Part shown: one piece after another, positions 1 through 3,773 of the stretch
How the letters are laid out: every line of letters begins with the position of its first letter
Position numbering within the stretch: the first letter of the stretch is position 1
IMG/VR virus record: IMGVR_UViG_2690316115_000029
From: a virus
Lineage: Duplodnaviria; Heunggongvirae; Uroviricota; Caudoviricetes
Length of the DNA stretch: 3,773 bases
Direction: 5' to 3' (one strand)
Translations under genes and position numbers: made by a program
Notes under the pieces: model-generated
What the model saw: only the letters and a program-made list of their open reading frames with translations
What the model was told of the DNA's origin: nothing
Databases searched by the model: none

Positions 1-1230
1 ATGAGCAGAGCACTTAACAAACTGAGCGATACACAGCTGAGGAAAATCAACGGCACACCCGCCCAAAAAACAGCCTTTCTTAATGACGGTGGAAACCTGA
101 GCGTCAGGCATTCAACCAGTGGCCTTTTAACCTGGTATTTCACTTACAGGGCCGGAACGGGAAGGGGGGCACCACCGGAACGCATTAAGCTGGGAAATTA
201 TCCTGATCTGAGCCTGAAATCAGCCAGGGAAAAAGCCGCCCAGTGTCGCGCATGGCTGGCAGAGGGGAAAAATCCACGTCATGAGCTTAATTACACCGTA
301 CAGGAAGCGTTAAAGCCGGTAACGGTTGGCGATGCGCTCACCTACTGGCTTGAGTCGTACGCAAAGGAAAACCGCGTGGATTATGCCGCCCTGAAAAAGC
401 GCCTTAATAATCACGTAATACAGCACATTGGTGCTATGCCGCTGGATAAATGCGAGCTACGGCACTGGCTGGCCTGTTTTGACCAGGTGGCAAAGCGAAC
501 GCCTGTTACTGCCGGATTCTTGCTACAGACGTGCAAACAGGCGCTTAAGTTCTGCCGGAGGCGGCGCTATGCAATCAGCAACGTTCTTGATGATATGAGT
601 GTGGCGGACGTTGGGAAAAAACCGGATATAAGCGAGCGTGTCTTAAGCACCAAAGAACTTGGCGAATTATTGCAGGCACTGGACAAAAAAATATTTTCCC
701 CTTACTACGTCGCACTAATCCGCCTCCTGATTGTTTTCGGATGCCGGACGGTAGAACTGAGGTTATCGGAGATCAGCGAGTGGGATTTTACCGAAATGCT
801 CTGGACCGTGCCGAAAGAACACAGCAAAACGAAGGTGGCAATATTCCGGCCCATACCGGAAGCAATACTGCCGTTCGTCACGCAGCTGGTGGAGCAGAAC
901 AGGCACACGGGCTTATTGCTGGGGGAAGTGAAACAGGAAACAAGCGTGTCGCAGTACGGCAGATTAGCGCACAGGAGGCTAAAACACCCTCACTGGTCAC
1001 TGCATGACATCCGGCGCACCTTTACAACGATGCTGAACGATTTAGGCGTGGATCCTCACGTCGTGGAGCAGCTTACAGGTCATCAGATGCCAGGGATGCA
1101 ACGAGTCTATAACCATTCCCGTTATCTGGATGCGAAACGTGACGCGCTGGATATGTGGACGGAGCGGTTAGGGATACTGGCGGGAACACATGAAAATGTA
1201 ACCACATTGCCAATAGCCAGAGAAATATAA
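1..1230 (+). CDS. int: Tyrosine-type site-specific recombinase (integrase, P4-like domain architecture)
   Basis: 409-codon ORF from the track, stop TAA at 1228-1230. N-terminal arm-type region (LSDTQLRK...WYFTYRAG...KLGNYPDLSLKSAREKA...WLAEGKNP) resembles integrase N-terminal DNA-binding domains. C-terminal catalytic motifs are visible: GCRTVELR (box I Arg), HDIRRTF (His-x-x-Arg), LTGHQ, and VYNHSRY (nucleophile Tyr region). The ATG is at window position 1, so the true start and any upstream att site or promoter cannot be judged. Confidence 0.93.
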   Translation: MSRALNKLSDTQLRKINGTPAQKTAFLNDGGNLSVRHSTSGLLTWYFTYRAGTGRGAPPERIKLGNYPDLSLKSAREKAAQCRAWLAEGKNPRHELNYTVQEALKPVTVGDALTYWLESYAKENRVDYAALKKRLNNHVIQHIGAMPLDKCELRHWLACFDQVAKRTPVTAGFLLQTCKQALKFCRRRRYAISNVLDDMSVADVGKKPDISERVLSTKELGELLQALDKKIFSPYYVALIRLLIVFGCRTVELRLSEISEWDFTEMLWTVPKEHSKTKVAIFRPIPEAILPFVTQLVEQNRHTGLLLGEVKQETSVSQYGRLAHRRLKHPHWSLHDIRRTFTTMLNDLGVDPHVVEQLTGHQMPGMQRVYNHSRYLDAKRDALDMWTERLGILAGTHENVTTLPIAREI

Positions 1231-1257
1231 TTTTTTTTGCGATTTTTCAGGATGCGG

Positions 1258-1317
1258 ACAACGTGAAACAACGAGACACAACGACGAACAACAAGGAACA
1301 AAATGGAACAACGGGTT
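1258..1317. repeat. Six tandem 10-bp direct repeats, consensus ACAACGnGnA, in exact 10-bp register
   Basis: Read directly: ACAACGTGAA, ACAACGAGAC, ACAACGACGA, ACAACAAGGA, ACAAAATGGA, ACAACGGGTT starting at 1258, 1268, 1278, 1288, 1298 and 1308. The array begins 28 bp after the int stop. Function is unknown. Confidence 0.8.
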
Positions 1318-1332
1318 AAAAATCAGCCATCG

Positions 1333-1470
1333 TAATAACCATTTGATTTTTATAGGTGTACTGTTTTTTTATACACTGGCGAATCACTCTTAAAAATATG
1401 TAAAAAAGGCGTAAAAGTAAAATTTTATGCCTTTGCATCATAATGAATTAAAAGAGTTTTTATTCTCATT
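1333..1470 (+). promoter_or_regulatory. AT-rich putative promoter region for the alpA-like gene (not mapped)
   Basis: Strongly AT-rich stretch between the repeat array and the alpA leader. It contains TTGATT at 1343-1348, several TATA-like hexamers, and an IHF-consensus-like match (AATCAA-N4-TTA on the minus strand, 1336-1348). No -35/-10 pair with canonical spacing could be fixed by eye. Confidence 0.3.
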
Positions 1471-1513
1471 CCCCCTGCTTCTGTAAAACGACCGCCGCCA
1501 GTGTTTGCCATTC

Positions 1514-1566
1514 CACAAACACCCTGACACAATCCGACACAACCCAACCCAATAATCCACCCAATG
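1514..1566 (+). repeat. CA-rich, G-poor leader with GACACAA direct repeats 10 bp apart, upstream of the alpA RBS
   Basis: GACACAA occurs at 1526-1532 and 1536-1542. CCCAAT occurs at 1548-1553 and 1560-1565. Only 3 G in 1511-1570. Lies directly upstream of the AAGGGGG Shine-Dalgarno of the alpA-like gene. Confidence 0.6.
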
Positions 1567-1595
1567 ACTCTTTAAGAAACAACAAAGGGGGAATT

Positions 1596-1784
1596 GTGTT
1601 AAGCACAGATCGCTTTATACGTGAAAAAGAATGTCAGCAACTTACAGGCCTGAGCCGCTCATGTCGGTACCGCCTGGAAAAAGCCGGACAATTCCCATCA
1701 CGGCGTAAGCTGGGCGGTCGTTCCGTTGGCTGGTCTTTATCCGAAGTTCTGGCATGGAAGGACAGCTGCGAGGCAGTTCACTAA
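1596..1784 (+). CDS. alpA: AlpA-family prophage regulator / excisionase-like helix-turn-helix protein
   Basis: 62-codon ORF with GTG start at 1596, preceded by a strong SD (GGGGG at 1587-1591, 4-nt spacer). Stop TAA at 1782-1784. Sequence carries the AlpA/Vis-type pattern: HTH QQLTGLSRSCRYRLEKAGQFP followed by RRKLGGRSVGWSLSEVLAW. Position immediately downstream of an integrase fits this family. Confidence 0.85.
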   Translation: MLSTDRFIREKECQQLTGLSRSCRYRLEKAGQFPSRRKLGGRSVGWSLSEVLAWKDSCEAVH

Positions 1785-1790
1785 TCAGGC

Positions 1791-1809
1791 TGGCGGCACA
1801 CAGCCGCCA
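1791..1809 (+). other. Perfect 7-bp stem / 5-nt loop hairpin 7 nt after the alpA stop, no U-tract
   Basis: TGGCGGC (1791-1797), loop ACACA, GCCGCCA (1803-1809). Followed by CCCATCCACTAAT, so it is not a canonical intrinsic terminator on either strand. Confidence 0.5.
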
Positions 1810-1836
1810 CCCATCCACTAATACAGAGATCTAACC

Positions 1837-3255
1837 ATGAATACTGGATATTCTCCCGAACAAGGGCGGGGCTTCGTTCGTCCTGAAAAACAGAATCTGC
1901 AAAATTTTGCCGAAATTATTCCGGTTATTTCCGGCCTTACTGGCGGGAGTGAAACCAATATTGTTAACGCCAGAGCGTTGCAGATGTTTGATGATAAAAA
2001 GGGAGTAAATTTAACTTACACCCCTGACGGCAATCAGAATATGAGCATTATCTCTGAGTCAGGTTTCTACAAACTAATAAAAACAAAAAGCGCCCCGTTG
2101 CCGGAGCGCCTTTGTGAACAATTAACCAACTGCGCAAAAAATGAATCTGAGCAGTGGGATTATATCAACCATGTGGAGAAGCGCCACAATTGCCGAATAA
2201 CGGGCAAAACAAAGGCCACCCGCTACGGTGGCCCCTCGACACAAGCTACACGTTATCCCCAACGCATGAGCATTGCCAACAATGCCACATTTGCGGCTGG
2301 TGGGCAATGCAATCAGTCTGGTTCAGTTCGTTGCCATACCTGCAATGAGCGCTTTTCCCTGTACTCTTTAAGGAATTGCTCAAGGGCAAAAGCACATGGC
2401 GCGAATCTTTCTGATTCATGCTCTATCTTTCTGCGCCGTCTTTTCCGTGCCGGTGATAATGTTTTGGTCAATTCTTTATCGGTCATTGTGTTGTCCTGCA
2501 TAGCAATGCGCCGTAATACCTTACACCACGGCGCTGATGGTGATTACTCTGGTTCTTTGGTCTTGCGGCGCTGGAGTTCTTCACGTGCGACAGTGACGAG
2601 CTGCCCGATCTCCTCGGCGGCTTTGATTCCGAGTTTTTCCACCTGCGCCAGTGCATCGAGCGAAGAAACCAGGGGATTTTCTCCACTTCCTTCTGCCTGG
2701 CGCCGGGCGATCTCACCGCGTACAGCCGTAACTATAAAATTCGCTTTAGTTTCCCCTGGCTGTAGGGATGCCTCAATGCCACTCACTACTTCATGTGGAA
2801 ATCTGGCATTCAGTTGCTGTGACTTATTGTTAACAGAACTCCTGGACATGTTTGCACCTCCCATTAATAACGGGATGCAGTGTAATACAAAAGTGAATAC
2901 CAAAAAAGACTTGAAATGGTATTCACCTAAATGTAATGTGAATACCACAAGTGCTGATACATGCAATTCAGCAATTGAAACGACGAAGCCCCGCACTGTT
3001 GGAGCAGTAACGGGGCTTCTAACCACCAACGATAACGAGAGTATCGAGGTAGCTATGAGAAATCATACCACACACCCGCAAGGGCGGGACTCGCACAACC
3101 TGAATAAATACATCTGGCGTTTTATCGCCCTGAGCACTGCACAACCGCGCGTGATTACCATTGAGGCCACCAGCGAACAGGAAGCACGCCAGCAATCTCC
3201 GGCTGGCTGCGTGATGGTATTTGCTGCCCGTATTCGTCAGGGGGTAGGCTTATGA
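1837..3255 (+). CDS. Long open frame with Bro-N-like N-terminal domain; only the first ~110 codons look coding (probable truncated gene or remnant)
   Basis: 472-codon ORF from the track, ATG 1837 with no convincing SD. Residues ~50-100 (FDDKKGVNLTYTPDGNQNMSIISESGFYKLIKTKSAPLPERL) resemble the conserved core of Bro-N antirepressor-type domains (D-D-x-K-G ... G-x-Q-x-[ML]-x-[IV]-I-x-E-S-G-[LF]-Y-x-L-I ... S-x-P). From about codon 120 the translation is Ser/Cys/Arg/Ala-rich low complexity. It runs antisense through a minus-strand terminator (2203-2235) and two better-supported minus-strand genes. Confidence 0.3.
   Translation: MNTGYSPEQGRGFVRPEKQNLQNFAEIIPVISGLTGGSETNIVNARALQMFDDKKGVNLTYTPDGNQNMSIISESGFYKLIKTKSAPLPERLCEQLTNCAKNESEQWDYINHVEKRHNCRITGKTKATRYGGPSTQATRYPQRMSIANNATFAAGGQCNQSGSVRCHTCNERFSLYSLRNCSRAKAHGANLSDSCSIFLRRLFRAGDNVLVNSLSVIVLSCIAMRRNTLHHGADGDYSGSLVLRRWSSSRATVTSCPISSAALIPSFSTCASASSEETRGFSPLPSAWRRAISPRTAVTIKFALVSPGCRDASMPLTTSCGNLAFSCCDLLLTELLDMFAPPINNGMQCNTKVNTKKDLKWYSPKCNVNTTSADTCNSAIETTKPRTVGAVTGLLTTNDNESIEVAMRNHTTHPQGRDSHNLNKYIWRFIALSTAQPRVITIEATSEQEARQQSPAGCVMVFAARIRQGVGL
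2203..2235 (-). terminator. Rho-independent terminator for leftward transcription
   Basis: GGCCACC (2214-2220), loop CGCTAC, GGTGGCC (2227-2233). On the minus strand the stem is followed by TTTGTTTTG (plus-strand AAAACAAA at 2206-2213). No T-run follows it on the plus strand. Confidence 0.6.
2313..2501 (-). CDS. Small basic hypothetical protein (57-62 aa), second gene of the leftward cassette
   Basis: Track ORF MQDNTMTDKELTKTLSPARKRRRRKIEHESERFAPCAFALEQFLKEYREKRSLQVWQRTEPD. It starts 42 bp downstream of the Arc-like stop and ends about 80 bp before the minus-strand terminator. The internal ATG at 2486 has an AGGA 7 nt upstream and may be the real start. Against it: weak RBS at 2501 and several rare codons (AGA, CGG, ATA, TTA). 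Confidence 0.3.
   Translation of the reverse strand: MQDNTMTDKELTKTLSPARKRRRRKIEHESERFAPCAFALEQFLKEYREKRSLQVWQRTEPD
2544..2849 (-). CDS. Arc/Mnt-type ribbon-helix-helix DNA-binding protein (putative repressor), 101 aa
   Basis: Start chosen at ATG 2849 (residue 61 of the 161-codon track ORF) because GGGAGGTG lies 5 nt upstream; the track start at 3029 is TTG with no RBS. Product MSRSSVNNKSQQLNARFPHEVVSGIEASLQPGETKANFIVTAVRGEIARRQ... matches the Arc/Mnt N-terminal pattern (beta-strand N-x-R-[FW]-P-x-E-V, then two helices; compare P22 Arc NLRWPREV). Stop TAA at 2544-2546. Confidence 0.7.
   Translation of the reverse strand: MSRSSVNNKSQQLNARFPHEVVSGIEASLQPGETKANFIVTAVRGEIARRQAEGSGENPLVSSLDALAQVEKLGIKAAEEIGQLVTVAREELQRRKTKEPE
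2881..2946. promoter_or_regulatory. Operator-like repeats in the divergent control region: GTGAATACC twice direct, once inverted
   Basis: GTGAATACC at 2893-2901 and 2938-2946; its reverse complement GGTATTCAC at 2918-2926. TGTAAT at 2881-2886 and 2932-2937. The nearest copy is 44 bp upstream of the Arc-like start codon. Promoters for both divergent units must lie in 2850-3054, but no hexamers were confidently assigned. Confidence 0.55.
2985..3019. other. Long imperfect hairpin in the divergent intergenic region
   Basis: GAAGCCCCG (2985-2993) pairs with CGGGGCTTC (3011-3019). Inner ACTG (2995-2998) pairs with CAGT (3005-3008). No clean U-tract on the plus strand; only a weakly T-rich tail on the minus strand. 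Confidence 0.45.
3055..3255 (+). CDS. Small hypothetical protein (66 aa), candidate first gene of the rightward operon
   Basis: ATG 3055 with GAGG 5 nt upstream. Product MRNHTTHPQGRDSHNLNKYIWRFIALSTAQPRVITIEATSEQEARQQSPAGCVMVFAARIRQGVGL. Its TGA stop (3253-3255) overlaps the next ATG (3252) in an ATGA arrangement. It is the 3' end of the 472-codon frame, so it may be an artefact of that open frame. Confidence 0.35.
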   Translation: MRNHTTHPQGRDSHNLNKYIWRFIALSTAQPRVITIEATSEQEARQQSPAGCVMVFAARIRQGVGL

Positions 3256-3485
3256 GCCAGGAAATCACACTACAACAGGCAGCAGAACGCGCCCACCAAA
3301 TCGAAGTTATTTGCGCACTGGCAGAGGATTACCCTGGCATGATGACCGACAGCGAATCAGGGGCAATCATCGGCTTACTTAAACGCCTTAGCGGTGAGGT
3401 CTGCGTATTCCTGAGCGATGAACAGGAAAGAAGAACGCTTATTTCTAACGAAAAAAAATGCGGAGGGGTACACCATGTGCAATAA
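3252..3485 (+). CDS. Hypothetical protein (77 aa)
   Basis: Track ORF; ATG 3252 preceded by AGGGGGTAGG (3239-3248). Composition is ordinary and protein-like. The last 11 nt overlap the next gene. No family recognised. Confidence 0.55.
   Translation: MSQEITLQQAAERAHQIEVICALAEDYPGMMTDSESGAIIGLLKRLSGEVCVFLSDEQERRTLISNEKKCGGVHHVQ
3451..3458 (+). repeat. A8 homopolymer at the junction of the 3252 and 3475 ORFs
   Basis: Read directly (aacgAAAAAAAAtgcgg). In the 3252 ORF it encodes E-K-K (gaa aaa aaa). The downstream ORF is in the +1 frame relative to it. Confidence 0.9.
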
Positions 3486-3717
3486 CATCCGTCCGGACGC
3501 AGCCGCCGCCGCACTCACTACGCTGATGCACGCGCTTATTGATATTGAATGCACGGCAGAGCTTGCACAAAAGGAAGAACGGGAGGAATACACATTGTTC
3601 GCCCTGGAATGTATCCGATACATCGCAACGCGGTCGCTGAATGACGCTAAAAATATTCTTGTTGCTGATTGTGAAAATGGGGGGGGGTTATGCGTGATGA
3701 TCGTTTTAATTCCCTGA
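3475..3717 (+). CDS. Hypothetical protein (80 aa); start moved to the internal ATG with an RBS
   Basis: Track ORF 3418-3717, but ATG 3418 has no SD whereas ATG 3475 has GGAGGGG (3462-3468) 6 nt upstream. Product MCNNIRPDAAAAALTTLMHALIDIECTAELAQKEEREEYTLFALECIRYIATRSLNDAKNILVADCENGGGLCVMIVLIP. Stop TGA at 3715-3717. Confidence 0.5.
   Translation: MCNNIRPDAAAAALTTLMHALIDIECTAELAQKEEREEYTLFALECIRYIATRSLNDAKNILVADCENGGGLCVMIVLIP
3679..3687 (+). repeat. G9 homopolymer doubling as Gly codons of the 3475 ORF and as the SD of the 3690 ORF
   Basis: Read directly (aaaatGGGGGGGGGttATG). Encodes G-G-G in the 3475 ORF, and lies 2 nt upstream of ATG 3690. Confidence 0.9.
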
Positions 3718-3773
3718 AACAAGAATTTTCCGGCGTTCCTGATGATGCGGCTGATGCGCTTTCGTCAATATCT
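3690..3773 (+). CDS. Hypothetical protein, 5' end only (runs off the window)
   Basis: ATG 3690 directly after a G9 run that serves as SD. Reads MRDDRFNSLKQEFSGVPDDAADALSSIS to the window end. Overlaps the 3' end of the preceding ORF by 28 nt. Confidence 0.4.
   Translation, partial: MRDDRFNSLKQEFSGVPDDAADALSSIS

Follow-up and report, generated by a model that had tools for sequence, protein, structure and literature searches.

A candidate RHH repressor-operator module and a long antisense open frame in the regulatory arm of an EcCICFT073-family PICI

Stl and Rpr are the master repressors of the Gram-positive PICIs (SaPIs). Among phages, the immI region of P22 carries the RHH repressors Mnt and Arc at the divergent Pant and Pmnt promoters, and the immI region of P1 has the order c4 RNA, icd, ant.

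Gram-negative PICIs, both classical and capsid forming, were described by Fillol-Salom et al. 2018 (PMC6092414), and a four-zone organization has been presented for them (PMC10111431). The island of Escherichia coli CFT073 (EcCICFT073) has been characterized experimentally. It is induced by helper phage through alpA and packaged in helper particles, its PalpA promoter is subject to AlpA autoactivation and to helper-phage induction, AlpA activates a reporter fused to the ORF that follows alpA, and overexpression of AlpA by itself sets off excision and replication (PMC6092414). In the published account these islands are transcribed only rightward, and induction is explained without a repressor (PMC6092414). 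YlcI/YnfO was listed as an accessory gene in a 2026 survey (PMC13612085). For P4, the nested eta/kil arrangement is described as one in which translated read-through escapes termination (Forti et al. 1999, as summarized in PMC10111431). A leftward RHH cassette and an antisense frame are not mentioned for EcCICFT073 in the literature that could be searched; within that literature, both the RHH-operator switch and the long antisense open frame analyzed here appear to be undescribed for these islands.

Identity and boundaries of the island

Judged from its sequence, the window (the whole stretch of 3,773 nucleotides that was analyzed) is the arm for integration and regulation of a Gram-negative PICI of the EcCICFT073 family, which has the 3' end of phoQ as its insertion point; the island is an element already known, of which the left 3.8 kb is covered. 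Positions 1 to 3245 were 99.2% identical to DNA of E. coli 2017C-4173W12 (locus L001). The window and the CFT073 island (locus L002) were 98.6% identical over positions 1 to 2574 and 96.2% identical over 3013 to 3769, the exception being the repressor module at 2575 to 3012. EcCICFT073 and related Gram-negative PICIs thus share the integrase, alpA, the attachment site, and the early genes (96 to 98.6% DNA identity outside the repressor module), as well as the order of an integration zone (int and alpA), a "Bro" zone, and then, in the relatives, replication and late zones. Near-identical copies were found in 56 complete E. coli genomes, among them the CFT073 island (PMC6092414), and these bear out the preliminary description, which had proposed the integrase-proximal arm of a PICI-type satellite. 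The order it gave (int, an AlpA-family gene, a leftward RHH gene, an operator region, and a rightward operon) was also recovered, with every part in its place. The window is a mosaic, resembling L001 over 1 to 3245 and L016 over 3217 to 3773, and no single place in any complete E. coli genome covered more than 88% of it. RHH-family DNA was present in 807 of 5,426 complete genomes, and PICIs of the EcCICFT073 family are common in E. coli.

The L001 and L002 islands are ∼11 kb long and lie between roxA and phoQ. int and alpA are co-oriented at the left end, both on the plus strand, and are followed rightward in these two islands by genes for DUF4222, a RepA/AAA_25 helicase or D5-type primase, SSB, PerC, and capsid-like and decoration proteins. 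Primase-type genes, which had been suggested as something to look for rightward of the window, were therefore found in relatives, together with the SSB, PerC, and capsid-like genes. The replication module, the size within the ∼10- to 15-kb range, and the lack of tail and lysis genes were seen in L001 and L002, outside the window. Late genes there were limited to capsid-like and decoration genes, and the arm shared with the window was 98 to 99% identical. Defense genes, suggested earlier for the neighborhood of int, were not seen in the window or in these two annotated relatives.

Empty sites show that a 10-bp repeat, GGACATATTT, borders the insertion and overlaps the stop codon of phoQ. The attachment site is the roxA-phoQ intergenic region, as read from the empty site of strain 118UI, and the best-matching genomes listed have the same short roxA-phoQ spacing as that site. 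In L001, ∼11.2 kb separates the two GGACATATTT copies, so that the island occupies its own chromosomal attachment site and is flanked by repeats. In the closest relative, the base that corresponds to window position 1 (the int ATG) is ∼171 bp inward of the left island junction, in agreement with the earlier expectation that the window starts just inside the element; the att sites and the remainder of the island are beyond it. A tRNA target, which had also been raised, was not found within 32 kb; the island sits in the roxA-phoQ site. A flanking direct repeat does exist, as had been anticipated, but it is 10 bp long, and a search for the suggested 15 to 25 bp would pick up an internal 31-bp repeat instead. 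This 31-bp direct repeat lies inside the island, on both arms, and was rejected as the att core because empty sites end at GGACATATTT and none among the 5,426 genomes was built on the 31-bp repeat. It looks like a set of integrase arm-type sites. For annotation, this means that the conspicuous 31-bp repeat is not the island boundary.

The tyrosine integrase gene (positions 1 to 1230, plus strand) encodes 409 aa with an arm-type DNA-binding N-terminal domain, matched Arm-DNA-bind_3 (E = 5e-18) and Phage_integrase (E = 6e-17) in Pfam and phrog_1 (E = 3e-73), and is annotated as an integrase in L001 and L002. The product is distantly like P4 Int (23% identity over the full length; E = 3e-15). alpA (1596 to 1784, plus strand; 62 aa, GTG start) encodes an AlpA/Vis-family regulator and excisionase homologue (Phage_AlpA, E = 3e-18; 47% identity to P4 Vis, E = 2e-17), and the identical AlpA protein is annotated in L001 and L002. 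A candidate PalpA promoter (1505 to 1533, plus strand) was recognized by consensus match only, as TTGCCA-17-CACAAT with TG before the −10 element.

Repeat finding revealed six ACAAC-type repeats in the int-alpA spacer (1258 to 1322, plus strand), phased at 10 bp (spacing, 10-10-10-10), and a related set at 1519 to 1543 lies over the predicted alpA promoter. These repeats are candidate binding sites for AlpA (or Int). The spacer 14-mer ACAACGTGAAACAA has an inverted copy in the left att arm of L001, and GAAACAAC is repeated in the right arm. Repeats common to the int-alpA spacer and an att arm were sought in other PICI types, and none was found.

The leftward RHH gene and its operators

The YlcI/YnfO-family gene (positions 2544 to 2849, minus strand) encodes 101 aa, with a predicted RHH-like N-terminal DNA-binding domain and a helical C-terminal half that carries a helix-hairpin-helix-like motif and a basic tail. 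The gene matched NF041551 (E = 1e-16) and has a strong, conserved Shine-Dalgarno sequence and an extended −10 element, and replacements were conservative in its frame in all 36 pairwise comparisons. Its position between alpA and the early operon and its leftward orientation are constant over at least five different chromosomal sites and extend to Klebsiella. The K-12 homologue ylcI has a prophage setting and is divergent from nohD. RHH antitoxins were the closest structural neighbors of the predicted N-terminal fold, and 25 of 37 family members gave weak PSK_trans_fac matches. A Foldseek search with the full-length monomer model returned nothing useful, PDB sequence searches with full and N-terminal profiles returned no RHH entry and only a weak HhH match (E = 0.026), and tblastn with the RHH protein against 50,697 phage genomes returned no match.

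Downstream of the RHH gene lies a 57-aa ORF (2313 to 2486, minus strand; phrog_21027, E = 1.6e-15), which is annotated as hypothetical in L001 and L002, is missing in L006 and L010 and hence optional, and gave no toxin-family match in profile searches. The leftward unit ends at a Rho-independent terminator (2076 to 2113, minus strand) with a 12-bp stem containing 7 GC pairs, followed by TTTTTGTTTTTATT. The terminator fold from 2113 to 2086 has a predicted stability of −20.5 kcal/mol (z = −5.3), and none of 200 shuffles was as stable.

Upstream of the RHH gene are three exact copies of a 10-bp operator-like site, GTGAATACCA, all within 55 bp (2893 to 2947): 2893 to 2902 forward, 2917 to 2926 reverse, and 2938 to 2947 forward. 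Their centers are 24 and 21 bp apart, with alternating orientation. The putative early promoter (2911 to 2939, plus strand), the equivalent of P4 PLE, consists of a −35 element, TTGAAA, at 2911 to 2916, a 17-nt spacer that holds the middle operator, and a −10 element, TAATGT, at 2934 to 2939 that abuts the third operator. This promoter was read by position homology to CFT073 and L004, its own score being below the scan threshold; in the window allele the promoter conforms poorly to the consensus, and the fourth operator position is degenerate. The CFT073 early promoter is TTGACG-18-TATAGT (L002 positions 16785 to 16814; 10 of 12 consensus positions), the L004 promoter is likewise consensus, and operator sites overlap the consensus promoter in both.

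Six N-terminal allele classes from six genera each have their own 9- to 12-bp repeat at the same positions, ∼52, 75, 97, and 120 nt into the 150 nt upstream of the RHH start codon. The window has the 101-aa YlcI/YnfO allele with GTGAATACCA operators, whereas CFT073 has a 59-aa allele with GGTGTGGCCCAC operators. Across the six classes, RHH residues 10 to 20 covary with the repeated motif, and the motif is kept where the N terminus is kept (E. coli L004 versus Xenorhabdus/Photorhabdus, Klebsiella versus Enterobacter, and the window versus Phytobacter). The covariation of RHH allele and operators could partly reflect linkage of adjoining DNA within one recombination module.

A search of viral contigs for the operator pair returned nine PICI relatives and one chance match inside an unrelated DNA polymerase gene, and gave no sign of the operator in helper phages. 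These comparisons suggest that the leftward protein regulates the divergent promoters in a sequence-specific manner, and they make the YlcI/YnfO RHH protein a candidate repressor of the early promoter and autoregulator.

The arrangement resembles the P22 and P1 immI regions in having a small RHH repressor gene back-to-back with the promoter of an Icd- or anti-repressor-type operon, with operators overlapping the promoter, and, in PICI relatives, in the addition of a C4-type RNA. It differs from them in an operator spacing of about two helical turns, in the extra helical C-terminal domain of the RHH protein, and in having replication genes downstream rather than ant. Sequence similarity to Arc is not significant (hhalign probability of 7% for YlcI/YnfO against Arc). 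As with Stl and Rpr, a phage satellite has a divergently transcribed repressor-like gene located after int and before the replication operon, but the folds are unrelated, Stl being a helix-turn-helix protein, and the SaPI repressor gene has the same orientation as int. SaPI induction occurs when a helper protein binds the repressor, whereas induction of window-type islands is known to pass through AlpA.

The long open frame and its P4 counterpart

A stop-free frame of 472 codons (1837 to 3255, plus strand), here called eta-like, has a weak Bro-N/Ant-like N terminus and has the Icd-like gene nested in it as its C terminus. Its middle is antisense to both leftward genes, the operators, and the 5'UTR hairpin. 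The Bro-N/Ant-like stretch is weak (Pfam Bro-N, E = 0.009, below the family cutoff; PHROG anti-repressor, E = 1e-5 over ∼30 residues). The "Bro-N remnant" of the preliminary description therefore stands as a weak Bro-N-like stretch but not as an isolated fragment, being the 5' part of the 472-codon frame. Gene callers pick either the long frame or the leftward genes.

The same relative frame was open in all 18 loci, for 237 to 479 codons, across the leftward cassette and the control region. Its amino acid sequence is not conserved across the overlap with the RHH gene. The frame starts at the end of alpA, within 55 nt of it, or overlapping it in roxA-, pntB-, and tRNA-site E. coli islands and in L008, L020, and L026; in L012 and the Xenorhabdus loci, it falls short of alpA. 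Its end coincides with the stop codon of the Icd-like gene in the window, L001, L002, and L019; in L016 and L017 the end falls ∼26 nt short of the first early gene.

A conserved stem-loop (2985 to 3019, plus strand; −23 kcal/mol, z = −4.5) followed by UCUAACCA lies at the 5' end of the early transcript. All 16 loci examined had it, 152 to 171 nt away from the start codon of the RHH gene, with compensatory changes at 4 of 10 predicted pairs. The rightward operon consists of four overlapping small ORFs. Its first gene is the Icd-like gene (3055 to 3255, plus strand; 66 aa; NF033153, E = 1.4e-19), the counterpart of P4 Kil, which has its own GAGG Shine-Dalgarno sequence. The remaining ORFs (3252 to 3773, plus strand) run from 3252 to 3485 (77 aa), from 3475 to 3717 (80 aa), and from 3690 onward (cut by the window end); they are translationally coupled, with matches to phrog_1478 (E = 3e-28) and phrog_5146 (E = 2e-14).

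P4 shares with the window the AlpA/Vis homologue (47% identity) followed by a long ORF that begins at its end: eta overlaps vis, as the long frame here joins alpA to the Icd-like gene. P4 Eta residues 161 to 208 contain the same Icd-like domain (NF033153, E = 1.4e-20), so that Vis/AlpA followed by a nested eta/kil pair with an Icd-like C terminus is found in both. Also shared are an early promoter internal to the long ORF and tandem 12-bp arm repeats on both sides of the att core. P4 differs in that no leftward RHH gene or operators are embedded on the strand opposite its long ORF, and the window differs from P4 in having int adjacent to alpA, in an integrase only 23% identical, and in lacking C4/CI or isrK/seqA RNA. 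psu, delta, sid, and epsilon are not annotated in the full L001 and L002 islands, and with psu, delta, and sid absent from these annotated relatives, the likeness to P4-like satellites drawn earlier does not extend to membership: the window element is not a P4-family satellite.

An Rfam search of the window gave no C4 or isrK match, and no such match at E ≤ 1; RsaJ and mir-499 matches were discarded as being at chance level. Both RNAs were matched in P4, the positive control, and in relatives L006 and L012. The proposal that a protein repressor takes the place of P4 RNA immunity thus fits the window itself but fails in L012, which has the same RHH allele and operators and carries both RNAs. 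Because of L012, the RHH protein is better seen as an added layer upstream of a P4 PLE-like promoter than as a substitute.

Alternative readings and a model for early control

The long ORF might itself be the genuine gene, encoding a fusion of Bro-N to Icd-like sequence and corresponding to "ORF3" in the PICI literature, with the leftward ORFs as artifacts and the repeats binding another factor, such as AlpA. Openness in 18 of 18 loci, calls by some gene callers (e.g., a 313-aa ORF in L018), the unidirectional drawing of the islands in the literature (PMC6092414), and the Bro-N-like motif at one end with the Icd-like domain at the other speak for such a gene. We nonetheless regard it as highly improbable: over the overlap, replacements scored +0.28 on BLOSUM62 in the leftward frame versus −1.13 (approximately random) in the long frame in 36 of 36 pairs, the overlap translation is rich in Ser, Cys, Arg, and Leu with no family match, and the leftward gene has a Shine-Dalgarno sequence, an extended −10 element, a family match, an RHH-like predicted fold, and a terminator. 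The open frame could instead be a passive by-product, arising from wobble-sharing antisense of tyrosine-poor genes together with an inherited open control region. Within the RHH gene alone, an open antisense frame is not rare because the RHH protein is tyrosine free (probability of no antisense stop, 0.05 to 0.44 per allele, given the protein), and the loci are not independent because their control regions share a conserved scaffold. What makes this explanation unlikely is the sequence on either side of that gene. The control region had no stop in the long frame in 14 of 14 loci (probability, 0.009 to 0.043 per locus from shuffle statistics) despite differing operators, compared with 2 to 9 stops in the other two frames, and the alpA-to-RHH stretch (224 to 1,016 nt, with variable leftward gene content) had 0 stops versus 2 to 32. 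Moreover, the frame joins alpA to the Icd-like gene as P4 eta joins vis to kil.

The third possibility concerns the leftward genes. The RHH gene and the 57-aa ORF might form an accessory cassette, either an antitoxin-toxin (addiction) pair or a helper- or host-directed regulator, whose repeats only autoregulate the cassette, leaving the early operon under AlpA alone. An antitoxin would be expected always to be paired with a downstream toxin, and many islands keep the RHH gene without the 57-aa ORF. The RHH antitoxin neighbors, the weak PSK_trans_fac matches, the two-gene layout, the survey listing, and the different, prophage context of K-12 ylcI are consistent with a cassette. Its likelihood appears to be low, however, in that the RHH gene adjoins the early operon back-to-back in every case, irrespective of which integrase, site, or late module is present; two operator positions fall within the spacer and on the −10/+1 region of the early promoter rather than the RHH promoter; and the paired operator motif in viral contigs is limited, apart from the chance match, to PICI relatives.

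We therefore consider the best account, and on balance a probable one, to be a PICI arm in which an RHH protein keeps the early promoter off and AlpA-driven, translated read-through gets around this block. While the island is quiescent, the RHH protein would bind its allele-specific 10-bp operators, as operator position and covariation suggest. These lie in the spacer and over the −10/+1 region of the rightward early promoter and would flank the RHH gene's own promoter, so that the bound protein would silence the Icd-like/replication operon and also regulate its own gene. Helper phage would turn on alpA, and AlpA would activate its own promoter, as published for the CFT073 island (PMC6092414). 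By analogy with P4 eta/kil, the alpA transcript may then continue rightward while ribosomes translate the long frame up to the Icd-like gene; such translated read-through could escape termination, supply the early genes independently of the repressed promoter, and hamper RHH expression through convergent transcription. A further, probable role of AlpA is that of an excisionase acting with Int, at att arms that contain phased ACAAC repeats and tandem 12-bp arm-type repeats.

A broader proposal, which we advance only tentatively, is that the RHH protein is the missing master repressor of Gram-negative PICIs and that escape from it uses antisense-frame read-through shared with P4, together with convergent silencing, rather than an anti-repressor. 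For the silence of Gram-negative PICIs, a conserved, allele-specific repressor-operator module over the early promoter offers a direct, testable candidate. The antisense frame that ends in the Icd-like gene links PICI regulation to the eta/kil mechanism of P4, suggesting that two satellite families regarded until now as separate derive their control regions from a common source.

Island identity, gene content, and junctions

The gene order set out in the preliminary description (integrase, AlpA-family gene, Bro-N remnant, leftward repressor, divergent operators, and rightward operon) was confirmed by ORF, family, and repeat analyses. Family searches identified a 409-residue tyrosine integrase gene, int (positions 1 to 1230, rightward), and, beyond a 365-bp spacer, alpA (1596 to 1784, rightward). 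Directly 3' of the alpA stop codon lies a GC-rich hairpin (1788 to 1812; −17.3 kcal/mol, z = −4.3, no U-run), ahead of a rightward ORF that starts at 1837 and has a weak, sub-threshold Bro-N/anti-repressor motif (Pfam, E = 0.009; PHROG, E = 1e-5 across ∼30 residues). Two leftward ORFs follow, 2486→2313 and 2849→2544, the second encoding a 101-residue protein of the YlcI/YnfO family (NF041551, E = 1e-16) with a ribbon-helix-helix (RHH)-like N-terminal domain; a strong terminator (2113→2086) closes the leftward unit. A 205-bp divergent region separates the RHH gene from four overlapping small rightward ORFs that extend from 3055 to the window end, the first of which is Icd-like (NF033153, E = 1.4e-19).

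A megablast search of 5,426 complete E. coli genomes gave matches in 1,810, and 56 covered at least 80% of the window at a single place. E. coli 2017C-4173W12 (L001) matched positions 1 to 3245 at 99.2%, and CFT073 matched at 98.6% over 1 to 2574 and 96.2% over 3013 to 3769, with 2575 to 3012 differing. In both strains, the arm sits within an ∼11-kb island bounded by roxA and phoQ. Rightward extension in these two islands, as had been proposed, revealed small ORFs, DUF4222, a RepA-family helicase or primase, and SSB (and PerC), then a lambda-E-type capsid homologue and a decoration protein. EcCICFT073 is the experimentally characterized prototype of the Gram-negative PICIs, with described putative capsid and head-decoration genes (PMC6092414), and the CFT073 island at roxA-phoQ holds these genes. 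The window and its relatives also follow the published four-zone PICI order of int-alpA, Bro zone, replication, and late genes (PMC10111431). The suggested PICI-type resemblance was thus borne out, and we regard the identity of the island as an EcCICFT073-family PICI as practically certain. The window is a mosaic in which every module is at least 98.5% identical to a match in some other PICI; its RHH module also occurs in L012, a capsid-forming PICI. L012 likewise occupies the roxA-phoQ site, with an Ash-family ORF where the Icd-like gene would stand.

The search for a tRNA target near int found no tRNA gene within 32 kb. A tRNA gene adjoins two related PICIs with a different, 413-residue integrase (L006, 6730 to 6803; L017, 6251 to 6324); therefore, tRNA targets are used by some members of the wider family and not by this island. 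A 31-bp direct repeat, GTGCAACGATCGGTGTAGTTAATGGTGTAGT, is present on both att arms, flanking int and the far end (L001, 13944 to 13974 and 24924 to 24954); both copies fall beyond the window, the left one 27 bp before the L001 base matching position 1. This repeat would be mistaken for attL/attR, but the artificial empty-site sequence that it predicts was absent from all 5,426 genomes. In a real empty site, in strain 118UI, roxA and phoQ are joined at the 10-mer GGACATATTT; this 10-mer shares bases with the phoQ stop codon and borders the island on both sides in L001. The anticipated flanking repeat is therefore this 10-bp core, and not the conspicuous 31-bp repeat. Because GGACATATTT is the real junction, the L001 int ATG (window base 1) lies ∼171 bp inside the left junction, in agreement with the proposal that the window starts just inside the element. 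Each 31-bp block contains a tandem pair of GGTGTAGTTAAT, and the blocks lie 114 bp from the core on one arm and 77 bp on the other; in P4, too, annotated 12-bp arm repeats stand in tandem on either side of the core, and the blocks are probably integrase arm-type sites. ACAAC-type repeats with exact 10-bp phasing are found upstream of alpA (1258 to 1322 and 1519 to 1543), and the motif (the 14-mer ACAACGTGAAACAA included) reappears in inverted orientation beside the 31-bp block on both arms (L001, 13900 to 13935 and 24895 to 24920). These are possibly AlpA sites serving autoactivation and excision alike.

The RHH gene and its putative operators

In every genome examined, the RHH gene is leftward with alpA on one side and the early operon on the other. 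This placement is constant across no fewer than five chromosomal sites, whichever integrase and late module accompany it, and extends to Klebsiella, Enterobacter, Xenorhabdus, Photorhabdus, and Phytobacter. RHH-family DNA was present in 807 of the 5,426 E. coli genomes, with zero matches among 50,697 phage genomes. The K-12 namesake ylcI, in prophage DLP12 (L038, 580251 to 581379), likewise lies back-to-back with another gene, nohD, a small-terminase homologue, at a distance of 388 bp. The gene takes two forms, one of ∼101 residues (window 2544 to 2700 compared) and one of 59 residues (CFT073, L002 16544 to 16723) that retains the N-terminal domain and the basic tail RRQRRKAKE without the helix-hairpin-helix-like middle. 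Across an alignment of 37 homologues, the N-terminal third varies and the C-terminal half is conserved.

The divergent region of the window contains three exact copies of the 10-bp site GTGAATACCA inside 55 bp. The 150 nt upstream of the RHH start codon has a common scaffold in all alleles, and every N-terminal class is accompanied by a repeated motif of its own, located at positions ∼52, 75, 97, and 120 (counted with the RHH gene pointing right). KSQQLNARFP (window and L012) is paired with GTGAATACCA, with nearly the same motif in Phytobacter (KSQQINARFP); KSQLTTVRVP (E. coli L004, three Xenorhabdus loci, and Photorhabdus) with GGTGTGTTTC; KSQSLTARIP (Klebsiella and Enterobacter) with GGTGTAAG or GTCTTACAC; KSKQISIRIP (L006) with TGAATCACA; ..KN[IV]R.P (L008 and L021) with ACACACCT; and KSQALKARVP (CFT073) with GGTGTGGCCCAC. 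Simple linkage could also pair protein and site, but the motif is kept across genera wherever the N-terminus is kept while the surrounding sequence drifts, which argues for a functional protein-site pair.

A scan detected a rightward promoter of consensus type in CFT073 (TTGACG-18-TATAGT) and another in L004, with one operator within the spacer and a second over −10/+1. The window counterpart is TTGAAA-17-TAATGT (2911 to 2939), with operators at 2917 to 2926 and 2938 to 2947. The remaining operator positions flank the extended −10 element of the RHH gene's own promoter. These positions, over the early promoter and around the gene's own −10, suggest that the RHH protein autoregulates and represses the early promoter; we consider the repressor assignment probable.

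A conserved stem-loop followed by UCUAACCA (2985 to 3019) lies at the early-transcript start. Its distance from the RHH gene is constant in 16 loci, some compensatory changes are seen, and neither a U-tract nor an Rfam match is present. A nine-G run (3679 to 3687), G7, G8, or G9 in relatives, is located inside the end of the third early ORF, just 5' of the fourth ORF start; in the G7 relative L018, a single 148-residue ORF is called over the positions of both. The run may be prone to slippage or mark a site of frameshifting.

The long antisense frame

From ATG 1837, a rightward frame is open for 472 codons, crossing the two leftward genes in antisense, then the operators and leader hairpin, before it ends at the Icd-like stop codon. 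The same relative frame, whose wobble positions coincide with those of the RHH gene, was stop-free through that gene in 18 of 18 loci (open length, 237 to 479 codons); the other two frames contained 2 to 8 stops there. Given a tyrosine-free RHH protein, openness within the RHH gene alone is not rare (P = 0.05 to 0.44). The control region was open in all 14 loci (P = 0.009 to 0.043 each, dinucleotide shuffling), and the alpA-proximal stretch (224 to 1016 nt), which varies by locus in length and leftward gene content, had 0 stops versus 2 to 32 in other frames. In 36 of 36 pairs, replacements within the overlap scored as conservative when read in the RHH frame (+0.28) and as random-like when read in the long frame (−1.13). 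Because they are conservative only in the RHH frame, these replacements indicate that selection acts on the RHH protein sequence and that the long frame is merely kept open.

In many loci, the long frame begins at the alpA stop codon or overlaps the alpA end. It lies in the alpA frame, separated by the alpA stop codon alone, in L004, L005, L016, and L019; its first in-frame ATG is at the alpA 3' end in L017; and the open stretch starts ahead of the alpA end in L008, L020, and L026.

Comparison with P4 and a read-through model

P4 Vis is 47% identical to the window AlpA, and the P4 eta ORF (8812 to 8168) overlaps the vis end, has an Icd-like C-terminal domain as in the window (E = 1.4e-20), and contains the isrK/seqA and C4/CI elements. 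PMC10111431, with reference to Forti et al. 1999, states that the late transcript from upstream is the sole source of eta translation, that this translation blocks immunity-specific termination, and that kil is a shorter in-frame product made from the internal promoter. The window repeats this layout, with an antisense-embedded RHH cassette where P4 has RNA elements. The preliminary description had a protein repressor replacing the P4 RNA-based immunity. This holds for the window, where C4 and isrK have no match, but not for L012 (9704 to 9889) and L006 (3018 to 3684; two C4 copies), which carry P4-type C4 (CI) and isrK (seqA) downstream of the early promoter. L012, with both RNA elements, shares the RHH allele and operators of the window. 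Since these loci carry the RHH module plus C4 and isrK, protein and RNA layers can coexist.

The element and its architecture are already known. In the open literature covered, Gram-negative PICIs are portrayed as unidirectional and lacking an established repressor (PMC6092414), YlcI/YnfO figures solely as an accessory "prophage-associated protein" (PMC13612085), and no paper tying PICIs to an RHH regulator was found; an earlier description in subscription-only papers is possible.

In the model that we propose, the RHH protein would repress the early promoter, and AlpA-driven, translated read-through would get round this repression and also oppose RHH transcription. The model is consistent with published work on AlpA, which was found to activate a reporter placed in the ORF that follows alpA and, by itself, to lead to excision and replication (PMC6092414), although the translated-bypass role of the long frame is put forward tentatively. 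Beyond these islands, the YlcI/YnfO family may act generally at divergent promoters.

Follow-up and report, generated by a model that had tools for sequence, protein, structure and literature searches.

Recombination directionality factors bind head to tail on direct repeats placed one helical turn apart, and similar arrays of Apl, Cox and Vis sites are found at promoters far from the attachment site (Cutts et al. 2020, PMC7498355). The Apl protein of phage 186, with seven operators at pR-pL and five at attP, needs at least 3 adjacent sites; in P4 the directionality-factor sites overlap the int promoter (PMC7498355). In the KplE1 prophage, the sites of the directionality factor TorI, set by mutagenesis, have the cores GTTCG, GATCG and GTCCG, and three of the sites stand 10 bp apart beside the intS promoter (PMC2951348).

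Among phage-inducible chromosomal islands of Gram-negative bacteria, the reference element is EcCICFT073 (Fillol-Salom et al. 2018, PMC6092414). Overexpression of its AlpA protein alone leads to int-dependent excision and replication, and helper phages induce alpA; a PalpA-lacZ fusion is activated by AlpA in trans, and a Pint-lacZ fusion is unaffected by it (PMC6092414). In the Vibrio minimalist islands (PICMI), AlpA is needed for helper-induced excision and, supplied in trans, is enough without phage; the authors put it forward as an excisionase (PMC10803314). Helper induction is retained in EcCIMP1 when AlpA is missing (PMC11773190). For helper-embedded islands, a tandem 12-bp motif has been described, occurring once in each attP arm, co-oriented and at fixed distances from the core, the ligand being left between the Int arm domains and AlpA (Mageeney et al. 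2023). AlpA is the master switch of EcCICFT073, which the searchable papers leave as regulator, excisionase or both, and no AlpA binding site or binding data for such islands were found in the searchable literature.

The stretch of DNA analysed here (the window, 3,773 nucleotides, IMG/VR record IMGVR_UViG_2690316115_000029) carries, just after an integrase gene, a phased array of short direct repeats, which is compared below with these systems.

A six-unit array between int and alpA

The window belongs to a phage satellite of E. coli, being the left end of a phage-inducible chromosomal island of the EcCICFT073 type. Its int-alpA spacer was found in 163 of 5426 complete E. coli genomes, on the chromosome in every case. 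In strain 2017C-4173W12 the spacer is part of an island that measures about 11 kb and sits between roxA and phoQ; it contains genes for Int, AlpA, a YlcI/YnfO-like and an Icd-like protein, a RepA-type helicase, SSB, a major capsid protein and a head decoration protein. The assignment to the EcCICFT073 type follows because CFT073 has the same island at the same roxA-phoQ site; the annotated Int (WP_000085269.1) and AlpA (WP_000953274.1) are identical in the CFT073 and 2017C-4173W12 islands. Compared with CFT073, the window shows 21 nucleotide differences inside int, positions 1-2574 being 98.6% identical overall, and the 100 bases around the array are 100% identical.

Two genes frame the region of interest, both on the plus strand. 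The first, int (window 1-1230), encodes a P4-type tyrosine integrase, in which the Pfam domains Arm-DNA-bind_3, the N-terminal arm-binding domain, and Phage_integrase are recognised (PF13356, 5e-18; PF00589, 6e-17). The second, alpA (1596-1784), encodes a 62-residue protein of family PF05930 (E=3e-18), predicted to be an excisionase-type winged helix. The rest of the window offers a few separate observations. A 472-residue ORF at 1837-3255 is a read-through artefact: it runs across a Bro/AntA-like remnant, two genes of the minus strand (2313-2486 and the YlcI/YnfO-like gene, 2544-2852) and the Icd-like gene (3055-3255). Where the YlcI/YnfO-like gene and the Icd-like operon diverge (2879-2950), two copies of GTGAATACC and an inverted GGTATTCAC look like an operator for a ribbon-helix-helix-like protein. 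Directly upstream of the Icd-like gene, a strong hairpin lacking a T tract (GAAGCCCCGcACTG ... CAGTaaCGGGGCTTC, 2986-3020) might have a connection with the immunity RNAs known from such islands.

The array occupies positions 1258-1317 of the plus strand and is composed of six 10-bp units (GGACAACGTG AAACAACGAG ACACAACGAC GAACAACAAG GAACAAAATG GAACAACGGG), the proposed head-to-tail AlpA sites. ACAAC is read directly at 1258, 1268, 1278, 1288 and 1308, and ACAAA at 1298; 27 bases separate the first unit from the int stop codon (1228-1230). Tandem Repeats Finder detects two repeats of period 10, the first over 1258-1311 and the second at 1526-1553; an independent repeat search groups the units in one family (D1), with spacings of 10, 10, 10 and 10, plus a sixth related copy beside alpA. 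In order to evaluate these repeats statistically, chains of any 4-mer at periods of 7 to 14 were counted in 500 simulations from a first-order Markov model of the window. The six identical 4-mers at one fixed period are the longest such chain in the window, while the longest chain in the simulations was 4 (once), 3 (229 times) or 2. The array is real and far beyond chance.

The original prediction of six ACAAC-type 10-bp repeats at 1258-1317 is confirmed by direct reading, repeat search and simulations, as are their distance of 28 bp from the integrase stop, given the 27 intervening bases, and their place between int and an AlpA-family gene. It had also put the copies in exact helical register, facing the same side of the DNA: the exact 10-bp spacing stands, the common side does not. 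At 10.0 bp, against the roughly 10.5-bp helical repeat of B-DNA, the copies drift by about 85 degrees over five steps, and the sites trace a gently superhelical path, as described for excisionase filaments, rather than strictly one face. Two minus-strand ORFs overlap the array; they were ruled out as genes by the whole-unit 10-bp changes seen in relatives.

The alignment of related int-alpA spacers, which had been suggested as a check, was carried out at two levels. In eight E. coli spacers, from four insertion sites, the phased ACAA cores are kept even where the linkers differ. A larger set was obtained by scanning IMG/VR with AlpA, which yielded 69 loci with AlpA 90-98% identical and 54 distinct 420-bp upstream sequences, from which 48 unique spacers were aligned. 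The array is kept in all 69 loci of the same AlpA type, and the 10-bp register is always retained. Five exact ACAA cores are present in 40 loci, six in 12, and six with one of them degenerate in 14; one locus (L066) has exactly one extra 10-bp unit, and copy number changes only by whole units. Over the 48 unique spacers, the ACAA columns are at least 90% conserved and the linker positions 10-30%, so that core and phase are conserved while the linkers drift. Besides the island-specific core, a C and flanking G/A are conserved in the units. This is the contrary of the free variation in repeat number or phase that had been named as the mark of a neutral microsatellite. In terms of the minimum of at least 3 adjacent sites known for Apl (PMC7498355), the window has six adjacent units, and its relatives five to six exact ones or six with one degenerate.

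Attachment-site arms and covariation with Int and AlpA

When the island is set against the empty roxA-phoQ site of K-12, the att crossover core falls at about GGACATATTTAT (approximately 12620-12631 in locus L001; the array of that locus, at 14058-14117, is some 1.4 kb distant). Each island end has, about 80 bp further in, a direct-repeat module of about 75 bp, made up, in order, of three TTGT at exactly 10-bp spacing, GTGCAACGATC, and two tandem copies of GGTGTAGTTAAT. The P' module (L001 12712-12778, with TTGT at 12712/12722/12732) ends 22 bp before the int start, which is window position 1; the far (P) module (L001 23692-23758, with TTGT at 23692/23702/23712) is co-oriented with it. On the complementary strand the array unit reads as the arm motif, TTGTTYC, and the two have the 12-mer GTTTCACGTTGT in common, without mismatch; in the repeat search, the P' arm and the array accordingly appear as inverted repeats bracketing int (I1 and I2). 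When a position matrix, built from distal arrays only, was run over both strands of the island of about 11 kb, phased clusters were found only at the two arms, at the array and at the alpA-proximal positions 1526-1545. In both arms of L001, the recognition sequence of the array thus stands beside 12-bp doublets. The reading of the repeats as a binding-site array is supported by the conservation of core and register together with the presence of the same motif, as phased triplets, in both att arms.

The 12-bp doublets of the arms are likely to be four integrase arm-type sites: they covary with the Int N-terminal domain, and their layout matches that of the annotated P4 arm repeats. The covariation was followed in relatives gathered by searches for homologous proteins, with their encoding contigs, and from IMG/VR; the integrase genome scan gave one relevant locus (Shigella). 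Across these islands, the 12-bp tandem repeats track the N-terminal arm domain of the integrase. Integrases with LSVRHSTSG go with GGTGTAGTTAAT repeats, the LSVKYLTSG subtype with GGTGTAGTCACT or GGTGTAGTCATT, and those with IKHSK with TGTGTGGTCAGT or GTGCGGTCAGTG. In the LSVKYLTSG subtype GGTGTAGTTACT GGTGTAGTCATT is found in the far arm, at a distance of 15 kb from int, and both arms share a changed 3' end (A-C/T-T) with respect to the AAT of the window type. Simple linkage is insufficient to explain the association between Int and the 12-bp repeats, because the change is shared by an arm 15 kb away.

The 10-bp motif, on the other hand, tracks the AlpA allele. Cores were assigned by counting core 5-mers, of which each P' arm is enriched for a single one; counts of 6-mers shared between arms and spacers were swamped by AT-rich words. 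The GTTTC/GTTCC core (GTTYC) goes with the AlpA helix LSRSCRY of the window type; GTTCG, in four copies, with VCRTTRY, a helix shared by L012 and L014, which have different integrase repeats; GTTCA, in four copies, with ICRTTRY (L022); GTCTA/GTCTG with LCRATRF (L016); and GTCCG, in four copies, with LSRSTRF (L018). The sample is small, with five or six AlpA types, and GTTYC differs little from GTTCG. The arm core of each island reappears upstream of its alpA, mostly on the opposite strand, and the far arm of L012 contains three perfect TTGTTCG copies at 10-bp spacing. The two kinds of repeat vary separately: L001, L012 and L018 have the same Int 12-bp repeats with different 10-bp cores, and islands of the RHS and KYL integrase subtypes, whose 12-bp repeats differ, have one and the same array.

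Because the 12-bp repeats follow the Int N-terminal domain and the 10-bp motif follows AlpA, the doublets are best assigned to Int, and the 10-bp motif to AlpA, as putative sites of each. AlpA and Int had both been named as candidate ligands of the array; the covariation retains the former, whose allele the motif follows, and speaks against the latter, whose arm domain is followed by repeats of its own. It is very probable that the array is a site for an island-specific protein which also binds the arms, and this protein is probably AlpA.

The AlpA protein and the alpA promoter region

The sequence of AlpA matches PDB 8c3t, the solved 'AlpA family' excisionase of GIsul2. An AlphaFold2 model (pLDDT 87) shows strand, helix-turn-helix, beta-wing and helix in the same order as in excisionases, and its best fold match is again 8c3t (TM 0.83, rmsd 1.0), followed by the RdfS excisionase, Pukovnik Xis, TorI and BldC. 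AlpA thus models as an excisionase-type winged helix; for RdfS, BldC and Pukovnik Xis, head-to-tail binding or oligomerisation has been described. The Pseudomonas aeruginosa AlpA was rejected as a model, being a larger antiterminator with a C-terminal helix-turn-helix (DNA-contact residues 128-142) that reads a single GGGACG element.

According to the primer table of PMC6092414, the alpA-promoter lacZ fusion activated by AlpA (pJP2038) corresponds to window 1198-1653, and holds both the array and the repeats proximal to alpA. The Pint-lacZ fragment includes the P' arm triplet; since AlpA had no effect on this fusion, AlpA binding at the triplet, if any, does not alter int transcription.

The only sigma-70-like site found within 1100-1900 is a predicted alpA promoter at 1505-1533, plus strand (TTGCCA, 17 bp, TG-n-CACAAT), with a -35 hexamer invariant among eight relatives. 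In scans of the relatives, a promoter-like site immediately precedes the alpA-proximal array in L016 and L021; L012 and L018 gave none in this place. In the window as in the relatives, the predictions never rise above shuffled expectation, and the promoter positions are weak predictions. The proximal repeats (GACACAATCC GACACAACCC AACCCAAT, 1526-1553, plus strand) have an ACAA(Y) core in the orientation of the array and comprise the second period-10 repeat and the sixth D1 member; they overlap the predicted -10 and transcription start, with matrix hits at L001 14326 and 14336. The distal array lies about 190-280 bp upstream of the predicted promoter, and the distance of about 190 bp between its end and the predicted -35 is far for direct sigma-70 activation. 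Nineteen bp after the last array unit, a putative IHF site is found on the minus strand at 1336-1348, matching the IHF consensus WATCAANNNNTTR (plus strand TAACCATTTGATT); over the 48 spacers, conservation is at least 90% at the consensus positions of this site, with variation at its N positions. Further conserved blocks are present between 1340 and 1500, in a spacer that is AT-rich. GGTGTA at 1355-1360, considered as half an integrase arm site, was rejected, as it is not conserved in the 48 spacers.

Other elements were noted in the same spacer. An inverted repeat at 1408-1431 (GGCGTAAAA-N6-TTTTATGCC) is kept in relatives with base changes in its right arm, where a T-to-C change turns a G-T pair into G-C and a C-to-T change makes the outermost G-C pair weaker. 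A weak terminator following int, or an operator for a dimer, are possible readings of this repeat. A run of AACCC pentamers in the alpA leader (about 1541-1555) varies in length, L004 and L024 having two more units. In the equivalent int-alpA spacer, L012 (11292-11365) carries AATATC three to four times in 10-bp phase, and L021 (11476-11505) three copies of TATCACTA, another 10-bp phased repeat. In L014 (about 11995-12028) and L022 (about 8755-8790), where the int stop is overlapped by an additional ORF, a terminator-like hairpin stands directly before the alpA start codon and holds two copies of the island's own 10-bp motif.

The best explanation, held with moderate confidence, is that the array consists of six AlpA sites, on which a cooperative head-to-tail filament of the Apl/Cox/Vis/TorI kind is formed. 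AlpA monomers, one per 10-bp unit, would bind cooperatively head to tail and give a short, DNA-bending filament. As the strongest AlpA site of the island, the distal array would act as a high-occupancy operator for feedback on the alpA promoter region; a bend at the adjacent putative IHF site (1336-1348) could fold the filament toward the predicted alpA promoter, where AlpA may also occupy the two to three further ACAA(Y) units over the predicted -10 and start site. On the arm triplets, beside the integrase arm-type sites, AlpA would act as a recombination directionality factor and direct excision. We infer AlpA as the ligand because the array motif also flanks the attachment site of the island, and propose, along with it, filament formation and an autoregulatory, rather than another AlpA-dependent, role. 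The autoregulation of alpA is proposed tentatively as the role of the distal array, at somewhat less than even chances. Whatever this role, it is lineage-specific, because a distal array of the island's own motif is seen only in the window family and in L021.

It is unlikely, though conceivable, that the array is a landing pad for the helper, whose early Xis-/Cox-like activator would bind the phased repeats and switch on alpA. P4 offers the model: P2 Cox binds three 10-bp Cox boxes ahead of the promoter driving vis (PLL), and P4 has three tandem 10-bp repeats upstream of vis (9176-9205). These repeats ('ori type 2 repeats') are presumably the reverse complement of the P2 Cox box. The reading also agrees with the induction of alpA by helper phages (PMC6092414) and with the helper induction seen without AlpA in EcCIMP1. 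The GTTGT core of five array units shows a partial likeness to the lambda X1 site, a resemblance only. The array motif, however, is the island's own att-arm motif and changes with the AlpA allele within one host species; AlpA alone suffices for excision and reporter activation in the absence of helper, and the conserved blocks at 1340-1500 are equally good helper-responsive candidates. In a combined form, rated quite improbable, a helper Xis-/Cox-like early protein would nucleate on the array and the arm triplets, starting alpA transcription and excision, with AlpA then providing positive feedback. If true, helper entry at the array would supply the induction mechanism that has long been sought for Gram-negative phage-inducible islands, in direct parallel to P2 Cox on P4.

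There is a similarly small chance that the array serves another protein, either an island factor or a nucleoid protein, or acts mainly as curved DNA shaping the int-alpA spacer. The AT-rich spacer, its other conserved blocks and the IHF-like site are compatible with this, as is the binding of H-NS to the alpA promoter in Shewanella (PMC5148205). In a wedge model, which is indicative only, the array ranks at the 94th percentile of the window for predicted curvature, but 13% of same-base shuffles reach this value. The conserved C, the flanking G/A and the island-specific cores argue for base readout by an island-specific protein; as for another island factor, islands that have retained the array differ in their YlcI/YnfO-like and Icd-like genes nearby.

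An integrase function, in which the array would be bound by the Int N-terminal domain, either as a further cluster of arm sites or to autoregulate, is very improbable. Int does have an arm-binding domain, and lambda arm sites can be tandem at roughly 10-bp spacing. The array, however, stands about 1.4 kb from the att core, beyond the few hundred bp expected of arm sites, and its ACAAC is unlike the GGTGTAGTTAAT doublets, which hold the position of the annotated P4 arm repeats. It is the 12-bp repeats, including those of the unlinked far arm, and not the 10-bp motif, that change with the Int N-terminal domain, and in L001, L012 and L018 they stay the same beside different 10-bp cores.

Scarcely any weight is left for a neutral tandem repeat, origin iterons or an RNA element in the int 3' UTR: copy number does vary (five, six, one extra unit in L066) as slippage would give, but the conserved core with diverging linkers is the opposite of a young microsatellite, and the iteron-binding option of the original prediction is disfavoured by an array that stays unchanged while the replicases differ (RepA helicase, DUF927, D5-type primase) and by the EcCICFT073 origin, mapped elsewhere, 3' of the replication gene. 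The RNA element was dropped, since an Rfam scan of the region gave no match and RNA folding of both strands produced less structure than shuffles (z = +1.7 and +1.9). A Rho-utilisation reading was also dropped, on general grounds, the repeated core being without pyrimidine-C dimers.

With AlpA as the preferred ligand, the analysis yields candidate AlpA sites (three per att arm, six following int, and another two to three at the promoter of alpA), together with candidate integrase arm sites and a simple rule linking AlpA allele and site core. The candidate sites make a dual-role model of AlpA directly testable, and the rule could aid the prediction of cross-talk between islands and the design of reporters or engineered islands.

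Comparison with described systems

The array is of a known kind; that it is probably an AlpA operator, in the reference Gram-negative phage-inducible island, would not surprise a specialist. Lambda Xis and AlpA share the same fold class. The lambda X1-X1.5-X2 sites are likewise one turn apart, and are bound head to tail by three Xis monomers that bend the DNA (PMC7498355); Xis differs in binding one arm only and in having no known role at its own promoter.

The attP motif of the helper-embedded islands has the same architecture as the GGTGTAGTTAAT doublets. Its sequence is different, being called unique to helper-embedded islands, and 10-bp phased arrays do not appear in that paper (Mageeney et al. 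2023). While its ligand was left between Int and AlpA there, the 12-bp doublets of the present islands are assigned, by covariation, to Int as putative sites.

P4 resembles the island both in its protein and in its arms. Vis belongs to the AlpA family (PF05930, 1.7e-20; 42% identical), with the helix LSRSTIY, and acts as excisionase and regulator; doubled 12-bp repeats, annotated as arm repeats, are present in both attP arms. Beside those of the P' arm (L097 4013-3974, minus strand), the 10-bp phased series TCGTCC/TCTTCC/TTGTCC/AAATCC can be read. P4 differs in that vis is far from int, its immunity is RNA-based, and the array upstream of vis serves the helper Cox, not Vis.

Also comparable are 186 Apl and P2/HP1 Cox, which serve both as directionality factors and as regulators, and are cooperative, DNA-bending proteins with 10-11 bp direct repeats both at attP and at a distant promoter (PMC7498355). 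With respect to these, AlpA is reported as an activator of its own promoter region, and the six-site array is placed about 190-280 bp upstream, just after int.

In the arms, there is a likeness with TorI and KplE1, where a small winged-helix directionality factor acts on a three-site block between the att core and int. In K-12, the TorI sites of KplE1 (CPS-53) attL read CAGTTCGTCA TGGTTCGCTT CAGATCGTTG, and match the arm triplets of the islands in core, period, number and position. TorI differs from AlpA in not belonging to PF05930, showing a weak HTH_17 match only and 21% identity; it represses intS, whereas AlpA left Pint of EcCICFT073 unaffected. The available portion of the KplE1 study (PMC2951348) describes no second array upstream of torI.

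Follow-up and report, generated by a model that had tools for sequence, protein, structure and literature searches.

The window analysed here (the whole 3,773-nt stretch of DNA) is the left end of an EcCICFT073-type phage-inducible chromosomal island (PICI) and is 99.7% identical to CFT073. It contains int, an intergenic spacer and alpA, in this order (Table 1). The int product gives Pfam matches to Arm-DNA-bind_3 (5e-18) and Phage_integrase (6e-17), and the gene is annotated as an integrase in NCTC86. The alpA coding sequence is annotated at the equivalent position in every genome fetched. No intrinsic terminator is predicted on the + strand between int and alpA. An Rfam scan of the whole window (both strands, E <= 1) returned two implausible weak matches, both outside the spacer, and no known RNA family in the int-alpA spacer. 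The putative hairpin in the AT-rich part of the spacer has arms that are kept in the spacer alignment, with an A-T/G.T/G-C series at one pair as judged by eye. Coding on either strand of the tract described below was rejected because a 10-bp indel between lineages would frameshift the minus-strand ORFs of 40-46 aa.

Table 1. Features of the int-alpA region, with positions in the window
Feature	Position	Strand	Description
int	1-1230	+	P4-type tyrosine integrase with arm-DNA-binding domain; ORF of 409 aa
ACAAC array, six 10-bp units	1256-1315	+	Proposed high-affinity AlpA site; motif-model training set
AT-rich spacer separating the two arrays	1316-1474		26-32% GC (composition profile)
Putative hairpin inside the AT-rich spacer	1405-1416 and 1423-1434		AAAGGCGTAAAA pairs with TTTTATGCCTTT
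Predicted -35 hexamer TTGCCA of PalpA	1505-1510	+	Sole sigma-70-like site called in 1100-1900
Phased array, four 10-bp units	1517-1556	+	AAACACCCTG, ACACAATCCG, ACACAACCCA, ACCCAATAAT; proposed AlpA operator
Predicted extended -10 TGaCACAAT	1525-1533	+	17-bp spacer; TG ahead of the hexamer
Predicted 5' UTR of alpA	1540-1595	+	Start near 1540 taken from the -10 position
Invariant block ACTCTTTAAGAAA	1567-1579	+	13 nt; unchanged in 14/14 spacers
Further in-register unit AAACAAC	1577-1583	+	Score 10.4; 60 bp past 1517
SD GGGGG (1587-1591) and GTG start (1596-1598) of alpA	1587-1598	+	
alpA	1596-1784	+	62-aa excisionase-type winged-helix protein; Pfam Phage_AlpA (PF05930), 3e-18

The segment upstream of alpA is a CA-rich tract at 1511-1566 (TTCCACAAACACCCTGACACAATCCGACACAACCCAACCCAATAATCCACCCAATG; 56 nt) with 24 C, 22 A, 7 T and 3 G. 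The G-depletion claimed in the original prediction is genuine. The tract has the lowest G content of any 56-nt stretch in the window (2-3 G versus a mean of 13.7, sd 3.5), just 0.6% of all 56-nt segments contain three G or fewer, and A+C reaches 86%. GACACAA occurs four times on the + strand (1275, 1526, 1536 and 2238) versus 0.54 expected, a number reached in 0/200 shuffles, and CCCAAT starts at 1548 and 1560. The GACACAA pair at 1526 and 1536 and the two CCCAAT copies are thus present as predicted. The ACAAY-N5-ACAAY pattern is observed four times versus 0.05 expected, always on the + strand of the int-alpA spacer, with three occurrences in the ACAAC array and one at 1529-1543. A lag-10 self-similarity of at least 20/40 is found in two regions of the window only, the ACAAC array (31/40, the window maximum) and 1495-1577 (maximum 22), over a background mean of 10.7 (sd 3.7). 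The lag-10 signal of the tract has a p value of ~0.01 relative to composition-preserving shuffles. The whole spacer had been described as a set of phased ACA repeats; instead, ~200 bp of 26-32% GC DNA part the two arrays.

A promoter of alpA (PalpA) is predicted across the tract. Its -10 element coincides with the first GACACAA of the tract, and the second GACACAA spans the predicted start near 1540. Fourteen spacers were aligned, and four tract haplotypes (the window, L003, L005 and L006) were compared. TTTGCCA is invariant in 14/14 spacers, and the promoter site of the window was also called in L003, L005 and L006, independently for each haplotype. No promoter-like site other than TTGCCA-17-[C/A]ACAAT is shared by the four haplotypes. 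Promoter-like matches per region are no more numerous than in shuffled sequences, and support for the promoter therefore comes from conservation. One lineage is shorter by exactly 10 bp yet retains the promoter geometry, with xACAAT 17 bp past TTGCCA; the hexamer at this position is AACAAT, i.e. the next array unit. From the sequence, the CA-rich tract is best read as the core promoter and the first transcribed bases of alpA. The choice between a transcribed leader and an untranscribed array was wrongly posed, since 1511-1539 is predicted core promoter and ~1540-1566 is predicted 5' UTR. Nor does the tract end at the SD, as had been claimed; the invariant block lies between the tract and the GGGGG that precedes the GTG codon. 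The RNA from 1540 to 1625 is no more structured than shuffled sequences (z -0.41). An anti-SD pairing in the minimum-energy fold (UCCACCC with GGGGGA) was rejected, as the partner is missing in other haplotypes and the z value is only -0.41.

The phased array in the tract extends from the promoter spacer across the -10 element and the predicted start to the 17th nucleotide of the predicted transcript. Its units begin at 1517 (AAACACC), 1527 (ACACAAT), 1537 (ACACAAC) and 1547 (ACCCAAT). A 7-mer motif model was trained solely on the upstream ACAAC arrays. It was then applied to both strands of ~11.2 kb of the island in a scan for five phased units. The four tract units score 5.5, 7.1, 7.9 and 2.2. 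The phased score of the tract (19.6) is the third highest in the island, after the upstream array (45.9) and the P' arm (25.7) and ahead of the P arm (18.7), and exceeds 200/200 null maxima (mean 10.4, highest 19.2). The next scores are 17.6 for a second P' cluster and then 11.8. The tract units are weaker than those of the upstream array, with C replacing G-containing flanks, and units 4 and 5 match the motif poorly in the window. The in-register unit at 1577-1583 is not kept in the other haplotypes (scores 0.6-3.5). The phased motif has a local p value of 0.0002-0.003 in each of the four haplotypes, and the units behind the signal differ between them. On the island-wide null range, the 4-unit tract score of the O157 island (12.7) is below the 95th percentile (15.8), and the phased score of L005 (12.3-12.8) lies inside the range. 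The part of the original prediction that proposed a protein-binding array gains from this recurrence of one phased motif in four haplotypes and in both att arms.

The spacer is only 68% identical between lineages versus 88-94% for the flanking genes, and the motif cores persist. The tract region is itself 60-84% identical, no better than the spacer average. Across haplotypes, the G content climbs from 5% in the window to 17% and that of C drops from 43% to 26%; A+C amounts to 82% in the window and to 79, 73 and 63% in the others. Every haplotype retains the AC-C phase together with at least two strong units. Among these haplotypes, it is the motif phase, not G-depletion, that is kept. The idea of a CA-rich leader is weakened because G-depletion and A+C richness vary among haplotypes. 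A C>G bias persists, which leaves room for a function in the RNA such as Rho loading. A protein search with AlpA returned 19 close homologues, and a search of the genome collection returned three loci. AlpA is near-invariant in the compared lineages (59-61/62 residues), consistent with an unchanged motif. Four distant PICIs (AlpA 65-70% identical) carry no ACAAY array ahead of alpA, and an accessory gene sits between int and alpA in each of them.

The upstream ACAAC array consists of the units GGACAACGTG, AAACAACGAG, ACACAACGAC, GAACAACAAG, GAACAAAATG and GAACAACGGG and lies 230-290 bp upstream, about 250 bp from the predicted start. Five or six units are found in 14/14 aligned spacers, and the invariant columns cluster on the ACAA cores. 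The motif shared with the tract is (A/C)ACAAY, one unit per helical turn. Both att arms carry 3- to 7-unit arrays of this motif beside Int arm-type sites. In L001, these arrays are located on the minus strand at 10665-10757 and 21672-21701 and adjoin a doubled 12-bp GGTGTAGTTAAT. The att-arm arrays are kept in islands at three different att sites. An O157 capsid-forming PICI contains an extra three-unit array upstream of the capsid operon. This array is distant from att and therefore favours a transcription factor over Int.

The AlphaFold2 model of AlpA (pLDDT 87; first helix, residues 10-17) indicates that its fold is an excisionase-type winged helix. Its top structural matches are all excisionases, with 8c3t first (TM 0.83/0.90), followed by RdfS of ICEMlSymR7A, Pukovnik Xis and TorI. 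A literature search on PDB entry 8C3T found nothing. AlpA is 47% identical to P4 Vis across the winged helix (E 2e-17). Proteins with this fold, such as lambda Xis, P2 Cox, BldC and RdfS, load head-to-tail onto repeats of this kind, bend att to direct excision and also regulate their own promoters. RdfS, a winged-helix excisionase, binds attP and its own promoter as oligomers spaced by one turn (PMC11963761). BldC and P2 Cox are related winged-helix regulators that oligomerise. The likeness of AlpA to RdfS has limits: RdfS sites are without a recognisable consensus (PMC11963761), whereas the island units repeat a clear ACAAY core, and RdfS oligomerisation needs an extra N-terminal helix that is not predicted in AlpA.

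Published reporter data bear on the promoter. AlpA expressed from pBAD activates a PalpA-lacZ fusion in DH5alpha, a host without the island or Int (PMC6092414). By its primer positions, the fusion fragment corresponds to 1198-1653 of the window and spans both arrays, and the pBAD-alpA insert begins at 1537. This insert yields functional AlpA, enough for island induction (PMC6092414). Helper phages also induce alpA, through a factor not named in that work (PMC6092414).

The reading that we prefer, evenly poised between right and wrong, is that the array at 1517-1556 is an AlpA operator embedded in PalpA. AlpA is the most likely ligand of the ACAAY units. AlpA would fill the near-consensus upstream array first and would then spread, or bridge, to the weaker units located between -24 and +17 of PalpA. 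Occupancy of the upstream and promoter units together would set the positive autoregulation measured for the fragment 1198-1653. The promoter units may also cap this autoregulation at high AlpA levels, because they cover the -10 element and the start site. We infer both the transcription start near 1540 and the sign of the effect of the tract array. Several points speak against the operator: the tract units are weaker than the upstream ones, two haplotypes score inside the island-wide null range, the strong array is about 250 bp from the predicted start, Int accompanies the motif in every island examined, and the more distant PICIs have no such array ahead of alpA. In addition, an activator would not normally be expected over -10 and +1, and the 10-bp periodicity could partly be the relic of a tandem duplication.

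A role of the region in the RNA is unlikely. The C-rich unstructured tract would be a rut region that, with a BoxA-like ACUCUUUAAGA beside the SD, silences alpA by termination of int read-through or by attenuation of PalpA transcripts, or it would be a CA-rich translational enhancer. The compositional pattern of a rut region (~70-80 nt, C-rich, G-poor and unstructured) is found in the window at 1508-1585 (78 nt), where C/G is 6.2 (30 C, 4 G), the highest in the window (next 2.9; 99th percentile 2.44), and is weaker in the other haplotypes (C/G 3.7, 3.6 and 2.8). The lack of a predicted intrinsic terminator from int to alpA and of excess structure in the leader RNA fits this role. However, base composition varies between haplotypes as given above, the best C>G segment of O157 lies 60 nt further upstream, and it is the ACAAY phase that is retained. 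Moreover, the C>G skew follows automatically once a G-free motif is repeated on the + strand, and with the predicted start near 1540 only ~27 nt of the tract would be transcribed from PalpA. The pBAD-alpA insert from 1537 also gives sufficient AlpA to induce the island. The enhancer was rejected, as A+C falls from 82% to 79, 73 and 63%.

The BoxA component of the RNA-level explanation is a lead only. The invariant 1567-1577 (ACTCTTTAAGA), 18 nt ahead of the start codon, fits the BoxA consensus GYTCTTTAANA (PMC5725501) at 10/11 positions, and L024 (AlpA 63% identical by BLASTP) contains GTTCTTTTAAA at a comparable distance. As in suhB, which with rrn and CRISPR arrays represents the BoxA/Nus-factor leaders, the block lies within 50 nt of the start codon. 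Unlike in these leaders, it starts with A where the consensus has G, and a match this good is not improbable window-wide: GCTCTTTAACAA with at most two mismatches has one match in the window versus 0.41 expected by chance. AlpA is absent from the published list of BoxA-associated genes. The BoxA assignment was therefore not made.

Binding of the array by a protein other than AlpA is rather improbable. The Int arm-binding domain, a helper-phage protein (e.g. an excisionase) or a host winged-helix regulator would then gate PalpA. Copies of the motif lie on either side of the att core, in arms that are also expected to hold Int arm-type sites, and at three different att sites the motif is accompanied by Int and its arm module. 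Across these islands, conservation of the arm module goes hand in hand with that of the Int N-terminus. Int thus accompanies the motif in every island examined, and the comparison does not separate Int from AlpA. However, the doubled 12-bp GGTGTAGTTAAT, at about -92 and +140 from the att core, is the better candidate for the Int arm sites. Its placement mirrors the annotated doubled arm repeats of P4 and resembles the doubled HE-PICI motif at -81 and +132. The capsid-operon array is hard to explain by Int, and AlpA alone activates the PalpA fragment without Int or a helper (PMC6092414).

For a helper protein, the evidence comes from the unnamed inducing factor (PMC6092414) and from lambda and P4. 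The lambda P arm contains AAACACAACATA, which includes ACACAAC as the tract does, at lambda 27641 between annotated Int sites. We take this sequence to be the Xis X1 site. In lambda, a single site scores, and seven matches above the threshold are found in 1.8 kb, so the match may be due to chance; AlpA and lambda Xis also lack sequence similarity. The lambda Xis micro-filament on X1-X1.5-X2 resembles the proposed array in that small winged helices sit about one turn apart, head-to-tail, beside Int arm-type sites. The island arrays have 4-6 units versus three in the Xis filament. To our knowledge, lambda Xis sites lie only in attP and attR, with none in the promoter controlling xis.

A more specific proposal, which we regard as a long shot, is that a winged-helix excisionase that the helper phage makes only in lytic growth starts alpA expression with a first burst via the ACAAY arrays of PalpA and that AlpA autoactivation follows. 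Lambda Xis is the candidate because its X1 site AAAACACAACATAT contains the tract unit ACACAAC. In a conceivable variant, the C-rich leader and the BoxA-like block would sense helper takeover of Nus factors or Rho.

P4 provides a close parallel. P4 vis and PICI alpA are each the first gene of a rightward operon leading to a primase, and P4 Vis is annotated as an excisionase and transcriptional regulator. The P4 attP arm contains AAAACACAACAATG and AAAAACAAATAAT next to the doubled Int arm repeats of 12 bp, a layout that matches the island, and AAAACACAACAATG also fits binding by another protein. P4 has no long 10-bp ACAAY array before vis but three 10-bp GCTTTAAGTG repeats and the ori iterons instead. 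P2 Cox activates the P4 promoter PLL via phased boxes, and P4 Vis represses PLL, its own promoter; the three GCTTTAAGTG repeats likewise fit a ligand other than the PICI protein. PICI AlpA differs from Vis in that it activates PalpA (PMC6092414). Replication iterons were rejected for the tract. The ori region, experimentally placed downstream of pri-rep (L001 16680-16910), contains ~12 copies of TGTCTACC, which bears no relation to ACAAY.

It is highly improbable that the region lacks a function beyond the promoter, its periodicity being a decaying tandem duplication or slippage product of a 10-bp unit and its composition accidental: the tract is not conserved above the spacer average, the 10-bp indel shows that slippage occurs here and units 4 and 5 are poor, but the motif agrees with an array that was defined independently and with the arrays of the att arms, is significant in four diverged haplotypes through different units, and keeps its AC-C phase and at least two strong units in a spacer that otherwise diverges.

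PICI AlpA shares its name with Pseudomonas aeruginosa AlpA, a Q-like antiterminator that loads at PalpB. The P. aeruginosa AlpA element lies between -35 and -10, with a -10-like CACGAT at -1 to +5, a short way downstream of the true -10. The window resembles PalpB in two respects: one unit occupies the promoter spacer, and 10 bp past the -10 comes another xACAAY hexamer. A loading site of this type is not supported, as the hexamers CACAAC (1538-1543) and CCCAAT (1548-1553) do not show the A2 and T6 pattern; the essential final T of the second hexamer is found in the O157 lineage alone (CACAAT). An antiterminator-type AlpA is not supported either. The Pfam domain occupies residues 5-54 of the 62 and leaves no room for a ring-forming N-terminal segment. 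A sequence search with PICI AlpA (E <= 1) did not retrieve the P. aeruginosa AlpA chains, and the best 50 fold matches of AlpA are excisionases and MerR-type regulators only.

AlpA is the master switch of Gram-negative PICIs. The present map adds a conserved core promoter and two phased arrays ahead of alpA, and their motif also marks the two att arms as well as the late operon of a capsid-forming PICI. P4, P2, lambda and ICEs offer well-established precedents for a small winged-helix excisionase that acts on one-turn repeats at att as well as at its own promoter. With AlpA as the ligand of the ACAAY units, a single recognition sequence would link excision with transcription control. If true, helper sensing through the arrays would put PICIs in parallel with P4, whose PLL is switched on by P2 Cox, and would name the inducer of Gram-negative PICIs. 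The question of the inducer thus becomes which protein binds the ACAAY units and whether helper excisionases do.

The CA-rich tract upstream of alpA most likely combines the predicted alpA core promoter with an overlying operator array for the excisionase-type regulator of the island. Its 56 nt contain 24 C, 22 A, 7 T and 3 G, in agreement with the original prediction, and represent the most G-poor 56-mer of the window (56-mer mean of 13.7 G, sd of 3.5). The two GACACAA copies (starting at 1526 and 1536) and two CCCAAT copies (starting at 1548 and 1560) that had been proposed are also present. GACACAA occurs four times versus 0.54 expected, and ACAAY-N5-ACAAY (Y, C or T) occurs four times versus 0.05 expected, in all four cases in the spacer on the plus strand. 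Lag-10 self-similarity exceeds 20/40 at just two places, the upstream ACAAC array, which gives the strongest lag-10 signal in the window, and positions 1495–1577. The tract feature is real and non-random, but its proposed extent requires correction. The tract had been thought to run up to the alpA Shine-Dalgarno sequence (GGGGG), which lies 20 nt further, past an invariant block, and the whole spacer had been described as phased repeats, although ∼200 bp of 26–32% GC DNA separates the two repeat regions.

Features of the int-alpA region in window coordinates, and ranks and phased scores of motif arrays in the island-wide scan
Feature	Position	Strand	Rank	Phased score
int	1-1230			
int-alpA spacer	365 bp			
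Upstream ACAAC array, six 10-bp units (training set)	1256-1315		1	45.9
Array just upstream of int		minus	2	25.7
Second cluster upstream of int			5	17.6
Hairpin in AT-rich spacer	1405-1434			
Predicted promoter, TTGCCA	1505-1510			
Predicted promoter, CACAAT	1528-1533			
CA-rich tract	1511-1566		3	19.6
Invariant block ACTCTTTAAGAAA	1567-1579			
Shine-Dalgarno sequence	1587-1591			
alpA (GTG start; downstream operon begins after it, inside the window)	1596-1784			
GC-rich hairpin	1791-1809			
472-aa ORF	1837-3255	plus		
161-aa ORF	2544-3029	minus		
Array near right end of island		minus	4	18.7
Next best match			6	11.8

Several E. coli chromosomes contain an identical int-alpA spacer (100%), and that of CFT073 is 99.7% identical. 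In NCTC86, the spacer resides in an 11-kb island that is flanked by roxA on one side and phoQ on the other and contains int, alpA, a Bro-like pseudogene, an Icd-like gene, a primase gene and capsid and decoration genes. The phage-inducible chromosomal island (PICI) EcCICFT073 has the same layout (PMC6092414). The int-alpA module with both arrays occupies three different loci on the chromosome (roxA/phoQ, a position downstream of abgR, and the interior of a truncated Mg-chelatase (yifB-like) gene; islands L027–L029 of L003, L004 and L012) and is common to a classical and a capsid-forming PICI. In two more distant PICIs (L018 2440–2500 and L022 2380–2477), an accessory gene separates int from alpA, and the Shine-Dalgarno sequence would be sequestered by a hairpin before alpA; in L022, the palindrome AGTGATATCACT is additionally present twice, 24 bp apart, an arrangement suggestive of a different mode of control. 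In the window, a GC-rich hairpin without a T tract (TGGCGGC-ACACA-GCCGCCA), located 7 nt 3' of the alpA stop codon, may serve as an attenuator or a stabiliser at the junction of alpA with the gene downstream. The 472-aa ORF that follows is overlapped by the 161-aa ORF. The RefSeq annotation of this region differs between genomes, with a 470-aa Icd-like protein in 90-9280 and a Bro-N pseudogene, a minus-strand YlcI/YnfO gene and a short Icd-like gene in NCTC86; the pieces of the region that were tested gave no Pfam match.

The spacer was aligned with 13 others chosen to span the identity range in 878 E. coli genomes. Among the aligned lineages, the spacer is ∼68% identical where int and alpA are 88–94% identical. 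Because the spacer diverges far faster than the flanking genes, the elements retained in it are informative. In the upstream array, five to six 10-bp units keep their ACAA cores; the other retained elements are TTTGCCA, the block ACTCTTTAAGAAA, the Shine-Dalgarno sequence and the start codon. The upstream array has five to six units in 14 of the 14 spacers, with invariant columns at the ACAA cores and variable linkers. The four tract haplotypes contain 5, 9, 11 and 17% G and 82, 79, 73 and 63% A+C, and the composition first noted is therefore specific to the lineage of the window. The 10-bp register persists in the tract (anchor ACTCTTTAAG): AC (or AA/GA) opens each unit, and full matches to ACACAAT, ACACAAC or GAACAAT number at least two per haplotype. 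The O157-type lineage has a tract shorter by exactly 10 bp. The AT-rich spacer also contains a conserved hairpin in which AAAGGCGTAAAA pairs with TTTTATGCCTTT and one pair is A-T, G.T or G-C depending on the haplotype; on the minus strand, a T run comes after the hairpin, which may therefore act as a leftward terminator.

A consensus scan of positions 1100–1900 identified a single sigma-70-like site, in which TTGCCA is followed by a 17-bp spacer and by CACAAT after TG. The same site was called independently in three other haplotypes and is the sole site common to all four. In the 10-bp-shorter lineage, AACAAT from the next array unit is located 17 bp past TTGCCA. In the scan, a single match this good is no more than expected by chance, and support for the predicted promoter thus rests on conservation. 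If the TTGCCA site is the alpA promoter (PalpA), the first GACACAA would form an extended -10 element, the second would span a start site near 1540, and the leader would be limited to 1540–1566. The proposal that the CA tract is a leader would then fail for 1511–1539 and apply at most to 1540–1566.

A 7-mer motif model was trained exclusively on 28 distinct upstream-array units and used to search both strands of the complete island for sets of five units in 10-bp phase, with non-overlapping ranking. The maxima of 200 Markov shuffles averaged 10.4 and reached 19.2. When tested locally, the tract is significant in all four haplotypes, both relative to nulls of island composition (p values of 0.0002–0.003) and when the local region itself is shuffled (0 to 0.023). 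In the capsid-forming PICI of O157:H7 86-24 (L026), the same scan revealed a minus-strand array of three units (GAACAACGTG, GAACAACCAC and GAACAAATAA; 8287–8320) just past a terminator and ∼210 bp upstream of the major capsid gene, with a phased score of 27 versus a highest null maximum of 23.5 (100 shuffles).

Island-free strains match the NCTC86 island locus (L001) only as far as 10630, and therefore the att core is GGGCATATTT and both end arrays are internal to the island and belong to the attP arms P and P'. Both att arms (L001 10665–10778 and 21660–21734) contain phased minus-strand ACAAY units adjoining a doubled 12-bp motif (GGTGTAGTTAAT x2), at about +140 and -92 from the att core. The right-arm array (AAACAACGTG, GGAACAAATA and GACACAAGAA) mixes the AACAAC form with the GACACAA form of the tract. 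The doubled motif resembles in geometry that of helper-embedded PICIs, at -81 and +132 (PMC10111431), and in layout the annotated doubled arm repeats of P4. By this analogy, the doubled GGTGTAGTTAAT sites are taken to be Int arm-type sites, distinct from the ACAAY units.

The fold of AlpA, published promoter activation and the invariance of both protein and motif make AlpA the most economical putative ligand of the ACAAY units. AlpA carries a Phage_AlpA domain and is 47% identical to P4 Vis. Its AlphaFold2 model (pLDDT 87) best matches the GIsul2 excisionase (8c3t; TM 0.83/0.90), followed by RdfS, Pukovnik Xis and TorI. Winged-helix excisionases are known to oligomerise head to tail on DNA, each subunit occupying one turn, at attP and their own promoters (PMC11963761). 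Fillol-Salom et al. observed that alpA is induced by helper phages and that a PalpA-lacZ fusion is activated by pBAD-alpA (PMC6092414). By primer placement, the fusion covers window positions 1198–1653, and its host was DH5alpha; activation by AlpA therefore needs no Int and no other island gene. AlpA is almost invariant across haplotypes (59–61 of 62 residues), as is the motif. The comparison does not discriminate between AlpA and Int, because the arm module is the same, and the Int N-terminus similar, in islands from three different att sites. A transcription factor as the ligand is favoured by the array upstream of the capsid operon.

A role of the C-rich, G-poor tract and the adjoining BoxA-like block at the RNA level is unlikely. 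The C/G ratio over 1508–1585 is 6.2, unmatched in the window (2.8–3.7 in the other haplotypes), but such a skew arises by itself from a G-free motif repeated on one strand. The invariant block between the tract and the Shine-Dalgarno sequence matches 10 of the 11 positions of the BoxA consensus GYTCTTTAANA, although a BoxA-like match is not improbable by chance window-wide. No intrinsic terminator is predicted between int and alpA; however, AlpA was expressed well from a pBAD insert starting at 1537. The block also has CTTTAAGAA in common with the T7 gene 10 leader enhancer, and GTTCTTTTAAA is found at a comparable distance from the start codon in L024, whose AlpA is 63% identical. Antitermination of the P. 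aeruginosa AlpA type shares some promoter geometry with the tract but is not supported, as the second hexamer of the window lacks the final T and the protein lacks the N-terminal segment.

Binding of a helper excisionase to the PICI arrays is a long shot, the evidence being one motif match that could be due to chance. The lambda P arm contains AAACACAACATA, the Xis X1 site, and the P4 attP arm contains AAAACACAACAATG, with the ACACAAC of the tract within both; AAAACACAACA, including ACACAAC, is common to the two arms (L025 231–247, lambda 27630–27646; L030 4124–4151, P4). P2 Cox activates P4 PLL via phased boxes. P4 also contains three tandem 10-bp GCTTTAAGTG repeats (9176–9205) upstream of vis. 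If true, helper excisionase binding would explain helper-specific, SOS-independent induction. A coding role of the tract is excluded by the 10-bp indel, and replication iterons are excluded because those at the origin downstream of the primase gene (L001 16680–16910; ∼12 copies of TGTCTACC in both orientations) are unrelated to the ACAAY motif.

In a core promoter overlaid by an operator array, the six near-consensus upstream units would be filled first, and occupancy would then extend to the weaker units over -24 to +17, either cooperatively or by bridging across the AT-rich DNA. The position of the tract units over the -10 element and start site suggests that their occupancy would remodel a weak promoter or impose a ceiling on autoactivation. 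The proposed promoter-plus-operator array is a new example of a system of an already known kind, and its main use is as a map of the candidate cis-elements of the PICI master switch.

Follow-up and report, generated by a model that had tools for sequence, protein, structure and literature searches.

A 472-codon open reading frame in a phage-inducible island is under selection that keeps stop codons absent and does not act on the encoded peptide. We consider it probable that this frame is the island's counterpart of P4 eta/kil, kept open to allow transcription from the alpA promoter to cross a leftward gene cassette and enter the replication genes. The frame lies in a 3,773-nucleotide stretch of viral DNA that was analysed as a whole (hereafter called the window). 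A literature search found nothing on this 472-codon frame.

Composition of the 472-codon frame

The window corresponds to the left end of a phage-inducible island of the EcCICFT073 type, in which int, alpA and the 472-codon frame are followed by further genes. The int–alpA left end and the near-identity to CFT073 (98.1% across 88% of the window) place it in this class, and the islands in two near-identical loci, L001 and L002, adjoin roxA. A match to this region occurs in ∼1800 E. coli genomes. The tyrosine integrase gene (1..1230, plus strand) matches Pfam Arm-DNA-bind_3 and Phage_integrase; RefSeq annotates it in L001 and L002, beside roxA. The P4 vis homologue alpA (1596..1784, plus strand; Pfam Phage_AlpA, 65.8 bits) opens the rightward unit. 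AlpA of EcCICFT073 autoactivates its promoter, and a fusion to the ORF that follows is activated as well (PMC6092414).

Between the alpA stop and the start of the frame is a 52-nt gap containing a GC-rich hairpin without a U-tract (1791..1809, plus strand; −17.3 kcal/mol, z = −3.5). This is the longest untranslated plus-strand gap from alpA to the end of the window: gaps between successive plus-strand genes from alpA on are 52, −4, −11 and −28 nt, the last being the overlap with an ATG at 3690. The next rightward gene (3252..3485, plus strand) begins with an ATG that overlaps the TGA of the frame (ATGA). The replication genes lie outside the window; in L001 and L002 a RepA helicase or DNA primase is encoded ∼1.2–1.3 kb downstream on the same strand.

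The frame itself (1837..3255, plus strand; 472 residues from ATG to stop) is present as an earlier note on this DNA described it, and we class it as an eta-like read-through ORF that is also open in relatives. The stop-free frame that contains it begins at 1822. Over 2086–3054 it has no stops, against 17 and 20 in the other two plus-strand frames. Its start (cagagatctaaccATG) has a weak Shine–Dalgarno (SD) sequence and lies beyond the 52-nt gap and hairpin; a P4-style stop/start overlap of alpA and the long ORF is absent in the window. Databases hold 1740 matching ORFs of 380–540 amino acids, many labelled 'Icd-like protein'. The earlier note put the chance of such a run at ∼5e-8 under a uniform null. 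That arithmetic is correct; the relevant comparison proved to be conservation across loci.

The ORF is composed of an AntA-like segment (residues 1–49), a Bro-N segment (residues 42–83), ∼320 cassette codons and a nested 66-residue Icd-like gene. The cassette codons span two leftward terminator hairpins, two minus-strand genes and an operator region. 'Chimera', the term used for the ORF before, was therefore apt and even an understatement, the head alone being two gene fragments (an AntA N-terminus and a Bro-N middle). The rest had been called low-complexity; it is rather Ser/Cys/Arg-rich, with 5.6% Cys. One of the minus-strand genes had been recognized, whereas the second (2313–2486), the nested Icd-like/kil gene and the P4 eta/kil precedent had been overlooked.

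The head was originally described as ∼110 codons of Bro-N-like sequence. Residues 1–49 are an AntA-type antirepressor N-terminal fragment (1837..1983, plus strand), identified by tblastn matches to L003 (73% identity, E 4e-19), L004 and L014. The full-length L014 gene (278 residues) has a Pfam AntA score of 82 bits, and only residues ∼24–49 of the window ORF align with the first third of its AntA domain; Pfam gives no AntA/AntB antirepressor match (PF08346) in the window. The Bro-N segment (residues ∼47–83; 1975..2085, plus strand) is the middle of the domain, truncated at both ends. Checked against Pfam Bro-N (PF02498), it stays below the gathering score of 25.6 (15–17 bits, E 0.009–0.03, profile positions 34–85 of 96), and an intact domain is not present. 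Even so, residues 42–83 are clear homologues of genuine Bro-N proteins (82% identity to L051, E 7e-20), and from 1975 on the nucleotide identity with L051 is 97.7%. Mosaic breakpoints fall at 1975 and 2078–2085. Some relatives carry a near-complete N-terminal Bro-N (L051 and P0101, 53–55 bits), and L074 carries an intact one (67 bits). In homologous elements, which the earlier note had proposed to compare, the intact Bro-N gene (L074, 193 residues; L025, 2408–2986) runs on as 'KLIARSRKAVTPGTFAHRFSNWVF' where the window, past residue 83, turns into a terminator hairpin.

This hairpin resembles a leftward intrinsic terminator (2113..2086, minus strand; −20.5 kcal/mol with the U-tract UUUUUGUUUUU), and the claim that the ORF crosses a minus-strand terminator-like element is upheld. 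Read on the plus strand it has −13.7 kcal/mol and no U-tract, and in the plus frame it translates as KTKSAPLPER. Most of the listed open frames have a hairpin of terminator type (KTK.. or KKAAP.. in the plus frame) close to where they begin. A second leftward terminator-like hairpin (2213..2234, minus strand; −18.5 kcal/mol) is followed by UUUGUUUUG. The GC-skew profile, taken as a proxy for Rho loading sites, has only a mild C>G skew and gave no guide to such sites.

Two genes lie on the minus strand. The second cassette gene (2313..2486; RefSeq CDS WP_000130015) encodes a small conserved protein of 57 residues, 'ERFAPCAFALEQFLKEY'. The other (2544..2849), noticed earlier as 'Arc-like', is real and encodes a 101-residue ribbon-helix-helix (RHH) protein of the YlcI/YnfO family, a candidate repressor: RefSeq uses this name in relatives, NF041551 scores 60.8 bits with the YlcI_YnfO_N domain at residues 9–50, and GGGAGGTG lies ahead of the start. 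Polymorphism by phase (21, 33 and 73) is consistent with minus-strand coding of this gene. A tblastn search of the phage collection with the YlcI-like protein, meant to yield control homologues from outside such ORFs, returned no match. A repeat search found three copies of GTGAATACCA, direct and inverted, at 2893..2947, an operator-like arrangement in a divergent control region. The copies flank a weak plus-strand promoter-like sequence, recognized by eye only (TTGAAA at 2911, 17 nt, TAATGT at 2934); a consensus promoter scan called neither this sequence nor any other sigma-70 site within 2850–3054.

The in-frame nested gene (3055..3255, plus strand) encodes the 66-residue Icd-like protein, a P4 kil homologue (NF033153, 69.9 bits). 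It has its own GAGG-N6-ATG and is a RefSeq CDS in L001 and L002. Two hairpins precede its start, the second of which pairs with the GAGG. A conserved but allele-variable stem-loop (2985..3019, plus strand), followed by the invariant CTAACCAC, lies 36–70 nt upstream of the nested start. Compensatory changes occur at eight of its nine pairs across 21 loci, and it has no Rfam family.

Openness of the frame across loci

Using the 66-residue Icd-like protein as the sole anchor, we collected 61 non-redundant 1-kb upstream regions from ∼10 genera; these loci are not fully independent because they share recombining modules. A plus-strand open run of at least 200 codons is present in 55 of the 61, whatever cassette lies beneath. 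The median length of the longest plus-strand run is 301 codons, compared with 82 for the second-best plus frame and 106 for the best minus frame. In loci of other species or genera the open frame recurs in 11 of 11, and it is open over non-homologous cassettes. Eight of these 11 have 193–310 in-frame stop-free codons upstream of the Icd-like gene, where the other five frames have 6–25 stops. The apparent exceptions are open upstream for 195–500 codons in a different frame, which ends at or near the Icd start. Among frame-shifted loci, the upstream frame ends ∼20 nt or less from the Icd ATG in L005, L008 and the L067/L076 group, and 115–180 nt before it in L021, L022, L051 and L089, where it overlaps the upstream extension of the Icd frame.

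In other genera the first ATG of the open frame, with a strong SD, lies 2–8 codons upstream of the leftward terminator hairpin, and in L003 the first ATG of the open frame overlaps the stop of the AntA-like gene before it. In one class of relatives (for example L025) the open frame has, around its 5' end, a TTG but no ATG or SD.

The cassette genes obey a phase rule. In 58 unique minus-strand cassette proteins (11 clusters, 3932 codons), the phase in which third codon positions coincide contains 0 antisense stops, and the other two phases contain 195 and 180. The count is independent of the anchor. Synonymous recoding predicts 1.22 antisense stops per 100 codons in the third-position-coincident phase, the cheapest of the three, so that ∼48 stops were expected over the 3932 codons where none was observed. 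This count supersedes per-gene synonymous-recoding and codon-shuffle nulls, which were circular on genes chosen inside the ORF. The 57-residue gene has homologues in L008, L089 and other loci, and its phase relative to the plus-strand ORF never differs. Indel lengths from blastn were too noisy to serve as a test of frame preservation, with compensating +1/−1 gaps even within int.

These data make it very improbable that the frame is an accident or by-product, left when the leftward cassette replaced the 3' end of a Bro-N gene and open by chance or because the opposite genes lack the codon pairs that read as antisense stops. The head is truly a truncated gene fragment, and any one cassette gene has a chance of 0.1–0.9 of leaving the third-position-coincident antisense phase open. 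However, the count over all cassette codons departs from this expectation, and openness by chance, as the earlier note had entertained, is refuted by the 55 of 61 and 11 of 11 loci that are open across genera over unrelated cassettes. Constraint from the opposite strand, another of its suggestions, fails for the ∼160 codons between or outside genes: about 163 stop-free codons of the ORF have no gene opposite, within a region in which the other plus frames have 17–20 stops. It fails as well to explain the SD and ATG starts in other genera.

The frame is fused to the Icd-like gene in 52 of the 61 loci. A pure 'ribosome shield' does not require such fusion, which counts against the read-through view.

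Could the frame be open mainly to deliver ribosomes to the Icd-like gene? Here Icd-like/Kil would be made, by fusion or by termination–reinitiation, only upon upstream translation, its own ribosome-binding site being masked by local structure and protection from Rho secondary. The fused loci, the upstream frames that stop within ∼20 nt of the Icd ATG, and the two hairpins before the Icd-like start with their pairing to GAGG all fit this explanation. Yet ∼1 kb of frame is not obviously needed for coupling, the 66-residue gene has a normal GAGG-N6-ATG, and the documented effect of P4 eta translation is transcription read-through (PMC10111431). We regard delivery as quite unlikely to be the main reason for the open frame.

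Peptide constraint on the two strands

Outside the Icd-like gene, the amino-acid sequence of the ORF is unconstrained, with dN/dS ∼1 outside the overlaps. In the plus frame, dN/dS is 0.27–1.1 over 2086–2312 and 0.68–2.6 over 2850–3054, exceeding 1 in 11 of 12 comparisons in the latter region. Polymorphism in 2086–2312 has no codon periodicity. The YlcI/YnfO gene has a dN/dS of 0.12–0.36 in its own frame, and the plus frame is higher every time. For the 57-residue gene, every informative comparison except one (L019: 1.56 versus 1.24) gives a lower dN/dS in the gene's own frame. The Icd-like gene has values of 0–0.22. AlphaFold2 gives the ORF product a mean pLDDT of 28.6, without a confident segment. 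Judged as a functional antisense overlapping gene, the frame thus has no purifying selection beyond that of the opposite gene (dN/dS) and no foldable product (pLDDT).

The earlier note's suggestion of a genuine long overlapping gene therefore survives in part: the frame is selected, presumably via translation, and it has no protein-level constraint outside the Icd-like part. Selection is on openness alone, and the ORF can therefore be built from AntA/Bro-N fragments, hairpins, intergenic DNA and the reverse complements of genes.

We think it unlikely that the ORF encodes a functional long 'Bro network' protein, with an AntA/Bro-N head, a variable middle and an Icd-like tail, so that both strands encode working proteins. 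Such a protein would account for a selected frame fused to Icd-like in 52 of 61 loci. Gene callers and NCBI annotate products of 380–540 residues, L051 and P0101 have a near-complete N-terminal Bro-N (53–55 bits), and such ORFs have been regarded as domain-swapping Bro network proteins (PMC10111431). Against this stand the dN/dS of ∼1 or more where no opposite gene constrains, plus-frame values that are always above those of the RHH gene and, with the one exception, above those of the 57-residue gene, the lack of codon periodicity in 2086–2312 and the low pLDDT throughout. Moreover, the head domains are truncated fragments, the middle is swapped wholesale for unrelated sequence in relatives, and the product, at 5.6% Cys, consists in part of translated terminator hairpins.

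We also give a low probability to true dual coding across the ∼1-kb antisense overlap, in which an induced, perhaps largely disordered, functional protein ending in Kil/Icd-like would be encoded opposite the RHH repressor and its partner. If that were true, a phase-locked sense/antisense gene pair would have been kept across at least ten enterobacterial genera.

Antisense overlapping genes embedded in E. coli genes (for example, ano and asa) have been put forward as genes for functional peptides, each at a single locus (PMC5960689, PMC6294744). Like the window ORF, these are long ORFs antisense to annotated genes. Unlike them, the window ORF has evidence of selection on openness only, and this evidence extends across genera and unrelated underlying genes.

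Relation to P4 eta/kil and a proposed switch

P4 and the window share a gene order: an AlpA-family gene, a long ORF, a short Icd-like/Kil gene that lies in frame within the 3' part of the long ORF and has a start of its own, then replication genes. P4 Vis (vis, 8764–9030) scores 73.1 bits with Phage_AlpA, the family of the window's alpA (65.8 bits). With NF033153, P4 Kil scores 76.1 bits and residues 144–191 of Eta 73.3 bits, compared with 69.9 bits for the window gene; in pairwise BLASTP the window Icd-like protein and P4 Kil have 28% identity (E 0.005). Both long ORFs span the immunity or regulatory region of their element. In P4, translation of eta from an upstream promoter is reported to prevent termination (PMC10111431, summarizing Forti et al. 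1999, J Bacteriol 181:5225).

The two also differ. P4 eta has 197 codons and combines Phage_ASH with Icd-like, whereas the window ORF has 472 codons and AntA and Bro-N fragments; Pfam gives no Phage_ASH match in the window. The eta start overlaps the vis stop, and the window ORF starts 52 nt after alpA. P4 eta holds the same-strand CI RNA (Rfam C4) and seqA (isrK), neither of which is in the window ORF: Rfam gave no match in the window (at E≤1, or at gathering score in a search of 14 loci), while the P4 control scored 74.9 bits for C4 and 60.8 bits for isrK. Finally, the window ORF, unlike P4 eta, is antisense to two protein-coding genes together with their terminators and operators.

A further precedent is the immI operon of P1 and P7, with the order c4 RNA, icd, ant, in which translation of the Icd-family gene governs Rho-dependent read-through downstream. 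Like the window, it has an Icd-family gene and antirepressor (Ant/Bro) sequences in the same operon. The P1 operon differs in that the C4 antisense RNA exerts the control and icd lies ahead of ant; Rfam found no C4 RNA in the window. We know of no long antisense-spanning ORF in P1/P7 immI.

The region has been described in Gram-negative phage-inducible chromosomal islands (PICIs) as a 'Bro zone', whose 'Bro segments' encode domain-swapping 'Bro network proteins' (PMC10111431). That work reports extreme mosaicism, draws the analogy with P4 eta and lists matches to Bro-N, AntA and Phage_ASH. The Bro zone occupies the same position as our ORF: in EcCICFT073-type islands it separates the integration zone (int, alpA) from the replication zone. 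PMC10111431 makes no mention of opposite-strand genes, whereas we find that the ORF consists largely of antisense or intergenic sequence whose encoded peptide is unconstrained.

We propose that the eta/kil-like frame would act as follows. Helper-phage infection would lead AlpA to turn on its own promoter, as shown for EcCICFT073 (PMC6092414). RNA polymerase would then cross ∼1.2 kb on the antisense side of the leftward cassette toward the icd-like and replication genes, passing terminators, the 57-residue gene, the YlcI/YnfO RHH gene and the operator/promoter region. Ribosomes on the long ORF would cover the RNA and melt terminator hairpins, so that Rho-dependent and hairpin-dependent termination may be avoided. 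We infer, in particular, that translation of the ORF prevents Rho-dependent termination of the transcript from the upstream promoter. Convergent transcription may also silence the repressor cassette. Cassette genes are always kept in the one phase that aligns third codon positions on the two strands. Without induction, any expression of the short Icd-like gene would come from a local RHH-controlled promoter. Pseudomonas AlpA is a processive antiterminator (PMC7969949); if the island AlpA antiterminates in the same way, translation of the ORF might be dispensable.

The read-through explanation accounts for a widespread inconsistency in annotation, where one locus is called a 66-residue or a 385–540-residue 'Icd-like protein'; for one variant this affects over 1000 contigs. 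It also advises caution, as many satellite 'Bro network segments' may be translated antisense or non-coding DNA. The frame is a clean natural case in which selection favours an open reading frame and is indifferent to what it encodes, and the genes on the opposite strand follow a fixed codon-phase rule. The proposed circuit—a leftward RHH cassette with GTGAATACCA operator-like sites, a rightward alpA transcript that crosses it, and a stop-free ORF enabling passage—bears on how Gram-negative PICIs are silenced and how AlpA switches them on.

The island and its long open frame

Sequence matches identify the window as the left end of an EcCICFT073-type phage-inducible chromosomal island. Of 5426 complete E. 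coli genomes, 1810 contain matching sequence, the best at 99.2% identity over 88% of the window's length, and 88% is also the most found in one place in that collection. The window is a recombinant of two known alleles: its left part, 1-3245, shares 99.2% identity with E. coli 2017C-4173W12, its right part, 3013-3769, shares 96% with CFT073, and the switch falls within the Icd-like gene. roxA adjoins the island in both strains.

RefSeq annotation at matching coordinates of relatives places an integrase at 1-1230 (plus strand), an AlpA-type regulator at 1596-1784 (plus; Phage_AlpA, 65.8 bits in our own scan), nothing at 1785-2312, a hypothetical protein at 2313-2486 (minus), a YlcI/YnfO family ribbon-helix-helix (RHH) protein at 2544-2849 (minus; YlcI_YnfO_N, NF041551, 60.8 bits) and a host cell division inhibitor Icd-like protein from 3055 onward (plus; NF033153, 69.9 bits). 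In relatives, overlapping small plus-strand genes and then a primase or RepA helicase follow. Annotation is inconsistent: RefSeq gives CFT073 and 2017C-4173W12 a 66-68-aa Icd-like CDS, and hundreds of other records give the same name to a long ORF of 385-540 aa, one 425-aa variant of which (P0015) occurs in no fewer than 1000 contigs.

Several smaller features were seen. Five ACAAC-containing repeats with exact 10-bp spacing lie just 3' of int (1258-1322), and a related copy (1519-1543) sits beside a promoter-like site upstream of alpA; these may be arm-type sites or may bind IHF or AlpA. A nine-G run (3679-3687) directly 5' of an ATG at 3690 could serve as a ribosome-binding site and is likely a slippage or sequencing-error hotspot. 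An Rfam search found int-alpA RNA (RF02996) 5' of alpA in E. ruysiae (L003, 1117-1185) and Cedecea (L004, 618-686), and none in the window.

The 472-codon plus-strand frame that the earlier note described at 1837-3255 is indeed there. Between 2086 and 3054 it has no stops, and the other two plus frames have 17 and 20. It crosses two terminator-like minus-strand hairpins (2086-2113, −20.5 kcal/mol, with a U-tract; 2213-2234, −18.5 kcal/mol), both minus-strand genes and the divergent control region, and it finishes as the Icd-like gene, which starts in frame with it at the ATG at 3055. Between the RHH and Icd-like genes, the divergent region holds three exact copies of GTGAATACCA/TGGTATTCAC (2893-2902, 2917-2926 and 2938-2947), one inverted between two direct, which are probably operators. 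They flank a weak promoter-like TTGAAA-17-TAATGT, picked out by eye; a promoter scan made no call.

The same note saw a Bro-N-like domain at the head of the ORF. Homology to Bro-N proteins holds for residues 42-83, but an intact domain does not: Pfam Bro-N scores 15-17 bits (gathering score 25.6) over profile positions 34-85 of 96. These residues are 82% identical to L051 (DNA 97.7% identical from 1975), a relative whose Bro-N domain (55 bits) is cut off at that point too. L074 encodes a complete Bro-N protein of 193 aa (67 bits over the full profile), which reads on as 'KLIARSRKAVTPGTFAHRFSNWVF' where the window reads 'KLIKTKSAPLPERL', which is the plus-frame translation of the leftward terminator hairpin. 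Residues 1-49 align with the beginning of AntA-type antirepressors from E. ruysiae, Cedecea and Tenebrionibacter; in L014 the complete gene scores 82 bits against AntA. As read from these alignments, the head is two gene fragments and no whole domain. Comparison with 94 related loci places mosaic breakpoints at about 1885, 1975, 2078-2085, 2295, 2574-2583, 2977-3013 and 3245. In E. ruysiae L003 the AntA-like gene after alpA occupies two ORFs (2347-2658 and 2698-3195), which could be a frameshifted pseudogene or two separate genes.

Conserved openness and a fixed antisense phase

The earlier note had allowed that the frame was open by chance. The frame contradicts this by recurring across genera and over unrelated cassette sequence. 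In CFT073, window positions 2575-3012 are swapped for unrelated sequence, and the frame is nevertheless open for 428 codons. A protein search returned 1740 such ORFs, many of 380-540 aa, with identity down to 60% and often named 'Icd-like protein'. Against ascertainment bias, we anchored loci on the 66-aa Icd-like protein alone. Eight of 11 usable loci from one-genome-per-species contigs have 193-310 stop-free codons 5' of the Icd-like gene and in frame with it, with 6-25 stops in each of the other five frames; the taxa are E. ruysiae, Cedecea, Rahnella, Enterobacter, Superficieibacter, Rosenbergiella, Intestinirhabdus and Tenebrionibacter. Most of 80 IMG/VR loci share the open upstream frame. 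Across these sets, nearly all exceptions have 195-500 codons open in another frame that ends at or near the Icd start (L076, for example, is open from 1823 to 3028, with the Icd ATG at 3048).

Among 61 pooled upstream regions, non-redundant at 97% identity, the longest plus-strand run has a median of 301 codons of a possible 363 and reaches at least 200 in 55; medians are 82 for the second-best plus frame and 106 for the best minus frame. Related loci exchange recombining modules and are incompletely independent, so the conservative counts are the 11 cross-genus loci and, for the census below, 11 protein clusters. At the level of sequence, the openness of the frame is conserved and chance is excluded.

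The run continues directly into the Icd-like gene in 52 of the 61 regions. Such in-frame fusion would be left unexplained if the frame purely shielded its transcript, and it leaves some room for two other readings, both of which we consider unlikely: that translation of the upstream frame feeds the Icd-like gene, or that the long ORF, Icd-like part included, is a real functional fusion protein.

At every locus, the third codon positions of recognisable minus-strand genes (the 'ERFAPCAFALE' protein and RHH genes of several types) line up with third positions of the plus frame; in L089, four such genes lie beneath a 500-codon frame. A census of cassette genes run independently of the plus ORF (58 unique proteins, 11 clusters, 3932 codons) found 0 antisense stops in this phase, and 195 and 180 in the others. 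Under synonymous recoding with E. coli codon usage, the expected number of stops per 100 codons is 1.22 for the observed phase (about 48 in total) and 1.89 and 4.31 for the others. The phase in use thus costs least, yet it is wholly purged, and the comparison shows a fixed phase rule between the sequences of the two strands. In the codon-aligned antisense phase, cassette genes have 4.96 stops per 100 codons versus 1.89 expected from E. coli K-12 usage; TTA, CTA and TCA are therefore far commoner in them than the host average.

Constraint on peptide and RNA

Polymorphic sites at codon positions 1/2/3 follow the classic coding pattern in the controls int (167/111/329) and alpA (20/10/44) and a coding pattern in the Icd-like gene (20/24/43). 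They are flat over 2086-2312 (45/39/35), and over 2544-2849 (21/33/73) are as expected with minus-strand coding. Against 12 diverged alleles, Nei-Gojobori dN/dS is 0-0.22 for the Icd-like gene, 0.12-0.31 for alpA and 0.12-0.36 for the RHH gene in its own frame. In the plus frame it is 0.27-1.1 over 2086-2312, 0.68-2.6 over 2850-3054 (11 of 12 comparisons give a value above 1) and 0.21-0.48 over 2544-2849, always exceeding the RHH own-frame value. AlphaFold2 (45-sequence alignment) gives a mean pLDDT of 28.6 with no part above 70, and Ser makes up 12% and Cys 5.6% of the middle 323 residues. By these measures, the ORF peptide itself is shown to be without selective constraint.

A stem-loop (2985-3019, tail to about 3030) lies 36-70 nt 5' of the Icd-like ATG and occupies the same position in many alleles (among L002-L094). 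Its stem and loop sequences differ among alleles, with an invariant CTAACCAC(C)AACGATAG always next, and 8 of 9 stem pairs have compensatory changes (21 loci); no Rfam family matches it. Three alleles have C-A mismatches; read on the minus strand these would be G-U pairs, so either strand may be the functional one. By analogy it could be a specificity element like P4 CI/seqC, or an antisense-RNA terminator.

A P4-type arrangement in differing form

The left operon of satellite phage P4 (NC_001609) is arranged in the same way: an AlpA-family gene, a long ORF and a nested Icd-like/Kil gene. There, vis (8764-9030) scores 73 bits to Phage_AlpA; eta (8171-8761, 197 aa), whose start lies on the vis stop, matches Phage_ASH at residues 20-144 and NF033153 at 144-191 (73 bits); and kil, the last 65 codons of eta, scores 76 bits to NF033153, the model that detects the window's nested gene. 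Sequence and gene order show homology and synteny with vis-eta/kil, and the ORF is this previously known arrangement in differing form, probably a read-through ORF of the eta type that has a kil/Icd-like gene nested in it. As Forti et al. 1999 are summarized in PMC10111431, full-length Eta is made solely from the upstream late promoter, its translation reportedly prevents termination, and Kil is a truncated form of Eta. In PMC10111431, Gram-negative PICIs also have a 'Bro zone' lying between their integration and replication zones and encoding 'Bro network proteins' that swap domains; opposite-strand genes are not mentioned.

The differences are considerable. P4 has Phage_ASH, CI (C4) and seqA (isrK), whereas the window has none of these; an Rfam search that detected C4 and isrK in P4 as positive control found neither in it. 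(One relative, L039, has a full C4 antisense RNA 3' of the Icd-like gene, at 3048-3135, 72.7 bits.) Unlike eta, the window ORF has no stop/start overlap with the gene before it, beginning 52 nt after alpA, and it is 2.4 times as long. Where P4 has same-strand RNA, the window has an opposite-strand, protein-based regulatory cassette.

In other genera a strong Shine-Dalgarno sequence precedes the first ATG of the open frame, 2-8 codons 5' of the leftward terminator hairpin (L003 ggaggaaaacagccATG, L009 aggagataccaaATG, L013 ggaggctattgtATG); in L003 this ATG (3188) and the stop of the second AntA-like piece overlap. E. coli variants have aaaggggagcatATG, giving MTHKTKATGGG, and the start in the window, cagagatctaaccATG, resembles L089's ctgaggtataaccATG in weaker form. 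Relatives of one class (L025) have only TTG as start, a genuine gap in the argument for translation. Each plus-strand gene 3' of the ORF overlaps its predecessor (ATGA at 3252-3255, then more overlaps), and the longest untranslated plus-strand gap from alpA onward is 52 nt.

In EcCICFT073, induction requires AlpA, which turns on both its own promoter and a reporter fusion to the next ORF, 'ORF3'; whether such islands have a repressor at all is called unclear (PMC6092414). Pseudomonas AlpA is a processive antiterminator (PMC7969949). If the enterobacterial protein, whose likeness to it in this respect is hypothetical, acts in that way, antitermination would either complement or rival the ribosome explanation. 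Under the ribosome explanation, firing of the alpA promoter would lead to translation of the ORF, and translation would shield the transcript against both Rho and the leftward terminator hairpins. The RHH protein would repress a local promoter through the GTGAATACCA sites, and convergent transcription may help to turn the cassette off.

Follow-up and report, generated by a model that had tools for sequence, protein, structure and literature searches.

The window, by which we mean the whole stretch of 3,773 nucleotides analysed here, is, by sequence comparison, the left end of an Escherichia coli phage-inducible chromosomal island (PICI) of the EcCICFT073 type. It is 98.1% identical to positions 1377930-1381562 of CFT073; islands of this type, 98-99% identical to the window, are sited between roxA and phoQ and contain primase, capsid and decoration genes. 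The organization is that of a Gram-negative PICI, with int and alpA in one orientation on the left, a replication module after them and a specific chromosomal site, and the int/alpA layout agrees with that of c1499/c1500 as described in PMC6092414. In that work AlpA is the activator needed for induction, and overexpression of AlpA alone induces EcCICFT073 with phage absent. The global repressor of Gram-negative PICIs has been called ‘unclear’, AlpA being treated as the master regulator (PMC6092414, PMC11773190). The genes considered here are the following.

1596-1784, plus strand: alpA, the activator gene (Pfam Phage_AlpA, E 3e-18).
1837-3255, plus strand: long stop-free frame of 472 aa, ‘eta-like’, which starts 53 nt after the alpA stop and ends as Icd.
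2313-2486, minus strand: small basic protein gene, 57 aa, start ATG 2486 (an alternative ATG at 2501 gives 62 aa, 2313-2501).
2544-2849, minus strand: ribbon-helix-helix (RHH) gene, putative repressor, 101 aa, an ORF read from the sequence.
2855-2862, minus strand: Shine-Dalgarno GGGAGGTG of the RHH gene, 5 nt before ATG 2849.
3055-3255, plus strand: Icd/Kil-like gene, 66 aa (NF033153, E 1.4e-19), the terminal part of the long ORF.

The initial annotation placed here a leftward cassette divergent from a rightward operon of small genes. The divergence stands, but the picture was incomplete, as both leftward genes and the operator region lie antisense inside the conserved long plus-strand frame that ends as icd. 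The strong ribosome-binding site ascribed to the RHH gene is present.

The protein consists of a predicted N-terminal RHH domain (approximately residues 8-52), with a β-strand QQLNARF that presents Q12, N14 and R16, followed by a long helix (residues 59-98) that is confident in the structure model. The family-model search proposed for the 101-residue protein gave a match of its N-terminal domain to NCBIfam NF041551, YlcI/YnfO (60.8 bits, cutoff 30, E 9.6e-17), which spans residues 9-50 and all 42 model positions. The protein is thus a YlcI/YnfO family member with a predicted ribbon-helix-helix fold. The earlier assignment to the Arc/Mnt type is compatible with the predicted fold, and hhalign places the strand motif Q-x-N-x-R in register with Arc; it does not hold as a family assignment, since Pfam Arc (PF03869), RHH_1 CopG (PF01402) and MetJ give no match at E up to 10, and Pfam scans with the full length, the N-terminal half and the 59-residue alleles return no RHH family. 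The lone Pfam match, PSK_trans_fac, is sub-threshold (17.5 bits vs 28.3). Profile searches against PDB sequences gave weak non-RHH matches only, among them a likeness of the C-terminal half to the Hef helix-hairpin-helix motif (E 0.024) that was not relied upon, and a Foldseek search against the PDB gave no match. Across genera, residues 52-101 show stronger conservation than the DNA-binding half. Nevertheless, 59-residue alleles that lack the C-terminal domain fill the corresponding slot in related islands, EcCICFT073 itself among them, and in loci L007 and L025 the slot is occupied by unrelated Arc-like RHH proteins with palindromic repeats of their own.

The second gene had been described as an ORF of 57-62 aa that contains ARKRRRRK and follows the RHH stop after 42 nt. 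That distance applies to the 62-residue version; by sequence, ATG 2486 is the more likely start, with AGGA 7 nt upstream, a 57-nt spacer to the RHH gene and agreement with the PGAP start, and the N-terminus MTDKE/MNDKE at this position is that of nearly all homologues. In the protein an arginine-rich tract, SPARKRRRRK, precedes the conserved helix ERFAPCAFALEQFLKEY; in the AlphaFold2 (AF2) model a disordered N-terminus precedes a helix at residues 24-54. It matches PHROG 21027, and no family was found in Pfam, NCBIfam or PADLOC. Rare codons in the basic tract (AGA, CGG, ATA), which are indeed present, had led to the suggestion that the ORF might be a non-coding 3′ UTR. The reading frame is kept in homologues (96 clusters, all Escherichia or Shigella, 44-98% identical) with in-frame indels. 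These were rejected as proof of coding, as the overlapping plus-strand frame imposes the same multiple-of-three rule; because indel phase is uninformative under this overlap, discordant wobble sites were counted instead. Changes silent in the minus-strand gene and replacing in the plus-strand frame occur at 24/178 sites and those of the reverse class at 6/238 (Fisher p 2.7e-5, the loci being related by descent and the counts therefore not independent events). This difference indicates selection at the protein level, so the 57-residue ORF is, on these counts, protein-coding and under purifying selection, and the 3′ UTR suggestion is set aside. The same test on the 59-residue RHH alleles (1/69 vs 3/136) has too few informative sites.

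Downstream of the small ORF, the hairpin and terminator reported previously were recovered on the minus strand, and a further stem lies between the two cistrons.

2508-2534, minus strand: hairpin in the 57-nt intercistronic spacer, GCGCCGUGGUG...UAUUACGGCGC (-17.7 kcal/mol, z -1.7).
2262-2310, minus strand: hairpin downstream of the small ORF (-22.4 kcal/mol, an unremarkable z of -1.1).
2202-2236, minus strand: first terminator-like hairpin with U-run, GGGGCCACC-GUAGCG-GGUGGCCUUUGUUUUG (-18.5 kcal/mol).
2086-2113, minus strand: strong intrinsic terminator for leftward transcription, from a terminator scan (-20.5 kcal/mol, z -5.7).

The spacer is 57 nt long in all alleles, and its hairpin keeps the stem in CFT073 with a changed loop. 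On the plus strand the terminator at 2086-2113 has only a weak UUUGUG tail, and this partial tail could hinder rightward read-through. The RHH and small-ORF layout, with the same spacer, recurs across many different island backbones, and region 2200-3060 finds a match in 1967/5426 complete E. coli genomes; the cassette, judged on this recurrence, is therefore not a chance feature. One profile search of genome contigs with the RHH protein, seeded on a single peptide pattern, returned 6 loci. The RHH protein has no tblastn match among 50,697 phage records, and Icd matched a single record.

Comparison of the window with CFT073 shows almost identical flanks on either side of a strongly divergent block. 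Islands exchange the RHH gene together with the neighbouring 205 bp as a single block, with the small ORF outside it. The elements of this region are listed below.

2516-3012, strand not applicable: exchangeable specificity block, RHH gene plus operator/promoter region, from the comparison of the window with CFT073.
2879-2887, minus strand: TACACT/TATTAC, in this allele a weak putative -10 of P_L, the leftward promoter.
2893-2902, plus strand: GTGAATACCA, predicted operator copy 1, within the spacer/-35 area of P_L.
2911-2939, plus strand: predicted rightward promoter P_R, TTGAAA-17 nt-TAATGT, placed by positional conservation; it would drive the icd/replication operon.
2917-2926, minus strand: predicted operator copy 2, inverted, which fills the P_R spacer directly after the -35.
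2938-2947, plus strand: predicted operator copy 3, overlapping the -10 end and start site of P_R.
2948-2977 and 2985-3019, plus strand: two P_R leader hairpins, the second being GAAGCCCCG...CGGGGCUUC.

The three copies of GTGAATACCA are exact 10-mers, spaced by 21-24 bp and confined to the RHH/icd intergenic region; no operator-like site was found near alpA. A stricter promoter scan of 1780-3100 flagged nothing, and the promoters were then placed by positional conservation across alleles; in the window allele both P_L and P_R are weak consensus matches. A promoter of the form TTGACn-17/18-TAAnTT occupies the P_R position in 12/12 alleles scanned, Enterobacter and Xenorhabdus included, and in each allele this predicted promoter precedes the icd ATG by about 115 nt. 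The P_L position in other alleles (intergenic nt 30-36) reads TATATT, TATAAT or CATACT. Allele-specific repeats of 10-12 bp flank the -10 elements of this position-conserved promoter: across alleles they lie at intergenic nt ~21, ~46, ~67 and ~91, with the -35 at 62-67 and the -10 at 85-90. The P_R leader is predicted to be well folded (2945-3054, -37.6 kcal/mol, z -4.4), and its second stem is kept across alleles and genera while the loops differ. Rfam matches to RsaJ and mir-499 over the operator/leader region are at chance level.

The operator core covaries with β-strand residues 12 and 14, R16 being invariant. Residues Q/N go with the core GTGAAT (the window and L028, a P4-like island found to carry the RHH gene), S/T with GTGTAAGAC (E. 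coli L003 and L005, Enterobacter L008 and L018 of the 59-residue type), T/A with GTGTTCAACAC (L006, L024 and L026), and L/T with GTGTGTTTC (Xenorhabdus L011 and L013, E. coli L027), associations that are not independent events because the loci are related by descent. In the CFT073-type protein these residues are A/K and the corresponding site is GTGGGCCACACC. The binding of repeats typical of the RHH superfamily is thus mirrored computationally by repeats at the neighbouring promoters and by covariation with the strand residues, from which we infer DNA binding and repression. Exchange as one block, allele-specific repeats at a conserved promoter and covariation with residues 12/14 together support, at the level of sequence, the reading of the RHH protein and its operators as an immunity-type repressor of the icd/replication operon, in place of the CI RNA of phage P4. 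The proposal of an immunity or maintenance repressor of the divergent operon has thus gained support. The same can be said of its description as a protein switch distinct from the RNA type of P4: an Rfam scan of the window at E up to 1 finds no C4, isrK or CI RNA, and the module sits between vis/alpA and kil/icd homologues.

An RHH gene followed by a small partner is the order typical of many type II toxin-antitoxin systems, and most structural neighbours of the RHH domain are antitoxins (e.g. MazE, TacA, ParD). The RHH protein would then be antitoxin and autorepressor, and the small basic protein the toxin, as the initial annotation had considered. This is highly improbable, because the small ORF does not covary with the RHH gene. 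The identical small ORF stands beside at least five different RHH alleles, one of them an unrelated Arc-like protein, and the block exchange passes it by. Conversely, Enterobacter, Xenorhabdus and Photorhabdus have an RHH gene but no such ORF, as do loci L025 and L028; in L024 and L027 the small ORF is neither annotated nor matched. In addition, the small protein, modelled as a disordered basic tail and one helix, matches no toxin family, the 59-residue RHH alleles have no C-terminal region able to neutralise a toxin, and a structured spacer separates the cistrons. The small protein is better described as an accessory passenger, co-expressed with the repressor and restricted in lineage. Nucleic acid is its probable binding partner; more speculatively, it might be an RNA-acting factor in the manner of N or Nun, with transcripts of the helper or the island as targets.

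In prophages, genes that share a transcript with the repressor often serve in exclusion, as do rexAB with cI in lambda. The RHH protein could accordingly do no more than autoregulate a small ‘moron-like’ accessory operon, with the basic protein as payload, for example against the helper or a competitor phage, and have no control over the replication operon. The diversity of the small protein family and its confinement to one genus, common among phage-conflict genes, would fit this reading, as would the location of operator copy 1 on the P_L side. Two of the three operators, however, bracket the P_R -10, as do their counterparts in each allele, and the RHH gene and operators are conserved in genera and loci that have no small ORF, so that a purely accessory operon appears decidedly unlikely. 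PADLOC gave no defence-system match for any of the four proteins.

The long plus-strand frame is stop-free over 247-628 codons in nearly all loci, while the other two frames contain 7-31 stops each, and 0/2000 shuffles keep it open. Within the two antisense genes, synonymous shuffles leave the frame open with P 0.12-0.48, so there the absence of stops is largely set by the amino-acid sequences of these genes. In other alleles a strong Shine-Dalgarno sequence and ATG come right after the alpA stop. The continuity is interrupted in L004 (a stop 90 nt before icd) and L009 (137 open codons upstream of icd), and in L010 and L012 the frame stops about 15 nt short of the icd-like match. Residues ~49-91 form a weak Bro-N/Ant-like stretch, and in several genomes PGAP annotates segments of the frame as Icd-like or BRO-N pseudogenes.

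These labels, and the strength with which the frame is maintained, could be taken to mean that the long ORF, as a Bro-N...Icd fusion, is the sole real gene and that the leftward ORFs are accidental antisense. We find this hardly credible. Wobble-site changes that are silent in the minus-strand genes and replacing in the plus-strand frame accumulate (0.138 and 0.135) like doubly silent ones (0.171 and 0.132), whereas those silent in the plus-strand frame and replacing in the minus-strand genes are 4-5 times rarer (0.035 and 0.025), all from loci that share descent. The RHH protein also fits an independent curated family, whose founders occur in other contexts, such as ylcI in DLP12. Both leftward ORFs are real by these computations; the frame opposite them is maintained free of stops and, as far as the substitution pattern tells, is free to vary in amino-acid sequence across the antisense genes.

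An open frame with drifting amino acids has a parallel in the immunity region of P4, which comprises vis, the nested eta/kil, the promoters P_LL and P_LE and the CI RNA. The order there is the same, with an AlpA/Vis-family gene, a long ORF ending in an Icd/Kil-like protein of about 65 aa, small genes and the primase. P4 Kil, the C-terminus of the eta/kil ORF (L014, 8168-8812), matches the NF033153 model of the window Icd (E 1.4e-20). In the window, as in nearly all loci including those of Enterobacter and Xenorhabdus, the Icd-like ORF is likewise the end of a longer ORF that starts beside alpA, and both systems have an internal kil/icd promoter within the long ORF (predicted in the window), P_R being the counterpart of P_LE. 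Forti and co-workers reportedly found in 1999 that transcripts begun at the upstream promoter escape termination when P4 eta is translated. The same mechanism is summarised in PMC10111431. P4 differs in that immunity depends on a cis-encoded CI RNA of the C4/isrK family, with seqA/seqC targets, and on premature termination; the window has instead two opposite-strand protein genes within the long ORF and putative protein operators at the internal promoter, and the long ORF is 2-3 times that of P4 (375-479 codons against ~199). The open but drifting frame, together with the likeness of this nested arrangement to P4 eta/kil, suggests AlpA-driven, translation-protected read-through.

We consider it rather probable that the cassette is an immunity-type control module of a Gram-negative PICI with an AlpA read-through bypass. 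Transcription from P_L would yield the YlcI/YnfO-family RHH protein and, past the structured spacer, the co-transcribed arginine-rich protein. RHH dimers, which the C-terminal helix probably assembles into tetramers as in Mnt, would bind the three allele-specific 10-bp sites in the P_R spacer, at the P_R start and in the P_L promoter, which would shut the icd/kil-like gene and the replication operon and make the cassette autoregulated. Once a helper phage activates alpA, transcription that starts at the alpA promoter would extend into the long frame. Ribosomes translating this frame would exclude Rho and block the terminator hairpins, as for P4 eta; because termination would be prevented in this way, RNA polymerase could cross the repressor gene, in convergent interference with P_L, and the repressed P_R, to reach icd and the replication genes. 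The read-through and the part of Rho we infer by analogy with P4. The repressor would be bypassed without an antirepressor.

The most specific form of this proposal is tentative, and we hold it at somewhat less than an even chance. The repressor and arginine-rich genes, with their operators and promoters, would be embedded antisense in a frame of 375-480 codons that is selected there only for the absence of stops, a translated ‘anti-polarity conduit’ by which AlpA transcription overrides a protein repressor. It would be the P4 eta/kil bypass recast with protein immunity, convergent transcription contributing to the flip of the switch, and an unusually clean case of antisense coding regions that overlap while selection on one frame acts only to keep it open.

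The RHH protein could also be a repressor that is lifted, as is Stl, by a helper antirepressor binding its C-terminal domain, in which case the plus-strand frame would encode a functional Eta-like protein or be irrelevant to induction. The conservation of residues 52-101 and the confident long helix would suit such a binding surface. We nevertheless regard it as rather unlikely: the 59-residue alleles, that of EcCICFT073 among them, have no such domain in the same slot, AlpA overexpression induces EcCICFT073 with no phage (PMC6092414), and the amino-acid sequence of the plus-strand frame appears unconstrained over the cassette. The bypass by read-through would offer a testable account of how AlpA induces the island in the absence of an antirepressor.

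The module provides a concrete repressor-operator candidate for PICIs, with exchangeable specificity classes; about one in three complete E. coli genomes carries it. It would link PICIs and P4-like satellites through a common vis/alpA-eta/kil chassis in which the immunity element is either an RNA or an RHH protein. Such immunity classes would matter when PICIs are engineered into delivery vehicles and when it is to be predicted which islands can coexist. Mageeney et al. 2023 (PMC10111431) describe the zone after int/alpA as a ‘Bro zone’ of Bro-network genes, among which P4 eta is counted, and report immunity RNAs in some islands; no mention of DUF3950, CopG or an antisense or opposite-strand gene was found in that paper.

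Other known systems resemble parts of the module. Stl/Rpr of the SaPIs is likewise encoded by a leftward gene divergent from the excision/replication operon and keeps the island quiescent (PMC6092414), but these are larger HTH proteins of unrelated fold that are lifted by helper antirepressors, in contrast to AlpA and the read-through proposed here. In the immI region of P22 (Mnt, Arc; ant operon), small RHH repressors act on repeated operators at divergent promoters, an arrangement predicted for the window. The 101-residue form, with RHH domain and C-terminal helix, resembles Mnt and the 59-residue form Arc, and the frame under control in the window carries an Ant/Bro-N-like remnant. The window differs from P22 in the missing Pfam Arc match, in having the repressor gene antisense inside the controlled frame, and in its target, which is Icd and the replication genes rather than an antirepressor operon. 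The literature searched gave no RHH or YlcI role in PICIs and no described function for YlcI/YnfO. Pairwise BLASTP of YlcI against the window protein gave no match, the relationship to YlcI/YnfO (DUF3950) of the lambdoid prophages DLP12 and Qin being through the shared family NF041551. The genomic settings differ as well: in DLP12, ylcI is a late-region gene divergent from nohD, whereas the gene in the window lies in the control region of a satellite.

The window's 3773 bases make up the left end of a phage-inducible chromosomal island (PICI); their identity is 98.1% to E. coli CFT073 1377930-1381562 (EcCICFT073, between roxA and phoQ) and 99.2% to the islands of several further strains. Rightward of icd there are more small genes, followed in relatives by DUF4222 and a primase or helicase. 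All elements of the leftward cassette in the initial annotation, a ribbon-helix-helix (RHH) gene with a small basic ORF behind it, were found in the window.

Features of the window.
1-1230, + strand: int
1596-1784, + strand: alpA (Pfam Phage_AlpA, E 3e-18)
1837-3255, + strand: long stop-free frame, 472 codons
2086-2113, - strand: strong terminator (z -5.7)
2202-2236, - strand: terminator-like hairpin with a U-run
2262-2310, - strand: hairpin downstream of the small ORF
2313-2501, - strand: small ORF as initially placed, containing ARKRRRRK
2544-2849, - strand: 101-aa RHH ORF, with GGGAGGTG 5 nt ahead of its ATG
2911-2916, + strand: predicted P_R -35, TTGAAA, position conserved across alleles
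2934-2939, + strand: predicted P_R -10, TAATGT, position conserved across alleles
3055-3255, + strand: Icd-like gene (NF033153, E 1.4e-19)

Translation of the small ORF more likely starts at ATG 2486, where nearly all homologues start; this gives 57 aa, with AGGA 7 nt upstream and a spacer from the RHH gene of 57 nt, unvarying in every allele.

The + strand frame enclosing the cassette was initially overlooked. This frame starts 53 nt past the alpA stop, ends as Icd, and takes in both leftward genes, the spacer and the entire operator region, while the remaining two frames have 7-31 stops each across its span. In CFT073 it is likewise open (428 codons), notwithstanding an exchanged block (see below), and nearly all other loci examined, which include Enterobacter and Xenorhabdus and differ in integrase, alpA gene and RHH type, have 247-628 open codons. 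The exceptions are L004 (a stop 90 nt before icd), L009 (only 137 open codons upstream of icd), and L010 and L012 (a stop ~15 nt short of the icd-like match); L numbers denote the compared island loci. When 12 loci were shuffled, by synonymous codons over the antisense genes and by dinucleotides elsewhere, 0/2000 shuffles were stop-free (mean 7.6-15 stops). Of the synonymous shuffles, 12-48% left the antisense genes by themselves open; for the rest of the frame the share was <0.05%. Several alleles have GGGGAG and an ATG immediately past the alpA stop. In the window, a GC-rich hairpin without a U-run (1787-1812, + strand; GGCUGGCGGC ACAC AGCCGCCACC) separates the alpA stop from the frame's start; it is absent from alleles whose strong Shine-Dalgarno sequence abuts alpA.

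Because the register is the same in all loci, with the wobble positions of both strands coinciding, wobble differences could be sorted by their effect in each frame. For the 101-aa RHH ORF, 73/529 (0.138) were silent in the - frame and replacing in the + frame, against 26/733 (0.035) for the reverse class and 0.171 for changes silent in both (Fisher p 5e-11 for the two discordant classes, the compared pairs being non-independent). The corresponding values for the small ORF were 24/178 (0.135), 6/238 (0.025) and 0.132 (p 3e-5, with the same non-independence). On this comparison both leftward ORFs are protein-coding and under purifying selection, and the + frame over them is held open and not conserved as protein. 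Antisense artefacts and the earlier suggestion of a 3' UTR for the small ORF are both rejected by this test.

In the N-terminal part of the frame (1837-2110, + strand), residues ~49-91 weakly resemble Bro-N/antirepressor proteins (Pfam Bro-N, E 0.011; Ant PHROGs, ~1e-5). L023 and L027 have an intact separate Bro-N gene at this place; in L003 and L005 the segment is wholly absent. In L018/L019 the frame (627-628 codons) passes the Icd-like segment and enters a Phage_ASH domain, and so the nested arrangement, to judge from these loci, can end in different C-terminal domains.

The RHH protein matches NCBIfam YlcI/YnfO_N (60.8 bits; cutoff 30) and falls in PHROG 6522, a group with no function assigned. 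Its initial description as Arc/Mnt-type found no match to Arc, CopG or MetJ in a Pfam search, but the profile of its N-terminal 54 residues aligned in register with an Arc/Mnt profile (hhalign, probability 75.6%, E 2.4e-5), pairing Q12-x-N14-x-R16 with Arc Q9/N11/R13 and the conserved turn G-E-S/T with G-R-S of Arc. An AF2 monomer (pLDDT 76) has both RHH helices and, at 59-98, a long C-terminal helix modelled with confidence; it renders the strand as helix, possibly an effect of the missing dimer partner. Homologues of 96-111 aa are found throughout Enterobacterales, and a 59-aa form, including the EcCICFT073 allele, has no C-terminal helix. By analogy, the long form would be Mnt-like and the short form Arc-like.

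Window and CFT073 are near-identical from 1780 to ~2515 and from ~3013 on; in between, the RHH gene and the adjoining non-coding region are swapped for a strongly divergent version, a mosaic pattern shared with lambdoid immunity regions. From RHH start to icd start there are 190-205 bp, arranged alike in all alleles examined, those of Enterobacter soli, Xenorhabdus and a P4-like E. coli island included. In all of these a rightward sigma-70 promoter (P_R) is predicted, intergenic nt 62-67 forming the -35 and 85-90 the -10, and a leftward -10-like element lies at nt 30-36. Allele-specific repeats of 9-12 bp near nt 21, 46, 67 and 91 flank each -10. The window's version is GTGAATACCA; three exact matches to it are found, at 2893, 2938 and, inverted, 2917, and nowhere else. 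The repeat core tracks residues 12 and 14 of the RHH strand, R16 being invariant.

Putative operator cores by RHH residues 12/14.
Q/N: GTGAAT (window, L028)
S/T: GTGTAAGAC (E. coli L003/L005, Enterobacter L008, 59-aa form L018)
T/A: GTGTTCAACAC (L006, L024, L026)
L/T: GTGTGTTTC (Xenorhabdus L011/L013, E. coli L027)
M/T: GTGTATTTCAC (L020)
Q/S: TGTGATTCAG (L023)
A/K: GTGGGCCACACC (CFT073)

Two loci have another RHH gene in this slot, each with its own palindromic repeat in two copies: an Arc-like one in L007 (2050-2223, - strand; CATGGTAATTACC) and a YlcI-like one in L025 (1372-1554, - strand; TGGTACGTACCA), annotated as a YlcI/YnfO family protein. The L007 gene is unannotated; PGAP instead calls + strand pseudogenes there ('Icd-like', 'ash family'). 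No operator-like site was found near the alpA promoter. The block exchange, the conserved promoter and repeat layout and the covariation of residues 12/14 agree with the immunity repressor first proposed, and these sequence patterns fit an autoregulated repressor of the icd/replication operon. A third small stem (3025-3054, + strand; CGAUA...UAUCG), conserved in sequence among E. coli alleles, pairs ACC with the GGU of the GAGGU Shine-Dalgarno sequence and could partly occlude the ribosome-binding site of icd.

The small protein has 96 homologue clusters (44-98% identity), every one from Escherichia or Shigella, labelled hypothetical or unnamed bar one stray JGI 'RelE' label, and no Pfam domain was found among them. 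It belongs to PHROG 21027, also without assigned function, and conserves S-P-x-R-K...R, an acidic stretch and F-A-P-C-x-F-A-L-E-x-F-L-K; a distant 69-aa variant retains the FALDEFLNK helix only. A toxin-antitoxin pair, another early suggestion, is unlikely on this distribution, because the small ORF lies outside the exchanged block, is 100% identical beside at least five RHH alleles, and does not follow the RHH gene in L025, L028 or other genera. For L024 and L027, neither annotation nor matching showed one. The small protein is probably an accessory, nucleic-acid-binding protein expressed with the repressor; it may act on RNA in the manner of N or Nun.

The gene order of P4 (L014) is vis (AlpA family), eta/kil, epsilon, orf151, orf106, alpha. 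Its ORF 8168-8812 ends in Kil, which matches the same Icd-like model as the window Icd (1.4e-20), and the RHH module occupies a slot homologous to P4's. The initial contrast of a protein switch here with an RNA switch in P4 holds, since no C4/isrK/CI RNA was found in the window. A P4-like island (L028, NZ_CP048371.1 4160299-4163438) with a DUF5375 protein and a TOPRIM/DUF927 primase carries a 61-aa YlcI/YnfO RHH between alpA and a Kil-like gene, where P4 has CI RNA; its beta-strand is the same as the window's, and its region has three GGTGCGATTCA repeats.

In the quiescent state, the leftward promoter P_L would yield the RHH and small proteins, and RHH bound to the operators would shut P_R, the counterpart of P4's P_LE, and also damp P_L. 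Expression of alpA is helper-dependent, and AlpA autoactivates (PMC6092414, PMC11773190). On induction, the alpA-driven transcript would run on into the long frame, whose translation would shield it from Rho and hairpin formation, as with P4 eta. Forti et al. reportedly described in 1999 such protection of the P4 transcript by eta translation; the mechanism is summarised in PMC10111431. Polymerase would then pass over the RHH gene and the blocked P_R to icd and the replication genes, colliding with P_L transcription. Such read-through would account for the induction of EcCICFT073 by AlpA overexpression alone (PMC6092414) and for an antirepressor never having turned up.

The 2018 description of the island left the global repressor unclear (PMC6092414). 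The 'Bro zone' of the 2023 survey comprises eta-like genes and immunity RNAs, and a text search of that paper found no mention of an RHH or opposite-strand gene (PMC10111431); our literature search found no paper giving a function for YlcI/YnfO proteins or for the cassette. Taken singly, the RHH repressor with its operators and the nested eta/kil ORF are of known kinds, but their combination, a protein immunity module antisense within a presumably translated, otherwise unconstrained frame, appears to be undescribed.

The small rightward genes (~3245-3700) are, on alignment, also mosaic, because the closest relatives (L001/L002) match in two pieces, together only 88% of the window, and a strain identical over the cassette departs from it just past icd. 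At a junction between these genes, a nine-G run (3679-3687) directly before ATG 3690 may act as a strong ribosome-binding site or be prone to slippage. In the int-alpA gap, ACAAC occurs six times at exact 10-bp steps (1258-1322; ACAACGTGAA ACAACGAGAC ACAACGACGA ACAACAAGGA ACAAAATGGA ACAACGGGTT), with a similar run close upstream of alpA (1519-1543; ACACCCTGAC ACAATCCGAC ACAAC); these helically phased sites may serve AlpA or the integrase arm-binding domain.

What the first reader, a model, noticed from the sequence alone, without database searches (positions are those of the whole stretch)
3055..3773. Compact rightward operon of four small overlapping ORFs with RBSs embedded in upstream genes
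Successive ORFs (3055-3255, 3252-3485, 3475-3717, 3690-end) overlap by 4, 11 and 28 nt, each with an SD inside the preceding gene. This tight translational coupling is typical of phage or satellite early-regulatory operons. None of the four products matches a family I recognise, so they are candidates for uncharacterised small regulators or host-takeover proteins.
Basis: partly seen in the sequence, partly recalled or inferred. Interest (0 to 1): 0.4.

Follow-up and report, generated by a model that had tools for sequence, protein, structure and literature searches.

The report
Early operon of a capsid-forming phage satellite
The four small overlapping genes are real and open the replication operon of a known kind of E. 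coli phage satellite (a capsid-forming PICI); the first belongs to the Icd/Kil family of phages P1 and P4, so the finding is largely ordinary, with two unusual details.

Summary
Observation confirmed.

The window is the left end of an EcCIEDL933-type capsid-forming PICI next to roxA. Contig L095 is 99.97% identical over all 3773 bases. It continues with ORF4 (73 aa), a 77-aa ORF, DUF4222, a RepA-type helicase, SSB, PerC, capsid, protease, portal, connectors, HNH, TerS and TerL.

ORF1 is not family-less. It is an Icd-like protein (NF033153, 69.9 bits), as are P1 Icd and the P4 65-aa ORF I take to be Kil. As in P4 eta/kil, it is the 3' cistron nested in frame in a 472-codon ORF (1837-3255). That ORF starts just after alpA and runs antisense through a divergent ribbon-helix-helix repressor gene. 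The same long open frame occurs in about 52 of 94 related loci.

ORF2-4 are conserved (pN/pS 0.4-0.5, PHROG families) but have no assignable function.

The 28-nt ORF3/ORF4 overlap is one state of a hypervariable poly-G tract (G7-G11). G7 and G10 fuse the two genes.

This is a known kind of element. Interest is modest.

The parts
1..1230 (+). Tyrosine integrase (409 aa), left end of the island next to roxA
   Evidence: Pfam Arm-DNA-bind_3 5e-18 and Phage_integrase 6e-17. roxA lies immediately upstream in L001, L094 and L095.
1596..1784 (+). alpA (62 aa), the master activator of Gram-negative PICIs
   Evidence: PF05930 Phage_AlpA 3e-18. An alpA mutation abolishes helper-phage induction and transfer of EcCIEDL933 (bioRxiv 10.1101/2022.09.08.507074).
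1837..3255 (+). Eta-like long ORF (472 codons). The N-terminus is half of a Bro-N domain. The middle is an antisense read-through of two minus-strand genes, the operators and the leader hairpin. The C-terminus is ORF1.
   Evidence: 1 stop in this frame between alpA and ORF1, against 24-28 in the other + frames; chance of openness about 6e-10. The same alpA-to-Icd open frame of 300-577 codons is in about 52 of 94 loci. Relative L020 has a full Bro-N domain (54.3 bits). P4 has the equivalent 214-codon ORF with a Phage_ASH domain. The P4 eta/kil mechanism is summarised in PMC10111431.
2313..2486 (-). Small minus-strand ORF (57-62 aa), function unknown
   Evidence: phrog_21027 1.6e-15. Annotated as hypothetical in L001.
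2544..2849 (-). YlcI/YnfO-family protein (101 aa) with a ribbon-helix-helix-like N-terminus; candidate immunity repressor, divergent from the operon
   Evidence: NF041551 60.7 bits against a cutoff of 30; phrog_6522 2e-45; weak PF07704 match at 0.008. The gene and the repeats are swapped as a block between relatives; homology to most relatives starts only at 2977.
2893..2947 (.). Three copies of GTGAATACCA (2893-2902 and 2938-2947 direct, 2917-2926 inverted); candidate operators in the divergent promoter region
   Evidence: Inverted repeats I3 and I4, 10 nt, 100% complementary. Other immunity types carry their own different repeats at the same place. Protein binding is inferred, not shown.
2985..3027 (+). 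Conserved leader hairpin (2985-3019) followed by TCTAACCACC (3018-3027)
   Evidence: Leader 2946-3075 folds at -40.4 kcal/mol, z = -5.2. The hairpin is present in 77 of 88 loci as 34 distinct sequence variants of the 60-nt hairpin region. 6 of 8 predicted pairs show compensatory changes. No Rfam family matches.
3030..3046 (+). Second small hairpin, CGATA-loop-TATCG, abutting the ORF1 Shine-Dalgarno sequence
   Evidence: MFE fold. The stem is kept and the loop varies among leader variants.
3055..3255 (+). ORF1: Icd/Kil-family protein (66 aa), nested in frame in the long ORF
3252..3485 (+). ORF2 (77 aa), an optional cassette gene of unknown function
   Evidence: phrog_1478 3e-28. Present in 19 of 88 loci; replaced by X1 or absent in the others. 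pN/pS 0.44. No Pfam, NCBIfam, PADLOC or meaningful PDB match.
3451..3458 (+). A8 run at the ORF2/ORF3 junction
   Evidence: A8 in 18 of 19 loci and A7 in 1. A7 fuses ORF2 to ORF3 (P0008, 221 aa). It serves as a stable-homopolymer control for the poly-G tract.
3475..3717 (+). ORF3 (80 aa in this G9 state); predicted helical hairpin, function unknown
   Evidence: phrog_5146 2e-14; matches positions 1-77 of the 154-aa phrog_2512. pN/pS 0.50. Low-confidence AF2 model: helices 7-31 and 37-67.
3679..3687 (+). Hypervariable poly-G tract (G9 here). It doubles as the Shine-Dalgarno sequence of ORF4 and sets the ORF3 C-terminus or the ORF3-ORF4 fusion.
   Evidence: Lengths G7-G11 over 88 loci. Loci with more than 1 kb of identical flanks differ in tract length. 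Every state is found on tens to more than 1000 contigs. A G-run also precedes ORF4 when the upstream gene is X1.
3690..3773 (+). ORF4, first 28 codons (73 aa in the near-identical contigs L094 and L095)
   Evidence: phrog_24341 6e-15; matches positions 78-104 of phrog_2512. Full length seen in L094/L095 at 10216-10437. pN/pS 0.41.

Best explanation
The four ORFs are real genes at the junction between the 'Bro/immunity zone' and the 'replication zone' of an EcCIEDL933-type capsid-forming PICI integrated next to roxA.

Shown:
- ORF1 is an Icd/Kil-family cistron. It is followed by small conserved genes (ORF2, ORF3, ORF4, a 77-aa ORF), then DUF4222, a RepA-type helicase, SSB, PerC and a full capsid and packaging module.
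- ORF1 is nested in frame at the 3' end of a 472-codon ORF. That ORF begins 53 nt after alpA and stays open through two antisense genes, a set of repeats and a conserved leader hairpin.

Inferred, by analogy with P4 eta/kil and P1 c4-icd-ant:
- In the quiescent island, the divergent ribbon-helix-helix protein (2544-2849, minus strand) binds the three GTGAATACCA repeats and shuts the internal rightward promoter.
- Any transcript that does start there carries the hairpin leader. It is translated from ORF1, and the overlapping stops and starts pass ribosomes on to ORF2-4 and the replication genes.
- After a helper phage induces alpA, transcription from upstream enters the long ORF. Translating it from end to end keeps Rho off the RNA and carries RNA polymerase across the repressor gene and operators. 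The replication operon is then expressed regardless of immunity.

ORF2-4 are small acidic helical proteins. They sit where P4 carries epsilon, orf151 and orf106. They are most likely accessory replication-control or helper-directed proteins, but no function can be assigned.

The poly-G tract is mainly the ribosome-binding site of ORF4. Its slippage changes only the tail of ORF3, or joins ORF3 to ORF4 through what a low-confidence model predicts is a disordered linker. That would explain why all three frames persist.
For: Identity of the element:
- L095 is 99.97% and L094 99.87% identical over the whole window, and both carry the full gene set.
- L002 and L003 have the same layout.
- The cf-PICI definition and the alpA requirement come from 10.1101/2022.09.08.507074.

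ORF1 family:
- NF033153 scores 69.9 bits for ORF1, 52.6 for P1 Icd and 76.1 for the P4 ORF. Pairwise E to P1 Icd is 2e-6.
- The ATGA overlap matches P1 icd/ant1.

Nested long ORF:
-. The open frame also runs through the isrK and C4 RNA genes in C4-type relatives and exists in P4.
- The published P4 mechanism: Eta is coupled to the alpA homolog, Kil is a truncated form of Eta, and Eta translation prevents termination (PMC10111431).

Repressor and operator module:
-. The module is swapped as a block, with different repeats in each immunity type.

Hairpin covariation.

Coding status of ORF2-4.

Poly-G tract:
- Lengths and variability.
- The length distribution is unimodal with no 3-nt periodicity.
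- The interrupted, stabilised tracts lie in the G8 frame.
- A G-run precedes ORF4 in a second upstream context.
- The junction lies in a segment of pLDDT below 50 between two helical hairpins.
Against: - No transcript, promoter or protein data exist for this element. The consensus promoter scan found nothing in 2400-3773, so the internal promoter is unplaced.
- Repressor function of the YlcI/YnfO protein rests on position, a weak RHH-type Pfam hit (E 0.008, below cutoff) and adjacent repeats.
- About 40% of related loci do not keep the long frame open, so read-through translation cannot be indispensable.
- The window's own Bro-N domain is only a half domain (14 bits, below cutoff). The long ORF could therefore be a decaying gene kept open partly by chance and by shared third-codon positions with the antisense gene.
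- The O3-O4 structure model has low confidence (pLDDT 54.5).
- No function is established for ORF2-4. They have no detectable homology to P4 epsilon or cnr, to each other (hhalign below 1%), to defence systems or to solved structures.
Confidence: 0.7

Rival explanations
1. One reading: four independent, translationally coupled small regulators or host-takeover proteins of a P4-like or PICI early operon, with none belonging to a known family.
For: Satellite context and tight overlaps are confirmed. ORF2-4 indeed have no Pfam, NCBIfam, PADLOC or meaningful PDB match.
Against: ORF1 is a clear Icd/Kil-family member and is nested in a 472-codon ORF. ORF3 and ORF4 are fused in 27 of 88 relatives. 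No P4 late genes or primase are present.
Confidence: 0.2
2. ORF3 and ORF4 are one gene (about 145-154 aa, phrog_2512). The window carries a frameshifted, possibly defective or mis-sequenced copy, and the 28-nt overlap is an artefact of that frameshift.
For: G7 and G10 tracts give one fused ORF in 27 of 28 such loci. Fused proteins are common, for example on 258, 212, 152, 261 and 237 contigs. phrog_2512 is a 154-aa family covering both halves.
Against: - Split forms are at least as common: the G8 form is on at least 1000 contigs, and G9 forms on 126, 97 and 36 contigs.
- The length distribution is unimodal around G8, with no enrichment of the in-frame lengths.
- The four interrupted, stabilised tracts (GGGGGTGG and G8TGG) are in the split G8 frame.
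- ORF4 always keeps its own ATG and G-run Shine-Dalgarno, even behind a different upstream gene.
- Separate PHROGs exist for each half.
- The A8 run 220 nt upstream is stable in the same assemblies (18 of 19), which argues against general homopolymer sequencing error.
Confidence: 0.15
3. The poly-G tract is a purpose-built switch: either phase variation at the DNA level, or ribosomal or transcriptional slippage. It lets a population or a cell make both split and fused ORF3/ORF4 products, tuning satellite behaviour.
For: - The tract is the fastest-changing site. Pairs with 1.0-1.3 kb of identical flanks differ in length, and 7 of 10 identical-flank groups are mixed.
- G/C runs of 7 or more are otherwise rare: 20 in 955 kb of fetched loci.
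- A second poly-G (G5-G9) interrupts a downstream ORF variant in a few relatives.
Against: - There is no ON/OFF logic. ORF4 keeps its own start in every state.
- There is no 3-nt periodicity or frame bias.
- A G-run at this spot is explained more simply as a Shine-Dalgarno sequence.
- No expression data exist.
Confidence: 0.15
4. The small ORFs are chance ORFs in a non-coding leader of the replication genes.
For: They are short (66-80 aa), and ORF2-4 have no domain-database matches beyond PHROGs.
Against: PHROG matches have E-values of 1e-14 to 1e-45. pN/pS is 0.39-0.50 with the frames kept across 19-87 divergent loci. Gene order is conserved. Exact proteins occur on up to 1000 or more contigs. 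Each start has a Shine-Dalgarno sequence.
Confidence: 0.02

Closest known systems
EcCIEDL933 and other capsid-forming PICIs (cf-PICIs) of Enterobacteriaceae (Alqurainy et al.; bioRxiv 10.1101/2022.09.08.507074)
   Same: int and alpA at the left end, a rightward unidirectional operon, a rep gene, then major capsid, protease, portal, head-tail connectors, HNH, TerS and TerL. Near-identical contigs L094 and L095 show this whole set.
   Different: The papers read here treat the small genes between alpA and rep as uncharacterised. They mention no Icd-like gene, repressor or poly-G tract. Direct identity to EcCIEDL933 itself was not measured here.
P4 eta/kil nested genes with CI RNA immunity (Forti et al. 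1999, as summarised in PMC10111431)
   Same: A long 'Bro-network' ORF starts right after the alpA homolog and ends at the stop of a nested, in-frame Icd/Kil-family cistron. An internal promoter and the immunity determinants lie inside the long ORF. Replication genes lie downstream.
   Different: The window has no C4/CI or isrK/seqA RNA. In their place are a divergent ribbon-helix-helix gene, a small ORF on the opposite strand, repeats and a hairpin. The downstream replicase is a RepA helicase, not the alpha primase. The late genes are capsid and packaging genes, not sid, delta and psu.
P1 immI operon (c4 - icd - ant1/2)
   Same: An Icd-family first cistron overlaps the next gene by ATGA. The P1 record says icd is apparently required for expression of ant.
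   Different: There is no c4 RNA here and no Ant downstream. Ten or so close relatives of this operon do have an Rfam C4 RNA (70-82 bits) in front of the Icd-like gene.
Four-zone organisation of Gram-negative PICIs (Integration, Bro, Replication, Late; PMC10111431)
   Same: The window maps onto the Integration zone (1-1784), the Bro zone (1837-3255) and the start of the Replication zone (3252 onwards).
   Different: That paper describes immunity RNAs inside Bro genes. A protein-repressor cassette encoded antisense inside a still-open Bro ORF is not mentioned in the passages read.

Membership tests
Capsid-forming PICI (cf-PICI) | int and alpA at one end, co-oriented with most genes | tested here: met
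   int 1-1230 and alpA 1596-1784, both on the + strand.
Capsid-forming PICI (cf-PICI) | Own replication module | tested here: met
   DUF4222, AAA_25/RepA helicase and SSB follow in L094/L095, which are 99.9% identical over the window. L002 and L003 show the same.
Capsid-forming PICI (cf-PICI) | Encodes its own capsid and packaging proteins (capsid, protease, portal, connectors, HNH, TerS, TerL) | tested here: met
   All are present in L093-L095 and L097. They lie outside the window itself.
Capsid-forming PICI (cf-PICI) | No tail or lysis genes; size about 10-15 kb | tested here: inconclusive
   No such genes appear up to TerL, but the fetched loci end about 100 nt after TerL.
Capsid-forming PICI (cf-PICI) | alpA-dependent induction by a helper phage, and transfer with helper tails | not testable with these tools
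   Experimental property, shown for EcCIEDL933 in 10.1101/2022.09.08.507074.
Icd/Kil family (NF033153) | Profile score above the curated cutoff | tested here: met
   69.9 bits against a cutoff of 25. P1 Icd scores 52.6 and the P4 ORF 76.1.
Icd/Kil family (NF033153) | First cistron after the immunity determinant, overlapping the next gene | tested here: met
   ORF1 follows the divergent repressor, repeats and leader. It overlaps ORF2 by ATGA, as P1 icd overlaps ant1.
Icd/Kil family (NF033153) | Inhibits cell division or kills the host when expressed | not testable with these tools
   Needs an expression experiment.
P1/P4-type antisense-RNA immunity (Rfam C4, isrK) | C4/CI RNA gene upstream of the Icd-like cistron, with target sites at its ribosome-binding site | tested here: not met
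   No C4 or isrK match in the window even at E up to 1. No complement to the hairpin loop is found elsewhere in the window. Relatives L014, L029 and L037 do have C4 (70-82 bits) and isrK.
P4 eta/kil nested-gene arrangement | Long ORF from the alpA homolog to the Kil stop, in the same frame as Kil | tested here: met
   Window 1837-3255. About 52 of 94 loci are open for 300-577 codons starting 1-40 nt after alpA. P4 has a 214-codon ORF, 8168-8812.
P4 eta/kil nested-gene arrangement | Translation of the long ORF suppresses premature termination | not testable with these tools
   Known for P4 (PMC10111431). Only inferred here.
P4-like satellite | sid, delta, psu and the alpha primase-helicase | tested here: not met
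   None appear among the genes of L093-L097. P4 layout used for comparison.
Phase-variable contingency locus | Hypermutable simple repeat | tested here: met
   G7-G11 among 88 loci, and different lengths between loci with more than 1 kb of identical flanks.
Phase-variable contingency locus | Repeat length switches a gene on and off | tested here: not met
   ORF4 keeps its own ATG and Shine-Dalgarno in every state. Only the ORF3 tail or the fusion changes. There is no frame bias in the length distribution.

The most novel reading that the evidence does not exclude
In this lineage of satellites the P4-style eta/kil device has been re-engineered. The RNA immunity determinants (CI/seqA) inside the long ORF are replaced by a protein-repressor cassette encoded on the opposite strand. 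Selection nevertheless keeps a 400-plus-codon frame open across that antisense gene, its operators and a covarying leader hairpin, purely so that ribosomes can escort alpA-initiated transcripts into the replication operon. In addition, the hypervariable poly-G at ORF3/ORF4 may act as a heritable switch between split and fused proteins.
Probability: 0.3. Interest if true: 0.55.

Novelty: new member of a known kind. Interest (0 to 1): 0.3.

Why it matters
The operon sits in roughly 30% of complete E. coli genomes, yet it is annotated inconsistently:
- 'Icd-like' genes of 66-116 aa.
- 'Icd-like pseudogenes' that are really the 5' part of an eta-like ORF.
- ORF3 and ORF4 called as one, two or three genes depending on a poly-G length.

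Recognising the P4 eta/kil logic in cf-PICIs gives a concrete, testable model for how AlpA induction bypasses island immunity. It also points to a candidate island-encoded repressor, which the PICI papers read here do not mention.

The small ORF2-4 proteins remain candidates for replication control or helper interference.

None of this changes the picture of what kind of element this is.

Tried and rejected
- Rfam scan of the window at E up to 1 gave only chance-level hits (RsaJ, mir-499). No C4 or isrK.
- The sigma-70 and terminator consensus scan found no promoter-like site in 2400-3773. A hand-read TTGAAA-17-TAATGT at 2911-2939 fails the tool's criteria and is not claimed.
- Phage DNA search found nothing, and the phage protein search gave a single hit (a 16.5-kb 'phage' that is probably a satellite).
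- Paralogy among ORF2, ORF3, ORF4 and O5 is rejected: hhalign probabilities are below 1%.
- Solved-structure sequence searches gave nothing meaningful.
- The AF2 model of fused ORF3-ORF4 is too poor (pLDDT 54.5) for a fold search.
- PADLOC defence models gave no hits.
- The search for a partner complementary to the hairpin loop found none.
- pN/pS cannot decide which strand codes in the antisense overlap. The third codon positions coincide, and only 3 distinct sequences were available.
- The genome-contig scan with the ORF3-ORF4 profile returned only 2 loci (Shigella flexneri and E. ruysiae), so the family looks narrow at that stringency.
- The idea that every junction carries a slippery homopolymer is rejected. 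The ORF1-ORF2 fusion in L093 is an ordinary 1-nt A insertion, and the A8 run is stable.
- Literature searches for 'Icd-like' and for poly-G phase variation in E. coli prophages found nothing specific.

Full report

Yes. The sequence shows the following:
- ORF1: ATG 3055 to TGA 3253-3255.
- ORF2: ATG 3252 to TAA 3483-3485.
- ORF3: ATG 3475 to TGA 3715-3717.
- ORF4: ATG 3690, running off the end of the window.
- Overlaps of 4, 11 and 28 nt.

Each start has a purine-rich Shine-Dalgarno-like sequence: GAGG 3046-3049, G5 3240-3244, GGAGGGG 3462-3468 and G9 3679-3687.

The ORFs are not chance ORFs:
- All four hit PHROG families (E 1e-45, 3e-28, 2e-14, 6e-15).
- The exact ORF1 and ORF2 proteins are on at least 1000 contigs each, and the exact ORF3 on 36.
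- DNA relatives occur in 1591 of 5426 complete E. coli genomes.
- Across 19-87 related loci, pN/pS is 0.39-0.50 with the frames kept.

**2. What element is this?**

The window starts with a tyrosine integrase (1-1230) and alpA (1596-1784).

Looking up the exact ORF3 protein gave contigs L095 and L094. These are 99.97% and 99.87% identical to all 3773 bases. In them the gene order is:
- roxA, int, alpA;
- a 101-aa gene on the minus strand;
- ORF1 (66 aa), ORF2 (77), ORF3 (80), ORF4 (73) and a 77-aa ORF;
- DUF4222, an AAA_25/RepA helicase, an 83-aa ORF, SSB and PerC;
- major capsid, S78 protease, portal, head closure, connector, HNH, TerS and TerL.

This is the gene set that defines capsid-forming PICIs such as EcCIEDL933. 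That island's induction needs alpA (10.1101/2022.09.08.507074). RefSeq relatives L002 and L003 show the same layout at the tqsA site.

The element is a cf-PICI, not P4-like in its late genes.

**3. ORF1 is an Icd/Kil-family protein.**

- NCBIfam NF033153 scores 69.9 bits against a cutoff of 25.
- P1 Icd itself scores 52.6. The two align at 35% identity over 43 residues (E 2e-6).
- The 65-aa ORF at the end of the P4 leader region scores 76.1 bits. From memory, and consistent with PMC10111431, this ORF is kil.
- P1 icd overlaps ant1 by ATGA, exactly as ORF1 overlaps ORF2. The P1 record notes that icd is apparently required for ant expression.

**4. ORF1 is nested in a 472-codon ORF.**

The frame of ORF1 is open from 1823 (first ATG at 1837) to 3255. 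Between the alpA stop and the ORF1 ATG it holds one stop, against 24 and 28 in the other two + frames. The chance expectation for such openness is about 6e-10.

The open frame runs antisense through two minus-strand genes, the intergenic repeats and the leader hairpin.

This is not peculiar to the window:
- In about 52 of 94 related loci the frame ending at the Icd-like stop is open for 300-577 codons. It opens 1-40 nt after the alpA stop, across quite different intervening sequences.
- These include relatives in which the frame runs through isrK and C4 RNA genes.
- P4 has the same thing: a 214-codon ORF from the end of its alpA-like ORF88 to the kil stop.

The N-terminus is a Bro-N domain in relative L020 (54.3 bits). 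In the window it is only half a domain (14 bits). In P4 it is a Phage_ASH domain.

PMC10111431 summarises the P4 mechanism of Forti et al. 1999:
- An internal constitutive promoter gives a transcript that is prematurely terminated through CI/seqA.
- Kil is a truncated form of Eta.
- Translation of full-length Eta from the upstream late promoter prevents termination, so transcription reads on into the downstream genes.

The middle of the window's long ORF translates to Ser/Cys/Arg-rich sequence typical of antisense reading. This fits an ORF kept for ribosome transit rather than for its protein product.

**5. Immunity module.**

The window has no C4 or isrK RNA. Instead it has:
- a divergent 101-aa YlcI/YnfO-family gene (2544-2849, minus strand; NF041551 60.7 bits; weak RHH-type Pfam hit);
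- a further small minus-strand ORF (2313-2486);
- three perfect copies of GTGAATACCA at 2893-2947.

Homology to most relatives begins only at 2977. Each leader type carries its own different repeats upstream. This is what one expects of exchangeable repressor/operator specificity modules. About ten of the 88 loci carry the C4-type module in front of the same Icd-ORF3-ORF4 genes.

The first conserved block is a hairpin (2985-3019) followed by TCTAACCACC:
- The leader folds with z = -5.2.
- The hairpin is present in 77 of 88 loci, as 34 distinct sequence variants of the 60-nt hairpin region.
- 6 of 8 predicted pairs show compensatory changes.

Its role (mRNA stabiliser, attenuator or Rho-loading context) is unknown. 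C4-type leaders and P1 also have a hairpin followed by a TTAACC-like motif at the same position. A second small hairpin (3030-3046) abuts the ORF1 Shine-Dalgarno sequence.

**6. ORF2-4.**

- Gene order in 88 loci is Icd, then [ORF2, or X1, or nothing], then ORF3, ORF4, [77-aa ORF], DUF4222 and RepA. ORF2 is an optional cassette, present in 19 of 88.
- None has a Pfam, NCBIfam, PADLOC or meaningful PDB match.
- They are not paralogues of one another.
- The ORF3-ORF4 family seems confined to Escherichia and Shigella.
- A low-confidence model shows two helical hairpins joined by a disordered linker.

By position they correspond to P4 epsilon, orf151 and orf106, which lie between kil and the replicase. 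My best guess is replication-control or helper-directed accessory proteins, with low confidence.

**7. The poly-G tract.**

The ORF3/ORF4 overlap lies on a G-run, and its length sets the outcome:
- G9 (the window): a 28-nt overlap.
- G8 (L003): the ORF3 stop sits inside ATGCGTGA, an 8-nt overlap.
- G7 (L002): one fused 148-aa ORF.

Over 88 loci the tract is G7 in 24, G8 in 35, G9 in 19, G10 in 4 and G11 in 2, and it is interrupted in 4. G7 and G10 are fused in 27 of 28 loci.

The tract changes faster than anything around it. Loci with 1.0-1.3 kb of perfectly identical flanks differ in tract length, and 7 of 10 identical-flank groups are mixed.

Sequencing error is unlikely as the main cause:
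- Each state recurs on tens to more than 1000 contigs.
- An A8 run 220 nt upstream is A8 in 18 of 19 of the same assemblies.

The length distribution is unimodal, with no 3-nt periodicity. The stabilised interrupted tracts are in the split G8 frame. A G-run also precedes the ORF4 ATG when a different gene (X1) lies upstream (G6 in L001, G9 in L092).

The simplest reading is that the G-run is ORF4's ribosome-binding site, and that slippage in it is nearly neutral. A designed switch or recoding site is not excluded.

**8. Verdict.**

- The thing is the early (Bro/immunity-to-replication) operon of a known satellite family, using a known P4/P1-type Icd/Kil leader cistron.
- Two details are new relative to what I could read. 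The first is the protein-repressor cassette embedded antisense in a still-open eta-like ORF. The second is the hypervariable poly-G that makes ORF3/ORF4 split or fused.
- These details are worth a note but do not make this a new kind of system.

Noticed in passing
window 1258-1312 and 1519-1553: Six ACAAC-containing units at exact 10-bp spacing lie right after the int stop. A second phased ACAC/ACAA set lies just upstream of alpA. They are candidate AlpA or Int arm-type binding arrays in the int-alpA intergenic region.
   Followed up: partly
window 1789-1835: A GC-rich hairpin (GGCTGGCGGC...GCCGCCACC) followed by TCTAACCA lies directly before ATG 1837 of the long ORF. It mirrors the hairpin plus TCTAACCACC before ORF1 (3018-3027). 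No canonical Shine-Dalgarno sequence precedes 1837.
   Followed up: partly
L030, L033, L043, L054, L060, L069 (about 330 nt downstream of the ORF3/ORF4 tract; e.g. L069:3808): A second poly-G run (G5-G9) lies inside a variant of the 77-aa ORF that follows ORF4. It splits or restores that gene depending on its length.
   Followed up: partly
L093:9765 and L098 (equivalent to window about 3238): One lineage carries a 1-nt A insertion that fuses the Icd-like ORF1 and ORF2 into a 143-aa protein. At least 15 similar places were not shown. Cluster members of 153-155 aa named 'Icd-like' were also seen.
   Followed up: yes
L029, L037, L071: These have mosaic leaders: a hairpin-type leader and a truncated Icd N-terminus, then isrK and C4 RNA genes, then a second complete Icd-like domain. 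All of this lies within one uninterrupted reading frame of 437-577 codons.
   Followed up: partly
L002:8257-8704 and L003:8134-8685: RefSeq annotates the 5' part of the long ORF as an 'Icd-like protein, pseudogene, missing C-terminus'. This looks like a mis-handling of the eta-like ORF that overlaps the antisense YlcI/YnfO gene.
   Followed up: partly
L001:12001-22486: An island 99.2% identical to the window over 1-3245 has a different right half. ORF2 is absent, an extra 121-aa gene X1 is present, and the late region is shorter (capsid, decoration protein and connector only). This shows module shuffling exactly at the ORF1 end.
   Followed up: partly
window 2313-2486 (-): A second small minus-strand ORF (phrog_21027, 1.6e-15) lies downstream of the YlcI/YnfO gene, also inside the long + strand ORF. 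Its function is unknown.
   Followed up: no
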